64,000 nucleotides of DNA from Desulfobacterales bacterium (GCA_963674755.2 CAXXVS010000002.1:480001-544000); one strand, 5' to 3'; positions 1 through 64,000 are shown, counted from the stretch's first letter. Numbers and translations: made by a program. Notes: generated from the sequence alone by a model not told the origin.

Positions 1-9
1 AGGTTCGGA

Positions 10-96
10 TTATCCGAAAACCCCCATGCCAAACAATGAGACCCATATGATGGAAAACCCTACCAGAACGATCATCCATACGTCTTCTTTTTTCAT
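10..96 (-). CDS. 28-aa small membrane protein (MKKEDVWMIVLVGFSIIWVSLFGMGVFG), possible symporter accessory subunit
   Basis: Manual translation; GGAGAA RBS upstream of ATG at 96; one hydrophobic helix; directly downstream of the SSS symporter. Below the ORF-track cutoff. Confidence 0.65.
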   Translation of the reverse strand: MKKEDVWMIVLVGFSIIWVSLFGMGVFG

Positions 97-157
97 GGTA
101 CATTCTCCTTCAAAAAAGCTTGGCTTCATGAGTGGAATAAGTCCGCGGATCCCAATA

Positions 158-1939
158 TCAGGCTTCCTTGACCACCGTCATGGTTTCAACTTCGGCGCGC
201 TGGATCTGGGTCTCGTTGGTGGTGGACATTTCAGCCTTGAAGCACAAGGCCCACATCATGATGATGCCCAGAATCCACCAGGCGATCTGCCAGGACCACA
301 GGCTCGGGAAACCGCTGAAGGAAAAGGCCGTGTTGCCCCAGATACAGGCCGGGCCGATGGCAAAGAAATACCACACCGGGACGGCGACCTTCATGACCTT
401 GCGCCAGGCCGCGCCGGATTCGCTGGGGGCATCGATGTCGCTCAGGAAGGTACGCACTTCCTGCTGCCGTTGAACCGTTTCCTCGTTATCCTTGATGCCG
501 ATGCCGCGGCAGATGTAGGCGAAGACCGCTGCCGTGAACAGACCCCAGAAGGCGCAGTGCATGGACAGGGGATTGGGCCACACCCTGTAGGTCAGGGCCA
601 CGGCGATCATGCCGGCAAAGATGCCGATCACGGCCCCCACTGCGGGGAAGCGGAAGCCCCACAGGACGCCGGCCAGCAGCAGGTACATCAGGAAGCCGAA
701 GGCGGTGGCCAGGGCGCCCAGAATAACGAGGGCCGCCGTGGATGTCAGACCCACGGCGAGCGCCGCAACGGTCAGAATGGTGGCCATTAGACGATTGACC
801 CAGATCTGTTCCGCGTGGGTGGCTTCCTGTTTTTTGATGTAGCGCCAGTAAACGTCGCGCAGCAGGATGGACCCGCCGGTGCCGATGTACGGCGCAGCCG
901 TGGAGTGAATGGCCGCGATGGCACCCATGAAGACGACCCCCAGCATGACCGGTGGCAGGAAGCTCTTCATCAGGGTCGGTACGACGGTCGCTTGGTTGAT
1001 GTCCAGGAAGGCCGGGTTGCCGGCTACCTGGAGAACCTTGGCGCCCATTCCCTGGAAGGCGGTGAAGAAGAACAGGGCGAAGCCCACCACGAAGGTGGAC
1101 ATGAAGGCCTGCTGCCAGGCCAGGGGTTTCGGGGATTTGATCCCGAAGGTCCACATGGTGAAGGCCGGAGAAGACTGGATGCCCATGAGGGCGAACATGT
1201 AGGTCAGGATCATGACCGAGGTCCAGCCGCCGCCCAAACCGAAGTTGATGACTTTGGGCACGGTCAGGAATTTCGGATCAAGAGCCTTGATGGAAGTGGA
1301 AAAAGCTGTCCAACCGCCGAATTCTGGCGCTTTCATGACGTAGAAGCCCAGGATGATGATACCACCCACCAGGAGGACGAACTGGATGACCCCGACCCAG
1401 GTGGAGGCCTTAAGGCCACCGGTGCAGACATAAAACCATACGATGAAGGCCAGGAAGATGGCCCCGTAGGCCGTGGGCACACCGGCGATGACGTTGAACA
1501 GGGCGCCGGCCGCCATCAGCTGGACCGCCGAATAGAAGATCGAATAGAGGACTGCGGTGGCGACAACCAGCCAGCGCAGGGTTTCATTGTTGTAGTAGTA
1601 GGCATACATGTCGCCGGGGGTGATGAACCCGTAACGTTTGCCCATGAGCCAGGTGCGTTTGGAGAAAAACGTACCGGTGATGGGAATCGTCAGTACGTAA
1701 AACGATGCAAACGCATAGGCCAGGCCGTCACGCCAGATCAGACCGGGGTGACCGATAAAGGTCCACCCGCTGAAGGACGCGGCCGTGGCGGCGAGTAGAA
1801 ATGCGAAGAAGGGGATGGACCGGCCTGCAATTGCGTAACCGGAGGATGTCTTCTCGGTAAAATACCCCTTGAGCCCCCAGTAGAAGCAATAGACGATATA
1901 CAGGCCAAGCATGATATAGACCCAGGTTGTTCCGCTCAT
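158..1939 (-). CDS. Sodium:solute symporter family protein (probable acetate/monocarboxylate permease)
   Basis: 593 aa, about 14 TM helices, SSS motifs (AGRS, SFSGWTFIGHPG, GGLKAS); downstream of acs; GGAGG RBS. Confidence 0.9.
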   Translation of the reverse strand: MSGTTWVYIMLGLYIVYCFYWGLKGYFTEKTSSGYAIAGRSIPFFAFLLAATAASFSGWTFIGHPGLIWRDGLAYAFASFYVLTIPITGTFFSKRTWLMGKRYGFITPGDMYAYYYNNETLRWLVVATAVLYSIFYSAVQLMAAGALFNVIAGVPTAYGAIFLAFIVWFYVCTGGLKASTWVGVIQFVLLVGGIIILGFYVMKAPEFGGWTAFSTSIKALDPKFLTVPKVINFGLGGGWTSVMILTYMFALMGIQSSPAFTMWTFGIKSPKPLAWQQAFMSTFVVGFALFFFTAFQGMGAKVLQVAGNPAFLDINQATVVPTLMKSFLPPVMLGVVFMGAIAAIHSTAAPYIGTGGSILLRDVYWRYIKKQEATHAEQIWVNRLMATILTVAALAVGLTSTAALVILGALATAFGFLMYLLLAGVLWGFRFPAVGAVIGIFAGMIAVALTYRVWPNPLSMHCAFWGLFTAAVFAYICRGIGIKDNEETVQRQQEVRTFLSDIDAPSESGAAWRKVMKVAVPVWYFFAIGPACIWGNTAFSFSGFPSLWSWQIAWWILGIIMMWALCFKAEMSTTNETQIQRAEVETMTVVKEA

Positions 1940-1987
1940 ACCGTACCTCCAATGGTTTCCTCATATGCCACTTCCGGTAGACATGTG

Positions 1988-2041
1988 TCACCAGGCAATC
2001 GGCATAATGGTTTGTAGCCATTTATAAGACTCGGGAAGAAT
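1988..2041 (-). CDS. Putative 17-aa peptide with ATT start (M/I-LPESYKWLQTIMPIAW)
   Basis: Near-perfect SD AAAGGAGGTGAT with 6 nt from GGAGG to ATT; in-frame TGA at 1988-1990; no ATG at proper spacing. Confidence 0.4.
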   Translation of the reverse strand: MLPESYKWLQTIMPIAW

Positions 2042-2307
2042 GTATCACCTCCTTTCAGATGCGGTTAGCCACCCTGGAGCGGCGCTGCCCGGCCATAGGC
2101 TGTGCCGCCGGGGCTGCATCGGGTGGACGCGTCGCCGCGCGCGGCAGGTGCGGGCGGCGACCCGTGGGCCTGTGGTTCACCTTCCCGGGCGGCCGGGCGG
2201 CCGCCTGGAAGTTCGCCATCCGGAAGGGCGGGCCGGGAGGTGCGCGGAGGTCCGGGCGACGGATAGCGCCAGCGGCCGTGGGACGGCTGCCGGCGTGTGG
2301 AACTTGG

Positions 2308-4341
2308 CTATTTCTGGACCTGGTTCCGGATCGTTTCGACAACGTCCGGGTTGGCCAGGGTCATGACATCCCCCACATCGGTATTGTTGGAGATGGACGC
2401 CAGCACGCGGCGCATGATTTTGCCCGAACGCGTCTTGGGCATGTCGGGCACGATCCAGACCTTACGCGGTTTGGCAATCGGGCCGATTTCGGAAATCAGG
2501 GCATCCATCACTTTCTTGGCAATGGCATCGCTGGCCTCGAACCCCGGTTTGAGGGAGATGTACATATCCGGCGTCACCCCCTTGATGTCGTCCTTGACCG
2601 GGACAACGGCGGATTCGGCCACTTCCTCCACCACTAGGGCGGCGGATTCCAGTTCCTTGGTGCCCAGTCGATGACCGGAAACGTTGATGACGTCGTCGAT
2701 GCGGCCCAGAATCCGATAGTAGCCGTCCGGGGCCTCTACGGCGGCGTCCCCGGTCATGTAAGGCCAGTCGCGCCAATCTTTGCTGTCGGGGTTTTTGCAG
2801 TAGCGTTCGAAATAATTGGTCACAAAACGGGCACGGTCGCCCCAGATGGTCTGGAACATGCCCGGCCAGGGATTCTGGATGCAGATGTTGCCGGCCTTGC
2901 CGGCGCCCCGCGGCAGTTCCTTGCCTTCGTCGTCGTAGATGATGGGGTGGATGCCCGGCATGCCTTTGCCGGCGCTGCCCGGTTTCATGGGGGAGATGCC
3001 CGGCAGGGTGCTGCAAAGAAAACCGCCGGTCTCGGTCTGCCACCAGGTGTCCACGATGGCGGCCTGCTTCTTGCCGACCACATTGTAATACCATTTCCAG
3101 ACTTCCGGCTCGATGGGCTCCCCCACAGTGGTCATGTGCTTGAACTTGTAGTTGTACTTGGCGGGTTCGTCCGGGCCGATCTTGCGCAGGGCGCGAATGG
3201 CCGTGGGTGCGGTGTGGAAGATGTTGACATCCAGGTCCTGGGCGATGCGCCAGGGGCGTCCCGGATCCGGGTAGTTGGGAATGCCCTCGTAGATCACCGA
3301 AGAGGCGCACAGGGCGAGAGGGCCGTAGACGATGTAGGAGTGGCCCGTAATCCAGCCGATGTCAGCCATGCACCAGTAGACGTCTTCGGGATGGATGTCC
3401 TGGACATATTTGGAGGTCCCGGTCACGTAGGCCAGATAGCCGCCGGTGCCGTGCTGGCACCCCTTGGGTTTGCCGGTGGTGCCGCTGGTGTACATCAGGA
3501 AGAGCGGATCCTCGGCATTCATTCTCTCCGGTTCAATTCGGGCACCGTAGTAATCCTTCAACTTTTCGTTCACCATGAAATCCCGGCCTTCCACAACCGG
3601 CGTCTGGGCCGAGTACTTGCCGGGGTAGCGCTGCCAGATGAGAACCTTGTCGACCTTCTGGCCTTCATTGGTTGCCTTGGCCACGGCTTCATCAGCCTTC
3701 TTTTTATGATCGAGGAGTTTGCCACCACGATAGTAGGAATCAATGGTGATGAGCACCCGGCTGCCCGAGTCCACGATGCGGTCGGCGGCGGCATTGCCGC
3801 TGAAACCGCCGAAGACCTGGGAGTGGATGACGCCCAGGCGGGCGCAGGCCAGCATGGTAATGGGCAGCTCCGCACTCATGGGGAGGTGCAGGGTGACGCG
3901 GTCGCCGCGCTTGAGGCCCGCAAAATCCCGCAGCAGGGCCGCCATTTCATTTACCCGCACATAAAGCTCCTGGTAGGTGATATGCTCGACCTTCTCTTCT
4001 TCCAGTTCGGGAACGAAATGAATGGCGGTTTTGTTTTTGTTTTTGGCGAGATGGCGGTCGATGCAGTTGTAGCTGGCGTTAATCTTGCCGCCCTTGAACC
4101 ACTTGTAGCAGGGTGCGTCGCTGGTATCGAGAATATCGGTCCAATACTCGTACCAATCCAGCATGTCGGCGTATTCTTTAAAGCAATTGGGGAAATTGTC
4201 CAGACTGAAACGGTCGTAGATCTTCTCATCCGTCATGTTGGCCTGGGCCACGAAATCCCGCGGCGGAGGGAAATAGTCTTCTTCTTGCCAGTGTACCGCG
4301 ATTTGAGCTTCCGAAGTTTCGACGACTTCCTTTTGACTCAT
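2308..4341 (-). CDS. acs: Acetyl-CoA synthetase (acetate--CoA ligase)
   Basis: YTSGTTGKPKG AMP-binding motif, ADIGWITGHSY, DTWWQTETGG, PKTRSGKIMRR (acetylated-lysine motif). Confidence 0.96.
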   Translation of the reverse strand: MSQKEVVETSEAQIAVHWQEEDYFPPPRDFVAQANMTDEKIYDRFSLDNFPNCFKEYADMLDWYEYWTDILDTSDAPCYKWFKGGKINASYNCIDRHLAKNKNKTAIHFVPELEEEKVEHITYQELYVRVNEMAALLRDFAGLKRGDRVTLHLPMSAELPITMLACARLGVIHSQVFGGFSGNAAADRIVDSGSRVLITIDSYYRGGKLLDHKKKADEAVAKATNEGQKVDKVLIWQRYPGKYSAQTPVVEGRDFMVNEKLKDYYGARIEPERMNAEDPLFLMYTSGTTGKPKGCQHGTGGYLAYVTGTSKYVQDIHPEDVYWCMADIGWITGHSYIVYGPLALCASSVIYEGIPNYPDPGRPWRIAQDLDVNIFHTAPTAIRALRKIGPDEPAKYNYKFKHMTTVGEPIEPEVWKWYYNVVGKKQAAIVDTWWQTETGGFLCSTLPGISPMKPGSAGKGMPGIHPIIYDDEGKELPRGAGKAGNICIQNPWPGMFQTIWGDRARFVTNYFERYCKNPDSKDWRDWPYMTGDAAVEAPDGYYRILGRIDDVINVSGHRLGTKELESAALVVEEVAESAVVPVKDDIKGVTPDMYISLKPGFEASDAIAKKVMDALISEIGPIAKPRKVWIVPDMPKTRSGKIMRRVLASISNNTDVGDVMTLANPDVVETIRNQVQK

Positions 4342-4714
4342 ACCTACCCCCATTAAGTTTAGATGTTAGTAAGGAATTGAACACGTACAATCGAAGCGTC
4401 CTGCTTGAATGGCTTATGTCGGTGGCACCGTGCTGGTATTTGCTCAGGTGGCGCGGTGAAATTAAGAATATATATAGATATCAACATGGTATCGATTATA
4501 TGGCTAAAGCGGTTTGTATGAATGGAAGGAATTATGTAAAACTGAATACATTTACTGGACAAAATTTGTCAAGTGAATTTTATTCATTAATAAAACTTTT
4601 TTTGGAAAAGTGCCGGTGCAGGAACCAAAATACAATAAATAAATAATAAAAACAGTTAGATGAAAAATATAGGGTCGAATGTGAAAACGCTGTTAGCGGA
4701 ACGCCAGCCGCTTG

Positions 4715-4732
4715 CGACTGGTTAACCAGTCG
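4715..4732. promoter_or_regulatory. Perfect 18-bp palindrome CGACTGGTTAACCAGTCG, probable transcription-factor operator in the divergent acs/SPFH intergenic region
   Basis: Exact self-complementarity inside an AT-rich intergenic region. Confidence 0.55.
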
Positions 4733-4877
4733 TTACAGCAAAAAAAATAAAATTCAATATTTGATTTTTGTTAAATAGGTGGGTATCGTTCAAACGGCAG
4801 GCGTGATCGTTTTTCCCGCCAATTGACCGATTCATATGAATAGTCGTTGAAGTGCCGCCGTACTTGACCTAATTATA

Positions 4878-5140
4878 TGCAGCGGCACGATTCGCTGAGG
4901 TTCGGAAGCGGACCGCGCCCAAACCGTAATAGCCATCGGGGTGTGCTGCAGGGCGGATCTGCATCGGAGGGGATTCCGGTGCGGCAGACGCTGGGCCTGC
5001 TAGACCTGCCAACGGCCCAAACCTTTCAACAGCAGAGGGCGCCAAGCCGCAGACCGCTGCCGAGGTGTGAGCGCGCGTCTTGTGATCCGCCCTCCGGCCT
5101 GAGAAGGTCTACCGAGGTCGATGGCAATCGGCAACCGATT
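4878..5140 (+). ncRNA. Candidate structured RNA (cis-regulatory leader or ncRNA) of unrecognised family
   Basis: Nested helices: 4878-4888/4941-4950, 4899-4904/4909-4914, 4950-4959/5084-5093 (10 bp), 4961-4969/4974-4982, 4986-4991/5075-5080, 4992-4997/5014-5019, 5022-5026/5034-5038, 5126-5131/5135-5140. G-U wobbles favour the + strand. Confidence 0.55.
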
Positions 5141-5172
5141 CCTATTATCAATCTTTGGCAGTCGAGGAGCTT

Positions 5173-6117
5173 ATGGCCGATCAGTTTTCCAAAAAAATTA
5201 TGCGAAGAGCGTTTGTCAAAACGGTGGTACGAAGAATATTTGCCCTGGTGGCTTTGTGTGGCATGGTCTATGGCCTGGTGGCCCTGGTTTACGCTTCCAA
5301 GACGATCTACAAAGTCAATGAAAACTACGCCGTCGTGCTGGAGCGCTTTGGCGGCCAGCGCCAGGCCATCACGGCCATTGGCTGGCACGTGCGGCTGCCC
5401 TTTTTTACGCGCATCGAACAGGAAGTGTCCCTGATGAACCAGATCCTCAATCTGGGCGGCTCCACGGAACCGATGCGCATCATCACAAAGGAAAACGTGG
5501 CCTTGTGGACGTCGGCCCTGATGACCTATCGGATCCGGAACCTGCATACCTGGGCCATCGAGAATCTTCATCCGCTGCAGCTTTTAAGTGGTGATTATGA
5601 CGGTATTGTCAAAGACATTCTCCAAGCCCAGAAGGTCAATCAGCTGATCAGCGACCGCGAAAGCGTCAAGGAAAAGATATTTAAAGCGCTCAAGTCCCGC
5701 CCCATCAACGAAGGCGGTCCGACCCTGGAACAAAAATACGGCATCGAAGTGGTCAGCTTCGTTTTAAAGGAAACCCGTTTCGGCGATAAGCTGGTCGCGG
5801 CAACCGAAGAAAAAAAGCGCCGCGAGCTGATCGCCGAGGCGGAAAACTATGCCGCCGACCAGGAGGCCAGCCGCATCCGCAAATTGTATGCCGCCTATCT
5901 CGAGGGTATCCAGGCGCTTCAAAAGGGACTGGGGGGCGTCAATCACGCCAATGACACGGCGCTGCTGCAATTCCTGGTGCAGCAGCAGTGGGCCGCCGCC
6001 TACGAGAAAAACCAGACCGGACAGAGTACCATCGTGATCCAGAATACCCAGGATAACGTTCCCCTGGCACTACCCGCTCCGGCACCCAGCCCCACAGGTG
6101 CCAAAAAAGGAGAGTAG
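5173..6117 (+). CDS. SPFH/band-7 (HflK/C, prohibitin-like) membrane protein
   Basis: N-terminal TM helix, VVLERFGG...GWHVRLPF, ITKENV, YGIEVVSFVLKE, coiled coil with AEAE; GAGGAG RBS. Confidence 0.88.
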   Translation: MADQFSKKIMRRAFVKTVVRRIFALVALCGMVYGLVALVYASKTIYKVNENYAVVLERFGGQRQAITAIGWHVRLPFFTRIEQEVSLMNQILNLGGSTEPMRIITKENVALWTSALMTYRIRNLHTWAIENLHPLQLLSGDYDGIVKDILQAQKVNQLISDRESVKEKIFKALKSRPINEGGPTLEQKYGIEVVSFVLKETRFGDKLVAATEEKKRRELIAEAENYAADQEASRIRKLYAAYLEGIQALQKGLGGVNHANDTALLQFLVQQQWAAAYEKNQTGQSTIVIQNTQDNVPLALPAPAPSPTGAKKGE

Positions 6118-9100
6118 TGATGGCGCGTCGGGTCACCAGACAAGTCAAGTATGTTCGCCTGCCGGAAAAGCGTATCCGTGAAATCGATGCCCTGGTTTCC
6201 TCCTGGCCTTACGAGACAAGGGCCTTCATGCGGGCCCGCTTGAACCAGTACAAGCCGCGGACGGGTTTTCTCAATTTTCTGATGGACCGGTTTCTCTTTC
6301 TGGCCGTGGGCGTTCATGACAAAAGCTTTGAAATCATCAACGACCCCGAGGTCATCACGGATTGGCAGATGCGTTTCGAGATCTCCGGGCAGCGCAATCC
6401 CCAGGATGCCTGGAACAAAATTCTCGACAAGGAGATTTCGGCCCGCGATCATCTTTACTTGCTGTCCCTGCTGGACCGGGAACTGCGCGACATCCACGTG
6501 CCCTATGAGCTGCAGTCCCTGTTCGAGAAAATCTACCGCGCCCATCTGCGGAAGGAATACCTTTCCGATCCCGAAGTACCCAAATCCCCGCTGGTTCTGG
6601 TGGTCGGGGTGAGCGGGAGCGGCAAGAGCGCGACCGTGGAAAGGGTCATCGAAGATGTCATTTTCGCCAATGAAATTTTACCGGAAATCGATTTGCAGCA
6701 GAAGAAGGAAGTCATCCTGGCGGATTTGCCCTTCTGGAAAACCATCGAAGAAGTGGATCCGACCCTGGCCTTCGAGATTTCCCGGCGGAACCAAACCCGT
6801 TTTTATCAGGGATTGAGCAAAATTCCGCTCATTCGCTGGCTGTTCAAAAAACGCATTGCCCTCAACCTGACCGAACTGGGTGAGCAGGGTATCCCGGTGG
6901 ATTACGCCATCGTCACCCCCAACGAGTACCAGACGGCCCTGGCCGGCGAACCCGGCAATTACTTTCGCAAGGCCATGGGCGACCCCAAGAAAACGGCCAT
7001 CCGCCATATCGAGGAGGCGCACAGCGCCTTTGGCAAGGCCAGTGAAGAACAGAGCGGACCCCAGCGTCAGCAGCGCACCCTGGTGGATGCGGCCAACATC
7101 ATTTTGGATGAGATTGCCAGCGGCCGGCGCGACTGCGTGCTGGTGGCCACGACTGACCAGCCGGAGCGGATCGATGGCGCGATTTATCGCCGATTCGTGG
7201 AAAAAGGGGCCATCATCGATCTGGGCGACTACTGGCAAAACAAGGCCAATCTGGCGGAAGTCGTCCGCATCGAGCTCCAGCGCAACGATATCCATCTTAT
7301 CGGTCCTGAAAATGCGCTGCCCCGCAGGCAGGTCGACACCCTTCAAGCGGTTGATCTCGATCAGGCGGTCGAGGGCATCTACCGTTTGTTTCGTGAGCGT
7401 AGCCTGACCCTGACACCAGCCTATGTCCGCAAGCTGGTGCATTCCATCATTCAGATTCGCCATACCTTCGATGCGGCCTTTCTGGACGATGCCGATCTCG
7501 TGCGGCAGGCCTTTGAACTGGTGGCCAAGAATACCTATGGCGATCTCTACAAAAGGGTCGTCGATCACATGGATCGTCGGGTGAAGTGGGAGGAGTACAT
7601 CGGCGACATCAAATACGTTTTTTCGGAGATGGCCAACAACTGCCTGCAATATGGTCTCAGCGAGGAAAAGGGCGTTGTGCTCAACGGCCCCCCGGGGGGC
7701 GGAAAGACGTTTCTGGTGCGCACCTGGCTGAGCGAAAACAGCGCCATTCACGACATCGCCACCAGCGCAAGCGCGCTCCAGGATCCGATCAATCCGGTGG
7801 AGGGGGCCGTGGACAATATGGAGAAAGTCTACGACATCGCCAAGATGATCGCCCCCACCGTCATTTTTTTTGACGAAGGTGATGCCCTGGCCCCCAAGCG
7901 CAGCAGCACCGGGGGATCTCCCCAGGACAAGCTGACCAATAAGTTTCTGAGCCTGATCGACGGTGAGATTCCTTTGAACCAGGTGTTTACCGTATTGACC
8001 ACCAACCGGCTCGATATTCTGGACCCGGCCCTGATCCGTTCCAAACGGCTCAAGGTCTTGGAAGTGACCGGCCATCTGCGCAAAAGCGACATCGCGGCTA
8101 TTGTGGCAGCCTCCCTGGGGGATGTGCCGCTCGAAGCGGGGCTTGATCTGTCGGCCGTGGTGGAAGCCGCCCAGAACATCTGTAACACGCCGGCCGATTA
8201 TACGGCCTTTGTGGAAAAGGCGCGCTCGCTGCGCAGCACGGAATATGAAATCATTCTCCGGCTGCGCAAGATTCCCGCCATGTCGGAAAAGGACAACCGC
8301 AACTTTATCAAATTCAATCTCAAGACCCTGCTGGGAATGCTCAACGCCCTGCAGGCGCCGGCCGAGATGATCAACCAGGTTCGCGAACACCCGGGACAAT
8401 TTATTCAACAGCACCGCATGGTGCTGGATCTGATCGCCGGGGTTGAAAACGAGATCCAGTACCCCCTGCGCCGCGCGCATCTGGAATCGGCGCGGAGCGA
8501 GATCTCCCAGAGCCCGGTAAAAAAGGGCAAGGTCCAGCTGGATGAATTCCTGGAGGGCGAACTCAGCGAAGAGCCCCAGGTGGGGTTTATCGTCGGGGTG
8601 GGCGCCAATGACGTCACCGGTGTCCTGCTGCCCATCGCCACCAGCCTCAACTACAAAATGGCCCCAGATAAAGTGTTGGTGACCGGGGCGGTTTCGACAT
8701 CGGCACCTGGAGCGGCCGAGTTGGACATGTCGGTCAAAATGACCCAGCAGTCCGCCCAGGAAGCCCTGACCCTGGTGAAGAACTATCTCCAGCACCTGCA
8801 GCCCAAGATCAGCATCCCCCGGCTGTTCGGGGAGTTTCTCGACCATTACACCATCCACCACCAGCTTTTGACCGCGTCCTACAATGTCGGGGGACCATCG
8901 GCCGGTTATGCGCTGGCCCTCAATACCCTCTCGGCCCTGCTGATGATACCGGTCTTAAACGATTTCGGCGTTACCGGAGCGCCCTGGACACGGGGCGCCA
9001 AAAAAGGCGAAATTGGCGGTTCGGTCATCATCGGCGGTCACAAGAAGAAAACTGAGAAAGTCCTGCTGCACCTCAGACGCATGTACATGCCCCTGCAAAA

Positions 9101-9536
9101 TTACAAGGACCTCGAGATCGATTATCTGGAAAATTACTGGCTCCAGGACAAAGATGTGCTGGGGGTCACCCATTTCGGCGATCTGGTGCCGGAGGTGCTG
9201 TGGCTGGGAGACGAACAGAACATCCGGGTGCAAAACCTGATCGCGACCCGCATTCGCTACAAGCTTGAAAAATGCCGCCAGCTCCAACCCGATCCGGTGT
9301 TGAAGGAACAGATTGTGGAGACCAAAACCATCCTGCGGGAGGAAATGGAGGCGGAGATCATTCGACGGCTGCAAGCCTTGCGCAAATACATGCGCAGCCC
9401 GGTGCGCGATCCCCACATCTCGTTGGAAGAGATTTTCCGCGACGGAGTCCGCAACCCGCGGCAGCGCCTGTCGGCCGTGGCTCAGCTGGTGCGCAACGGA
9501 CTCAACCGGTTTCGTCGGGAGTGCCGTCCGGAATAG
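6117..9536 (+). CDS. Double-AAA+ ATPase (Cdc48/p97-like D1-D2) fused to a C-terminal Lon S16 protease domain
   Basis: Walker A GVSGSGKS and GPPGGGKT; D2 Walker B IFFDEGDALAPKR; SRH TTNRLDILDPALIR; GGPSAG...TG...IGGHKKK Lon catalytic region; start overlaps the SPFH stop. Confidence 0.85.
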   Translation: MMARRVTRQVKYVRLPEKRIREIDALVSSWPYETRAFMRARLNQYKPRTGFLNFLMDRFLFLAVGVHDKSFEIINDPEVITDWQMRFEISGQRNPQDAWNKILDKEISARDHLYLLSLLDRELRDIHVPYELQSLFEKIYRAHLRKEYLSDPEVPKSPLVLVVGVSGSGKSATVERVIEDVIFANEILPEIDLQQKKEVILADLPFWKTIEEVDPTLAFEISRRNQTRFYQGLSKIPLIRWLFKKRIALNLTELGEQGIPVDYAIVTPNEYQTALAGEPGNYFRKAMGDPKKTAIRHIEEAHSAFGKASEEQSGPQRQQRTLVDAANIILDEIASGRRDCVLVATTDQPERIDGAIYRRFVEKGAIIDLGDYWQNKANLAEVVRIELQRNDIHLIGPENALPRRQVDTLQAVDLDQAVEGIYRLFRERSLTLTPAYVRKLVHSIIQIRHTFDAAFLDDADLVRQAFELVAKNTYGDLYKRVVDHMDRRVKWEEYIGDIKYVFSEMANNCLQYGLSEEKGVVLNGPPGGGKTFLVRTWLSENSAIHDIATSASALQDPINPVEGAVDNMEKVYDIAKMIAPTVIFFDEGDALAPKRSSTGGSPQDKLTNKFLSLIDGEIPLNQVFTVLTTNRLDILDPALIRSKRLKVLEVTGHLRKSDIAAIVAASLGDVPLEAGLDLSAVVEAAQNICNTPADYTAFVEKARSLRSTEYEIILRLRKIPAMSEKDNRNFIKFNLKTLLGMLNALQAPAEMINQVREHPGQFIQQHRMVLDLIAGVENEIQYPLRRAHLESARSEISQSPVKKGKVQLDEFLEGELSEEPQVGFIVGVGANDVTGVLLPIATSLNYKMAPDKVLVTGAVSTSAPGAAELDMSVKMTQQSAQEALTLVKNYLQHLQPKISIPRLFGEFLDHYTIHHQLLTASYNVGGPSAGYALALNTLSALLMIPVLNDFGVTGAPWTRGAKKGEIGGSVIIGGHKKKTEKVLLHLRRMYMPLQNYKDLEIDYLENYWLQDKDVLGVTHFGDLVPEVLWLGDEQNIRVQNLIATRIRYKLEKCRQLQPDPVLKEQIVETKTILREEMEAEIIRRLQALRKYMRSPVRDPHISLEEIFRDGVRNPRQRLSAVAQLVRNGLNRFRRECRPE

Positions 9537-9705
9537 GGACGGCCATTCAGTCGCCTTTCAACCGTTTCTCCCGCCAAGCATCGTCGGCGGTGCGGTTGAC
9601 AGACGATCCCCCTATCCGATACAGCTCATGGCGTTGTGCCGATCGGGCTGCGGTGCCCCGGCCGGCCGTTGCCCATACCCCATTACCTCCCGAAAGGACG
9701 ATGCC

Positions 9706-10179
9706 ATGCCTGCCGAAGCATTCCAGGACAGCTACCCCGATGACCTCAGCCATTGCTACGGATGCGGCCGTCTCAATCCCCACGGACTCCAGATCAAAAG
9801 CACCTGGGAGGGGGAGGAAGCGGTTTGCCGATATACGCCCAAGTCCTACCATACCGCCATACCGGGGTACGTGTACGGCGGTCTGATCGCCTCCTTGATC
9901 GACTGCCACAGCACCGGGACCGCTTCCGCCGCGGCCCGCCGCGCCGCTGGTGATGACGCTGACGCCCAGGAGGCGTTCCGTTTCCTCACCGCCTCGCTGC
10001 ATGTCAACTACCTCAAACCCACCCCGATCGATGCGGTTCTGGAAGTCCGCGCCCAGATCAAAGAGATCAAGGGCCGCAAGGTGGTGATTGCCTCGCGGCT
10101 GATGGCGGGCGGGCAGGTTTGCGCCACCGGGGAAGTGGTTGCCGTTCAGGTGCCGGAACATCTTATGCCCGGTCGTTAG
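9706..10179 (+). CDS. PaaI-family hotdog thioesterase
   Basis: CYGCG, YGGLIASLIDCH, TASLHVNYLKPTP; AAAGGA RBS. Confidence 0.85.
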   Translation: MPAEAFQDSYPDDLSHCYGCGRLNPHGLQIKSTWEGEEAVCRYTPKSYHTAIPGYVYGGLIASLIDCHSTGTASAAARRAAGDDADAQEAFRFLTASLHVNYLKPTPIDAVLEVRAQIKEIKGRKVVIASRLMAGGQVCATGEVVAVQVPEHLMPGR

Positions 10180-10270
10180 CGGCCGGCCGCGGTGGCACCT
10201 TGCGACTGCAGCCGCCGTTATGACGCCGTGGGATGGCGGTGTGCGTGCCATCCGAGGGGAGACTTTGCGG

Positions 10271-10867
10271 ATGGCAGATTGGACGATCCCCCAGGGACAG
10301 AGCGGAACGCCGTCGTCGGAACATCTGCCGCAAAGTCCTTCCATCCGTGCCCTGGCGCTCGGCGCTGTTGTGAGCCTTGTGGTTTTGCTGGGGATGGTTT
10401 CGCTGGACCAGGCCCTCCGGACGCCGGCCGCGCCAAACGGGATTGTCTCCCTCGAACTGGCAGGGTCCCTGGCCGCGGCCCGGCATATCTTGGATTCATG
10501 GCCGGCGGTTGCACGGATTCAGGCCGGTCTCAGCCTGGGTCTGGACTTTTCCTTCCTGGCGGCCTATGCCTTTACGCTGGCCGGCGCCTGCCGCAAAGTG
10601 GCATCTTATCTCCCGCCGGAGCGCATGTGGTGCCGACCCATGGGGGGCGTCCTGGCCAAAGCGGCCTGGGTGACCGGATGTCTGGATGTGGTCGAAAACC
10701 TGGCCCTCATTGAGTTTCTGATCGGCCCGCATCTGGCCTGGCCGCCTGTTCTGGCGGCGTGCTGCGCCTGGCCGAAATTCGGCCTCGCGGCCGTCATTCT
10801 GCTTTATATCGGCCTTGGCGGGGCAATGATCACGGTCCGGCGGTGGCGAACGCCCACTTCCGCGTGA
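10271..10867 (+). CDS. Hypothetical membrane protein (4 TM)
   Basis: Hydrophobic segments; GIVSLELAG and LDVVEN motifs; start uncertain. Confidence 0.65.
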   Translation: MADWTIPQGQSGTPSSEHLPQSPSIRALALGAVVSLVVLLGMVSLDQALRTPAAPNGIVSLELAGSLAAARHILDSWPAVARIQAGLSLGLDFSFLAAYAFTLAGACRKVASYLPPERMWCRPMGGVLAKAAWVTGCLDVVENLALIEFLIGPHLAWPPVLAACCAWPKFGLAAVILLYIGLGGAMITVRRWRTPTSA

Positions 10868-10935
10868 GCACCGGTGCCTTCGGGTGATGGACGCAATGTC
10901 CGGTCGTGGCCCAGCGCGCATTACGAGGTAGAACC

Positions 10936-11484
10936 ATGCGACTTGATATCAAAGACGTGACCGCCGGAGGCGTTCGGATAAGGGCGGACCTCGACCCGGA
11001 GCAGTTGAAGGATCTTGACGCCCTTCTATCCGGCCAGAGCTGCACCTTCCAGGGGGCACTGGCCGTAACGTTGCAGGTCACACCGACAGCAGACATGTTC
11101 CAGGTGACGGGGCGTGTCAATGGAGCCGCTGTTCTGGCCTGCAGCCGCTGCCTGGCGCCGGTCCAATGGCCCTTAAACGCCGATTTCACCCTAACCTTCA
11201 CCCGTCGCCTGCCCGGCGATGCCTTGGACGAGCCGCCGGAATCCCGCGAGCTCGAGGCGGAGGAATTGGGGGTGGTGCTGTTCGAAGGCGATGCGATCGA
11301 TTTCCGGGATGCTATCCAGGAGCAGGTGATCATGGCCCTGCCCATGCAACCCCTCTGCCGGAAAGACTGCCAGGGCTTGTGCACCCAATGCGGAGCCAAC
11401 CTGAATGACGGGCCGTGCCGTTGCTCCGGGAAGGATGTCGATCCGCGTCTGGCCGTTTTAAAAAACCTTAAACTGGATGGATAA
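10936..11484 (+). CDS. YceD/DUF177 family metal-binding protein
   Basis: CSRCL and LPMQPLCRKDCQGLCTQCGANLN...DPRLAVLK. Confidence 0.9.
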   Translation: MRLDIKDVTAGGVRIRADLDPEQLKDLDALLSGQSCTFQGALAVTLQVTPTADMFQVTGRVNGAAVLACSRCLAPVQWPLNADFTLTFTRRLPGDALDEPPESRELEAEELGVVLFEGDAIDFRDAIQEQVIMALPMQPLCRKDCQGLCTQCGANLNDGPCRCSGKDVDPRLAVLKNLKLDG

Positions 11485-11648
11485 GGCCCCGCTACCGCCC
11501 CCGGCGTTGTATCGGGGTTGAATTGACAACCGCCCTCCAATTGAGCTATCGACCATAATCCCATAGGGGCTACGCCTTGTTGCCGCCGTCCAGGAGAAAA
11601 ATGGCCGGCGGTGGCCCTCAGCCTGTCGATTTAAAGGATCCCTGCGTC

Positions 11649-12689
11649 ATGCAACCATCCGCAAGCACGCCTCCGATGACTGTCCGCCCCCCGGCGGCGC
11701 GTTGTCGGCTTGTCTTCGAAGGCCTGACCGATCCGCGTCTGCCGCGTGAGATCGTGCTGGAGCGCTTGCGCCGTCTTCTCAAGGATGCACCGGATGTTTT
11801 TGAGCGCCGCCTGGCGCGGCTGCCGTTGGTGTTGTTGCCGGACAGCGATTCGACGACGGCCCGGCGGTACCAACGGCTGCTTGCGCAAAAGGGGGTTCTT
11901 TGCCGAATCGTGACGCTGGATGCCGGCCAAACCGGAGCGCGACCGGCCCCGGCCACGGGGGAGGGGAGCGTTGCCTCGCTTGCCATCGCTGGCGACGGGC
12001 AGGCACTGCTTGACGTCCCGTTGGGTCGGATCACCGCGCGGCGGCCCGGTTTTAAGAACGACGTGCGGCCGATCATTAACCTCGGGGCCGCTTTGTGCTT
12101 CAATCCGCGCGGTGTGATCGGTCGGGTCGAATCGGGAGTACCTTACGGCGCGGCCCTGATCCTGGCAGCGGGTGTCGGGCTGATGCAGGGGAGCACGGCG
12201 GTGTTGGCAGAGCACCCGGCCGGCGCGGCGGCGATGCTGCTGACCGTCCTGGCCATTCTGACCATCGCTCCGGCCCTGGGCATCCTGTTCGTCTATGTGC
12301 GCGGGTTTTTGCTCCATGCCGCGGGTCGTCTCTTAAAAGGCCGGGCCACGCCCCGCGAGCTGCGGGTGGCCTTGGCCTGGTCCGAGATTCCGCTTTTGTT
12401 GGGAGGGCTGATTGCGCTGCTGCAATTTGTAATGGGACGCTTGGGCGGCGCCGCCCTGGTCCGGACGGCGGATCCCGGGCTGCCGGTGTTGCTCAGTCGG
12501 GCCGGCTTCGGTGTGCTGCAGGCCGCGCTTGGGTTTTGGGCCTTGACCCTGCTGCTGCATACCCTGGCCGAGATCCAGGGGTTCAGCCTTTACCGTGCTT
12601 TCGCCAATATCGTCCTCGCAGCCACCGTGGTGCTGGTCCCGCTGGCGGTATTGGGTGGCGCGCTGATCGGCGCGGGGCTTGTGCCTTAG
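11649..12689 (+). CDS. Yip1-domain membrane protein with small N-terminal alpha/beta domain
   Basis: C-terminal 5 TM helices with LKGRAT..LRVALAWSEIP and LAEIQGFS; start uncertain. Confidence 0.6.
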   Translation: MQPSASTPPMTVRPPAARCRLVFEGLTDPRLPREIVLERLRRLLKDAPDVFERRLARLPLVLLPDSDSTTARRYQRLLAQKGVLCRIVTLDAGQTGARPAPATGEGSVASLAIAGDGQALLDVPLGRITARRPGFKNDVRPIINLGAALCFNPRGVIGRVESGVPYGAALILAAGVGLMQGSTAVLAEHPAGAAAMLLTVLAILTIAPALGILFVYVRGFLLHAAGRLLKGRATPRELRVALAWSEIPLLLGGLIALLQFVMGRLGGAALVRTADPGLPVLLSRAGFGVLQAALGFWALTLLLHTLAEIQGFSLYRAFANIVLAATVVLVPLAVLGGALIGAGLVP

Positions 12690-12780
12690 GGTAGACCTCA
12701 GCGAATGGATGCCGCGCCTCGTGTTTTAAACGCCCGTTGCCCAAACCCACAACCGTCATGTTGGCAGAAAAGGAGACGCA

Positions 12781-13722
12781 ATGGATCGCTTAAGCCGTCG
12801 TCAATTTATCGGCAATTTGACCTGGCTGACCATCACCTCCCTGGCGTGGCCCCTGACGGCGCGGCCGGATTCCTGCGGTGCAGTGGCCCATCCCCTGGCG
12901 CCGCCGGATGCGGGCCTATACGGGCGGTGTCCCGCCTGCGGGATGACGCAAGCTATGTGGGCGCGCACCTGGAAGACCTTTCGCCTGGACGACCGTCGGC
13001 GTGACGCTTGTTCCTTCCACTGCCTGGCGGAAATGGCGCTCAAGAGCGGCCAGCCGTTGCAGGATGTCCAAACCGCCCTGTTTCTGCAGCCCCGCGGCAT
13101 GCTGCCGGCCGAAGCGGCCTGGTATGTGGTGGGGTCTTCGGCCCGTGGGACCATGACACAGGTCAGCAAGGCCGCCTTTCTGAGCCGCTCCGCCGCCCTT
13201 GATTTCGCAGCCCAATGCGGTGGCGAGGTCAGGGACTATGCGGCCACGTACCGACTGGCCCAGGGCAGCCTGGCCAGAGAAATCGCCATGATCGATAAAA
13301 AGCGGCTGGCCGGGAAGAAGATTGTTTCTCCGGTGGATCTAAAAGACGAATGCACCGTCTGCCGCATGTACCCGTCGCGCTATCCCCGGTATCGCAGCCA
13401 GGTTTCCGGCCCTGCCGGACACATCGATCATTTCTGTTCAACCCACTGTCTGTTCATATGGCTGGGCGATACCAATCACGATGCCTTGGCCGAAGGGTCA
13501 GCCGCCATGGTCTGGGTCACCGACTTCGCCTCCGGGCGCTGGATCAGCGGGCGAACGGCCTATTATGTCGTGGGTTCGCGATCCCTGGGGCCCATGGGAG
13601 CGGAAGCCATTGCTTTCGACCGCAAGGCCCGGGCCCGCGAATTTGCCCATGCCCATGGGGGACAGGTTTTGGAATTCCATCAGGTCGAGACCGGTGCTTC
13701 GGCCTGGATGCCGTTGTCCTGA
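12781..13722 (+). CDS. Tat-exported tandem NosL-domain (copper chaperone-like) protein
   Basis: SRRQFI Tat motif; two repeats CxxCxM...(C)SxHC...YVVGS...GxM. Confidence 0.8.
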   Translation: MDRLSRRQFIGNLTWLTITSLAWPLTARPDSCGAVAHPLAPPDAGLYGRCPACGMTQAMWARTWKTFRLDDRRRDACSFHCLAEMALKSGQPLQDVQTALFLQPRGMLPAEAAWYVVGSSARGTMTQVSKAAFLSRSAALDFAAQCGGEVRDYAATYRLAQGSLAREIAMIDKKRLAGKKIVSPVDLKDECTVCRMYPSRYPRYRSQVSGPAGHIDHFCSTHCLFIWLGDTNHDALAEGSAAMVWVTDFASGRWISGRTAYYVVGSRSLGPMGAEAIAFDRKARAREFAHAHGGQVLEFHQVETGASAWMPLS

Positions 13723-13965
13723 AAGCGCCTGCTCCCGAAAGTGGCCGGCCATCCGGCTTCCCGGTGTTTTTGCTGGTGAGCAGCGGCTTGACAAAATCAC
13801 CCCCAAGGCGCATAGGAAAATACAGGCCCAATTGTTCACAGATGCGTATCCCGGCACGCGGACCCGTTGCCGCTATGGGCGGCCCCGATAACCGGGCTGC
13901 TTGTGTCAAGCGATCCCTTGAAATGGCGCCAGACCGTATCCCCGATGGCGCCAGGAGGTGCTGTC

Positions 13966-14295
13966 ATGACAACCAAGCAAGATCAGAGACGCACCCCACG
14001 TATTGTCTGCGAATCTCCCATCGTCTGCTCCAGTCTCAACGGCCAAACCCTTTATTCCGCCCGAACCCTCAACTGCTGCGAAAGCGGACTGAGCTTCATC
14101 ACCCAGACGCCTTTGAAAGCCGGTATGACGATTTTCTTCCGCGCCGACACCCGCACCCAGAAACGCCTCGCCAGTCCATCCTCTAACACCATACGCGGCA
14201 CGGGGCTGGCCCAAATCCGCTGGTGTCGCCGTCTGCGCAGCAAGGCGTCGGCCAGCTACCGGGTCGGCGCCGAATATATGGAACCTTACCCCTGA
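13966..14295 (+). CDS. PilZ domain protein
   Basis: RRTPR and NCCESG (RxxxR / NxSxxG variant), IRWCRR...YRVGAEY; AGGAGG RBS. Confidence 0.85.
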   Translation: MTTKQDQRRTPRIVCESPIVCSSLNGQTLYSARTLNCCESGLSFITQTPLKAGMTIFFRADTRTQKRLASPSSNTIRGTGLAQIRWCRRLRSKASASYRVGAEYMEPYP

Positions 14296-14307
14296 CACGC
14301 CAAATCC

Positions 14308-15579
14308 ATGATCCGATTCGACGCGCTGCCCTATACCAACGCCCCCCTGCCCACCCATTGCCCTGTTACCGGATTACCGATCTACGGCCACTCCAGCTGG
14401 ACCTATAGCAGTCCCGGCGGCAGCTACCGTTTGCGGGTGAGCTTCATCGGCGACCGGATCGTTTGGTTGCAGCCCACGGGCTATGTCCGTTTAGCGTACG
14501 CCCAGGCGGGAATGGCGCTCCTGGAAGACGTGCTTTTTTCCATGCTGCCCAAAGCGTCGCCGTTTATTGCCATCGACGATTACTCGGCCATCAGCGGGGC
14601 CACCCTCAACGCCCGGCGGTTCGTCATTCAGACGCTGCGTCAGGAACGACGCATGCGAAGCTATATCGTCTACGGCGCACCACCTGTATTTCGCCTGGGG
14701 CTCGGTTTGAGCCGGCGGTTCAGGCTCTTTCCCTTCGAAGCCGTGATCGCCCGTAATTATGATGAAGCGGTCACGGCCGCGCATGTCCGCCTATACCGGG
14801 CGGAAAACCATTCCGAGGAAAGATCTAACGCGTCCCGCTCCGCCGCTGATGGCGAAATCGATGGTGCCGGCCTGGCAACCGATAACGCCGGGGACCCGCT
14901 GGCCCCCTATGCAGATGAACTGCTGGACATCGTGGGCAGCATCACCTTGGAGCCTTACGGGATGGTGCCGGTCTCACGAACGGTGCCTCTGGATCACCCT
15001 TTGCGTCCGGTTTACGACGCTCTGGGGTTGCTCCGGGAAGACATGCAAGCTATTCTCCGAGGTCATCGTGAAGCCCGCGCCAAGGTCGAGGGACGCGAAA
15101 AAGAGCTGATGGAAAAGCAGATCCTGCTCAACGAGACCCATACGACCCTCAATGTCTTGGTCCACACCCGGCAAGAGGAACGTCGGCGGTTTGAAGCGCG
15201 GATCAAAGACCGTTTTCAGACCTTGCTGCAGCCGCTCCTGGAGGGCTTTGAAAGCACCGTCATGACCCCCCGCCAACGCGAGCTGGTCCAGTTGCTCCGT
15301 CAAATGTTGCGCCATATCGGCGTCTGTCTGGCAAGCGAGGAACATGTTGTGCGAAAGGCGTTCACATCCCGGGAGCGCTTGATCGCCTATCTGCTGATCC
15401 TGGGGAAGAGCCCGCACGCGATCGCCCGCCTTTTAGAATGCTCGCCCCGCACCGTCGCGAACCATTGCCAGCGGATGCGCGCTAAGATCGGACTGGCCGG
15501 GCGCGTTCCCACGCTGCAGGACTGGCTGAGCGGGCAGGTTTCCACCGAACTTGAGCAAGCGGGGCGAGGGCGCCCATGA
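14308..15579 (+). CDS. LuxR-type HTH regulator with uncharacterised N-terminal sensor domain
   Basis: C-terminal FTSRERLIA...IARLLECSPRTVANH; N-terminal CPVTGLPI domain; coiled-coil linker. Confidence 0.8.
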   Translation: MIRFDALPYTNAPLPTHCPVTGLPIYGHSSWTYSSPGGSYRLRVSFIGDRIVWLQPTGYVRLAYAQAGMALLEDVLFSMLPKASPFIAIDDYSAISGATLNARRFVIQTLRQERRMRSYIVYGAPPVFRLGLGLSRRFRLFPFEAVIARNYDEAVTAAHVRLYRAENHSEERSNASRSAADGEIDGAGLATDNAGDPLAPYADELLDIVGSITLEPYGMVPVSRTVPLDHPLRPVYDALGLLREDMQAILRGHREARAKVEGREKELMEKQILLNETHTTLNVLVHTRQEERRRFEARIKDRFQTLLQPLLEGFESTVMTPRQRELVQLLRQMLRHIGVCLASEEHVVRKAFTSRERLIAYLLILGKSPHAIARLLECSPRTVANHCQRMRAKIGLAGRVPTLQDWLSGQVSTELEQAGRGRP

Positions 15580-16835
15580 GCCGTGCAGGCCGTTCCGTCA
15601 TTTCCGCTGATCCCGAAAGCTTCCCCTCCCGATGCCCTTTCTCCGGTCTCCCCATCGATACCCGGAAAGAATGGCAGTTCACCAATGCCGCCCAAACCTA
15701 TCGGACCGCCATCGCCCTGATCGGCAAGCTTATCTTCTGGGTGGTCCCCCGGGGCTACGTCACGGAGAATGACATGCAGCAGGCCATCCGGATGGCCGCC
15801 GGCATCAAGGCCGAGGTTCGTCCCGGCAATGCCCCGTTCGTCTTTATCGAGGATTTCCGCCATGTGAAAGGGGGCACCGCCGCCGCCCGCCGCCTCTATC
15901 TCGAGTTTACCAATTCCCTGGACGGGCTCTTGGGCTCCTTCCATTACGGCCTGCCGCCCTTTTTCCGCCTTAGTTTCAACCTCTCCCGCAGACTGCACCT
16001 GCATCGCTACCGGGTGCGGATGGTCCCGCGTTACGAAGACGCCGTCCATTCCGCCCTGGCGCTTTTAAAAGAGAATGGCCTGGCCATTCCGTCGGCAGCT
16101 TTCCCGCTGCGCCTTTTGCCTGAGGAAAAGGGGCCAGGGGAGGCCGGCCGGCCGGCCTTGCCGCCGCTGAGCGCTGCGTCTGACCACCTCTCCGCTCATG
16201 TGGACCTGCTCCTGGCCCATCTGGGTGAGCTCGATCTGGAACGCCCCGGAATCCCGGAGCCCCCCAGGGCGGCCCGGACCAGCGCCATGCAGCCTGTATA
16301 TGAAGCCCTTACGTTCCTCAAGTTGGATATGGACCAGTTTCTGGCGGAGCACCGCAGCCTCATGGACGCCCAGAGGGAACGCCATCAGAAGCTTCTCCAA
16401 AAAACGGCGGCCATCGAAGCCCGCAACCGGGAGCTGCAAGCCTTGCTGCAGAAAAGTGGGGAAGACCAGACCCGCTTGGGTGAGAACGCACGCTGCAACG
16501 TTCAAACGCTTTTGAAACCCCTGATCGCGATGATGGCCCGGGATGCCCGCAGCACGGAACAGCGGGAATGGATCGACGGCCTCAACGAGCGAATCGATGA
16601 TCTGGCCCACGACCTCCTTCCGCGTCTCGATTTAGGCAGCTATCGATTGACGCCCCGGGAAATTCGCATCGCGCGGATGATTCGGGATGGTGCCCGGTCG
16701 CAAACCATCGCCCGTCAACTGGGGCTGTCGATACGTACGGTGGAGTCCTTTCGCCGCCGGTTGCGGGATAAACTGGGCATCCGCGGCCAGCCGCGGAATT
16801 TGCGCACATTGCTGCTGACGATTCCGGACCACTGA
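15576..16835 (+). CDS. LuxR-type HTH regulator, tandem paralog of the preceding gene
   Basis: LTPREIRIA...IARQLGLSIRTVESFR; N-terminal CPFSGLPI; ATGA overlap. Confidence 0.82.
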   Translation: MSRAGRSVISADPESFPSRCPFSGLPIDTRKEWQFTNAAQTYRTAIALIGKLIFWVVPRGYVTENDMQQAIRMAAGIKAEVRPGNAPFVFIEDFRHVKGGTAAARRLYLEFTNSLDGLLGSFHYGLPPFFRLSFNLSRRLHLHRYRVRMVPRYEDAVHSALALLKENGLAIPSAAFPLRLLPEEKGPGEAGRPALPPLSAASDHLSAHVDLLLAHLGELDLERPGIPEPPRAARTSAMQPVYEALTFLKLDMDQFLAEHRSLMDAQRERHQKLLQKTAAIEARNRELQALLQKSGEDQTRLGENARCNVQTLLKPLIAMMARDARSTEQREWIDGLNERIDDLAHDLLPRLDLGSYRLTPREIRIARMIRDGARSQTIARQLGLSIRTVESFRRRLRDKLGIRGQPRNLRTLLLTIPDH

Positions 16836-16989
16836 CGTCCGCTTGAAAATCTGTTATAAAGACCTGGCACGGGTATTTCTTGACCCGTCGCCACCCGGCT
16901 GTGTTATCCATGGCCGCGGTCGGGCGGCGGACGTTTGGTAAGGGCGTCCGCGGGTGCTGGAAAAGATTTGGTTACGGTGTGTGACGATC

Positions 16990-18108
16990 ATGACAATCCA
17001 ACTTTCGGTTCCTTTTTTGCCGGATTTCGCCTACACGGAGTTCCTGGCGGCACGCCGCCCTTTTCTTCATTCGGTCTATTTCAGCCTGTTCACCACACCG
17101 GCGGCCGATGCCCGCTACCGACTGGGCCCCTGGCAAGGTGGGGATCTGCGGCGCTATCTGCCTCGGCTCGGGGATATCCCCCGATACGCGTTGCTCAACA
17201 GCCGTTTTTATCATCCGGAACATTACTTCGATACCGGGTTTCAGGACCGTCTCCTCGAACGCCTGGAGGAATTGGCGGCCGCCGGTTTGCTGAACGGGTT
17301 TGTTTTCGCGGATTTTTACCTGCTCAAGGCCTTGGGGCGCCGCGGCCCTTCGGCGGTCAAACTTCTGGAAGCGGTTCCCAGCGTCAATGCCCACATCGAC
17401 ACCCTCCGCAAACTGCGCATCTGTCTGGAGATGATTGCGGACAGCGGTTTCCGGCGGCCGCAGAAATTGATTCTGGACCGGGGCCTTAACCGGCGGCCGC
17501 AGGCCCTGGCCGACATGCTGGCGGCCATTCATGCGCACCATGCCCCGATGGACGTCGGGCTGCTGGCCAACGAGGGCTGCCTGCCGGACTGCCCTTACAA
17601 GCCGGCCCACGATGCCCACCTGGCCCTCGGCAACATGCAGCTGGCGCGTGAAAACACCTATGATCTCAACGTCGATCTGGGATGCCTGGAGGCGTTTCGC
17701 GCCCGTCCGGAGCGAATCTTTCCGTCACCTTTTATCCGGCCGGAGGACGTGGACCGGCTGGATGCGGGGATTTCATTCGTCAAGCTGGGCGGACGGACGC
17801 TAGGTCCCGCCTTTTTGCAGCGGGTGATCGATGCCTATGTCCGGCGCCGCTATCATGGCAACCTGCTGGACTTGCTGGATACCCTGGAAGCCCTGGCGCC
17901 CGTCTTACACGTGGCGAATGACGCCCTGTCCGCTGATTTCCACGACCGGATGTGCGCCTGCCCGGACAATTGCGGCACGTGCGGTTATTGCCGGGGGCTG
18001 GCCCGGAAAGCGGTGCGCCGGCAGCCCCTGCAGTTGCCTGATTGGCGTCCGCAAAAGGACGCCCGCTGCGGGTGCGGCGGGCCGCGGCAGACTTCTTCCA
18101 GGGGATAA
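16990..18108 (+). CDS. Peptidase U32-like Fe-S protein
   Basis: LLANEGCLPDCPY, FIRPED, VKLGGR, C-terminal CPDNCGTCGYC. Confidence 0.7.
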   Translation: MTIQLSVPFLPDFAYTEFLAARRPFLHSVYFSLFTTPAADARYRLGPWQGGDLRRYLPRLGDIPRYALLNSRFYHPEHYFDTGFQDRLLERLEELAAAGLLNGFVFADFYLLKALGRRGPSAVKLLEAVPSVNAHIDTLRKLRICLEMIADSGFRRPQKLILDRGLNRRPQALADMLAAIHAHHAPMDVGLLANEGCLPDCPYKPAHDAHLALGNMQLARENTYDLNVDLGCLEAFRARPERIFPSPFIRPEDVDRLDAGISFVKLGGRTLGPAFLQRVIDAYVRRRYHGNLLDLLDTLEALAPVLHVANDALSADFHDRMCACPDNCGTCGYCRGLARKAVRRQPLQLPDWRPQKDARCGCGGPRQTSSRG

Positions 18109-18121
18109 AAGGATTCATGCC

Positions 18122-19123
18122 GTGAAGAAAACGCGAACGGTAACCATCGGCGGGGGCAGCGGTCAGTTCGTTCTGCTCTCCGGTCTGCGGACCTCCGGCG
18201 CTTTTGCCATAACCTCGGTTGTTTCCATGGTGGACAGCGGCGGGAGTACCGGGCGCCTGCGGGGTGAATACGGCATCCTGCCGCCGGGGGACCTGCTGAA
18301 ATGCATTCTGGCCCTGTCGCCCCACCAGGAGTTTGCCCGCTATTTTCTTCTGAAACGGTTTCGTCAGGATCGGCGCCTGGAGGGCCACAACGCCGGCAAT
18401 ATGCTCCTGACCATGCTGTCCCGCTATACCGGCAGCTTTACCTCAGGGGTGCAGGCCCTGGCAGAGATCCTGGATGCCCAGGGACGCATTCTGCCCGTGA
18501 CCACGGACAAGGCCACCCTGGTGGCGGAACTTACCGACGGCAGCCGCATCTACGGCGAACAAGCCATCGACATGCCCCGCGGCACCCAGCGCGAAAAAAT
18601 CCGCGATGTCTACCTGGTCCCGCACCACAGCGACCAGGTGCGGGTCTACCCCCCGGTTATCAAGGCCATCGAGGAGGCGGAGCTCATCCTGCTGGGCCCG
18701 GGAGATCTCTTCACGAGCATCCTGCCCAACCTTATCGTGCCCGGCGTTACCGACGCCCTGCGGGCCGCCAGGGCACCGATTTATTATATTATCAACATCA
18801 TGACCAAATACGGCGAAACCCATCGCTTCCAAGCGCGGGATTTTGTGACCGAACTGGAGGATGTGCTCCAGCGCAAGCTGGACGGGATCATCGGCAACGC
18901 CACCCGGCCCGAAGCCGCCCTTTTAGCGGCCTATAAAGCGCAGAAGGCCGAGTTTGTCGTGGTGGATGCCTCAGATGACTGGTGGGGGGAGCGCCGCGTC
19001 GTAGCGGCCGATCTGCTGGATACCACCGGCGGCGTACTGCGCCACGACTCCCGAAAGCTGGCCGCCCTCATCAAGGGTATCGACCGGGAGCTGGCTTCGG
19101 GTAAGACGCCGGGGCCTCCCTGA
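18122..19123 (+). CDS. YvcK/GlmR (CofD-like, UPF0052) family protein
   Basis: IGGGSG, DSGGSTGRLR, PPGD, GHNAGN, GPGDLFTSILPNL, LRHD. Confidence 0.9.
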   Translation: MKKTRTVTIGGGSGQFVLLSGLRTSGAFAITSVVSMVDSGGSTGRLRGEYGILPPGDLLKCILALSPHQEFARYFLLKRFRQDRRLEGHNAGNMLLTMLSRYTGSFTSGVQALAEILDAQGRILPVTTDKATLVAELTDGSRIYGEQAIDMPRGTQREKIRDVYLVPHHSDQVRVYPPVIKAIEEAELILLGPGDLFTSILPNLIVPGVTDALRAARAPIYYIINIMTKYGETHRFQARDFVTELEDVLQRKLDGIIGNATRPEAALLAAYKAQKAEFVVVDASDDWWGERRVVAADLLDTTGGVLRHDSRKLAALIKGIDRELASGKTPGPP

Positions 19124-19169
19124 AGGCCGGCACCTCAACGGTGGCGCCAGACCAGGGCCGTTTCGCCCC

Positions 19170-20015
19170 TTAAGCCGGGGTAAACCCGAAATCAGTGTAG
19201 ATCCGGCGGGCCGCATCGGAGCGGAGAAATTCCAGGAAGGCCCGGGCATGGTCCGGGTTGCGGCCGGTGCGGACCGGACAGGCAACATAGCACACCTCCC
19301 CACGCTGATCCAAATCCCTCCCCACCGCGATCCCTTGCAGGGGGAGGCCTTCCCGGAGGGCGTGTTCAACCTCGGTGGCCCAGACCGGCCCCACATCCGC
19401 ACGGCCTTCCATCAGCCGCTGCGGTGTCTCCCGGTGGTGGACGGTGGTCAGCCGGGTCTCCCCGGTTTGCCGCTTGTCAACCATGATGCGTTCTGCGAGG
19501 GCTTCCCCGCCGGCCTGGCGATACATACGCAGGATGTGTTCGGCAATGTCCTCGTAGCGGGGATTGGGCTGGGAGATGATGAGGCCGGCCTGGCCAAGGT
19601 CAGAAACGGACGCGATACCGCGGGGATTTCCTCGGGGCACCATCAACGTAATGCGATTGTGCAGGTAGACGAAACATTGGGACGGATCCACCAGACCGGC
19701 CGCCGCCAGCTCATCCACCGGCGTGGGAGACACCGCGGTGTAGACGTCGGGCGGGGTCGCGATGATCCGGCCGCGAAACACGGCGCCCCCCGCCAGGATC
19801 TGGTGCAGTTCGATCTTGGGCGGCAGGGTTTCGTAGAAAATGTTGCGAATGGCCGGATGACGTGAACGGAAGGCATCCATGAGATCCGGCATGGCCATAA
19901 ACTGGTTGCCGGCCATGAAAATCACCAGATCGGCGTTTTCCGCATTTCCCAGGCCTTGCAGGTCGTCGCTGCGATTATCCGGTATGACAGGCAGATCGCC
20001 GGCTTTGCGGGGCAT
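19170..20015 (-). CDS. ModA-like oxyanion-binding protein lacking a signal peptide
   Basis: PBP type 2 features (LMVPRGNPRGI.SV.DL, GRADVGPVWATE, FLEFLRSDAARRIY..FGF). Confidence 0.7.
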   Translation of the reverse strand: MPRKAGDLPVIPDNRSDDLQGLGNAENADLVIFMAGNQFMAMPDLMDAFRSRHPAIRNIFYETLPPKIELHQILAGGAVFRGRIIATPPDVYTAVSPTPVDELAAAGLVDPSQCFVYLHNRITLMVPRGNPRGIASVSDLGQAGLIISQPNPRYEDIAEHILRMYRQAGGEALAERIMVDKRQTGETRLTTVHHRETPQRLMEGRADVGPVWATEVEHALREGLPLQGIAVGRDLDQRGEVCYVACPVRTGRNPDHARAFLEFLRSDAARRIYTDFGFTPA

Positions 20016-20108
20016 GAAGGGGCTCCTTTCAGAAAGGGATGGTCGCTTGGCCGCTGTTCCCTTCCACGTGCGGGCTGCGTCGAGCGGTTCGGAGGCGATG
20101 CCAGCGCG

Positions 20109-20879
20109 TCAGGCTGCCCGCCCCAAGGCATACTGAACAACGAGCAGAATGGCAATTAGAAACAGGATATGGCGCAGCCAGCGGCGGTAGGTGCCGGTCT
20201 CGATCCGCCGGCGGACGGCCATGCCCAATGACAGGCCGACCAGGACGTACAGGGCCAGGGGCAGGGTGAGGCGGATTACCTGGGGGGTGAACAGTCCGGC
20301 CGCCCCGAACGTGGCGGCCTGGGACAGCTTGCCGGTCAGAAAGCAGAGATTGAAAACCTGAACCAGGGCCGTGGCCGGCAGCTGGAGTTCGAGACCATAA
20401 ATGATGAGAGCCGGTATGGCGGCATTGACGGTACCGGCCAGGAGACCCGCCAGCAGGCCGAACACCGCCATGGCGGTCCAGGGCCGCCGCTGGATCCAGG
20501 GCCAGCGCCGGCCCATGCGGTGGATGTTTAAATAAATCAGGAGAACGATAGCCATCAGAAGCTTGTAGGGCGCCGGCGATGTGGCGATGAGCAGGCGTGT
20601 GCCGGCCACACTTCCCAAGGCGACGAAAAGGGCCAGGGGCCAATAGCGACCGATGGATTGGCGCCAACCGCCGCCCTGCAGGATGCTGACGACGTTGATG
20701 GTCATGGTGGGGATCAGCAGCAGGAGCATGGCCGTGCGGACGTCGGTGAACAGGGCGATCAGGGGGGTGGACACCAAGGGAAACCCGATACCCAGAAGAC
20801 CGTGGATGATGCTGGCAGCGCCTATAATGACGAGAACGATCAGCAGGTGATCCGACAGCAGCAGGTCGATGATGGCCAT
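20109..20879 (-). CDS. TauE/SafE (TSUP) sulfite/anion exporter family
   Basis: GLLGIGFPLVSTP, about 8 TM helices. Confidence 0.85.
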   Translation of the reverse strand: MAIIDLLLSDHLLIVLVIIGAASIIHGLLGIGFPLVSTPLIALFTDVRTAMLLLLIPTMTINVVSILQGGGWRQSIGRYWPLALFVALGSVAGTRLLIATSPAPYKLLMAIVLLIYLNIHRMGRRWPWIQRRPWTAMAVFGLLAGLLAGTVNAAIPALIIYGLELQLPATALVQVFNLCFLTGKLSQAATFGAAGLFTPQVIRLTLPLALYVLVGLSLGMAVRRRIETGTYRRWLRHILFLIAILLVVQYALGRAA

Positions 20880-20919
20880 AGGGGTTTTCCCGGAGGTGGT
20901 GTCCCTGTCAGGCGACCGG

Positions 20920-21819
20920 CTAAGACGCGGCAATGCCGACAGACCATAAAACGCTGAACCAGAGGGCCAGCATGGCGGTGGCGCCGAGGCGCAAGTTGAG
21001 GGCCGCCCCACGTTCATGATAAAGGCGCCGGATGCCGTGGATGCCCATGGGCAGTGTTAAAAGGGGTAGTAAAATCGGACCTGTCCCGGCGCCGCTAGCC
21101 AACAGAACCGGTGGCAGGGCATAGGCGGCCAGCACCAGAGCGGCAAATTCCAGGCGGGTCCAGCGGGGTCCGATCTTGACCGCCAGGGTATGTTTGCCGG
21201 TTTCCTCGTCGGTTTCCCGGTCCCGCAGGTTGTTGACCACCAGAATGGCCGTGATCAGCAGTCCCGGCGGGATGGCCCACAGGACCACGGTTCCGGTCAG
21301 GGTAAGGGCTTGCACATAGTAAGTGCCGCAGACCGCCACCGGGCCGAAGAACAGGAAGACACAAAGATCCCCCAGGCCATGGGAGGCAAGCGGATAAGGC
21401 CCGCCGCTATACCCCAGCACACCGGCCATGGACGCCAGGCCGATGGCGACCACCGGCCAGCCTCCGACAGAGGCCAGGTAGAGGCCGCAAAGGCTCGCCA
21501 GAGCCAGTGTCAGCCACATGGCGCCCAAAACCTGCGCTGGGGCAATAAGGCCGCTTTGGGTGGCCCGGACCGGCCCCAGCCGCCGGTTCGTATCGATACC
21601 ACGGCAGCCGTCGAAGTAGTCGTTGGCAAGGTTCACGGCGATTTGCAGCAGCAGGGCACCGGCCATGGCGCTCAGGGCCGGCAGGGGCTTCAAGCGCCCA
21701 TTCCCCGCAGCGGCGGCCGTCCCCACCAGGACGGGTGCGACAGCGGCCGGCAAGGTGCGGGGGCGCATTGCCAGGCACCAGGTTCGGACGCGGTTGGCCG
21801 CGCCGGCCGGCAATGTCAT
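20920..21819 (-). CDS. menA: 1,4-dihydroxy-2-naphthoate polyprenyltransferase
   Basis: [30 protein letters not shown]. Confidence 0.92.
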
Positions 21820-22532
21820 GGCCCTGCCTTCACAGGTTTGGTCCCCTGCAGGATTACCACGGTGCCCAGCATGAAACGCCGATAGCGGACGTCGCTCATT
21901 CCCGCCTGTTGCATGATGCCCTGCAGTTCATGGGGCGTATGAAAATGCTGCGTGGATTCCGGCAGGTAGCGGTAGGCATAGCGGTCACCACTGATCAGGC
22001 GGCCGGCCAGCGGGATCACGAACCGCAGATAGGCCCTGACAGCGGGCTGAAGCAGACCGGGCGGCGGGGGTGAGGTATCCAGGCAGACCACGCGGCCGCC
22101 GGGCCGCAGAACGCGCATCTGTTCTTTGAAGGCTTGCCGGATGTCGACCACGTTGCGGATCAGATAGCCCGAGGTGACGGCATCGAAGCTGGCCTCCCGA
22201 AAAGGAAGGGCCAGGGCGTCGGCTGCGCACCACCGGATGGCCCGCTCGGCATGGCGCGACCGACCGGCGGTCATCATGGCCAAAGTGAAATCCGCCGCCA
22301 CAGCCGTCAGGGTGGGATCCCGGTCCAGGGCGGCGCAGACAATGCCCCCGGTGCCGGCGCCGATGTCCAGCAGCCGGCCGCCGGCCGGCAGGGACGTCCG
22401 GCGAACCGCCTCCCGCTGCCAGGCCAAGTCCCGGCCGAAGGTCATCAGGTGATTCATCAGGTCATAACGCCCGGCAATCCGGCCGAACATGGCTTTGACG
22501 ATGCCCGCCTTAGCGGTTTTTTCCGGCAACAT
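21816..22532 (-). CDS. ubiE: Demethylmenaquinone methyltransferase UbiE/MenG
   Basis: MFGRIAGRYDLMNHLMTFG, LDIGAGTG, AYRYLPES; overlaps menA. Confidence 0.88.
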   Translation of the reverse strand: MLPEKTAKAGIVKAMFGRIAGRYDLMNHLMTFGRDLAWQREAVRRTSLPAGGRLLDIGAGTGGIVCAALDRDPTLTAVAADFTLAMMTAGRSRHAERAIRWCAADALALPFREASFDAVTSGYLIRNVVDIRQAFKEQMRVLRPGGRVVCLDTSPPPPGLLQPAVRAYLRFVIPLAGRLISGDRYAYRYLPESTQHFHTPHELQGIMQQAGMSDVRYRRFMLGTVVILQGTKPVKAGP

Positions 22533-22658
22533 CCCGTCTACCCGTCACCTTCATCTTCTATTCCCATAGCGCAAACGGGGCGCGCCCGGTGCTGACACGC
22601 TGGGCCGCCCGGAGGCGGATATCGATCGAATACAAAAAAGCAGCCGTTTCGGCAGCGA

Positions 22659-23840
22659 TCAGGCGTTGTGAAAAAACGGTCGGGGTACTTCGACGACAAC
22701 CGGAAATAGCGGGCTGATGTCAGGTCCCACCGCACTGATACCTTCCGGGTTTTCGGTGATCTGCGCCAGTTGCCGATAGGGGTAGCTGACCACATGTTTG
22801 CTGATCGGATAGAATACCTGGAAATGATCCTGGTTGACGGAGATCAGTTTGACATTCTGAATTTCGGAAGGATTGCCGTAAGAGATACCGATCATTTGAC
22901 CGGTATAGGGCGCGAGCCGGATGGACAGGATATTGGCTGATCGGAAGTCGGGTGTGCTGACGGGCATCTGGAGAAGTTCGGATGTTTCCGCGTCGTTTGG
23001 ATCGCTATCGATGATCTGTTGCCCCTCTCCCTGGCGGCGTTCCTCCGCGGCACGGGCCTCTTCTTCCTGCCGGCGTTCGAGTTCCTCAGCCTGACGGGCC
23101 TCCTCTTCCTGTTGTTGGCGCAGGGCCTCGGCCTTTTCGGCTTCTTCCTTTTGGCGGCGTTCCTCCTCGGCGCGGGCCTCTTCTTCCTGGCGGCGTTTGA
23201 GCTCCTCAGCCTGGCGGGCTTCCTCCTCCTGCTGGATGCGCAGGGCTTCGGCCTTTTCGGCTTCTTCCTTCTGGCGGCGTTCCTCGGCGACGCGGGCCTT
23301 TTCTTCCTGGCGGCGTTTGCGCTCCTCGGCCTGGCGGGCTTCCTCCTCCTGCTGGATGCGCAGGGCTTCCGCCTTTTCGGCTTCTTCCTTTTGGCGGCGT
23401 TCCTGCTCGGCGCGGGCCTCTTCTTCCTGGCGGCGTTTGAGCTCCTCAGCCTGGCGGATTTCCTCTTCCTGTTGTTGGCGCAAGGCTTCCGCCTTTTCCT
23501 CTTCTTCTATGCGGCGGCGTTCTTCCTCAGCCTTTTCAAGCTCTTCCTTCTGGCGTTTCAGAATGTCGGCGCGTTTTTGCGCTTCTTTTTGCCGTTCGGC
23601 TTCCTGGCGGGCCTCTTCTTCCTGTCGGCGTTTGAGCTCCTCGGCCTGACGGGCTTCCTCCTCCTGCTGTTTAAGCAGGGCCTCCGCCTTTTCCTGCTCC
23701 TCGATGTGACGCCGTAGCGCTTCCGCTTTTTCGAGCTCTTCGTAGTATTTCGAAAAGTTGATGCCGCACTGGGAGCATTCTTCAGCCAGAAAATTGTTGG
23801 CGTGGCTACAATTGGGGCAGGTGATGGTTTTAACTTTCAT
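22659..23840 (-). CDS. Zinc-ribbon protein with long E/R/K/Q/A repeat helix and small C-terminal domain
   Basis: N-terminal CPNC...CSQC; about 240-aa charged repeat region. Confidence 0.8.
   Translation of the reverse strand: MKVKTITCPNCSHANNFLAEECSQCGINFSKYYEELEKAEALRRHIEEQEKAEALLKQQEEEARQAEELKRRQEEEARQEAERQKEAQKRADILKRQKEELEKAEEERRRIEEEEKAEALRQQQEEEIRQAEELKRRQEEEARAEQERRQKEEAEKAEALRIQQEEEARQAEERKRRQEEKARVAEERRQKEEAEKAEALRIQQEEEARQAEELKRRQEEEARAEEERRQKEEAEKAEALRQQQEEEARQAEELERRQEEEARAAEERRQGEGQQIIDSDPNDAETSELLQMPVSTPDFRSANILSIRLAPYTGQMIGISYGNPSEIQNVKLISVNQDHFQVFYPISKHVVSYPYRQLAQITENPEGISAVGPDISPLFPVVVEVPRPFFHNA
23035..23520. repeat. Coding tandem repeat, 120-bp (40-aa) period, about 4 copies
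   Basis: Sequence lines at 23161/23281/23401 and 23221/23341 are near-identical. Confidence 0.9.
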
Positions 23841-24300
23841 TGCGCGTTAACCCCTTTCGCTCAGGATCCAAGGCGTTGTGTTGCCGGTCAGGCTCCACAA
23901 ATCGTTGAATCCCGCCTTGTCGGCGTGAAACAGTCGCTTTTCGCTCCGGACATGGCCATACCCGTGCCAGAGCTTCGGGTGATTGTCCCGAAAAAGAAAT
24001 CCCCCGCATGAAAACAGCGGCGGTTATTGTAAATGGTAAATATTAGTATAGAAAAATCCTCCCGAGTGTCAAACAAAAACCGGATGCGCATGGGCTTGAA
24101 GACGTTGCCGGACCGTTCCATGGCGCTAATGGTGAAGATGCGTTGCCCCTCCCTGAATCGCATCTTTCAGCTCCGGTCGGCGGTCTTTTCAATTGACAGG
24201 TTGTGCGACGGTTTTTATATTCGCGACCTGATCTTCGTATGCATGAGGATGCCGCGCTGTTATTAAAGATGGAGACGATCGCGACAGGAAATGGGGTTCG

Positions 24301-25242
24301 ATGGAAAAGAAGCCGTTGAAGGGTGAGGACTTGAAAGAACGACTGAAGGCGGCGGCCCGGGATCGCCTGCATCGTTTCCTGTTGTCGGACGGAGAAGTAC
24401 GGGGCGCCCTGGTCAACGGGACGCGCGTGGTTCGCGAAATGCGGGCCAATCATGATCTGGGTGTCCTGGAGACCCTGATCCTGGGGCATGCCTATCTCGG
24501 CGGACTGCTGGTGGCGTCCACCCTAAAGGGAAAGGATCGGGTGGTGCTGCAGATCGAATGCTCCGGCCCGGTGGGCGGGCTGGTGGTGGAAGCCAATGCC
24601 TGCGGCGAAGTTCGGGGATATTTGAAAAACGTTCCCATCCCGGTGGACAAACCGTTGCAGGATTCCAATCTAGCGCCCTTTTTCGGGGCCGGTTTCCTCA
24701 GTTTGACACGCTACCTGGAGGACGCCAAGCAGCCGTTTACAGGAAAGGTGGCCCTGCGCCACGGGCGCCTGGCGCAAGACCTGGCGCACTACTATCTCAC
24801 CTCTGAGCAGATTCCGACCGCCTTCAATCTCAGTATCAAATTTACGCCCGAAGGCGAAGTGGCCGGGGCCGGGGGGCTTTTTCTGCAGGTCATGCCGGAT
24901 GCAAGCGAAGCCACTGCGGCCCGCCTGGAAGAGATTGTTTACCGGCTGCCGTCCCTTGGCGAGCTGTGCGCTGATCGAGGGGATATCGCCCATTTCCTGC
25001 AGGCCCACTTCGGGCCCCTGAATCCCGTGCTCCTCGACCAACCCCGGGTCGAATTCTTTTGCCGCTGCCGTCGCGAACAGGTGGCCCGCCTGCTGGGCAC
25101 GCTGCCCATGGATGAATTGCAGGATATCTGTGACAACGGGCCTTTCCCGGTGGAGCTGCGCTGCCACAATTGCAACACGGTATACCACTTCAGTCGTGAA
25201 GACGTGGCAACGCTTCACCGGCAAAGAAGCGGCCAGGGATGA
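24301..25242 (+). CDS. hslO: Hsp33 redox-regulated chaperone
   Basis: YYLTSEQIPT, AGGLFLQVMP, CRC...CHNC zinc motif. Confidence 0.92.
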   Translation: MEKKPLKGEDLKERLKAAARDRLHRFLLSDGEVRGALVNGTRVVREMRANHDLGVLETLILGHAYLGGLLVASTLKGKDRVVLQIECSGPVGGLVVEANACGEVRGYLKNVPIPVDKPLQDSNLAPFFGAGFLSLTRYLEDAKQPFTGKVALRHGRLAQDLAHYYLTSEQIPTAFNLSIKFTPEGEVAGAGGLFLQVMPDASEATAARLEEIVYRLPSLGELCADRGDIAHFLQAHFGPLNPVLLDQPRVEFFCRCRREQVARLLGTLPMDELQDICDNGPFPVELRCHNCNTVYHFSREDVATLHRQRSGQG

Positions 25243-25356
25243 CGAGACGGCGTGTGATGCGCTCCTTGCGATCTGTTTGGCAAGGGAGCACCTGGCCCGT
25301 CCCATCGAGGGCCAATCGTTGCGTTGCTGCTCCGGTCCGGCGGTTGGCGTGGGCGG

Positions 25357-25569
25357 CTAGTTGATCCCCTTGCTGATCAGAACGCCGATGCAGGTTGCCA
25401 GGTAAACGGCCACGATCACCACCATCCAGTCCTTGAAGGACAGCTCGTTGGTGAAGGACTTGAGCTTCAACTTGAGGTAATGGCGGAATTTGATTTTATC
25501 GTTGGCCTCTTCGGCTTTTTGGAGCCCTTCTTCGAGACGGTTCAGTCGATGTTCGAGATCATGAAGCAT
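25357..25569 (-). CDS. Small hypothetical protein (coiled coil plus C-terminal TM)
   Basis: AGGAG RBS; protein-like 70-aa ORF. Confidence 0.65.
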   Translation of the reverse strand: MLHDLEHRLNRLEEGLQKAEEANDKIKFRHYLKLKLKSFTNELSFKDWMVVIVAVYLATCIGVLISKGIN

Positions 25570-25881
25570 TGTTTTTCTCCTGCGGTTGATTCAGAATAGA
25601 AGCCTTGGGCCGGCTCCGATTTGCATTGGCATTGTTTTCCCGCCCTGCGGTGCAACAGGGATTCCTGTAGTGCGGCAGGGCGGCGATTGCCGCACCGGCG
25701 CAAACGAGGGGGATTTTGGAATAACCTTATGAAATTGTATGAAATAATATTAATTATGCAAGGGCCGGTAACGCCCTTGTCTATACCGGAAGACGCTTCT
25801 GGTGTCAATTCATTTGGCGGCTGTCTGCAGGGGTAGCGAGCCGTTTGCGGCCGGGTTTCGCCGCCGAAGGATACAGCGTCC

Positions 25882-26700
25882 ATGATTCGCGATTTTATCC
25901 CCAAACGTGATTTTCATCTGTCAGCCGACCCGCCGTGGCGGGTACTGGTATTCCACCAGGACCGCCTCGTCATCCGGGAGCAGAAGGGTGAGGCCGTGCT
26001 TCCGCATCCCGCAGAGCTGGCGGGTCTTATACCGGATGAGCGCTTGGGGCTGGGGCGGATCAATGACCGCGCTTACAGCGGCTGGGCCCTGCTGCAGCGA
26101 CCGGATTTGCCGGACGGTCTGCGCTTGGAAAGCCTGCGGACCCTGTTCGGGCGCCTTGACGAAGCCGAATTCCAGCTGGCCGGTTATGCCATGCAGCTCC
26201 TCAACTGGGTCGCGGACAACCGCTATTGCGGCCGCTGCGGTCGCGCTATGGCACTGGAGCAGGGGGATCGTGCCCTGGTTTGCGCCGCCTGTCGCAGCAC
26301 GATTTATCCCCGTATTTCACCGGCCATCATCGTGGCCGTGATCTCCGGCGACCGTCTATTGCTGGCCCACTCCGGGCGTTTTCCGGGACGTCGCCTGTTC
26401 AGCGTGATCGCCGGCTATGTCGAACCGGGGGAAACCCTGGAGGACTGCGTGCGGCGGGAAGTTCGTGAAGAAGTGGGCCTGGAGGTGCGGCGCATCCGGT
26501 ATTTCGGCAGCCAGGCCTGGCCGTTCAGCGGATCCCTGATGGTCGGTTTCACCGCAGAGCACGCCGGCGGCGAGATCCGGGTGGATGGGCGCGAGATTCT
26601 GGAAGCCGACTGGTTCCCACCCGACCGCCTGCCCGAGATTCCAGGCAAGATCAGTATCGCGCGCCAGTTGATCGATTGGTTTGTGGGGCAGCACCGCTGA
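25882..26700 (+). CDS. nudC: NAD-capped RNA/NADH pyrophosphatase
   Basis: CGRCG..CAAC..YPRISPA, Nudix box GYVEPGETLEDCVRREVREEVG, SQAWPF. Confidence 0.92.
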   Translation: MIRDFIPKRDFHLSADPPWRVLVFHQDRLVIREQKGEAVLPHPAELAGLIPDERLGLGRINDRAYSGWALLQRPDLPDGLRLESLRTLFGRLDEAEFQLAGYAMQLLNWVADNRYCGRCGRAMALEQGDRALVCAACRSTIYPRISPAIIVAVISGDRLLLAHSGRFPGRRLFSVIAGYVEPGETLEDCVRREVREEVGLEVRRIRYFGSQAWPFSGSLMVGFTAEHAGGEIRVDGREILEADWFPPDRLPEIPGKISIARQLIDWFVGQHR

Positions 26701-26802
26701 GGGATTCCCACATCACCGGTGGGGCGGATATGTGGACATGCTTTTCCGGCCCTGGTCCTGTAAGGCGTGATAGGGTCAACCAAAGGGCAGCATACCGGAA
26801 AG

Positions 26803-27564
26803 TCAGGCCTTGCCGATGCGCGGGTCGTCGACGTCCAGAAACGCGCCGCTCAGATCGGATGGCGCTTGAAGGGCCAGCCAGGCGATTTTCCCGGCTGGCA
26901 CCGCCGGATCCAGAAGGCGATCCGTGGCTTTCAACTCCCGGAAGGCGGCGCTTGTTTCGGGGGTCATGGCCTGAGGCCCTTCGGCCCGGATCAGGGCCTG
27001 CATGGCAGTGTCCACCACCCCCGGCCGAAGGGCCACCGTGGTAATATCCGGCTCTTCGGCCGCTAGCAGGCGCGTGAGGTGGTTCAGGCCGGCCTTGGCC
27101 ACGCAGTAGGCGCTCCATCCTGCGATGGCTTTGACTGCGGCACCCGAGCTGATGTTAACGATGCGGCCGCGGCTGGCCCGCAACGGCGGTATGGCGGCCT
27201 GGGCCAGATGGAAAGGCCCCAGCAGATTGACTGCCAGATTGTCGTGCCAGTCCGCCGGTTCGGCGTCCGCCAGCCGGGCCAGGGGCGCCAGGATGCCCGC
27301 ATTGTTCACGAGCGCATCCAGGCGGCCGAAGCGGGCTACTGTTTCGGCCACCCAACGGCGGCCATCCTCCGGTCGGGCCACATCGCCGGCCAGCACCAGG
27401 AGGGCGTCATCCGCTGCTGTGAGCTCTGCCAGGGCAGATACGACACCTTCCCGGGAGCGGGCGGCGGCCACTACCCGACAGCCTTGCGCCAGCAGGTGGT
27501 GTGCTGTCGCGGCGCCGATGCCCCGGGAAGCGCCTGTAACGAGGACGACCGGTGCATCTTTCAT
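26803..27564 (-). CDS. Short-chain dehydrogenase/reductase
   Basis: TGASRGIG, NNAG, YCVAK. Confidence 0.9.
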   Translation of the reverse strand: MKDAPVVLVTGASRGIGAATAHHLLAQGCRVVAAARSREGVVSALAELTAADDALLVLAGDVARPEDGRRWVAETVARFGRLDALVNNAGILAPLARLADAEPADWHDNLAVNLLGPFHLAQAAIPPLRASRGRIVNISSGAAVKAIAGWSAYCVAKAGLNHLTRLLAAEEPDITTVALRPGVVDTAMQALIRAEGPQAMTPETSAAFRELKATDRLLDPAVPAGKIAWLALQAPSDLSGAFLDVDDPRIGKA

Positions 27565-27577
27565 ACGGGCGTTCCTT

Positions 27578-28138
27578 TCAGGAGAGGTGATCCTGGATGG
27601 CCTGGGCCGGCGGGGTGATGGTTCCGGTATGCAGTCGGAAGCCGCCCCGGGATCGGTCGCGGAAATAGCATTCCAAGGTTTCCCGGATGACCACGAAAGC
27701 CAGCTCTTCCCATGGCAGGTCCTCTTCGGCAAACAGACGGACGTCAAGGCTCTCCTGGCCCGGCCGCCAGTCGGTGGATGCCAGCGGCCCCCGGAACATG
27801 AGGTAGATCTGGTTGATGAAAGGCAGGTCGAACATGGCAAAGGGCGTCAGCGCCTGCAGTTCGACATTCGCTTCTTCCCGGGTTTCCCGTCGGGCGCCGT
27901 CCATCATGGTTTCGCCGTTTTCCAGATAGCCGGCCGGCAGGGTCCAGAGCCCGACCCGGGGCGCGATGGCGCGGCGGCAGAGCAGGATGCGGCCGTCCCA
28001 TTCCGGGACGGTGCCCACCACCATGCGCGGATTCTGGTAGTGGATGGTGTGGCAGTGCCGGCAGACAAAACGCGGGCGGTTGTCGCCCGTGGGGATCTGC
28101 CGGCTGACGGGTCCGCCGCAGTGGGAGCAGAAATTCAT
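27578..28138 (-). CDS. Nudix hydrolase with N-terminal zinc ribbon
   Basis: FCSHCG...CRHC..YQNP; GYLENGET..GARRETREE. Confidence 0.9.
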   Translation of the reverse strand: MNFCSHCGGPVSRQIPTGDNRPRFVCRHCHTIHYQNPRMVVGTVPEWDGRILLCRRAIAPRVGLWTLPAGYLENGETMMDGARRETREEANVELQALTPFAMFDLPFINQIYLMFRGPLASTDWRPGQESLDVRLFAEEDLPWEELAFVVIRETLECYFRDRSRGGFRLHTGTITPPAQAIQDHLS

Positions 28139-28300
28139 GACCGATCGCTTTCCGATTGTTGCCTAGCGGTGCGGGGTTTGAAACGAAGGTTTGCGGTCGC
28201 GTTGATGTCGTCACTATGATAGGCCATGTCCGGTGTGTTTACAAGGGGTATGGGGGCGGCTATCATGGAAGAAGATCATCCGGCACCAGGAGATTTTGCG

Positions 28301-29068
28301 ATGAAATATCTGATTTGCGGCAAAGGCGGCAGCGGTAAAAGCACCCTGGCCGTTTTGATGGCCCGATCTTTCCAGCGTATGGGACGGCGCGTGCTGCTGG
28401 TGGATGCCGACGAGTCCAATTTAGGACTGCACCGCCTGGCCGGCGCGCCTTCGGCCGAAACCCTGCTGGACGCCTTGGGGGGCAAGGAGGGCCTGCGGGC
28501 CCGCAAACAGTCCCTGCGGCCGGCCCACGCCTGCCCGGCATTCTACGAGGCGCCTTTCACCTGGGAGGACATCCCGCAGGGCTGCGTTCCCGAGGCCGAC
28601 GGCCTGCGCCTGCTTAAAATCGGGAAGATCAAATCTTTCGGCGAAGGCTGCGCCTGCCCCATGGGCGGGGTTCTGCGGCCTTTCCTGAATCATTTCCAGG
28701 CCGGCCCCGGGGACCGCGTGGTGGTGGATATGGCCGCCGGCGTGGAGCATTTCGGGCGCGGTGTGGACGCCCATGGCGACCGCATCATCGGCGTGATCGA
28801 CCCCTCCTTCGAATCCTTCAAACTGGCCCGCATCATCATGGACCTCTCCCAGGGGGCCGGCACGCCCATCGCCTTCGTCCTGAACAAGGCCGACGAGCGC
28901 ATGCGGGAGGCCATCGGCCGCTTTATCGATCCCGGTCTGATCTGGGCCGAAATCAGGGACGAAGAGGCCTTGTTCATGGCCGGCCTCGAGGGGCGTCCCC
29001 TCGGTCTGGCAATTCCGGCCATCGACGCGCTCTGCCGGAAGCTGGAGCCGGGCGAGGCTGCCGCCTAG
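28301..29068 (+). CDS. CooC/AcsF-like nickel-insertion ATPase
   Basis: GKGGSGKST, DADESN, GEGCACP, DMAAGVEHFGRG. Confidence 0.88.
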   Translation: MKYLICGKGGSGKSTLAVLMARSFQRMGRRVLLVDADESNLGLHRLAGAPSAETLLDALGGKEGLRARKQSLRPAHACPAFYEAPFTWEDIPQGCVPEADGLRLLKIGKIKSFGEGCACPMGGVLRPFLNHFQAGPGDRVVVDMAAGVEHFGRGVDAHGDRIIGVIDPSFESFKLARIIMDLSQGAGTPIAFVLNKADERMREAIGRFIDPGLIWAEIRDEEALFMAGLEGRPLGLAIPAIDALCRKLEPGEAAA

Positions 29069-29071
29069 ACC

Positions 29072-30571
29072 ATGTCCACCCTGCCTGAGCAATCATTTGC
29101 CGATGCCCTTATCCGGTTGGAAAACATCACCCTGCGGGTGGGTGGGCGCTGGATTCTTCCGGGGACGTCCTGGACGATCCGGCCAGGTCAGAACTGGGTT
29201 GTCCTGGGCGCCAACGGCTCCGGTAAAACCTCCCTGACCGCGGCCCTGACCGGTGAAGTGCCGGTGGTCACCGGTCGTCGCTGGCTCAATCCGGACATGA
29301 TCCGGGAGAAGGACATGGCGCGCCTGGCCTTCGACACCCACCAGCGCCTGATCGCCCGGGACGAGGCCCAGGACGAGTCCCGTGAATTTGCCGGCCTGGA
29401 AGAGGCCGGCCTGTCCTTACGCGCGCTCCTGAAGACAACCGGCCGGGCGATTGCGCCGCTGCCGGAGGTTGCCCACCGTCTGGCCCTGACGCCGCTGCTC
29501 GACCAGCCGCTCAGGAGCCTGTCCACCGGGGAGATGCGGCGTTTCCTGTTGGCCCGGGCCCTGTTGCGCAAACCCCGCCTGCTGATTCTGGACGAACCCT
29601 TCGACGGGCTGGACCCGGTCATGCGGCGCCATTTCGCGGACATGATCACAGGGCTGGTCCGGAAGGGCCTTCAGACCGTTTTGGTGACCCACCGGCAGGA
29701 AGAAATCCTGCCGGTCATGACCCACTACCTGAGGCTGGGGGAAGATGGCGTTTTCGATCAGGGCCCACTGCCCATCACGCTTTCATCCCCAAGCGTCGCG
29801 GGACCGGAGCGACAGACTGCGGCGCAATGGCCGTCCAAGGCATCCGCCAGGCCCATCCCCGGGACCGCAAGGGGCGCGCTCCCGTTGATCCGGATGGTGG
29901 ATGTCTCGGTGGCTTATAACGCGCGCCGGGTGCTGGAGAAATTGAACTGGTGTGTCAGGGGAGGGGAGAACTGGCTTGTTTCCGGGCCCAACGGGGCCGG
30001 CAAGTCGACCCTGCTGAGGCTGATCAGCGCGGATCACCTCCAGGCTTACGCCAACGACATCTTCCTCTTCGGTCGCAAGCGCGGATCGGGGGAGAGCATT
30101 TGGGAAATCAAGCAGCGCATCGGACTGGTGTCCGGTGAGTTCCAGGTACGCTACCGCAAGCCCATCAGCGGGTTCCAGGTGATTTTGTCCGGTTTCTTCG
30201 ATTCGGTGGGGCTTTTTCGCCAGGCCAGCCCGGCCCAGCGCGAACAGGCCCGGGACTGGGTCGCCCGCCTGAAACTGGAAACCCTGGCCGAGGGGCGTTT
30301 CGACCGGATGTCCAGCGGCCAGCAGCGGATGGTGCTGATTGCCCGGGCCGTGGTCAAAGATCCCGCCCTGCTGATCCTGGACGAACCCTGCCAGGGGTTG
30401 GATGCCGCCAACCGAACCCGGGTGCTTGCCATGGTGGCGCACATCGGTGCCGCGACGCCCACCAACCTGATCTACACCACCCATCAGGCTGACGAGCGGC
30501 CCCCATGCATGACGCATGAACTGCAGCTTGCCGGAGACGGAAGTTGGGCCTGCCGCTCTTTAACCGCTTAG
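29072..30571 (+). CDS. modF: ModF-like double ABC ATP-binding protein
   Basis: Two ABC domains; LSTGE; FGRKRGSGESIWEIK; LDEPCQGLD. Confidence 0.8.
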   Translation: MSTLPEQSFADALIRLENITLRVGGRWILPGTSWTIRPGQNWVVLGANGSGKTSLTAALTGEVPVVTGRRWLNPDMIREKDMARLAFDTHQRLIARDEAQDESREFAGLEEAGLSLRALLKTTGRAIAPLPEVAHRLALTPLLDQPLRSLSTGEMRRFLLARALLRKPRLLILDEPFDGLDPVMRRHFADMITGLVRKGLQTVLVTHRQEEILPVMTHYLRLGEDGVFDQGPLPITLSSPSVAGPERQTAAQWPSKASARPIPGTARGALPLIRMVDVSVAYNARRVLEKLNWCVRGGENWLVSGPNGAGKSTLLRLISADHLQAYANDIFLFGRKRGSGESIWEIKQRIGLVSGEFQVRYRKPISGFQVILSGFFDSVGLFRQASPAQREQARDWVARLKLETLAEGRFDRMSSGQQRMVLIARAVVKDPALLILDEPCQGLDAANRTRVLAMVAHIGAATPTNLIYTTHQADERPPCMTHELQLAGDGSWACRSLTA

Positions 30572-30578
30572 AAAGGGA

Positions 30579-31472
30579 ATGACATCGATGGCCTTCAGCG
30601 GGACGATACCTGCTGCTTCGGCTAAGCTCGATGCGCATGCGCGGACCGTGTTGGGGGGGACTTACTGCCATCTTTCGGACGGCGTCACCCATTACCGGTT
30701 GAGCGGACCGGTCGACGGCCAGCTCGTGGTGCTGGTGCACGGCGCAGCCGTGCCCCACTGGATCTGGGACGCCCTGGCAGACCGTCTGGCGGCCAACGGG
30801 TTGCGCGTGCTGTGCTACGACCAGTTCGGCCGGGGCTATTCCGACCGTCCTAGGGTGACCTACGAGCGCGCCCTGTACGAACGCCAGCTGCACGAGTTGG
30901 TGAACCACCTCGACTTGCAGGACGCTTTCCATTTGGTGGGCCTCTCGATGGGCGGGGCCACGGCCGTCAACTATACCGCCCGCCATCCGGAACGCGTCCG
31001 CCGGCTGGTCCTCATCGCACCGGTGATCAACAATTATAAGGTTCCGCCCATCCTGCGGCTGCCAGTGGCAGGGGAATTGGCGTTGCGCCTGGTGGGTCAG
31101 CGGCTCATGCGCAAGCGGTTTGCCGAACTGAGCGCAACCCTTCCCGACTTCGAACGGGTTCAGCTCAAGTTCGTGGCGCAGACGGCCTACAAGGGATTCC
31201 AGCGCTCTTTTCTGTCCATGATGCGCAATGACGCCCTTGGCAACTATGACGCGGTTTACCGGATCGTGGGCCGGCAGGATCGGGAGATCCTCTTGATCTG
31301 GGGCGAAAAGGATGCCGAGATCAGCGCGGAGATGATCGCGGATGTGCGGCGCTGCATGCCCCATCTGCATTTCCGACCGGTGGCGGAGGCCGGCCATGGC
31401 ATCGTTCTGGAAAAGCCGGATCTGGTGAACGATTGGGTCCTGGGGTTTTTGCGAAGCGAAAACCGCCCTTGA
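30579..31472 (+). CDS. Alpha/beta hydrolase
   Basis: LVHG, GRGYS, GLSMGG nucleophile elbow, WGEKD, AGH. Confidence 0.88.
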   Translation: MTSMAFSGTIPAASAKLDAHARTVLGGTYCHLSDGVTHYRLSGPVDGQLVVLVHGAAVPHWIWDALADRLAANGLRVLCYDQFGRGYSDRPRVTYERALYERQLHELVNHLDLQDAFHLVGLSMGGATAVNYTARHPERVRRLVLIAPVINNYKVPPILRLPVAGELALRLVGQRLMRKRFAELSATLPDFERVQLKFVAQTAYKGFQRSFLSMMRNDALGNYDAVYRIVGRQDREILLIWGEKDAEISAEMIADVRRCMPHLHFRPVAEAGHGIVLEKPDLVNDWVLGFLRSENRP

Positions 31473-31732
31473 GGATGACGCACCGTAACAATGTGAAAAA
31501 TCGTGGCGCTGAACCGGCCCAGGGCTAATCCTGGGGAGGGAAGGGAGGGATCGCCAGTCCTCTGAAATCTCCTTGGGATAAGTGCCGCGACCCATCTGTA
31601 AAAAGACCAATCCCCACCCTTCAGTGCGTGCGGGTCGCTAAATTGGGGGCACGCGCTGCCAGCTACGCTTAATGCCGGCAATGATGATGGACGCCAGCGC
31701 CGGCCTTCAATCAACAAATCAGGAGCGGTGTT

Positions 31733-31900
31733 TCAGGGAGTCCCCGGGCGCGCAAGGCCGAAAGAGAGTTTCTTGGCCTCGTCGGGGGTTACTTCCTGCA
31801 TTTTCTTGCCGCAACAGAGCAGATCGCCGTCGCCACCCTTGAGAACGCTGACGATGCAGCCGCACTCCGTACATTTGTGGACATCGGCTTTCCGTGTCAT
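31733..31900 (-). CDS. Stand-alone desulforedoxin-like Fe(Cys)4 protein (55 aa)
   Basis: Manual translation MTRKADVHKCTECGCIVSVLKGGDGDLLCCGKKMQ...; CxxC-x15-CC; AAGGAGG RBS; absent from ORF track. Confidence 0.85.
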   Translation of the reverse strand: MTRKADVHKCTECGCIVSVLKGGDGDLLCCGKKMQEVTPDEAKKLSFGLARPGTP

Positions 31901-32154
31901 GACAAACCTCCTTTTGGAATGGGTGTTCCTTCAGAGCGGCGGTCTGCCGAAGCTTTTCTAAGGTCGTGTCAGTCGCAGGTCCGGGAAGAAGGTGTGGGTG
32001 GGAACGGATTGTGGGATAGACAACGCAGATTCGCTTGAGTCTATGATGCGGACCCATTTCCGCATCGGTCAGGATCGCTTCGGGCCGCAGCCTCTGTCGG
32101 AGTTCTTCGGTTTTAATTTTAAGCATTGAAAAACCATCTGTCGATACCGATCCG

Positions 32155-32601
32155 CTATCCCGCCAGTTGGCGGGCGGCCCAGGCGATGACCAGGTAGCGG
32201 CCGGCCTTGCCCACGGCCACCAGGGGGATGAAGCGCGTCAACGGAACCTTGAACATGCCGGCCACGAGACAGAGGGGATCGCCTACAATAGGGGTCCAGG
32301 CCAGGAGCAGGGACCAACTGCCCCAGCGGCTATACCAGCTCTCGGCCCGCCGGCGGTCGGCCGCGTCGATCCGCAGCCAGCGCTGCATGACCCACCGGCC
32401 GCCCCACCACCCCACGGCCCAGGTGGTCGCCGCCCCCAGGGTGTTGCCGGCCGTGGCCACCGCCACCGCCGCGGTCATGTCCACCGGTTGGATCACGATA
32501 GCCGCCAGCAGCCACTCCGAGGCGATGGGAAGCACGGTGGCGGCCAGAAAGCTGATGCAAAAGAGGGCCGGCAGCCCCCACTCGACGAGAACGGTTTCCA
32601 T
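32155..32601 (-). CDS. YqaA/DedA (VTT) family membrane protein
   Basis: FLAATVLPIASE, GNTLG, WTPIVGDPL, GKAGRY. Confidence 0.88.
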   Translation of the reverse strand: METVLVEWGLPALFCISFLAATVLPIASEWLLAAIVIQPVDMTAAVAVATAGNTLGAATTWAVGWWGGRWVMQRWLRIDAADRRRAESWYSRWGSWSLLLAWTPIVGDPLCLVAGMFKVPLTRFIPLVAVGKAGRYLVIAWAARQLAG

Positions 32602-32769
32602 TTCGCCAAGGCTTCTAAATCGGCGGGCGCCGTGCTGTCAACAAGGTGGGAAAAGGCCCTCAGGGGATTGGAACGCTCCGGCCGTTGGAATTGACCCCGG
32701 TCCTTGGGGTGTTATCTTTAGATGATCGCTCCCACCCCACACCGCAATAACCGATGTCAAGGAGATCCC

Positions 32770-35301
32770 ATGAACAAGACACGCCAGATGGAAGCCTTTG
32801 CTTCACCGCCCCTGGATCCCAGCGTTACCACCTTCGAATGGGACGCGGGGCTTTTCGAGCCCGACACCGTGGTCGGCCTTAAACGGGACATTATCCGGCA
32901 CATCGTCTCCAGCCTGGGGCTCGATTATGCCCGCCGCGGCGCCTACAACTATTACCACGGACTGGCCCTGACCGTGCGCGAGCGGATGATCGACCAATGG
33001 ATCAGGACCCAGCGCTCCTACTACGAAGACCAGAGCAAACGCGTCTACTACCTGTCCATGGAGTATCTGCCCGGCAAGTCGCTCTTCAACAACCTGCATT
33101 GTCTGGGGATTTACGACGAAGCCAAGCAGGCCCTGGCCGAATTCGGCCTCGACCTCGATGAAGTGGCCGAGGTGGAATGGGACGCCGGCCTGGGCAACGG
33201 CGGGCTGGGCCGCCTGGCCTCCTGCTACCTGGACGCCATGGCCACCAAGGGCATCTCGGGCTACGGCTACGGCATCCGTTACGATTACGGCATGTTCCAC
33301 CAGGTCATTGAAAACGGGGCCCAGGTGGAACTGCCGGACAACTGGAACCAGCGGGGCAATTCCTGGGAATACGACCGGGGCCGTTTTCTGCACGAGGTTC
33401 GCTTCTTCGGCCGCGTCGTCTCCTGGGAGGATGACCAGGGCCGCCTGCGCTACGACTGGGTCGACACGGAAAAAGTTCTGGCCATGGCCTGCGACTTTCT
33501 CGTACCGGGCTTCCGCAATGACCAGGTGCTCAACGTGCGGCTGTGGTCGGCCCGATCGGACACCGAATTCAACCTGGCCTATTTCAATACCGGCGATTAC
33601 ATCGGCGCCGTAGAAGCCAAGATCCGCGACGAGGTGATCTCCAAGGTCCTCTACCCCCGGGATGAAGATCTAAAGGGGCGCATGCTCAGACTCTCCCAGC
33701 AGTATTTCTTCGTAACCGCCTCCCTGCAGGACATCCTGCGCCGCTACAAAAAGACTTACACCACCTTCGACAAATTTCCCGAAATGGTGGTCATCCAGCT
33801 CAATGAAACCCATCCTTCCATCGCCATTCCCGAATTGATGCGGATTTTCCTGGACGAGGAACTGATGGACTGGGATACGGCCTGGGACCTGTGCACCCGC
33901 GTTTTTGCCTACACCAACCACACCATCCTGCCCGAGGCTCTGGAAACCTGGTCCTGCTCTCTGATGGAAAGGCTTTTGCCGCGCCACATGCAGATCATCT
34001 ACGAAATCAACTATCGGTTTCTGCAATGGGCCCGGCCCCACTGTCCGGAGGGCATGCATGAAGACGATTTTCTGGGGCGGCTGTCCATTATCCAGGAATC
34101 CCCCACGAAGGCCGTCCGCATGGCCCATCTGGCCATCGTGGGCAGTTTTTCGGTCAACGGCGTGGCCGCCATGCACAGCGAAATTTTGCGCAAGGTCATC
34201 TTTCCCGAATTCGACAAGCTTTTCCCGGGCCGCTTCCGCAACATCACCAACGGCATTACCCCGCGCCGCTGGCTGCACCAGTGCAATCCCGGCCTGGCGG
34301 CCCTGATCAGCGAAACCATTTCCGGGGACTGGTGTCAGCACTTGGAGCAATTGCACGCCCTGGCGCCCCATGCCGAAGATGCCGAATTCCGCGCCCGCTG
34401 GCGGGCGGTCAAGCAGGCCAACAAGGAACGCCTGGTCGACTATGTGGCCTACAAGGTGGGCCTGACCTGCCACCGGGACGCCCTGTTCGACGTGCAGGTC
34501 AAGCGCATCCATGAATACAAGCGCCAACTGCTCAACGTGCTCCACGTGATCACGCTCTACAATCGGATCAAGGCGGATCCCGGGGGGACTTTCACCCCCC
34601 GTGTCGTGTTTTTCGGCGGCAAGGCCGCGCCGGGCTACCGGATGGCCAAACTCATCATCCAGCTGATCAACGCGGTGGCCGAGGTGGTAAACAACGATCC
34701 GATGGTGGACGGACGGTTGCAGGTGATCTTTCTGCCCAACTACTGCGTCTCCCAGGCCGAACGGATCATTCCCGCCGCGGAGCTCTCGGAGCAGATATCC
34801 ACGGCCGGCTACGAGGCCTCAGGCACCGGCAACATGAAGTTCGCCCTCAACGGCGCCCTGACCATCGGCACCCTGGACGGCGCCAACGTGGAGATGGCGG
34901 AGGAGATCGGCAAGGCGAACATGTTTATCTTCGGGCACACCGCCGAGGAGATCGCCGAGCTGCGCCAAAACGGCTGCGATCTCCGGCAATTCTACGACAA
35001 CGACCCGGAACTGCAACAGGCCTTGCAGATGATCGTGGACAATGCCTTTTCGCAGGCATCCCCCGGCCTGTTCGCACCGATAACGGACGCGTTGCTGAAG
35101 GGCGGCGACCGCTACTGCATCCTGGCCGACTACCGGGCTTACCTGGATTGTCAGGAAAGAGTCAGCACCCTTTATCGCGATCAGGATGAATGGACCCGCC
35201 GCTCCATTTTGAATACGGCCAACATGGGCAAATTCTCGAGCGACCGCTCGGTGATGGAATATGCGGAGAACATTTGGGGGGTAACCCCGCAATTCCCATG
35301 A
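32770..35301 (+). CDS. glgP: Glycogen/maltodextrin phosphorylase
   Basis: GLGNGGLGRL, KRIHEYKRQLLN, EASGTGNMK PLP motif. Confidence 0.96.
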   Translation: MNKTRQMEAFASPPLDPSVTTFEWDAGLFEPDTVVGLKRDIIRHIVSSLGLDYARRGAYNYYHGLALTVRERMIDQWIRTQRSYYEDQSKRVYYLSMEYLPGKSLFNNLHCLGIYDEAKQALAEFGLDLDEVAEVEWDAGLGNGGLGRLASCYLDAMATKGISGYGYGIRYDYGMFHQVIENGAQVELPDNWNQRGNSWEYDRGRFLHEVRFFGRVVSWEDDQGRLRYDWVDTEKVLAMACDFLVPGFRNDQVLNVRLWSARSDTEFNLAYFNTGDYIGAVEAKIRDEVISKVLYPRDEDLKGRMLRLSQQYFFVTASLQDILRRYKKTYTTFDKFPEMVVIQLNETHPSIAIPELMRIFLDEELMDWDTAWDLCTRVFAYTNHTILPEALETWSCSLMERLLPRHMQIIYEINYRFLQWARPHCPEGMHEDDFLGRLSIIQESPTKAVRMAHLAIVGSFSVNGVAAMHSEILRKVIFPEFDKLFPGRFRNITNGITPRRWLHQCNPGLAALISETISGDWCQHLEQLHALAPHAEDAEFRARWRAVKQANKERLVDYVAYKVGLTCHRDALFDVQVKRIHEYKRQLLNVLHVITLYNRIKADPGGTFTPRVVFFGGKAAPGYRMAKLIIQLINAVAEVVNNDPMVDGRLQVIFLPNYCVSQAERIIPAAELSEQISTAGYEASGTGNMKFALNGALTIGTLDGANVEMAEEIGKANMFIFGHTAEEIAELRQNGCDLRQFYDNDPELQQALQMIVDNAFSQASPGLFAPITDALLKGGDRYCILADYRAYLDCQERVSTLYRDQDEWTRRSILNTANMGKFSSDRSVMEYAENIWGVTPQFP

Positions 35302-35461
35302 GGCCCGGGACGTCGGATAAGACGGTGCCTTGCGATGCATGCCTGATGCGCCTGAGAGACGGTTGCGCACCAAGCGGCGCCGTATAAGGCAAGGGATGCC
35401 AGGAACGATCGATTATGATATGTGACCGAAGATCGAATGCGGAGCGGCCAATTCCTGCTCG

Positions 35462-36118
35462 ATGGAGCCACTGCGCCAACCGGAACTGCCTGTGAGACTA
35501 TCCAAAATCCATTTTACCGAAATGCTCATCGATGCCAATCCGATCGATCCCGTCGACCACCACAATTGGGCCTTCTACCCGGGCATGGGCTACGGTTCGA
35601 TGGACAAATGGTGGGGCGACCACGGAACGCGGGATTTTCCCCACGAAGGCATCGATATCTGCCTGTATGGAACCCCCAGCGGCGAGGTGCGCCGGCTCGA
35701 TGAGAAAACCCGCATCCCGGTGATGGCCGACGGAGTGGTCCGGGCCATCTTTAAAGACTATCTGGGCCAGGCCGTGATCGTCCAACATGAGGACCGTGCC
35801 GCCAATGCGGGAACCTATCTGTCGGTCTACGCCCACACCCGTCCCCGGGATGGCCTGCGCCCCGGTGCTCCCGTCCGGGAAGGGGAGATCATCGCCACCA
35901 TCGCCGACACCCGCCGCTCCAAAGCCAGGATCCTCCCCCATCTGCACCTTTCCCTCGGCCGCCCCTCCCCAGACCTGCGCTACGAGAATTTCATCTGGAA
36001 CATCATGCGCGATCCTGATTGCGTCACCCTGCTGGATCCCATGGACGTCATCGATGGAACATGGCAGACGCTTGGCCCACCAAATCCGGATAGTTCCCGT
36101 ATGTCATTTGTTGGATGA
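35462..36118 (+). CDS. M23-family peptidase-like protein
   Basis: HEGID, YAH, PHLHL. Confidence 0.75.
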   Translation: MEPLRQPELPVRLSKIHFTEMLIDANPIDPVDHHNWAFYPGMGYGSMDKWWGDHGTRDFPHEGIDICLYGTPSGEVRRLDEKTRIPVMADGVVRAIFKDYLGQAVIVQHEDRAANAGTYLSVYAHTRPRDGLRPGAPVREGEIIATIADTRRSKARILPHLHLSLGRPSPDLRYENFIWNIMRDPDCVTLLDPMDVIDGTWQTLGPPNPDSSRMSFVG

Positions 36119-36396
36119 GATCTAACCTGAACCGCCTTCACCCTCCATGAGGAAAATGAAAGCATCGTTCGTGAATCGATCGAAGCCGCTCGAACCAATT
36201 CGTTAGGACCGAACGGTATTGGATGTATCTCCGATAGCAATCTCCAGAACATTTTTAAAACCAACAATGATGATTTTTTGCACAATGATAACAAGGCGGA
36301 CATGCTTATAGGGAAAACGCGATAATTCGATGATAAGTGCGCCAAAGTGGAATAGTGGACACTAAAGAGGGCTTGAAGTCAATTAGGTCGGATACA

Positions 36397-36424
36397 TTGA
36401 CTTAACAACGAGTTATGGTAGAAT
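36397..36424 (+). promoter_or_regulatory. Sigma70 promoter upstream of the cassette array (Pc-like)
   Basis: TTGACT-16 nt-TAGAAT with extended -10 TG. Confidence 0.6.
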
Positions 36425-36499
36425 TCCCATTAATATCAAATAGTCAAAGGAAAGAACATTTTTGTTTAAAAATAGCCTTTGTTGCGGAAAGGCAGATTT

Positions 36500-36521
36500 C
36501 CACTGAATAAATAAGTTGGGC
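36500..36521 (+). mobile_element. attI-like recombination site (core GTTGGGC at 36515)
   Basis: GTTGGGC complements the GCCCAAC inverse core of cassette 1; preceded by A-rich CCACTGAATAAATAA rather than an attC hairpin. Confidence 0.65.
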
Positions 36522-36535
36522 TCATAAGATTGAGT

Positions 36536-37003
36536 ATGATTACAAGCACTGAGATTGCTGGAGCGTATAGCATAGGCTTTTCTATTGGATATTTCGATAT
36601 TCAGGACATTGTGAACTGGGCTGATAATCAAATAAAAGGTTCCGATAATCCCAGCCACAGTTTTATAGAACTATCGCTCTGTTCTGGTAAGCATTCTTTA
36701 GATATTCTACATACTCTCAAGGAATTATATGGTAATAAAATTCCACCGAAATCTCATGAAATCGTTACCGGACTTATTGCCATAGATTATGCAAATGGGG
36801 GCATTCCGGAAGAACAGCTTGCTGAGTACCTTGATAGATTAGGTTATACTTTGGATGAAGGTCATTGGCCGGAAATGATAAAAAATGCAAAAGACTCTAA
36901 GGCGCGTGAAACTATAAGATATAGGCTAAAAAAATTTCTCAAACCTTATAAGTCGCTCGCAAATGAATGGGATGGTAAAAGCCCAACCATTTTCTGCACC
37001 TGA
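36536..37003 (+). CDS. Cassette 1 hypothetical protein
   Basis: ORF reading into attC1; IVNWAD...FIELSL helical pattern. Confidence 0.75.
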   Translation: MITSTEIAGAYSIGFSIGYFDIQDIVNWADNQIKGSDNPSHSFIELSLCSGKHSLDILHTLKELYGNKIPPKSHEIVTGLIAIDYANGGIPEEQLAEYLDRLGYTLDEGHWPEMIKNAKDSKARETIRYRLKKFLKPYKSLANEWDGKSPTIFCT

Positions 37004-37052
37004 CCGGTGTTCCGCTGCCGCTCCACACCGGCAGGTAAGAAATACGTTAACT
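36981..37052 (+). mobile_element. attC site 1 (72 bp)
   Basis: GCCCAAC...GTTAACT; stem ACCTG(A)CCGGTGT/ACACCGGCAGGT with extrahelical base. Confidence 0.88.
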
Positions 37053-37061
37053 GTATAAAAT

Positions 37062-37445
37062 ATGCTCCATAAACTCCGAAAAGTTCTACGTGACTTAAGA
37101 ATTGCATTTATGCATGGAAAAGCATTCAAAAAAATTGAAAAAGGGAATTATGCCGAAGCTGCTTCATTACTTGAGAGAATCTGTGGGGAAGATCCGGAAG
37201 GGAAAAATGAATATTCATATTTTTGTATTGGAGACTGCTACTACCGATTAAAGAAATATGAAAAAGCACAAAAATTGCTTAAAAAGTCCTTCGATATATA
37301 CAAAATGAATATTTTAGAAGTCAAAAATCAAAGGGATCTACGCACCTTTAGTGAATTAAAAAACACCTACATTGAAGTGCTCAGAATTAACGGTCAACAT
37401 GAAGTAGCTAAGATGATAAAGAGTAAATATAAAGTTCGCAGTTAA
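37062..37445 (+). CDS. Cassette 2 TPR-containing protein
   Basis: KGNYAEAASLLE...YFCIGDCYYRLKKYEKAQ; stop lies in the attC2 inverse core. Confidence 0.8.
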   Translation: MLHKLRKVLRDLRIAFMHGKAFKKIEKGNYAEAASLLERICGEDPEGKNEYSYFCIGDCYYRLKKYEKAQKLLKKSFDIYKMNILEVKNQRDLRTFSELKNTYIEVLRINGQHEVAKMIKSKYKVRS

Positions 37446-37497
37446 CCTGCGGCTGTTGCGGACTCGGTTCCCTCGCCGCAAAGCCAAGACGTTGGAT
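37440..37497 (+). mobile_element. attC site 2 (58 bp)
   Basis: AGTTAAC...GTTGGAT; stem GGCT(G)TTGCGG/CCGCAAAGCC. Confidence 0.88.
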
Positions 37498-37507
37498 AGA
37501 AATACAG

Positions 37508-37771
37508 ATGAAAAAACGGTCGAATAGCATTTTTTTGTGGAGTTTCATAATCATTTGGTTCGCTACATCTCTAATTCCAATAATTAATGATGACAAATTC
37601 GGATGGATTCAAGTTATGTGGGCATACGGAGGCCTTATTGTGATACTATTTGAACGAGGTCTGCGTAGCTTATTGCCAATTTGCAGTTTAGTTATAATAG
37701 GGCATATCTCCATATCAGTTCTCTTAGCTTTCGTAACAACAGGTATATTAAAAAAAAGAAAAGGAAATTAA
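37508..37771 (+). CDS. Cassette 3 small membrane protein
   Basis: 87 aa, 3 hydrophobic helices. Confidence 0.7.
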   Translation: MKKRSNSIFLWSFIIIWFATSLIPIINDDKFGWIQVMWAYGGLIVILFERGLRSLLPICSLVIIGHISISVLLAFVTTGILKKRKGN

Positions 37772-37817
37772 ACTCCCTTTAAAATAAGACAGAGGTGATT
37801 TAAATTTTCCCTGCGCT

Positions 37818-37914
37818 ATCCAACAAGTCGCTTAAGTCGTTTCGCGCACATAGGTGCGCTTCACTGGGACCTCCGCCGCCTTGCGGCTCCGGTCCCTTAG
37901 CTCCAACGTTCTGC
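37818..37914 (+). mobile_element. attC site 3 (97 bp)
   Basis: ATCCAACAAGTCGCTTAAG...CCCTTAGCTCCAACGTTCTGC, classic attC ends. Confidence 0.88.
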
Positions 37915-37916
37915 TT

Positions 37917-38276
37917 ATGAAATATGACTATTTAAAAAAACTGCCGGTCAAGAATAGGCAAAAAATGCTTGGCCTAGATTGGAATAGGAAGTATTTCCAG
38001 GGGAATAATCTGATTCCTGTAATCTTTATAATTGCGACTTCAATTATTAATAGCACACTGGCCTTAATATATAATCAAGGCATTCTCGAGGTGATTTTGT
38101 GTAATATTATAGGAATACCTGCAGCATTAGTAGTGCATTTATCAGTTTTCAGTGGGTTTATTTCATCAAATACAGGCAGCTATTTTAGACAAACAGAACC
38201 TGTCAGATATTGGTCTACGTTGTTTTTCCCCTTTATGGGATTTGTGTTAACTCAAATAGGCATGTGGTATATATAG
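37917..38276 (+). CDS. Cassette 4 membrane protein
   Basis: 119 aa, 3 TM, EPVRYW motif; ATG directly after the attC3 core. Confidence 0.72.
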   Translation: MKYDYLKKLPVKNRQKMLGLDWNRKYFQGNNLIPVIFIIATSIINSTLALIYNQGILEVILCNIIGIPAALVVHLSVFSGFISSNTGSYFRQTEPVRYWSTLFFPFMGFVLTQIGMWYI

Positions 38277-38281
38277 GGGTA

Positions 38282-38412
38282 GCAGAACCTTCGCTTTCAC
38301 AGCCGACCGGGCTATCCAGCGGCGTTCTAAAAGGGGTTTTGGTAAGCGGTCTAATCGGTAGTTTAGAAACTCATTGCTTCCTCGTTCCCGGCGGGTGAAG
38401 CGCACGTGACCT
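38282..38412 (+). mobile_element. attC site 4 (131 bp, degenerate core GTGACCT)
   Basis: GCAGAAC inverse core; stem CGCTTTCAC..CCG(A)CCGGG/CCCGGCGGGTGAAGCG. Confidence 0.8.
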
Positions 38413-38635
38413 ACAAAAGAGATAGCAAGGAAGAAATATCTCATCTTTTTCATAATCATTTTTCCATTTACATGTTTCTCAGGACCTCGCTTACGGCCGA
38501 ATAATTGGGCCATACCTGTTATTGATACACATCTTAAAAAGCTTAATATCTCAGGAACTTTTATATAGAGACCAATAGACAACATCACCTATACCTTTCA
38601 TGCCCAATCCATATCGACTGCCGACAGGGCCCTCC

Positions 38636-41260
38636 ATGAAATCTGCCATTTTATCGTTATGCTGTTGCATCCTCATGTTGGCCGCTTGCACAACGATCAA
38701 AAGGCCGCACACAATACCGGCGGCGTCGACATGGTCCGCCGCCAATCCGTCCAGCATCCCTTACGATGTCCGCCGCGGGCAATTGGAAAAGGGCAATCTC
38801 GTGACGAATGCCGCTTTCGAGGAGGGGCGCTGGCTCAAGGGTGATTCTGACCACCCGTTTAAGCTCACGGGGTGGGAAACGGTAGGGCGCCACATCCAGT
38901 GGGTCGAGCGTGCGTCAGCGCCGGGTGCCTTCGATGCCCAGCACAGCGGCCGTCGCTGCATCAAAATCACGCGCAGCAAAGCCAATGAGATCGATGAGGC
39001 CGAGGGCATTATCAGCGATTACATCCCGGTGATTCCGGGAAACTACGATTTCACGTATGGCGTTCGGCTACAGAACATCGTGAGCAATAAATCTCGATTG
39101 GGCGTCCGACTTTACGATGCGATCGTTGTCCGCGTGCTGTTTTTCGACGAGAACAAGCAGCCTTTGAACCCGGCAATGGTGAATCCTGTCAGCGGCGGCC
39201 TGATCGACAATTCGGACAAGAGCTTTTCATTTTCCAATTTCTGGCGAATCGAGCGGTTCCCGTGGGGAAACGTCAGGGGAAGATCCTACAATTATCCCTT
39301 CTCCGAGGGCGATATTCCTGACCGGACCTGCTACGTGCGGCTGTTTTTCGGTCTGAAAGGCACCGGCCGCGTATGGCTGGACGATGTCTATTTCGGTTTC
39401 TCGAAATGGAATTTTACCGCTTTGGAACGCTTCAAGCCCTTTTTTAACCGCCGTTTCACGTTGACCGAAACGCTGATTCCCACGCCTAAACAGGTTCAGG
39501 AGATCGACGCGATCACGTATTACCACGCGCAAGACCCGATCGCTGCTTTGCCCGTCATCGTCCTGCCCGAAAATCCCACCCCGGCGGACCGCTCGGCGGC
39601 CACCCTCCTGCAGACCAGGCTCGGCGCCGTGCTGGCCGCAGCAAATTCCGGCAATGGCGATCGTCGAAAGATCAAGATCGTGGCAAATGACGCTGGTGAA
39701 GAAGATCTGTTCGCCTCCAAATTGATCATCAGTATTGGAGACAATCGCGTTTTTCAAACGATCCAACCGGATCTTCCCATGCAATCCGTGCGTGGCAACA
39801 CGCAGGGATACGTTATCAAGGCGGAGCGGTTCGGTGGCGGCCATGTCCTGTTCCTGATGGGGGCAACCGCCATCGGAAACTACTATGCCGCCACCACGGC
39901 GGTGCAGCTTTTTGAAAAGGATCGATTCATCTACCACAATGCCACCGTCGTCGATTTTCCGGACTTTTCGGGCCGTTCGTATGTGTTCAAAGACTGGCGA
40001 AGTGAAGACGAACTGAAACGGGATCTCGACGCCGTCGACCGCATGAGTTGCTATAAGTTGAACAAGGTCTATGTCGGTTACGACCGGGCGAAGAAAAACT
40101 GGTATCAGCCCGATGACCTGTTTCGCCGCGGATTGGCCGAAGCCGGCCGCCGCTTCCAAGAAAACGGCGTGATGCATCTGGCCGTGATGGTCAATCCGTA
40201 TTCCCACTTTCCCATGGAGGCCGCGCAGGAAGAGTTGAGCGAGGCCTTGCGCTACACCTGGACCCACAGCAGTCCGGAAAGCCTGGAAACCCTGAAGGAT
40301 GTCTATCGGATCGGACTGGATGCCGGTGCCGACACGATCGTGTTCTTGGCGGATGATTTCGTGCCCCACGCCGGCCCTAATCGTCAGGATTATGCGTTGT
40401 ACACCGCGGAAGACAGACGCCGTTTCGTCAATCTTCAAAATGCCCAGGCTTATGTCATCAACCGGTTGAAGAGCTGGGTCGACGGCGCGTATCCGGGAAC
40501 CCGGATTGAATTCTGCCCGCCGTGGTATTCCAATGAACATATCGATCGCAGCGACGGGAAGGCGGAAGTGTACCTGGCAGAGCTGGCGTTCCAGATCCCG
40601 CGCGATATCGCCATCATGTGGACCGGGCCGACCATACGCTCCTTGTCCATCGACATGGCGGACCTGCACCGTTTCAGTTCGCTGATCGGCAGGTGGCCGA
40701 TGCTCTGGGACAATACCTTGTATGCCCGAAATATGGAAACGAAGCGCTACGGCGGCTATGCCACCTATTATCCCGGCAAGGTCACCATGTGCAATCTGTT
40801 CGAACCCTACGATACCGACATGCCCGGGGATTTTCAGCAATACAGCGACAGCCGGCAAAAGTACACGAACGGCAATGCCTACACTGAAATTTACAAGATC
40901 AAGTACGCTACCGTTGCCGACTACGAGTGGAACACCGGCGCCTATCAGCCGGAGCGTTCCCTGTGGAAGGTGCTGAGCAGCACCTACGGGCCGGCGGGCG
41001 CCCAGGAACTTATCCGCTTCAGCGATGCGTACTACCATGCTTACGGCATTTGCATGCGGATGGAGACGGAAAGCGATGCTAACCCGGATCTTGCTGCGAT
41101 GGGCAGGGATTCGATTGCCAGGCTGGAGCAAAGCTTCCTGAACCTCTCACGGACATTGCCGAATCATGAAGCGCTGTTGAACGAATTGAGGCAGTTCCGG
41201 GACAGGCAGAAGAAACGTTTCGATCGGTTGACCCGGGGCGCGCGTCCGGCAGCCTCCTGA
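38636..41260 (+). CDS. Lipoprotein beta-N-acetylglucosaminidase-like (CBM-like + GH20 domain-2-like + GH84 catalytic domain)
   Basis: LAAC lipobox; LIPTPK and GYVIK (domain 2); FLADD, FCPPWY, WTGP, LWDN (GH84-type motifs). Confidence 0.7.
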   Translation: MKSAILSLCCCILMLAACTTIKRPHTIPAASTWSAANPSSIPYDVRRGQLEKGNLVTNAAFEEGRWLKGDSDHPFKLTGWETVGRHIQWVERASAPGAFDAQHSGRRCIKITRSKANEIDEAEGIISDYIPVIPGNYDFTYGVRLQNIVSNKSRLGVRLYDAIVVRVLFFDENKQPLNPAMVNPVSGGLIDNSDKSFSFSNFWRIERFPWGNVRGRSYNYPFSEGDIPDRTCYVRLFFGLKGTGRVWLDDVYFGFSKWNFTALERFKPFFNRRFTLTETLIPTPKQVQEIDAITYYHAQDPIAALPVIVLPENPTPADRSAATLLQTRLGAVLAAANSGNGDRRKIKIVANDAGEEDLFASKLIISIGDNRVFQTIQPDLPMQSVRGNTQGYVIKAERFGGGHVLFLMGATAIGNYYAATTAVQLFEKDRFIYHNATVVDFPDFSGRSYVFKDWRSEDELKRDLDAVDRMSCYKLNKVYVGYDRAKKNWYQPDDLFRRGLAEAGRRFQENGVMHLAVMVNPYSHFPMEAAQEELSEALRYTWTHSSPESLETLKDVYRIGLDAGADTIVFLADDFVPHAGPNRQDYALYTAEDRRRFVNLQNAQAYVINRLKSWVDGAYPGTRIEFCPPWYSNEHIDRSDGKAEVYLAELAFQIPRDIAIMWTGPTIRSLSIDMADLHRFSSLIGRWPMLWDNTLYARNMETKRYGGYATYYPGKVTMCNLFEPYDTDMPGDFQQYSDSRQKYTNGNAYTEIYKIKYATVADYEWNTGAYQPERSLWKVLSSTYGPAGAQELIRFSDAYYHAYGICMRMETESDANPDLAAMGRDSIARLEQSFLNLSRTLPNHEALLNELRQFRDRQKKRFDRLTRGARPAAS

Positions 41261-41774
41261 CCGAAACGCCCTCAATATCTTAAACGGTTCTCCGGCAAGC
41301 TCCCGTCAACAGGAATTTACCACGAAGGACACGCAGAGATGCGCACCGGAACGATCTGAATTCCTTCGTGATCTTCGTGGTGGCTCTTTTTTCATTGTAA
41401 CCAATTTGAGCAATCGTGATAACCGCTATATCCTATTGTTTTGCGGATAGCAGGGGGCTGGTCTGGAAACCCGCCAACCCTGTGGTTACTTTGGTTAAAA
41501 ATGATCTTCGAACGGGCTCTCAAATCGGCTTTACCTCCTCTGACTCACGTGCCAACCCAATTCGCGCTTACCGATTTTTCAGCAAGCTGAAACAAATCTA
41601 AAACCATCGAGCCACGCCTGAATCACCCGGGGTTGCCCTTCCTGTCCTCAGCGTGACGACGTGTTTCACGCCCTTCGGTTTTGCTGACGCATCCGGGTTG
41701 ATGCCAATAAATCCATCAAATTTTTATCGGGTATCGATGAGGGGGCAAGTTGACGAGAGGAAAACCAATGTTTA

Positions 41775-44019
<2,245 letters not shown>

Positions 44020-44032
44020 TCGCAGCATAAGT

Positions 44033-44073
44033 GGGCGGTGTTTCCGGTGGTAGTGAAACACCGCCCCCTTTTT
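44033..44073 (+). terminator. Intrinsic terminator of katG
   Basis: GGGCGGTGTTTC/GAAACACCGCCC 12-bp stem followed by a T run. Confidence 0.85.
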
Positions 44074-44223
44074 GATGCCGATAGGCACCTATGCGAATAG
44101 CCGCTCAGTCGATCTCCATCGCCTTCTATTCGATACGCCTCTTCCATTAATCACGGGAGCGGTTCAAGCCCCCCGGCCCAACCTATACCATCGATGCAAT
44201 TCGTCATCCGGTCGGTCTGCCAA

Positions 44224-44904
44224 TCAGGTTCCGTCCACCAGCGCCTGAGCCACGCGGTTGGCCAGGGCCCAGATGGCATCCGCCGGGAGGACCTGTTCGA
44301 TGGAGCGGTCGAAGAGGATCTTGAGGTCGGCCGGAAATTCGTCATCGGCGAACCACATGAGGAAATACAGGGGAATGCGGGGGAAGGGGAGCAGCCGCCC
44401 GGCGGCGTCGGCCATATCCACCAGACGGCCGTCCAATGATGCTACCGCCCGACGGAATCCTTCGGGATCCCGCCCGTAGCGATCCAGCACCTTGGCCGTA
44501 CGCAGTTCGTGGGGCCCGACGAAGAAATGGGACTCCCTGAGATCCTGCAGGCCCACGATATCACGATCCAAGGGGAAAATTCCGTTGACCTGGTTCAGGT
44601 AGACCAGGGTCACCAGTTCCAGCAGGGGGTCCTCCAAGGGAACGTATTGCCCGTCTTCGACACGCAGCAATCGTTGATGGGGGATATCCACACAGATTTC
44701 CCGGTGGAGAAAACGGAATTGCAGGCGGCCTTCAGGCCGGGGGCGGGCCAGGGTGAAATTGGCCAGTTCTTCCAGGGAGCGCCTGGCCAGATCCTGCCAT
44801 TGAAGGGTATCCGGTCCGAGATGGGAGCCGTCCGGCGCGTAGCGGTCCTGGTCTTTTTCCGGCTTGGAGGCGGTCATCTTCCTTCGCCTTTCAGTGAGGC
44901 TCAC
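44224..44904 (-). CDS. DUF3786-like protein
   Basis: LPFPRIPL...ADDEFPA...LFD motif. Confidence 0.75.
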   Translation of the reverse strand: MSLTERRRKMTASKPEKDQDRYAPDGSHLGPDTLQWQDLARRSLEELANFTLARPRPEGRLQFRFLHREICVDIPHQRLLRVEDGQYVPLEDPLLELVTLVYLNQVNGIFPLDRDIVGLQDLRESHFFVGPHELRTAKVLDRYGRDPEGFRRAVASLDGRLVDMADAAGRLLPFPRIPLYFLMWFADDEFPADLKILFDRSIEQVLPADAIWALANRVAQALVDGT

Positions 44905-45323
44905 TCCTCGCCCCTGACGGGGCGGCGCTGATGCTTGAGGCGGGCACGGCGGCGTTTGGTCTCCAGGCGGCGCCGACGTGAAGCCGTCGTGGGTTTGGTG
45001 GGGCGGCGCGGACGCGGCGGGCGGGAGGCCGCTTCGATCAGACCCCGCAAACGCTCCAGGGCCTCTTCACGATTCTGTTTCTGGGAACGCTGGCTGCGGG
45101 CGTCGATTACCAGAACGCCATCGCCGGTCAGCCGCCGTCCGGCCAGGCGTTCCAGGCGTTGACGCACGGCTTCGGGCAGGGAGGGGCTGTGGCGCACGTC
45201 GAAGCGCAGTTGCACGGCGGTGGCGGTTTTGTTGACGTGCTGGCCCCCGGGGCCGTCGGCGCGTATAAACCCCAGCGTGATTTCGTTGTCCGGGATTTCG
45301 ATGTCGTCCGTGACGCGGAGCAT
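44901..45323 (-). CDS. arfB: Alternative ribosome rescue peptidyl-tRNA hydrolase
   Basis: GPGGQHVNK, RSQKQNR, basic C-terminal tail. Confidence 0.92.
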   Translation of the reverse strand: MLRVTDDIEIPDNEITLGFIRADGPGGQHVNKTATAVQLRFDVRHSPSLPEAVRQRLERLAGRRLTGDGVLVIDARSQRSQKQNREEALERLRGLIEAASRPPRPRRPTKPTTASRRRRLETKRRRARLKHQRRPVRGEE

Positions 45324-45343
45324 GGCAACCTTATTGGATGACC

Positions 45344-45378
45344 GATACTGGATACTGGATACTTGATGCTGGATACCG
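45344..45378. repeat. Heptamer tandem repeat (GATACTG) x5, imperfect
   Basis: gatactg gatactg gatactt gatgctg gataccg between hisHF and arfB. Confidence 0.8.
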
Positions 45379-45398
45379 GATTAAAAATCCCTGATCAT

Positions 45399-46970
45399 TC
45401 AGCGCCTGATTTCCACCTTCCCTTGCAGGTAGCTCTTGACCGCCCCGATGGGCACCTCACGACGGTGAAAGATGCCGGCGGCCAGGGCCGATTCGGCCTC
45501 GGTTTGTGTGAAGACCTCATGGAAATGGGCTTCGCAGCCGGCCCCGCTGGAGGCGATCACCGGAATGGTAACGGCCGCCTTTACGGCGTTGATCAGCTCC
45601 AGATCGAAGCCGGCATTGGTGCCGTCGCGGTCGATGCAGTTGAGCAGGATTTCGCCGGCCCCCAATGCTTCGCAGGCCGCTGCCAGGGAGACGGCGTCCA
45701 GTGCGCGCCCCTCGCGGCCACCCTTGATGGTGCACTGATACCAGCAGTAGCGCTCCCCCTTGGGTCCCGGGAAGGCGGTCGCGATCGTGCGCTGGGGAAC
45801 GTCTTGGGGATCGGCCACATAGACCCGGCGCGGATCCACCGAGATGACTACGGCCTGGTTGCCGTAGACCCGGGAGATGGCTTCGATGGCGCTCTGACCG
45901 GTCTTGCGTCCCGTGCGGAGGAAGGCTTCGGCAATCAAAACAGCGTCGCTGCCGATGGAGACCTTGTCGGCGCCCGAGCGGAAGTATTCGCTGGCCACCT
46001 CGAGGGCGGAATAGGTCCGGCCGTTTTTGTCGGTGTAATCCCGGATGCCGCCGCCGATGGTGAGGGGCACGAATACTTTGCGCGAGGTCTGTTTGAGCAC
46101 TTCCAGCATGGGCATGTCTTCCAGGGGAAAATCCCGGAAGCCGGTGATGTTGAGGAAGGTGATCTCGTCGGCGCCGTCCTCGTAGTAACGTTGGGCCAGC
46201 TCCACCGGCAGGCCCAGGTTGCGCACCTGCCCTTCTTCACGCACATCGTACTGGTCGCCTTTGGTCACCACCAGGTCGCCCAGATCGTTGGCACGCACGT
46301 CCAGACAGGCGATGATGCGTTTGGCCAGCAGGGTCGCCGGCGGAATCTGGGGCGGGGTGGCAGCCGGCGTGCCGGCGGACAGGAAATTGGCCAGGATCCG
46401 TTGGCCGTCGGCCCCGCTCTTTTCCGGGTGGAACTGGGTGCCCATGACATTGCCCTGCTGGACCGCGCTGGCAAATTCGTAGCCATAGTCGGTGGCGGTC
46501 AGAACGACACCGGGATCCTCGGGGGCGATGTGGTAGGAGTGCACGAAATAGAATTTCTCATCCCCCCGCAGCCCGTTGAACAGGGGCGAGGCCTGGCGCG
46601 CCTTGATGCCGTTCCAGCCGATGTGGGGCACTGCCCGGTTGATGGTAAAGCGTTTGACCCGGCCCTTCAGCAGGCCCAGTCCCGGCACCCCGGGGGCTTC
46701 CTCGCTTTCCTCGAAGAGGGCCTGCATGCCCAGGCAGATGCCCAGGAAAGGGCGATTCGATGCCAGATACGCCTTCAAGGGATCGATATAGCCCCGCTCC
46801 GCCAGGATTTCCATCATGCTCCCGAAGGCACCCACCCCGGGAAACACCAGCCGTTCGGCGTCCAGAATGTCTTCCGGTGTCTTCACCGGACGGACCGTTT
46901 CCCCCAGGCTTTCGATGGCATTGACGACGCTGCGCACATTGCCGGCGCCGTAGTCGAGCAAGGTGATCAT
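45399..46970 (-). CDS. hisHF: Fused imidazole glycerol phosphate synthase HisH-HisF
   Basis: GATase (PGVG, GICLG, FHPEKS) fused to cyclase (KRIIACLDV, GGGIRD, IASSGAG). Confidence 0.92.
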   Translation of the reverse strand: MITLLDYGAGNVRSVVNAIESLGETVRPVKTPEDILDAERLVFPGVGAFGSMMEILAERGYIDPLKAYLASNRPFLGICLGMQALFEESEEAPGVPGLGLLKGRVKRFTINRAVPHIGWNGIKARQASPLFNGLRGDEKFYFVHSYHIAPEDPGVVLTATDYGYEFASAVQQGNVMGTQFHPEKSGADGQRILANFLSAGTPAATPPQIPPATLLAKRIIACLDVRANDLGDLVVTKGDQYDVREEGQVRNLGLPVELAQRYYEDGADEITFLNITGFRDFPLEDMPMLEVLKQTSRKVFVPLTIGGGIRDYTDKNGRTYSALEVASEYFRSGADKVSIGSDAVLIAEAFLRTGRKTGQSAIEAISRVYGNQAVVISVDPRRVYVADPQDVPQRTIATAFPGPKGERYCWYQCTIKGGREGRALDAVSLAAACEALGAGEILLNCIDRDGTNAGFDLELINAVKAAVTIPVIASSGAGCEAHFHEVFTQTEAESALAAGIFHRREVPIGAVKSYLQGKVEIRR

Positions 46971-47119
46971 GGCATTACCTCATTGCATAAGCTGTTGCAG
47001 CGGGCTCTCACGGGTCCGCCAGGTCGCGAAAGATTGCGTGGCGTATGGCTGGCATTGAAAAAGCACTCTTTAGCCCAATACCATGTGAATGGCAACCCGG
47101 GGATCATAAGCGGCTATTC

Positions 47120-47983
47120 TCAATGGGCCATGCCCAGGGCCAGGGTCGCTTCCCAGCCCAGCATGGCCTTTTTGCGGGCCGGGCCGCCCCCGTAGTAGCC
47201 GAAGACGCCCATCTTGCGAATCACGCGATGGCAGGGGATGAGGAAAGGGATGGGGTTGCGCCCCACCGCATTGCCCACGGCCCGTGAGGCTTTGGGCAGG
47301 CCGATGTGCCGGGCGATATCCTCGTAGGTGACCGCCTTGCCCAAGGGGATTTTGAGCAGGGCTTCCCAGACCTTGATTTGGAAGTTGGTGCCTTTGACAA
47401 AGAGGTAGAGCGGGGCCGGAGGGTGATCCTGGGGATAGCCGAAAACGCCCTCCAGCAGTCCGGCCGTGGCCTGGGGATCCTGGCGGATGGCGGCCCGGGG
47501 CCACTGGCGCTCCAGATCGGCCACCGGCGTGCGGCGGTCGCCGTCCTGCACGAAGCTGAGCGCGCAGATGCCCCGCTCGGTCACGGCCAGAAGACATTCC
47601 CCGAAAGGGGAGGGGTGCAGGCCGTAGCGGATATCCAGTCCGGCGCCCTTTTGTTTATACTCCCCGGGCGTCACGGCCTCGCAGGTCACGAAGAGGTCGT
47701 GCAGACGGCCGGGGCTGGAGAGCCCGCTGTCGAAGGTGCTGTCCAGCAGAGAGTCGGAACCGGTGATCAAGGTCTTGGCGTGCTCCTTGGTGAGAAACTG
47801 CAGGAAGCGCTTCGGGCTGATGCCCACCCAGCGGCTGAAGAGGCGCTGGAAGTGGTATTCGCTCAAGCCCGCGGCCCGGGCGACGGCGGTCAGACCGGGC
47901 TGCTCCTCATGGTGGGTTTCGATATAGCGGATGGCCGCTTCCACCCGCTCGTAATCGCGGCATAGGGTATGATAATTGGTCAT
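47120..47983 (-). CDS. AraC-HTH / methylated-DNA--protein-cysteine methyltransferase (Ada-like)
   Basis: GLSEYHFQRLF..WVGISPK; GTNFQIKVW; IPCHRV. Confidence 0.9.
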   Translation of the reverse strand: MTNYHTLCRDYERVEAAIRYIETHHEEQPGLTAVARAAGLSEYHFQRLFSRWVGISPKRFLQFLTKEHAKTLITGSDSLLDSTFDSGLSSPGRLHDLFVTCEAVTPGEYKQKGAGLDIRYGLHPSPFGECLLAVTERGICALSFVQDGDRRTPVADLERQWPRAAIRQDPQATAGLLEGVFGYPQDHPPAPLYLFVKGTNFQIKVWEALLKIPLGKAVTYEDIARHIGLPKASRAVGNAVGRNPIPFLIPCHRVIRKMGVFGYYGGGPARKKAMLGWEATLALGMAH

Positions 47984-48155
47984 GGCTGGTATCCTCCCCC
48001 GAGAGAACATTGAGCATGCAGGCCGCCTCGGCGTGAGTGGCCTGCATCGATCAGATAGCACTCTAACTCTTTTCCGGTTCATATACTACGGATCGCAAGG
48101 CCGGTGGACAACCCGATTCTTGCGTTGTTGCGATGACACAGCGGCTGCGGGTGGA

Positions 48156-49631
48156 TCAGGGCGATGGCGGGGTGGTTTCCGGGTAGGCGACGGCAAGATG
48201 ACCAATGGCCCGGGCGATGTCGGCCAGGGCTTTTTCGCGGTCGTACCGGGCAGCGGCCTGGCTCATGTGGGCCTGACTGCGCGCCAGTTCGGCCTCCAGA
48301 TAGCGTGTGATCGTGGCGGCGCCGTTGTCATACTGGCGGCGGACCAGAACCAGGGTTTCGTCGGCATTGGCAACCCGGGAACGGGCCACTTCCAGGCGGG
48401 CCTTGGCTTCATCCAGGGCAAGATAGGCGGTTTTGACATCGAGCTCCACGGCCAGGGTGGTCTTGCGGTCCTGCTGGAGCATCGCTTCGAAAACGGCCCG
48501 GGCTTCATTCTCCTGGGCACGCGTGCTGAACCCGCTGAAGATCTCCCAATTGAAGAGCAGACCGGCCGTCCAGTTGTCGTTATCCCAATTGTAATCCATG
48601 TTTTCGTCATCGTAGTAAAACTTGCCGAAGGCGTCGATGCGGGGGATGTAGCCGGTGCGGGCTTTGTCCACCGCCATCCGGCTCTGGCGCACTTTCTCAT
48701 GCAGACTGCGGACCTCCGGCCGGTGGGCCATGGCGTAGGCCAGGCCGCCATCGAAATGCGCCGGGAGGTCCAGCCCCGTGGTCGCGTCTTTTTCGGGCTG
48801 CAAGACGGTGTCGGTACCGGCGCCCATGATGGTCGCCAGGGCGGCCAGGGATAATTCCCGGCGGTTGCGGCTGCGCGCCTCCTCTTCCTGGGCCGCGGCC
48901 CGGCGCACCCGCAGCGAGAGCAGATCCGACTTGAGCACCGCCCCCTGATCATAGCGCACCTGCATGACCCGCAGCTGGTCATCCACGGTGGCTACCGATT
49001 GGCGTGCAATGGCCAGGAAGGCATCCGCGGTCAGGTAGTTGTAGTACGTCTGAATCACCGAGGCCGCCAGGGCGTTGGTCACGGCCTGGCGGTCGAGCCG
49101 GGATATCTCCCGGCCGATGGCGCTCATCTCGCGGTTGAGGAGATCGCGGCCGCCGCTGAAAAGATTCCAGCGGGCGTTCAGGCCGGATTCGAAATTGTCC
49201 CAATTGCCGGGATTATTGAGATCGCCGGACAGGGAAAATTGCCGCTGGTCCAGTTTCTTGAAAAGATAGGCGGAAGGGGCGTTGCCCCCCATGTATTCGG
49301 TATAAAAGGCCAGGGAGGGGTAGAAAGCGGCCTCGGCTTGTTTCAGAAGGGCTTCACTCTGTAGGATGCGGGCGGCGGCCATTTGCCGGTCGGGGTTGTT
49401 GGCCACGGCGATGCGTATAGCCTCTTCCAGACCGAGAGCACCTTCCGGAATGGGCTGCAGGGGGGTGGCGGCGGTGCCGTTGCGGCGGAGCACATCGGCC
49501 CGGTGAGCCTCCTGGATGGCATCGTAGCGGTAACGCGCCTGGGTCGCGCAGCCGGACACCCAGGCCAGCAGCATGATGGCCCCTAACAAAACGGAGATGA
49601 GACGAATCGGTCGCTTTAAGGTCAGGAACAT
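48156..49631 (-). CDS. TolC-family outer-membrane efflux lipoprotein
   Basis: VSGC lipobox; duplicated OEP repeats (AAFYP/TGYIP). Confidence 0.88.
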   Translation of the reverse strand: MFLTLKRPIRLISVLLGAIMLLAWVSGCATQARYRYDAIQEAHRADVLRRNGTAATPLQPIPEGALGLEEAIRIAVANNPDRQMAAARILQSEALLKQAEAAFYPSLAFYTEYMGGNAPSAYLFKKLDQRQFSLSGDLNNPGNWDNFESGLNARWNLFSGGRDLLNREMSAIGREISRLDRQAVTNALAASVIQTYYNYLTADAFLAIARQSVATVDDQLRVMQVRYDQGAVLKSDLLSLRVRRAAAQEEEARSRNRRELSLAALATIMGAGTDTVLQPEKDATTGLDLPAHFDGGLAYAMAHRPEVRSLHEKVRQSRMAVDKARTGYIPRIDAFGKFYYDDENMDYNWDNDNWTAGLLFNWEIFSGFSTRAQENEARAVFEAMLQQDRKTTLAVELDVKTAYLALDEAKARLEVARSRVANADETLVLVRRQYDNGAATITRYLEAELARSQAHMSQAAARYDREKALADIARAIGHLAVAYPETTPPSP

Positions 49632-49733
49632 GGGGATTCTATCCGATCGATTGCGCCGGGCGGTCCGTCAGTCTGTCCACCAGTTTGTCCGCCCAGGAGT
49701 GGTCCGGTTCCCTTGGAAGCAGGGTCCCGGATA

Positions 49734-49783
49734 TTGAAATAGATTTCAAAACGCACCATACTCAAACCCGAGACGCCTGTCAA
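49734..49783 (-). promoter_or_regulatory. Sigma70 promoter with downstream palindromic operator for the TolC-family gene
   Basis: TTGACA-17-TATGGT; TTGAAAT-CT-ATTTCAA at 49734-49749. Confidence 0.65.
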
Positions 49784-49952
49784 TATTGATATCCTATATT
49801 ATTTCATATAGTTATATGGTTGTCCGAAAATCGGCAGTCGTTGATGTCAAGCGGCATGCGCCGTGAGCGCGGCATATGATTGAGGAGATGGCGCTTCGCC
49901 GGCATCGGCGATCTGACTTGAACGGTGTAGGCGCTGCCTGCAGGAGAGTTCC

Positions 49953-50714
49953 GTGAAACCCATGATCCATATCCTCCACCAAGACAACGATCTCGTGGCC
50001 GTCAACAAACCCAGCGGGATCAAGGTGCACCGCGGAAGCTTCGATACGCGCCGCGAACCCTTCGTCCTGCAAATGGTGCGCGACCAGCTGGGGCAACACC
50101 TTTATCCGGTGCATCGCCTGGACAAACCCACCTCCGGCATTCTGGTGTTCGCCCTCAACCCGGGGGCGGCTCGCTCGCTGTCCAAATCCTTCGCCCGTCG
50201 CCAGGTGCGGAAAACCTATCTGGCGGTGGTCCGGGGCTATATTGCGGAGGAAGGCGAGGTGGATCACCCCCTGGAACGCAGTGCCAACGGCGAGACTTTC
50301 GATAAATCTTCCCGACCGGCACTGACGCGCTATCTGCGCCTGGACACGGCGGAGTTGCCCGTGGCGGTGGGCCGCTATGCCACCGGCCGGTATTCCCTGG
50401 TCCAAGTCATGCCGGCCACCGGCCGGATGCACCAGATCCGGCGCCACATGCGGCATCTGCGCCACCCCATCATCAACGACCGTCAATATGGCGACAACAA
50501 GCACAATCGTTTTTTCACCGATGAACTCCACTGCCGACGCCTGCTGCTGGCCGCCACCGAAATTCGCTTTCCCCACCCCCGCACCCGGGAGACGACATGT
50601 CTGACGGCCCGGCTGGATGATGCGTTTAATGCCATTTTAAACCACATGGGCTGGGAAAACGCGGTCCCTCATCGGTGGCGTTGTAGCTGTGGCAGTTCCT
50701 CCAGCGGTTTCTAA
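49953..50714 (+). CDS. truC: RluA/TruC-family pseudouridine synthase
   Basis: VNKPSG, HRLDKPTSG, TGRMHQIRRH, YGDNKHNR. Confidence 0.8.
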   Translation: MKPMIHILHQDNDLVAVNKPSGIKVHRGSFDTRREPFVLQMVRDQLGQHLYPVHRLDKPTSGILVFALNPGAARSLSKSFARRQVRKTYLAVVRGYIAEEGEVDHPLERSANGETFDKSSRPALTRYLRLDTAELPVAVGRYATGRYSLVQVMPATGRMHQIRRHMRHLRHPIINDRQYGDNKHNRFFTDELHCRRLLLAATEIRFPHPRTRETTCLTARLDDAFNAILNHMGWENAVPHRWRCSCGSSSSGF

Positions 50715-51883
50715 CCAGTTCTGAAGGACGCCAGCAGCATCCGACCGGCGTTGCGGGCCCCCACGATATTGCGGGCGCAAGGGCCGACCTGGAGTTCGGC
50801 CAGAGGGCCCGTGACATAGATATTTTTCCCCCACTGGAGATCCTCCCCCACGATGGGGTAGCCGCAAGGGTTGCAGGGCAAATTGAAATCTGCGATCAGG
50901 CGGTCCACCAAACCGCCGCCGGGACGCTCCGGGCGGAAGCCGGTGGCCAGAACGACGCGGTCGGTTCGCATGCTGCCGGCGGTGGTCAGAAGCCGGATAC
51001 CGCCGTCTTCCATGACAGCCTTCTGAACGGCGGCTTCCTGGAGGCCCAGGCGGCCTTGGGCGCGGGCGCGGGTGAATTCGGACAGGATCTCGCCCGGCAG
51101 GCTGCCCGGGATGCGGGCTTCCTCAATCGTGGTGCGCCGGGTTGGATAGTCTTCCCGGTAGAAACGGCGCAGGCACTTGGGGCCGATCCAGCAGGGATTG
51201 AAGTCGAACTGGCTCTCCTGCAGGGACCGGCGGGTCAGCAAGGTCACCTGCGCGCCGGGATGGGCCGCCAGGGATAGGGAGGTCTGCGCGGCTGTGATGC
51301 CGCCACCGATCACCACGATCGATTGCTGCGGTCCACCATCCTCTTCCCGGAAGACGGGCTCGAAGACATGCACGACCGGACCACCAGCCCGCCGCAGATC
51401 CCTGGCCCAGGACGGCCAGCAGAGCTGCTCGCCCATGCCGATGGCCAGAAGAACGCGGCGGGTTTTCAGCGGGCCGGCCGTCGTCTCCACCACGAGCCGG
51501 GGACCGTCGCAGCGCACGATCAGGGCCCGCGCCCGGATATGGCGCCGGGCCAGACCGTTTTCTTCGATGACGTGATCGCTATGGGCGCGGAACAAGGCCA
51601 GGGATGGGCGGTTGTAAGGCGGGATGAAATCGGCCAGGGTCCGACCAGCAGGGGTTTTGGCGAATCGGTAGATGGACAGGATCGGAACGTCGATATGGTG
51701 GGTGGCCGGCGAACGCAAAAAATGCATGCCGCAACGGGCGGTCATGCGGTTCCAGGCGGCCAGTAGACGGTCGTGGGGGTCGAGGATGCCGACCTGTTCG
51801 GGCGCGAGATGGGACTGCTGCGTCAGCAGGTTGGCCAGATAGGTGCCGTGAATGCCGCCGCCGACGATCAGCCATTCCAGCAT
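50711..51883 (-). CDS. FAD/NAD(P)-binding oxidoreductase (lysine N6-hydroxylase-like)
   Basis: IVGGGIHG, LRSP, IGGGITAAQ, LATGF. Confidence 0.82.
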   Translation of the reverse strand: MLEWLIVGGGIHGTYLANLLTQQSHLAPEQVGILDPHDRLLAAWNRMTARCGMHFLRSPATHHIDVPILSIYRFAKTPAGRTLADFIPPYNRPSLALFRAHSDHVIEENGLARRHIRARALIVRCDGPRLVVETTAGPLKTRRVLLAIGMGEQLCWPSWARDLRRAGGPVVHVFEPVFREEDGGPQQSIVVIGGGITAAQTSLSLAAHPGAQVTLLTRRSLQESQFDFNPCWIGPKCLRRFYREDYPTRRTTIEEARIPGSLPGEILSEFTRARAQGRLGLQEAAVQKAVMEDGGIRLLTTAGSMRTDRVVLATGFRPERPGGGLVDRLIADFNLPCNPCGYPIVGEDLQWGKNIYVTGPLAELQVGPCARNIVGARNAGRMLLASFRTG

Positions 51884-51889
51884 GTGGGT

Positions 51890-52048
51890 TTACGCCAGCT
51901 TTTCGAAGTATTCTTTTTCAGCGCCGCACAAGGGGCAGACCCAATCGTCCGGAAGGTCTTCGAAAGGGGTTTCGGCCGGAATGTTGTTTTCGATGTCGCC
52001 CTCCATGGGGTCGTAAATGTAGCCGCAGGGGCATTCCCATTTGTCCAT
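51890..52048 (-). CDS. Rubredoxin
   Basis: [14 protein letters not shown]...[24 protein letters not shown]. Confidence 0.92.
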
Positions 52049-52261
52049 GTGTCCTCCTTGCTCCAGTGAAATGGGGGGGTAACCGTCTACACGGTCCGTA
52101 ACAGTAATGCGGTGGTCCTCAGGGGTCAAGCCCAATCCGTCCCCCCCTATCCAAAGGCAGGCCTTGCGGTCATCGCGTCGTTGACACCGGGCGGCAATCC
52201 ATTTACAGTGCCGACGCTCAAACGGAAGGCCTCCGTACGGGCCATTTTCAGGTCAGGAACT

Positions 52262-53593
52262 ATGTCCGCCACTATCGAAGATCGCTATTATATCCGTAAT
52301 GTTTTCGGGATTTCCGCCGTGGAATTCCTGTGGGGACTCGGGCTGCCGGTGGTGGTGGAGAGCACCTTCCTGCAATTGTTCCTCAAGAACCTGGGGGCCT
52401 CCAACCTGGGTCTGGGCCTGATTCCCATATTCTTCTTTATCGGCACCTCGGTGTTCGCCCTGCTGTCGAGCTACATGACTGAAGGCATGGTCTTCAAGCG
52501 GCGGGCCGTGGTGGTACTCCATCTCATTTCAGCCCTGTCCCTGCTGGCCTTCGGCGGCCTGCTGATCATCATGGGCCGGTCGGAGAACACCCTGATGCTG
52601 TTTTTCGTGTGCTACGCCGTGTTTTCCGTTTGCATCGGCATGACCGTTCCGGTGTGGCTCAATTATCTGGTCAAAATTCTCTCGGAGAAGAAATCCACCA
52701 CCGGCCTGGGTTATATGATGATCGCCCAGAATGCCGCCAAGCTGATCAGCAGTCTCGTGGTCATGCGGGTGGTGGAGCAGTATGCTTTCGCGCCCATGTC
52801 CTCGGCGCTTATATTCCTGGTGGTGGGCGTCTTTTTTTTTCTGGGATCGCTGTTTTTCTACCTGACCCGGGAGGTGCTCGAGCAGGCCCCGGCGCGGCCG
52901 AGGCGGCCCTCATTTTTCACTTTTATCAATAACACCCGGCGCCATATGTTTCGGAACCGCAACTTTCTCATCTTTTTGGGAAGCGATCTCGAGCTCTACA
53001 TCGTGGTATCGGTAATCTCCTTCTATGCGACTTACGCCACCGAATTCGGCGGGGTTTCGCCGGCCGTGGCGGCCGGTATCTTTGTGGCCCTCATTTATAT
53101 CGGCGCCATTTGCTCCAATGTGATCCTGGGTACCCTGGGCTGGCTGAGCCTGAAGCACAAGGCCATGGCCTCCAAAGTGAGTTCCATGACAGCCGTTGTG
53201 CTGATGGCCCTCTGGTGCACGCCCACGAGCTTCTTTGTCGCCAGCTTCCTGCTGGGGACGGCCCGGGGCACCCGCATGATCGTTTATGCCCCGGCCGTCA
53301 AAAAGCTTTCCGGTCTTTCAGACGCCACCCCTTATTTCGCTGTGGCACCGGTTCTGACCCTGCCCCTGGCCATGGGACTGCCCCTGGCCTGCGGCCATTT
53401 CCTGGATCGCACGGCCTGGATGGCCGGTGACGCCTACCGCCTGATGCTGGGCGTGGCCGCGCTCCTCATTGCGGGGACCCTGTGGTGTGCCTGGCGCACG
53501 GATTTTGCACCTGGTGCGGTCCTGGCGGAAGAGCCGGCACGTGACCGATCGGTGATCCCACCGGCCAGCACCCGGCCCGTATCTTCGGATTAG
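52262..53593 (+). CDS. MFS transporter
   Basis: About 12 TM helices in 6+6 arrangement, central RNRNF. Confidence 0.85.
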   Translation: MSATIEDRYYIRNVFGISAVEFLWGLGLPVVVESTFLQLFLKNLGASNLGLGLIPIFFFIGTSVFALLSSYMTEGMVFKRRAVVVLHLISALSLLAFGGLLIIMGRSENTLMLFFVCYAVFSVCIGMTVPVWLNYLVKILSEKKSTTGLGYMMIAQNAAKLISSLVVMRVVEQYAFAPMSSALIFLVVGVFFFLGSLFFYLTREVLEQAPARPRRPSFFTFINNTRRHMFRNRNFLIFLGSDLELYIVVSVISFYATYATEFGGVSPAVAAGIFVALIYIGAICSNVILGTLGWLSLKHKAMASKVSSMTAVVLMALWCTPTSFFVASFLLGTARGTRMIVYAPAVKKLSGLSDATPYFAVAPVLTLPLAMGLPLACGHFLDRTAWMAGDAYRLMLGVAALLIAGTLWCAWRTDFAPGAVLAEEPARDRSVIPPASTRPVSSD

Positions 53594-53941
53594 AACCTTT
53601 ATCTGATTTGAAGGGCGACGCGTCTTAGCCAGCTGTGGATAACCAACGGGCTGCAAGGCAAGGCGCCGCCCGATGGGATAGATGCCATAACCCCAATGTT
53701 AGCTGCTTTGCGGGGGGCGGGACTTCCCTTGGTCCATAGGATCAGACGCGGAATGCGGCGCGTGTGGCCAAGCCGTATTTCAGGCTGAGGCCTCTTCAGT
53801 CACGGCCTGTCGCCGCTGCACCGGTTGATATATCTCATTATAATCGCTTGACTTTTGAGAGACGTTCTGTTGGACTACGTTACACAGCGCGCTCAATTCC
53901 ATTCAGGCTAAGAAGGGTGAGAAATGCCATTCTCCCACGCC

Positions 53942-53983
53942 AACCCTGCTTCTCAGGTCATAGAGGTGGGGTTTTGTGTTTTT
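53942..53983 (+). terminator. Terminator-like hairpin in the leader of the 54010 gene
   Basis: AACCCTGCTTCT/AGAGGTGGGGTT stem (G-U rich) followed by TTGTGTTTTT. Confidence 0.55.
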
Positions 53984-54009
53984 GCGCTCATCGATTAGGG
54001 GAGGTGCCC

Positions 54010-54417
54010 ATGTTCTACCGGTACAACTTCATTGCAGAACGGACGCTGTTGAAGGTGATGGTCTACGGAACCGCCAACCTGGAGAATATGCGCTCCCGCC
54101 TCACCCTGTTGGCCAACGATCATCGCTGGAAAAGCGAATACAAACTGTTGGTGGATTATTCCGGCGTTACGGTGATTGAAACACCGAAGGCTTTTGGGGA
54201 AACCATCAAGGAACTCCTGAGCGAAATCCCGGTGGAAAAACTCCCGGTCGGCATTGCCTACGTCTTCCCGGAGCGCCTTTTCTGCCAGTGCTTTAATTCT
54301 GACGTTTCAACGCACAGCATTGCGGCCGGGTGCAAAGTCAGTTTCTTCCGGCGGGAAGAGGAGGCCATTGACTGGCTTGAAAAGCTGGGCGCCGACTATC
54401 GTCTGGCCATGTCCTAA
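54010..54417 (+). CDS. SpoIIAA/STAS-like hypothetical protein
   Basis: LLVDYS, IAYV, FFRREEEAIDWL; GGAGG RBS. Confidence 0.65.
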   Translation: MFYRYNFIAERTLLKVMVYGTANLENMRSRLTLLANDHRWKSEYKLLVDYSGVTVIETPKAFGETIKELLSEIPVEKLPVGIAYVFPERLFCQCFNSDVSTHSIAAGCKVSFFRREEEAIDWLEKLGADYRLAMS

Positions 54418-54472
54418 TCCTGCAACGGGCAACCACCGCGCGTTAACCCGCCTTACAGTCAACCCTCTTACG

Positions 54473-54838
54473 TCAGATATAGTGGCGTAACGTCTGCAGC
54501 AGTTTCAGCGCATCGTTCCGGCTTGGTTTGGGAGGGAGCTGGGCCATGATACCGAGGCCCTCGGAAGTTTCATGGAAGTCGTCGTGGGACAGGGGGCTTA
54601 CGGCTGCCGTCTGGATAAAGGCGTCGATGCCGATCAGGCGCTGGATCAGGCCCAGTCCGCTATCGCCGCCGATGGACTCGTCGACCACCACCAGAGCAGG
54701 GGAATGGGCCGCCACACTTTCCAGGGCGGCTGCACCGTCATGGGCCCAGAGCACTTCGATCTCCATTTCATCGCCCAGGGCTTGGGCCAATTCTTCCAAT
54801 GAATCAACCTGATCGGCGACCAACAGGATGCGGGGCAT
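54473..54838 (-). CDS. Single-domain response-regulator receiver (atypical)
   Basis: ILLVAD, VVVD, SGLGL, PKP. Confidence 0.75.
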   Translation of the reverse strand: MPRILLVADQVDSLEELAQALGDEMEIEVLWAHDGAAALESVAAHSPALVVVDESIGGDSGLGLIQRLIGIDAFIQTAAVSPLSHDDFHETSEGLGIMAQLPPKPSRNDALKLLQTLRHYI

Positions 54839-54916
54839 GGTTCCTCCTCGGGAGTGCGTGGCGGTATGCTTTAAGATCAGAGTGGCATATTCCCGTCCCG
54901 GCGTAAAACAAAATCG

Positions 54917-55171
54917 TCAAGCACCTGCTTTCCCGCAACAGGACCCCGGTCCGGCGCAGCCGGCGTGGCCGGGACGGCTGCCGCAACAGCCCGTGTCGGA
55001 CGGACCCGGCAGGTTGACGGCCGTACGGCCGGTGAGCGAGCTCGTCGCGGACATGATTTTGGTGGTCTCCCCGGATCCGCAGCTAGGGCAGATCAAAGGT
55101 GCCGTGCCGGATGTCACGAGGACTTCGCCGGTTTGCCCGCAGGTGCGGCACTGGATATCAAAGAGCGGCAT
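54917..55171 (-). CDS. FmdB-family zinc-ribbon protein with Cys-rich tail
   Basis: MPLFDIQCRTCG...CPSCGS...CCG...CCG. Confidence 0.85.
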   Translation of the reverse strand: MPLFDIQCRTCGQTGEVLVTSGTAPLICPSCGSGETTKIMSATSSLTGRTAVNLPGPSDTGCCGSRPGHAGCAGPGSCCGKAGA

Positions 55172-55343
55172 TTCCCGTTCTCCTTTCTCCCGCAGCTTTT
55201 TCGTCGTTTGAAAAGCGCGGACGGCGGCGGCCATACCGGATGTCCCCCATGGCATCCTGACGGCAACCGCCGTTCGCGACAGGTTAAGACTTCTTAGACG
55301 ATGCGATCGCGCCTGGGGCCTTGGTCAGTTCGTGGACCAAGGC

Positions 55344-55724
55344 TTAGGCGCCGCCTCCGCCGCCGCAGGTGTGCTCCTGGCGGAATTCCGGCAATTTGTC
55401 TTCGATAAAGGCCTGCACGGCTTCCCCCACGCTCCGGGTGTCACCGCCGAAATAGACGGAAATACCCACCTGGTTAAAGCCCATCAAGGGGCGAAATCCC
55501 ATGCCGCCGGCAATGAGGGCCTGGGTGCCGTTGTCCGCCAGATATTTGACCGGCGCCATGCAGCCCCCCTGTTGATGGGGCACATTCGGGATGACATCCA
55601 CGGACTTGATGGTCTTATCTTCCAGTGTGACCAGTGTGTAGAGGTCGCAGTGGCCGAAATGGGCCCCCAGCATGGCGTCCAGCCCGCCGGGGTGGGAAGA
55701 TGGGATCGCTACAATTGTACTCAT
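55344..55724 (-). CDS. NifB/NifX-family (Orp-like) Fe-Mo cluster-binding protein
   Basis: HFGHC, GGC, GGMG. Confidence 0.85.
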   Translation of the reverse strand: MSTIVAIPSSHPGGLDAMLGAHFGHCDLYTLVTLEDKTIKSVDVIPNVPHQQGGCMAPVKYLADNGTQALIAGGMGFRPLMGFNQVGISVYFGGDTRSVGEAVQAFIEDKLPEFRQEHTCGGGGGA

Positions 55725-55785
55725 TGACTCAAACTCCTTTCCATCATCATGCTGTTCGATCGGTTTATCCGGTCAACCGGATGGA

Positions 55786-56688
55786 TCAGCCGATGGCGGC
55801 CTGATCCTTGGCGGGCGCCGGTTTGGCGCCCAGCTTCAATATGGCGTGCCATACGGCTTCAACCGCCGCACCAATACCCTCGGGACGAAATTCCGTAACG
55901 GTCAGCCCCTGGACCATGGCTTCGGTAAACACCTGATCGTGGGGCAACTCACCGATAAGCGGCAGGTGTTGGGTCCGGCAATAGGCTTTAATATCGTTCG
56001 CCTGATCGAGATTCAAGTCGCATTTGTTGATAATGACGCCGGCCGGGATCTTGAAATGACGGCACAATTCCAGTACGCGCTCCAGATCGTGCCGGCCGGA
56101 TACGGTCGGTTCGGTCACGATGACGGCCAGATCGACGCCGGATAGCGCGGCAATCACCGGGCAGCCGATTCCCGGTGGTCCATCGGACAGGATCAGGTCC
56201 CGTCCTTGGGCTTCGGCCATGGCCCGCGCCTGCTGGCGCAGGAGGGCGACCAAACGGCCGGAATTCTCCTCGGCCGGAAACAGCTGGGCATGCACCATGG
56301 GTCCGAAGCGACTTTCGGATTGATACCAGTCGCCGCAATGGTTGAGTGCGAAGGTAATGGCATCGGCCGGGCACAAGGCGACACAAAGTTTACAGCCTTC
56401 ACATTTAAGGGAGTCGACCACTGGCGGGTCATCGCCCTGGATGGCATCGTAGCGGCAGGCATCAAGGCATGTGCCGCAGCGCTCACAGTCCTCCGGGCGA
56501 ATAACGGCCTCGTGACCGGATTCGAACGCTTCCGTCGTATGGGTGTCGGGCTGCAGAATCAGGTGCAGGTCCGGGGCATCCACATCCAGGTCGCAGATCA
56601 CATGGTTGGACGCCAGATGGGCAAAGGCCGCTGTGAGCGTGGTTTTGCCCGTCCCCCCTTTGCCGCTGAGAATGAGGATTTCACGCAT
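55786..56688 (-). CDS. MinD/ParA-like ATPase with inserted 2x[4Fe-4S] ferredoxin
   Basis: SGKGGTGKT, DLDVDAPDL, two CxxCxxCxxxC motifs, DGPPGIGCP. Confidence 0.88.
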   Translation of the reverse strand: MREILILSGKGGTGKTTLTAAFAHLASNHVICDLDVDAPDLHLILQPDTHTTEAFESGHEAVIRPEDCERCGTCLDACRYDAIQGDDPPVVDSLKCEGCKLCVALCPADAITFALNHCGDWYQSESRFGPMVHAQLFPAEENSGRLVALLRQQARAMAEAQGRDLILSDGPPGIGCPVIAALSGVDLAVIVTEPTVSGRHDLERVLELCRHFKIPAGVIINKCDLNLDQANDIKAYCRTQHLPLIGELPHDQVFTEAMVQGLTVTEFRPEGIGAAVEAVWHAILKLGAKPAPAKDQAAIG

Positions 56689-57565
56689 GGCAGACCTCCT
56701 CGCTAGGGCTGGGGGGATTCGCCAAACCGGCAATGCGTTTTACCAGGGCGTCGAACAACGGTCGCACAGACGGGACCGCTTCCGTGATGATTTGCCCCCG
56801 AGCATACGCTTCGGCAATATCACGCTGATAGGGGATTTCAGCCAGAATCGGCAACGCTGTTTTTTGGCAATGACGATGGACGTCGCGTGTGCCGATATCG
56901 GCACGGTTGATGACCACGCCCATGGGTTTTTCCAGGGGCGCAAATGCTTTTTGGGCCAGGGCCAGATCATAGAGGCCGAAAGGGGTCGGTTCGGTGACCA
57001 GGACGATGACGTCGGCATCCATGACGGCATTGATGGCCGGACAGGAAACTCCCGGCGGGGCATCGATGATGATATCCCGATCGGGCGGTGTGGGGTCGAG
57101 TCCCAGATGGCGTTTGACGTTCCGCATCAGGGGCGGGCTCATGGCCTCGCCCACCCGCAGACGGCCCATGACGAACTCGATGGGGCCGGCCTGGCCGGTT
57201 ACGATCTGGCCTAACTCTCGTTTGCCCGGGGCAATCGCATTCTCCGGGCAGATCGTCCAGCAGGCGCCGCAGCCGTGGCACATTTCCGGAAAGGTCATCA
57301 CCACTTCTCCGAAAATGCCGATGGCCTTGAACTGGCAGATATCGGTGCAGGCCCGGCAGCGGGTGCAGCGCTCCTCGTCGATCTCGGGGATATCGATATA
57401 GGACGCCTTCTGATCACGGATGACCGGGTTGAGAAACAAATGCAGGTTGGGCTCTTCGACATCCAGGTCCACCGCGATCACGGGTGCGGGCCAGATCGAT
57501 GCCAGAGAGGCCGAAACGGTCGTTTTGCCGGTCCCGCCTTTTCCACTTGCAACAGCCACGATCAT
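56681..57565 (-). CDS. MinD/ParA-like ATPase with inserted 2x[4Fe-4S] ferredoxin (paralog)
   Basis: SGKGGTGKT, DVEEPN, CTRCRAC, DAPPGVSCP. Confidence 0.88.
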   Translation of the reverse strand: MIVAVASGKGGTGKTTVSASLASIWPAPVIAVDLDVEEPNLHLFLNPVIRDQKASYIDIPEIDEERCTRCRACTDICQFKAIGIFGEVVMTFPEMCHGCGACWTICPENAIAPGKRELGQIVTGQAGPIEFVMGRLRVGEAMSPPLMRNVKRHLGLDPTPPDRDIIIDAPPGVSCPAINAVMDADVIVLVTEPTPFGLYDLALAQKAFAPLEKPMGVVINRADIGTRDVHRHCQKTALPILAEIPYQRDIAEAYARGQIITEAVPSVRPLFDALVKRIAGLANPPSPSEEVCHA

Positions 57566-57930
57566 GCGCGATGCCCCCGGCTGTTGGGTGCGGCGGCCAT
57601 TTCCACGTCCCCCTGCTGAAAACGCCGGATGGCATCGCGTACCGTCAGGTCGTTCAGATTCTGGCCCACGGCAATCCCGACCGCCGACAGCGCCCGAAAG
57701 GCTTTGGGACCCACATAGCCTGTCAACACAACGCTGGCACCGGTGCCGGCAACAAGCTCGGCGGCTTGGATACCGGCCCCCTGGGCCATTACCTGGGTGG
57801 CGCCGTTGTCCACGAAATCGAAGGCCATGGTCTGGGGATCGACGATCATAAAGCCGGCGGCCCGGCCGAAACGCGGGTCGACCCGGGCATCCAGATCCGG
57901 CCCTTCGCTTGAAACTGCAATTTTAGCCAT
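57562..57930 (-). CDS. NifB/NifX-family (Orange protein-like)
   Basis: DPRFGRA, GAGIQAA, GPKAF. Confidence 0.88.
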   Translation of the reverse strand: MAKIAVSSEGPDLDARVDPRFGRAAGFMIVDPQTMAFDFVDNGATQVMAQGAGIQAAELVAGTGASVVLTGYVGPKAFRALSAVGIAVGQNLNDLTVRDAIRRFQQGDVEMAAAPNSRGHRA

Positions 57931-57966
57931 TTCAGCCACTCCTTGCTGCTTGAAAGGGTTATTGTA

Positions 57967-58015
57967 ATGAGCATATACTCATAAGTAAGATAGCGCTACG
58001 TATAGGGCTTGTCAA
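57967..58015 (-). promoter_or_regulatory. Promoter and operator of the Orp-like operon
   Basis: TTGACA-17-TATCTT followed by near-palindrome ATGAGTATATGCTCAT. Confidence 0.7.
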
Positions 58016-58085
58016 GGGATTTATGAGATTGATCGTGAATATAGCGGCTGAGGCCTCAGCGAAGAACCGAATAGGAGCTGCAACT

Positions 58086-58397
58086 TCATGCGCCAAGGGG
58101 AGCCACCACGGTGGCGCCGGTGACCTCCAACTGCTTCAACCAAAGGAAGCGACGCAACCCGATTCGAATCGTTCCATCATCTTTCGCGGGCTGGATTCGC
58201 AGGGCCCTCCATATGGTGATACCACCATCTTCGAAGGAATGATAGGTGGCATTGGGTCCGGATTGCGGGCGACCCCTGCGAACTGCAGGAAGGTGGGTTG
58301 TACGGCATCAGCCCCCGACGGACAGAACGGCAAGCGTGATCTCGCCACCATGGCCTTGAATAAAGGCGCGTGCATCGGGTGTCAATTCGATTTTCAT
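58086..58397 (-). CDS. Putative selenoprotein (103 aa, GG-Sec-C; HesB/IscA-like 'CC/Se motif' type)
   Basis: GAGGAG RBS; in-frame TGA at codon 30 (58308-58310); frame stays open 73 more codons; SECIS-like hairpin 3' of UGA. Confidence 0.8.
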
Positions 58398-58600
58398 GAT
58401 CCTCTCCTCGTGCGTTACCGGATGGGCGGTTTGGCGGTCGCATGCCGGTGTTGCGGCTCACAGAAAGCGGCCTGTCACCGGCGGTGCCCTTAAAGGTTAA
58501 AACCGCGCGCAGGCAAAATCAAGTTGGGGGACCCTATCCCGATGTGCTGGTATGCTGGTGTTTCGGCGTCGGCCGGAGAAACACGCCGGCTTTAACAATC

Positions 58601-59248
58601 CTATTTCAGGAGGTTGGCGATGGCCGTAAACCCCTCGCGCTCGGCGATGTCCCGCGCGGTACGGCCGGAAGCATTGGCCAGCGTTTTGTCGGCGCCTTTT
58701 TCCAGCAGCAGCTTAACGATGGCTTCATGGCCTTCCGTGGCAGCCAGGATAAGGGCCGTGCGCCCCAACTTGTCCTGGAGGTTGACATCCGCACCCTTGT
58801 CCAGCAGATAGCGCACCGTGTCCAGATGGCCGTTGCTGGCGGCAAACATCAGGCCTGTCGATCCGTTGACGCTCTGACCGTTGAGTTTGGCGCCGTGTTC
58901 CAAAAGGAGCTTCACAATGTCGAGATGACCGAATTGGGCCGCCTGCATCAGTGCCGTCCATCCGGCGCGGCCCTCGATGTTGACATCCGCACCGCGTTTG
59001 AGCAACTCCTCGACAACCGGCGTATGTCCCTCCATGGAGGCCTTCATCAGGGCGGTCCAGCCGGCCGCATTCTTGGCATCCACGGCCACGCCGCTGTCAA
59101 GAAGCTGGCGCACGGAATCGAGGTTGCCTTGGGATGCCGCCGTGAACAAGGCCTCCGCACCATCGTCCGCCATCGCTAAGGCCGGCCAGCTGGTCATGAA
59201 GATCAGGATAAGCACAAGGGTGAGCCGTGGCACGCATTGCTTTCGCAT
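58601..59248 (-). CDS. Secreted ankyrin-repeat protein
   Basis: Signal peptide ending ALA; about 5 GxTALMxA ankyrin repeats; GGAGG RBS. Confidence 0.9.
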   Translation of the reverse strand: MRKQCVPRLTLVLILIFMTSWPALAMADDGAEALFTAASQGNLDSVRQLLDSGVAVDAKNAAGWTALMKASMEGHTPVVEELLKRGADVNIEGRAGWTALMQAAQFGHLDIVKLLLEHGAKLNGQSVNGSTGLMFAASNGHLDTVRYLLDKGADVNLQDKLGRTALILAATEGHEAIVKLLLEKGADKTLANASGRTARDIAEREGFTAIANLLK

Positions 59249-59588
59249 AAATCCTCCGTATGGCGCCATGTTGTTAAGTTTTACAGCCCGATTGTGGTGG
59301 GATCCGGCAGCGGCATCGCCGCTTCCCGGGTGACGCTTCGTACCATAATGGGTTGGGGAGCGTTTGCGCATCGTAAGAGGATACAGATAGACACCGCCGA
59401 AGCATCGTTGTCGAATATTGCCGATAGGCTTTATTTAGGTCTATATATCAGAAAATACTTGCTAAAACAATGTTCGTCAGGAAATGCAAAAGCATGGAGG
59501 GAGGGTTAATCAGCAACAGACCGCGATGGGGCCGGCTTGGCCTCCGCAATTGAACGGGAGCGGGTTCTCCATGGCGACGCGTTCCGTC

Positions 59589-60566
59589 TTAGGTGATGAC
59601 TGATTGCGCCTCCAGAATCCCATTTCCATCCCGGTCCGCTCGGGCCTTGAATTCCGTTACCACGAAGACCGGGCATTCCGCTTGGGAGCTGACCTTTTCC
59701 ACCGTGCTGCCGGCATACCATTTGCCCTGGGTCTCCCTGGTATGGGAGCCCAGGACGATGGCGTCGGGCTGGCAGCGTGCGGCGCACTTGAAAACTTCAC
59801 GGTAGGGCAGGGCGCCTCCCCAGAAATGATACGCGTGGGGCATATGCGCCAGATAGCGCCGACCGAACGCTTCCATCTTGGTCTGGATTTGTGCCTGGTC
59901 AGCCGCGTAGTCGTCGCGGTCGTATTTGGGATAGGGGCTGACGGGCAGCATGTGGAACAAATCGATTTCGGCTTTGTAATAACGGGCCAGAGCAGCGGCG
60001 AAGGCGAGAGCGCTCTCACAGGAAGCCGAGAAATCCATTCCCACCAGAAAGCGCTTGAAAGCGGGTTTGGGATGGCAGGGATGCTGATTGACGATCATCA
60101 CGGGGACATGGTCGCGGGTGATCACCCCTTCCAGGGTGCTGCCGATGCGACCCACGACACGCAGGGCGCCGTTTTCGTCACGGAGGCCGGCGTGGGGGCC
60201 CATGATAATCAGGTCATCCGAATGGCAGTCGGCCTGACGGCTGATTTCGATCCAGGGGAATCCAGCAGTGATGCGGATTTCTTGGGGCGGTGCCCAGGAT
60301 AGCAGGTCCTGGTAGGTATGGCGGAGCTGGCGGCGAACATCGGCGCAATACGAGGGGGTCGCCTCCTGGATTTCACCCGTGCGAAAATGCAGGACATGCT
60401 GACGGTCGCTCAGAGCAGCGGATTCCAGGACATGCATGATGGACCATGGCACGTTCAGCGCACTGGCCAGGCGGGCGGCCGAGATGACGACGGGGTCACT
60501 TCCGATGATACGATCGGTTGCCGCAAGGATGGAGTGGAACATGATGGCCTCCTTCTTTTTCCGCAT
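59589..60566 (-). CDS. Tandem universal stress protein
   Basis: ILAATD...IIMG...IGST and LVGMDFS...VLGSH...GSTVEKV. Confidence 0.9.
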   Translation of the reverse strand: MRKKKEAIMFHSILAATDRIIGSDPVVISAARLASALNVPWSIMHVLESAALSDRQHVLHFRTGEIQEATPSYCADVRRQLRHTYQDLLSWAPPQEIRITAGFPWIEISRQADCHSDDLIIMGPHAGLRDENGALRVVGRIGSTLEGVITRDHVPVMIVNQHPCHPKPAFKRFLVGMDFSASCESALAFAAALARYYKAEIDLFHMLPVSPYPKYDRDDYAADQAQIQTKMEAFGRRYLAHMPHAYHFWGGALPYREVFKCAARCQPDAIVLGSHTRETQGKWYAGSTVEKVSSQAECPVFVVTEFKARADRDGNGILEAQSVIT

Positions 60567-60809
60567 CGTTTTCAGCTGTTACACTAAATTTAAGATCAAA
60601 ATGCATCAAAACAAGCAATGCCCTGCGCTAGCCACTGACAGGTCGCGGCGCGTCGTCCATTTACAAAGGGGCGCAAATTTGCTACGGCTCGGCGGCGGCA
60701 TCGGAAGGCTGGCGAATCATGGTGTACGAAGATGAAGATGCGGGATCGGCCCTGTTGACACATCAATTCCGCTGGGAATCTTCGCCGTGGAAGGAGGGAA
60801 GGTGGAGGC

Positions 60810-61400
60810 ATGCGTATTCTGACGGTATCGGACGTCGTTGTTCCCTGGCTATATCCCGTGTCCGATCGTGAGACGATCGGCCCCATCGACCTGGTGGTGG
60901 CCTGCGGGGACCTGCCCCCTGAATACCTGGAATACCTGACGCACATCTTCAACGTCCCGCTGTTTTTCGTCAAAGGCAACCATGACATCCGTTTCGAAAA
61001 AAGCGCGCCGCGGGGATGCACCAACCTCAACCGCCGGATCTTGATTTTTCAGGGGATGCGTTTTCTTGGCCTGGAAGGGTCCATGTGGTATAACGGTGGA
61101 CCGTGCCAGTACACCGAAAAGCAGATGAAGCGGCATGTCCGCCTTCTGCGCTTGCCGCTCTGGTGGTACAAAGGCGTCGATGTGGTGGTAACCCACGCAC
61201 CACCTTTGGGCATCCATGACGGTCCGGATCTCTGTCATCAGGGATTCGCCTGTTTCCGCTCCCTGATCCAGAAGTACCAGCCAGGTTTTTTACTGCACGG
61301 CCATATCCATACCGTTTTTAAGGATGCCGCGGATCGCATCACGCTTTTCAACACGACCCGGATTATCAATTCATATGGCCACCATATCCTTGACATATAG
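60810..61400 (+). CDS. Calcineurin-like metallophosphoesterase
   Basis: VSD, CGD, GNHD, THAPP, HGHIH. Confidence 0.9.
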   Translation: MRILTVSDVVVPWLYPVSDRETIGPIDLVVACGDLPPEYLEYLTHIFNVPLFFVKGNHDIRFEKSAPRGCTNLNRRILIFQGMRFLGLEGSMWYNGGPCQYTEKQMKRHVRLLRLPLWWYKGVDVVVTHAPPLGIHDGPDLCHQGFACFRSLIQKYQPGFLLHGHIHTVFKDAADRITLFNTTRIINSYGHHILDI

Positions 61401-62475
61401 ACTGCTGGGGTTGCTGAAGCGCATGCGGGGCCGGTCCCAGGCCGGCGCCGCCACCGACATCAAGAGCTTCAAGCATGCCCAGGAAAAGGAGGCCGCCTAC
61501 GACAGCCGCATACGGGGTGTCCGAACCATTCCGTTAGACCGGATCGTCGGCAGTGTGGGGCGCTATCAAGACTTCGACAATCGCTTCCGGCTGAAGCGGC
61601 AGGTGCCCTCGGAAAGGCTGCAACGCATCAGGACCGCCATGCGCGAGGGTCACCCCATGCCGCCCGTGAAGCTTTTCCAAATCAAAAACGACTTCTATAT
61701 CCTGGATGGGAATCATCGGATAGCGGCCGCCAAAGAACTCGGCCATGATGAAATCCTGGCGCACATCGTGGAGTTCATTCCTTCGGAAAAAAATCTGCAG
61801 AACGTGCTCTACCGCGAACGGGCCGCTTTCGCCGATCAGACGCGCCTTCAGGGCGAGATCAACCTTACCGAGATCGGCCAGTACGTTCTGCTGGCGACGC
61901 AAATCCAGGAACATCAGACCTACCTGCGCGACGGTAAGTTGCCGGGCTGCTCCTTCGAAGAGGCGGCCCAGGATTGGCACAAAACCATCTACCGCCCCCT
62001 GTGCGCCATCATCCGGCGTGGCCGCCTGACCGAGTCCTTTCCTGACCGCACCATTGCCGATCTGTACATCTACATTTCCGAACACCAGTGGCATGACAAC
62101 CGCCGGCGGCGGTACGGCATCGGCGTCGACAAACTGATTCCCAAAAACATGGAGGACTTTCGGACGAAGATGGCTGACATGAAAGATTGCGGGTATCCGG
62201 AGATGCAACGGGGCATTACGGCCTTTATCCTGATGAATGTCCAGGCCAAAAAAGAGGGGCGCATCGTCGAAAAGCTCTTCGAACTGGAGGAAGTCCGTGA
62301 GATCCATTCCGTGCACGGCGACGTCGATCTGCTCGTGAAGATCCAGCTGACCCGGGATTTGCTCAGCTCCGATGCGGAGATGATTTCCCAATTCGTTCAC
62401 GAGGAGGTGCGCCAGCTGGCGGGGGTGATTAAAACCAAGACATTGATACCGGGATTTTCGAAAAGCAAAGATTGA
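61390..62475 (+). CDS. ParB/Srx-like domain + DUF4032-like helical region + Lrp/AsnC ligand-binding domain
   Basis: IVGSVGRY.DF, PPVKL..YILDGNHRI; C-terminal AFILM..EIHSVHGDVDLLVK..GVIKTKT; start uncertain (TTG 61390 or ATG 61423). Confidence 0.75.
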   Translation: MTYRLLGLLKRMRGRSQAGAATDIKSFKHAQEKEAAYDSRIRGVRTIPLDRIVGSVGRYQDFDNRFRLKRQVPSERLQRIRTAMREGHPMPPVKLFQIKNDFYILDGNHRIAAAKELGHDEILAHIVEFIPSEKNLQNVLYRERAAFADQTRLQGEINLTEIGQYVLLATQIQEHQTYLRDGKLPGCSFEEAAQDWHKTIYRPLCAIIRRGRLTESFPDRTIADLYIYISEHQWHDNRRRRYGIGVDKLIPKNMEDFRTKMADMKDCGYPEMQRGITAFILMNVQAKKEGRIVEKLFELEEVREIHSVHGDVDLLVKIQLTRDLLSSDAEMISQFVHEEVRQLAGVIKTKTLIPGFSKSKD

Positions 62476-62549
62476 CGGCTTTGTAAAACACCCAATATCG
62501 TTGTTAGCGCCCTGTCCTTTCAGTGAAGGCGACTGAAATGGGGGAGACG

Positions 62550-64000
62550 CTAGGGGAGCATATGGGCGGCGGCGAGGTAGGTGGCCGCCGCGGCCATCTG
62601 GAAGAGGATGGGGGGCAGAATGCTCTGGGAGCGCTCGCGTACCAGGCCCAGGATCAATCCCACCAGCAAGGCGCCGAAAACCGGTTGCAGCGCCGGCAGC
62701 GGTACCTCCATGACGTGCTCTAAAGGAATACCGGAAACAGTGTGCCACATGGCATAGCCGGCAAACAGCAGGGCCGATCCGATCATGGGCCAGGAGAAAA
62801 GAATTCGGCTTTTCGGCCGGCCGATGCGGGCGGATTGGGCTAGATGACCGTGGACCAGGGATCGGAAAAGCATTTCGAGACCGACCGGCGCCATGATGAG
62901 AGCTAAAAACCAGATGCCCCAGGGATGTGCCAGGTGGGGGGGCAGCTTCAGGAGGTCGCCGGCACCGGCCAGACCGCCCAGAACCACGACCGGCAGAAAG
63001 ACCCACCATTGTTTGCCCGCCGGGGCGGCCAGACCGTACTGCCATGGCCCCCGGAAGGCTACTGAAACCAGCATCAGGAAGGTGGCCAGCATCAGGCCGA
63101 GATACATGCCGAAGGACGGGCTGGCAAACGTATGCGTGCGATCGATGCCGGCCAGCCAGGCCGTTGGCGGCCAGAAATGCCGGCCGGCGGTGGCTGCCGC
63201 GGCGGCCAGGGCCACCATTGCGGCCGCTCCCAAGAAGCGATAGAACTGGCGCAGAAATCCCTTGTTCTGAACTGCATTGCGGCAGGCGTTGACGATTTCC
63301 AAAGGCGTGAGCCGCGTGCCTGTTTCGCGGGGTGATCCGCCGATCTCCACGGACCCTCCCCAGTGATTTTGCTGATTTCGATAGCGCACCGCGGGATCGA
63401 TGAAATTGAGTCGGTCATAGACCTGCTCCAGCGTGACCGGCATGAAGATGTCCATCTGTCGCAGGGTGTAGGTTTTGGGCCCTTTTTTAAGAACCACCCA
63501 CCCCAGCCGTTCGCCGTAGATATTTTTTAGAAGGGGTTCGATTTCATAAATGCCCATGTCGGCTTCGACCGCGACCACGATACGCTTGTCGTTGATATCG
63601 GCCCGGGCCAATTCTTTGATTTCCTGAAAGTCGGAAAAATCGCTGGGACGAAAAATGATCCGGTCGATTTTATGCAGGAGGTCGGCCGTGTATTCGAGGT
63701 AGTTGACTTCTTCCCACAGGGCGTCTTTCTTGAGCCGTATTTCTTCACGCCGCAGGTGATCGATCAGCCGCTGGATGGACTGGGAAAGATCCGGCGGCAG
63801 GCCGCTGAACTCCTTCAATTCCAACCCCAGAGCATCGATAGTGCCTTCCAAACGGACAAGGGTCAGCAGACGTTGGCGGTTGGCGAATCCCCGGTCCTGC
63901 AAGCGACGGTGGTTGAGGAGGATCCAAATGGCCAACACTGTGTCAAGATCCGGTTCATTGGCCAGAATGTTCCATTCGCGGTCACGCAGATCCAATCCTT
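62550..64000 (-). CDS. Partial gene: DHH-like phosphoesterase region fused to a degenerate CPBP/Abi membrane domain (N-terminus outside window)
   Basis: NEPDLDT and WGGS..GGSPR soluble part; C-terminal TMs with LEMLFR, WH, RSQSILPPILFQ. Confidence 0.55.
   Translation of the reverse strand, partial: GLDLRDREWNILANEPDLDTVLAIWILLNHRRLQDRGFANRQRLLTLVRLEGTIDALGLELKEFSGLPPDLSQSIQRLIDHLRREEIRLKKDALWEEVNYLEYTADLLHKIDRIIFRPSDFSDFQEIKELARADINDKRIVVAVEADMGIYEIEPLLKNIYGERLGWVVLKKGPKTYTLRQMDIFMPVTLEQVYDRLNFIDPAVRYRNQQNHWGGSVEIGGSPRETGTRLTPLEIVNACRNAVQNKGFLRQFYRFLGAAAMVALAAAAATAGRHFWPPTAWLAGIDRTHTFASPSFGMYLGLMLATFLMLVSVAFRGPWQYGLAAPAGKQWWVFLPVVVLGGLAGAGDLLKLPPHLAHPWGIWFLALIMAPVGLEMLFRSLVHGHLAQSARIGRPKSRILFSWPMIGSALLFAGYAMWHTVSGIPLEHVMEVPLPALQPVFGALLVGLILGLVRERSQSILPPILFQMAAAATYLAAAHMLP

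What the first reader, a model, noticed from the sequence alone, without database searches (positions are those of the whole stretch)
5173..9536. SPFH scaffold + Cdc48/p97-like double AAA fused to a Lon protease domain: candidate new membrane-anchored ATP-dependent protease
Seen in sequence: the 1139-aa ORF has two classical-clade AAA modules. D1 has GVSGSGKS, then PNEYQTALAGEPGNYFRKAM (compare p97 D1 [20 protein letters not shown]), a degenerate Walker B IRHIEE and SRH ATTDQPERIDGAIYRRF. D2 has GPPGGGKT, IFFDEGDALAPKR and TTNRLDILDPALIR. The C-terminus aligns with the Lon catalytic region: GPSAG (Ser codon 8898), conserved S/PV/D/TG, and IGGHKKK (Lys codon 9048), with a 7-aa insertion versus E. 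coli Lon. Established: Lon uses a single AAA+ module of a different clade, FtsH couples one classical AAA to an M41 metalloprotease and is caged by SPFH proteins HflK/C, and Cdc48 has no protease domain. Inference: this translationally coupled pair is a parallel HflKC-FtsH-like machine. The enzyme has no clear TM helix, so the SPFH oligomer may anchor or cage it. I do not recognise this architecture as characterised.
Basis: partly seen in the sequence, partly recalled or inferred. Interest (0 to 1): 0.9.

Follow-up and report, generated by a model that had tools for sequence, protein, structure and literature searches.

The report
SPFH-paired Cdc48-motor Lon protease
Two genes that are inherited together in many sulfate-reducing bacteria encode a membrane ring-forming (SPFH) protein and an apparently undescribed ATP-driven protease that joins a Cdc48-like double motor to a Lon-type cutting domain, probably another way of removing proteins at the cell membrane.

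Summary
Real. 5173-6117 is an SPFH gene; 6117/6120-9536 encodes N-domain, AAA, AAA, Lon peptidase. The C-terminus folds as Lon (Z 19.6) and Ser928/Lys978 are kept in 141 of 141 homologues that have the domain. The motor is closest to Cdc48. In 401 genomes of the order, 90 have the protease and 89 of these the SPFH orthologue; none has SPFH alone; the exception is a deleted operon. Distant fused homologues occur in DPANN archaea, and a Pacearchaeota clade encodes motor and peptidase as two genes. No description found in seven literature searches of an open-access library. The scan reported this system before on other genomes (at least four notes). Verdict: new variant of AAA+ proteases; activity untested.

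The parts
5173..6117 (+). SPFH/Band 7 gene, 314 aa (RBS GAGGAG 5164-5169)
   Evidence: Pfam PF01145 E 5e-17; QmcA/erlin/stomatin matches
5236..5292 (+). single transmembrane helix of SPFH (residues 22-40) behind a basic N-tail; predicted N-in, SPFH domain out
   Evidence: KD 2.41, 7 K/R before and 3 after; N>C in 79 of 80 homologues; stomatin-like paralogue shows 1 and 4
5311..5868 (+). Band 7 domain (residues 47-232), followed by a highly conserved helical region (about 202-250)
6108..6122 (+). gene junction: AGGAG, SPFH stop TAG 6115-6117, GTG 6117 / ATG 6120 start; coupling-type spacing
   Evidence: short gaps or overlaps are the commonest in 84 loci
6117..9536 (+). N-AAA-AAA-Lon protease gene, 1139 aa from GTG (numbering used here)
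   Evidence: model pLDDT 82.5, pTM 0.68
6117..6566 (+). helical N-terminal domain (1-150), no family match; not the Cdc48 beta-barrel N-domain
   Evidence: mostly helical in the model; no Pfam hit; fold not searched on its own
6579..7571 (+). D1 AAA module (155-485): Walker A GVSGSGKS 6606-6629, pore loop L-A-G 6939-6947, Walker B IRHIEE 6999-7016, RRF-type arginine finger, no sensor-1 Asn
6669..6893 (+). 78-residue helical insertion in D1 between Walker A and pore loop, with basic/aromatic segment 221-246 (6777-6854); candidate peripheral membrane contact
   Evidence: K170-G277 distance 107 in 112 of 112 bacterial rows against 29 in 9 Cdc48 modules; net charge +6 to +13 in 112 of 112
7572..8261 (+). 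D2 AAA module (486-715): GPPGGGKT, FFDE, TTN..R641..R644 all canonical; no aromatic pore loop
8262..8516 (+). helical insertion in the D2 lid (716-800); the natural split of the Pacearchaeota form falls at its start
8559..9206 (+). Lon (S16) peptidase domain (815-1030): Ser928 at 8898-8900 in GGPSAG, Lys978 at 9048-9050
9210..9533 (+). C-terminal helical hairpin (1032-1093) and an amphipathic tail helix (1114-1134) found only in the bacterial clade

Best explanation
A two-gene, membrane-associated ATP-dependent protease system. Shown here (sequence, structure prediction, comparison): a Cdc48-related tandem AAA motor fused to a Lon-fold Ser-Lys peptidase, always co-inherited with one SPFH gene in the bacteria examined. 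Inferred mechanism: the enzyme forms a ring (hexamer, by analogy with all AAA and Lon proteins) in the cytoplasm, with the N-domain and the basic D1 insertion against the inner membrane face. The SPFH protein forms a ring with its dome in the periplasm, and its transmembrane helices fence a membrane patch and collect or gate membrane proteins, as HflK/C, prohibitin and erlin rings do. The only cytoplasmic SPFH part, the basic 21-residue N-tail, and the shared membrane patch would couple the two. Substrate passes D1 then D2 into the Lon chamber and is cut by Ser928/Lys978. In archaeal members D1 grips with a W-Y-G loop. The bacterial clade has lost that grip (L-A-G), so it probably handles loosely folded, pre-released or peptide substrates, or needs an adaptor.
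For: Lon fold: separate model pLDDT 85, Z 19.6, rmsd 3.6, 206 aligned to T. onnurineus LonB; the ten best rows are all Lon A/B/C/BA, Z 17.6-19.6. Dyad kept in 141 of 141 while neighbouring K976/K977 vary; Lon-domain dN/dS 0.003-0.019. Motor: Foldseek best hits Cdc48/p97, E 1e-20, across both AAA modules; 35 of 35 non-family hits that I classified (of 59 listed) are best matched by TIGR01243 CDC48. Walker A Lys, Walker B Glu, sensor-1 and both Arg fingers of D2 are invariant. Linkage: SPFH directly upstream in 66 of 66 evaluable genome loci (73 fetched, 7 at contig ends) and 66 of 66 evaluable further loci (89 fetched, 23 at contig ends, some redundant); 89 of 90 protease-positive genomes have the SPFH orthologue and 0 of 311 negative ones do; the exception, G609, has a deletion through both genes. 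No third conserved gene. Topology. Precedent for trans-side SPFH rings: periplasmic HflK/C with cytoplasmic FtsH AAA (PMC12048511, passages); lumenal erlin cage (bioRxiv 10.1101/2025.06.14.659634, passages). LonB carries its membrane anchor at the analogous place, between Walker A and B (PMC9569914, passages).
Against: No aromatic pore residue in either ring of the bacterial clade (D1 L-A in 111 of 112; D2 DPxNP-type), although this residue is essential for threading in FtsH and Cdc48 D2 (PMC5511170, passages). D1 lacks the Walker B Asp and sensor-1 Asn; in 13 of 33 distant rows D2 has Asn or Gln for the Walker B Asp. The D1 insertion is more basic than amphipathic (hydrophobic moment 0.30-0.46) and could bind something other than lipid. 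Topology rests on a charge count only, and the HflK-like paralogues show a weak bias (4 versus 3). The host already has three intact FtsH genes, three full-length LonA-like genes and ten SPFH genes, so general quality control is covered. No heat-shock operator or sigma-32/54 pattern upstream (0 of 77). By structure alone D2 ties with proteasomal Rpt subunits (Z 22.6). Related genomes are not independent observations.
Confidence: 0.55

Rival explanations
1. Regulatory or limited-processing protease: the AAA rings act as an ATP-gated switch or filter rather than a processive unfoldase, and the Lon chamber cuts one or a few specific targets (possibly the SPFH partner or a protein it holds), as NfeD/stomatin pairs are thought to do (recalled).
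For: Loss of both aromatic pore loops in 111 of 112 bacterial rows and non-canonical Walker B residues; invariant 7-residue insertion beside the active site; strict one-to-one pairing; redundancy with FtsH and LonA in the host.
Against: D2 catalytic motifs are invariant and under very strong selection (dN/dS 0.012-0.026); distant members keep W-Y-G in D1 (W in 30 of 33), which points to a threading ancestor.
Confidence: 0.22
2. One reading: the SPFH domain faces the cytoplasm (QmcA/stomatin-like) and directly cages or anchors the soluble enzyme.
For: The enzyme has no transmembrane helix; best solved-structure match of the SPFH sequence is QmcA (E 3.4e-5), and of its profile stomatin.
Against: K/R bias is N-in in 79 of 80 homologues (mean 6.1 versus 3.9), opposite to the stomatin-like paralogue in the same genome (1 versus 4); no second hydrophobic segment for a hairpin (maximum KD 1.11).
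Confidence: 0.12
3. Anti-phage or conflict system in which the membrane ring senses damage and the protease is the effector or activator.
For: Patchy spread: 89 of 400 genomes in the order, 10 of 400 in the phylum sample; probable archaea-bacteria transfer; Lon-fold domains serve in BrxL and CalpL; one derived protein fuses the domain to an EACC1-type caspase.
Against: Only generic AAA matches in PADLOC, none for SPFH; recurring neighbours are not defence-like by my reading of cluster representatives (not run against families); slow evolution; single copy and stable within genera (8 of 8 in the own genus); no viral match and no full-length plasmid match.
Confidence: 0.07

Closest known systems
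Cdc48/p97/VAT (type II classical AAA unfoldases)
   Same: Tandem classical AAA modules; best sequence and Foldseek hits; D2 falls inside the Cdc48 D2 group in a FastTree tree (support 0.80); L-A-G D1 pore loop as in eukaryotic p97.
   Different: Far below the family cut-off (80 versus 803 bits); helical N-domain; 78-residue D1 insertion; no aromatic D2 pore loop; fused (or adjacent) Lon peptidase instead of a proteasome.
Lon proteases (MEROPS S16: LonA, LonB, LonC, LonBA)
   Same: Peptidase fold and Ser-Lys dyad; Pro before the Ser as in LonA; nearest sequence and structure matches are archaeal LonB domains; insertion between Walker A and B as in LonB.
   Different: Two Cdc48-type modules instead of one Lon-type module; Ser-Lys spacing 49, not 42; no LON N-domain; insertion has no transmembrane helix; below all Lon equivalog cut-offs.
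FtsH-HflK/C and m-AAA-prohibitin
   Same: Classical AAA protease genetically tied to an SPFH ring that lies on the far side of the membrane.
   Different: Serine (S16) rather than M41 zinc peptidase; two AAA rings; no transmembrane or periplasmic domain for the cage to hold; one SPFH gene rather than two.
Erlin1/2 with p97 in ER-associated degradation
   Same: Lumenal SPFH cage with a soluble double-ring ATPase on the other side (the p97 role is recalled; the passages read did not mention p97).
   Different: No ubiquitin system; protease built into the motor.
NfeD-stomatin/QmcA operons (recalled)
   Same: SPFH gene paired with a serine protease gene.
   Different: NfeD is an ATP-independent ClpP-class membrane protease.

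Membership tests
Lon (S16) peptidase domain | Lon P-domain fold | tested here: met
   Z 19.6, rmsd 3.6, 206 aligned to 3k1j; Foldseek E 3.9e-11; Pfam above cut-off
Lon (S16) peptidase domain | Ser-Lys catalytic dyad conserved | tested here: met
   141 of 141
Lon (S16) peptidase domain | proteolytic activity | not testable with these tools
   needs an assay
LonA/LonB proteases | single Lon-type AAA+ module before the peptidase | tested here: not met
   two modules, best matches Cdc48/PAN/FtsH-type
LonA/LonB proteases | exactly 42 residues between Ser and Lys | tested here: not met
   49 in 141 of 141; criterion from PMC9569914
LonB | Asp before the Ser and a transmembrane anchor between Walker A and B | tested here: not met
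   Pro before Ser; insertion present but not transmembrane
Cdc48/p97/VAT | two tandem classical AAA modules | tested here: met
   (487 residues aligned over 124-834, rmsd about 9, so relative placement differs)
Cdc48/p97/VAT | score above TIGR01243 cut-off | tested here: not met
   80.4 versus 802.65 bits
Cdc48/p97/VAT | aromatic-X-Gly pore loop in D2 | tested here: not met
   no aromatic at that place in the commonest variants of either clade; criterion from PMC5511170
Cdc48/p97/VAT | beta-barrel N-domain | tested here: inconclusive
   model is mostly helical over 17-144 and has no Pfam match, but the domain was not folded and searched alone
Cdc48/p97/VAT | descent of D2 from Cdc48 D2 | tested here: inconclusive
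   nested in the D2 group with support 0.80 on a branch of 1.75; outgroup chosen by similarity, no PAN or Vps4 rows
FtsH-HflK/C | M41 zinc peptidase and transmembrane helices in the enzyme | tested here: not met
FtsH-HflK/C | genetically linked SPFH protein with extracytoplasmic domain | tested here: met
   linkage; topology by charge bias only
FtsH-HflK/C | physical SPFH-protease complex | not testable with these tools
   needs co-purification
SPFH/Band 7 | PF01145 domain after an N-terminal membrane anchor | tested here: met
   62.9 bits versus 23.6; anchor 22-40

The most novel reading that the evidence does not exclude
A distinct class of ATP-dependent protease, beside Lon, FtsH, ClpXP/AP, HslUV and the proteasome: a Cdc48-derived double ring that feeds a Lon chamber and extracts membrane proteins from an SPFH-fenced patch without any membrane-spanning part, a prokaryotic, ubiquitin-free counterpart of erlin/p97 membrane-protein degradation. 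It arose in or near DPANN archaea, works either fused or as a two-component motor plus peptidase (Pacearchaeota), and in bacteria threads substrate without aromatic pore loops.
Probability: 0.35. Interest if true: 0.9.

Novelty: new variant of a known kind. Interest (0 to 1): 0.72.

Why it matters
The known prokaryotic energy-dependent proteases each use one fixed motor-peptidase pairing. This family pairs a Cdc48-type motor with a Lon peptidase and an SPFH ring, and offers three natural experiments: fused versus split (does a Lon chamber work with a separately encoded motor, as ClpP does?), aromatic versus non-aromatic pore loops (can an AAA protease thread without them?), and an SPFH partner with no membrane-spanning protease to hold (what do SPFH rings do for proteolysis?). 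It is present in about a fifth of the genomes of a major sulfate-reducing order and in DPANN archaea.

Tried and rejected
Complex prediction of residues 1-479 of the enzyme with SPFH 1-300: score 0.14, mark 0.32, verdict 'no answer'; not used for or against binding. Expression: one RNA run with a share of 0.05; its contigs are short, mostly diverged pieces; not evidence. Tat signal in SPFH (RRAFVK): RRxF[VLI]K in only 35 of 80; rejected. Heat-shock control: CIRCE, CtsR, sigma-32 and sigma-54 patterns (recalled consensus) in 0 of 77 upstream regions; a sigma-70-like pattern in 14 of 77 against 0.7 in shuffles; window promoter scan not above chance (3 versus 1.5). Third conserved gene: none; the next real neighbour occurs in 37 of 83 loci. 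Viral contigs: none. Plasmids: one partial 28% match. In-frame SPFH-D2-Lon fusion in G609: checked, it is out of frame. Overlapping ORF 4877-5434: no family. Maximum-likelihood tree of full-length proteins did not finish; a FastTree tree of D2 was used instead. SPFH linkage in archaea could not be tested: the only archaeal-type locus fetched, L121, lacks upstream DNA. Literature: searches listed no paper that, by title and abstract start, describes the architecture; the Lon architecture table of PMC2605481 (passages) lists no AAA-AAA-Lon_C; its Additional file 1 was not read; subscription journals are not in the library.
Full report
Observation. The window holds an SPFH gene (5173-6117, 314 aa) whose stop abuts a 1139-aa ORF (6117-9536; ATG 6120 is the likelier start). 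Pfam gives Band_7 for the first and AAA (two stretches) plus Lon_C for the second; no NCBIfam family reaches its cut-off. Residue numbers below count from GTG 6117.

The peptidase. Residues 815-1030 match Lon protease domains by sequence (best profile hit A. fulgidus LonB, E 8e-8). Folded alone (pLDDT 85), the region matches Lon A, B, C and BA domains at Z 17.6-19.6 in a search of 48,161 chains, ahead of RadA, BrxL and ComM. In a 146-row alignment (the query, 108 of the 120 listed close hits, 3 more close and 34 distant rows) Ser928 and Lys978 are present in all 141 rows that have the domain, while K976 and K977 vary. The five rows without them are N-halves of split genes. The motif is LonA-like (Pro-Ser) but the Ser-Lys spacing is 49 rather than 42. 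dN/dS of the domain is 0.003-0.019 in three pairwise comparisons.

The motor. The best solved-structure sequence hits are Cdc48/p97. The full model (pLDDT 82.5) hits Cdc48/p97 across both modules, although D2 alone ties with proteasomal Rpt subunits. Of 59 non-family proteins among the best 150 representatives, I classified 35, and all 35 are best matched by CDC48. In a FastTree tree the family's D2 is one clade (1.0) on a long branch inside Cdc48 D2 (0.80), which is weak evidence of origin. D2 has every catalytic motif. D1 keeps Walker A Lys (144 of 144), Walker B Glu (145 of 145) and an RR finger, but lacks the Walker B Asp and sensor-1 Asn. Pore loops: D2 shows no aromatic residue in the commonest variants of either clade. 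D1 reads W-Y-G in most distant rows (W 30, Y 31 of 33) but L-A-G in 111 of 112 bacterial rows. The aromatic residue is needed for threading in FtsH and in Cdc48 D2 (PMC5511170, passages). This is the main doubt about processive unfolding by the window's enzyme.

Membrane side. The enzyme has no transmembrane helix. D1 carries a 78-residue insertion of fixed length between Walker A and the pore loop, the region where LonB has its membrane anchor (PMC9569914, passages); residues 221-246 carry +6 to +13 net charge in 112 of 112 bacterial rows and +2 to +11 in 32 distant ones. The SPFH protein has one helix (22-40) with more K/R before than after it in 79 of 80 homologues; the stomatin-like paralogue of the same genome shows the reverse. 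The SPFH dome is therefore predicted to be periplasmic, like HflK/C (PMC12048511, passages) and lumenal erlin (bioRxiv 10.1101/2025.06.14.659634, passages), which argues against direct caging.

Linkage and spread. SPFH lies directly upstream in every locus with enough DNA (66 of 66; 66 of 66, partly redundant). Named loci are Desulfobacterales and related Deltaproteobacteria. Of 401 genomes of the order, 90 have the protease and 89 the SPFH orthologue, the same genomes but for G609, where a deletion removed most of SPFH, the N-domain and D1. In a phylum-wide sample 10 of 400 have it. Pairwise identities of the two proteins correlate (r 0.91, 80 pairs), as shared descent would also give. The host also has three full-length LonA-like, three intact FtsH and ten SPFH genes, so this is an additional system. 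Fused homologues at 33-38% identity include proteins named Woesearchaeota and Nanoarchaeota; the bacterial clade (0.95) nests among them, which suggests but does not prove an archaeal donor. I could not test SPFH linkage in archaea; earlier scan notes claim it.

Split form. Five proteins of 695-733 aa stop at the same place after D2 and seven of 397-405 aa start there with their own Met and keep the dyad. Three pairs share longest-contig length and source, and cluster mates carry adjacent accessions MCK5043686.1 (720 aa) and MCK5043685.1 (403 aa) in Ca. Pacearchaeota. The split rows are nested among fused ones. A conserved fission implies that motor and peptidase can work as separate chains (inference).

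Mechanism and novelty. Most likely (0.55) a membrane-associated ATP-dependent protease that works under a trans-side SPFH ring; rivals are a regulatory protease (0.22), direct cytoplasmic caging (0.12) and defence (0.07). It works like FtsH-HflK/C but is a member of neither the FtsH, the Lon nor the Cdc48 family. Seven searches of the open-access library (listings only) and passages of PMC2605481 showed no description; subscription papers and supplements were not seen. The scan's own notes describe the same system on other genomes; they gave the lead to archaeal members and are not counted as support. All functional steps are inferred; nothing was assayed.

Noticed in passing
proteins P0134, P0296-P0299 with P0146, P0300-P0305; P0357/P0358: Natural two-gene form (AAA-AAA about 720 aa plus Lon peptidase about 400 aa) in a clade that includes Ca. 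Pacearchaeota; a word look-up of the scan's notes for it returned nothing.
   Followed up: yes
protein P0153 (595 aa): EACC1-associated caspase fused to a copy of this family's Lon-like domain and C-terminal hairpin that has lost the GPSAG and Lys motifs; possibly a decoy or sensor. One sequence only.
   Followed up: partly
ESM Atlas ranks 4-5 for P0001: A second archaeal family (Bathyarchaeia/Thermoproteota, about 910 aa, 118 and 110 members) with AAA, AAA_5 and Lon_C; not identified among the best 150 hits, so probably distant or independent. No sequences obtained.
   Followed up: no
G609:C12 (L215 5423-7683, minus strand): Operon with a deletion joining the SPFH N-terminus out of frame to the start of D2; decayed copy or assembly error.
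   Followed up: yes
G000:C1:706823-712309: Cluster of two SPFH genes flanked by two FtsH peptidase matches, one with an internal TAG.
   Followed up: no
window 14308-16835: Two tandem ORFs (423 and 419 aa) of similar layout ending in what looks like a LuxR-type helix-turn-helix (recalled motif, not searched).
   Followed up: no
window 36001-38000: G+C falls to 39.5% against about 60% elsewhere.
   Followed up: no
window 9706-11484: Downstream genes: a hotdog thioesterase, a 198-aa protein with no Pfam family, and YceD; not among the commonest neighbours in related loci.
   Followed up: partly
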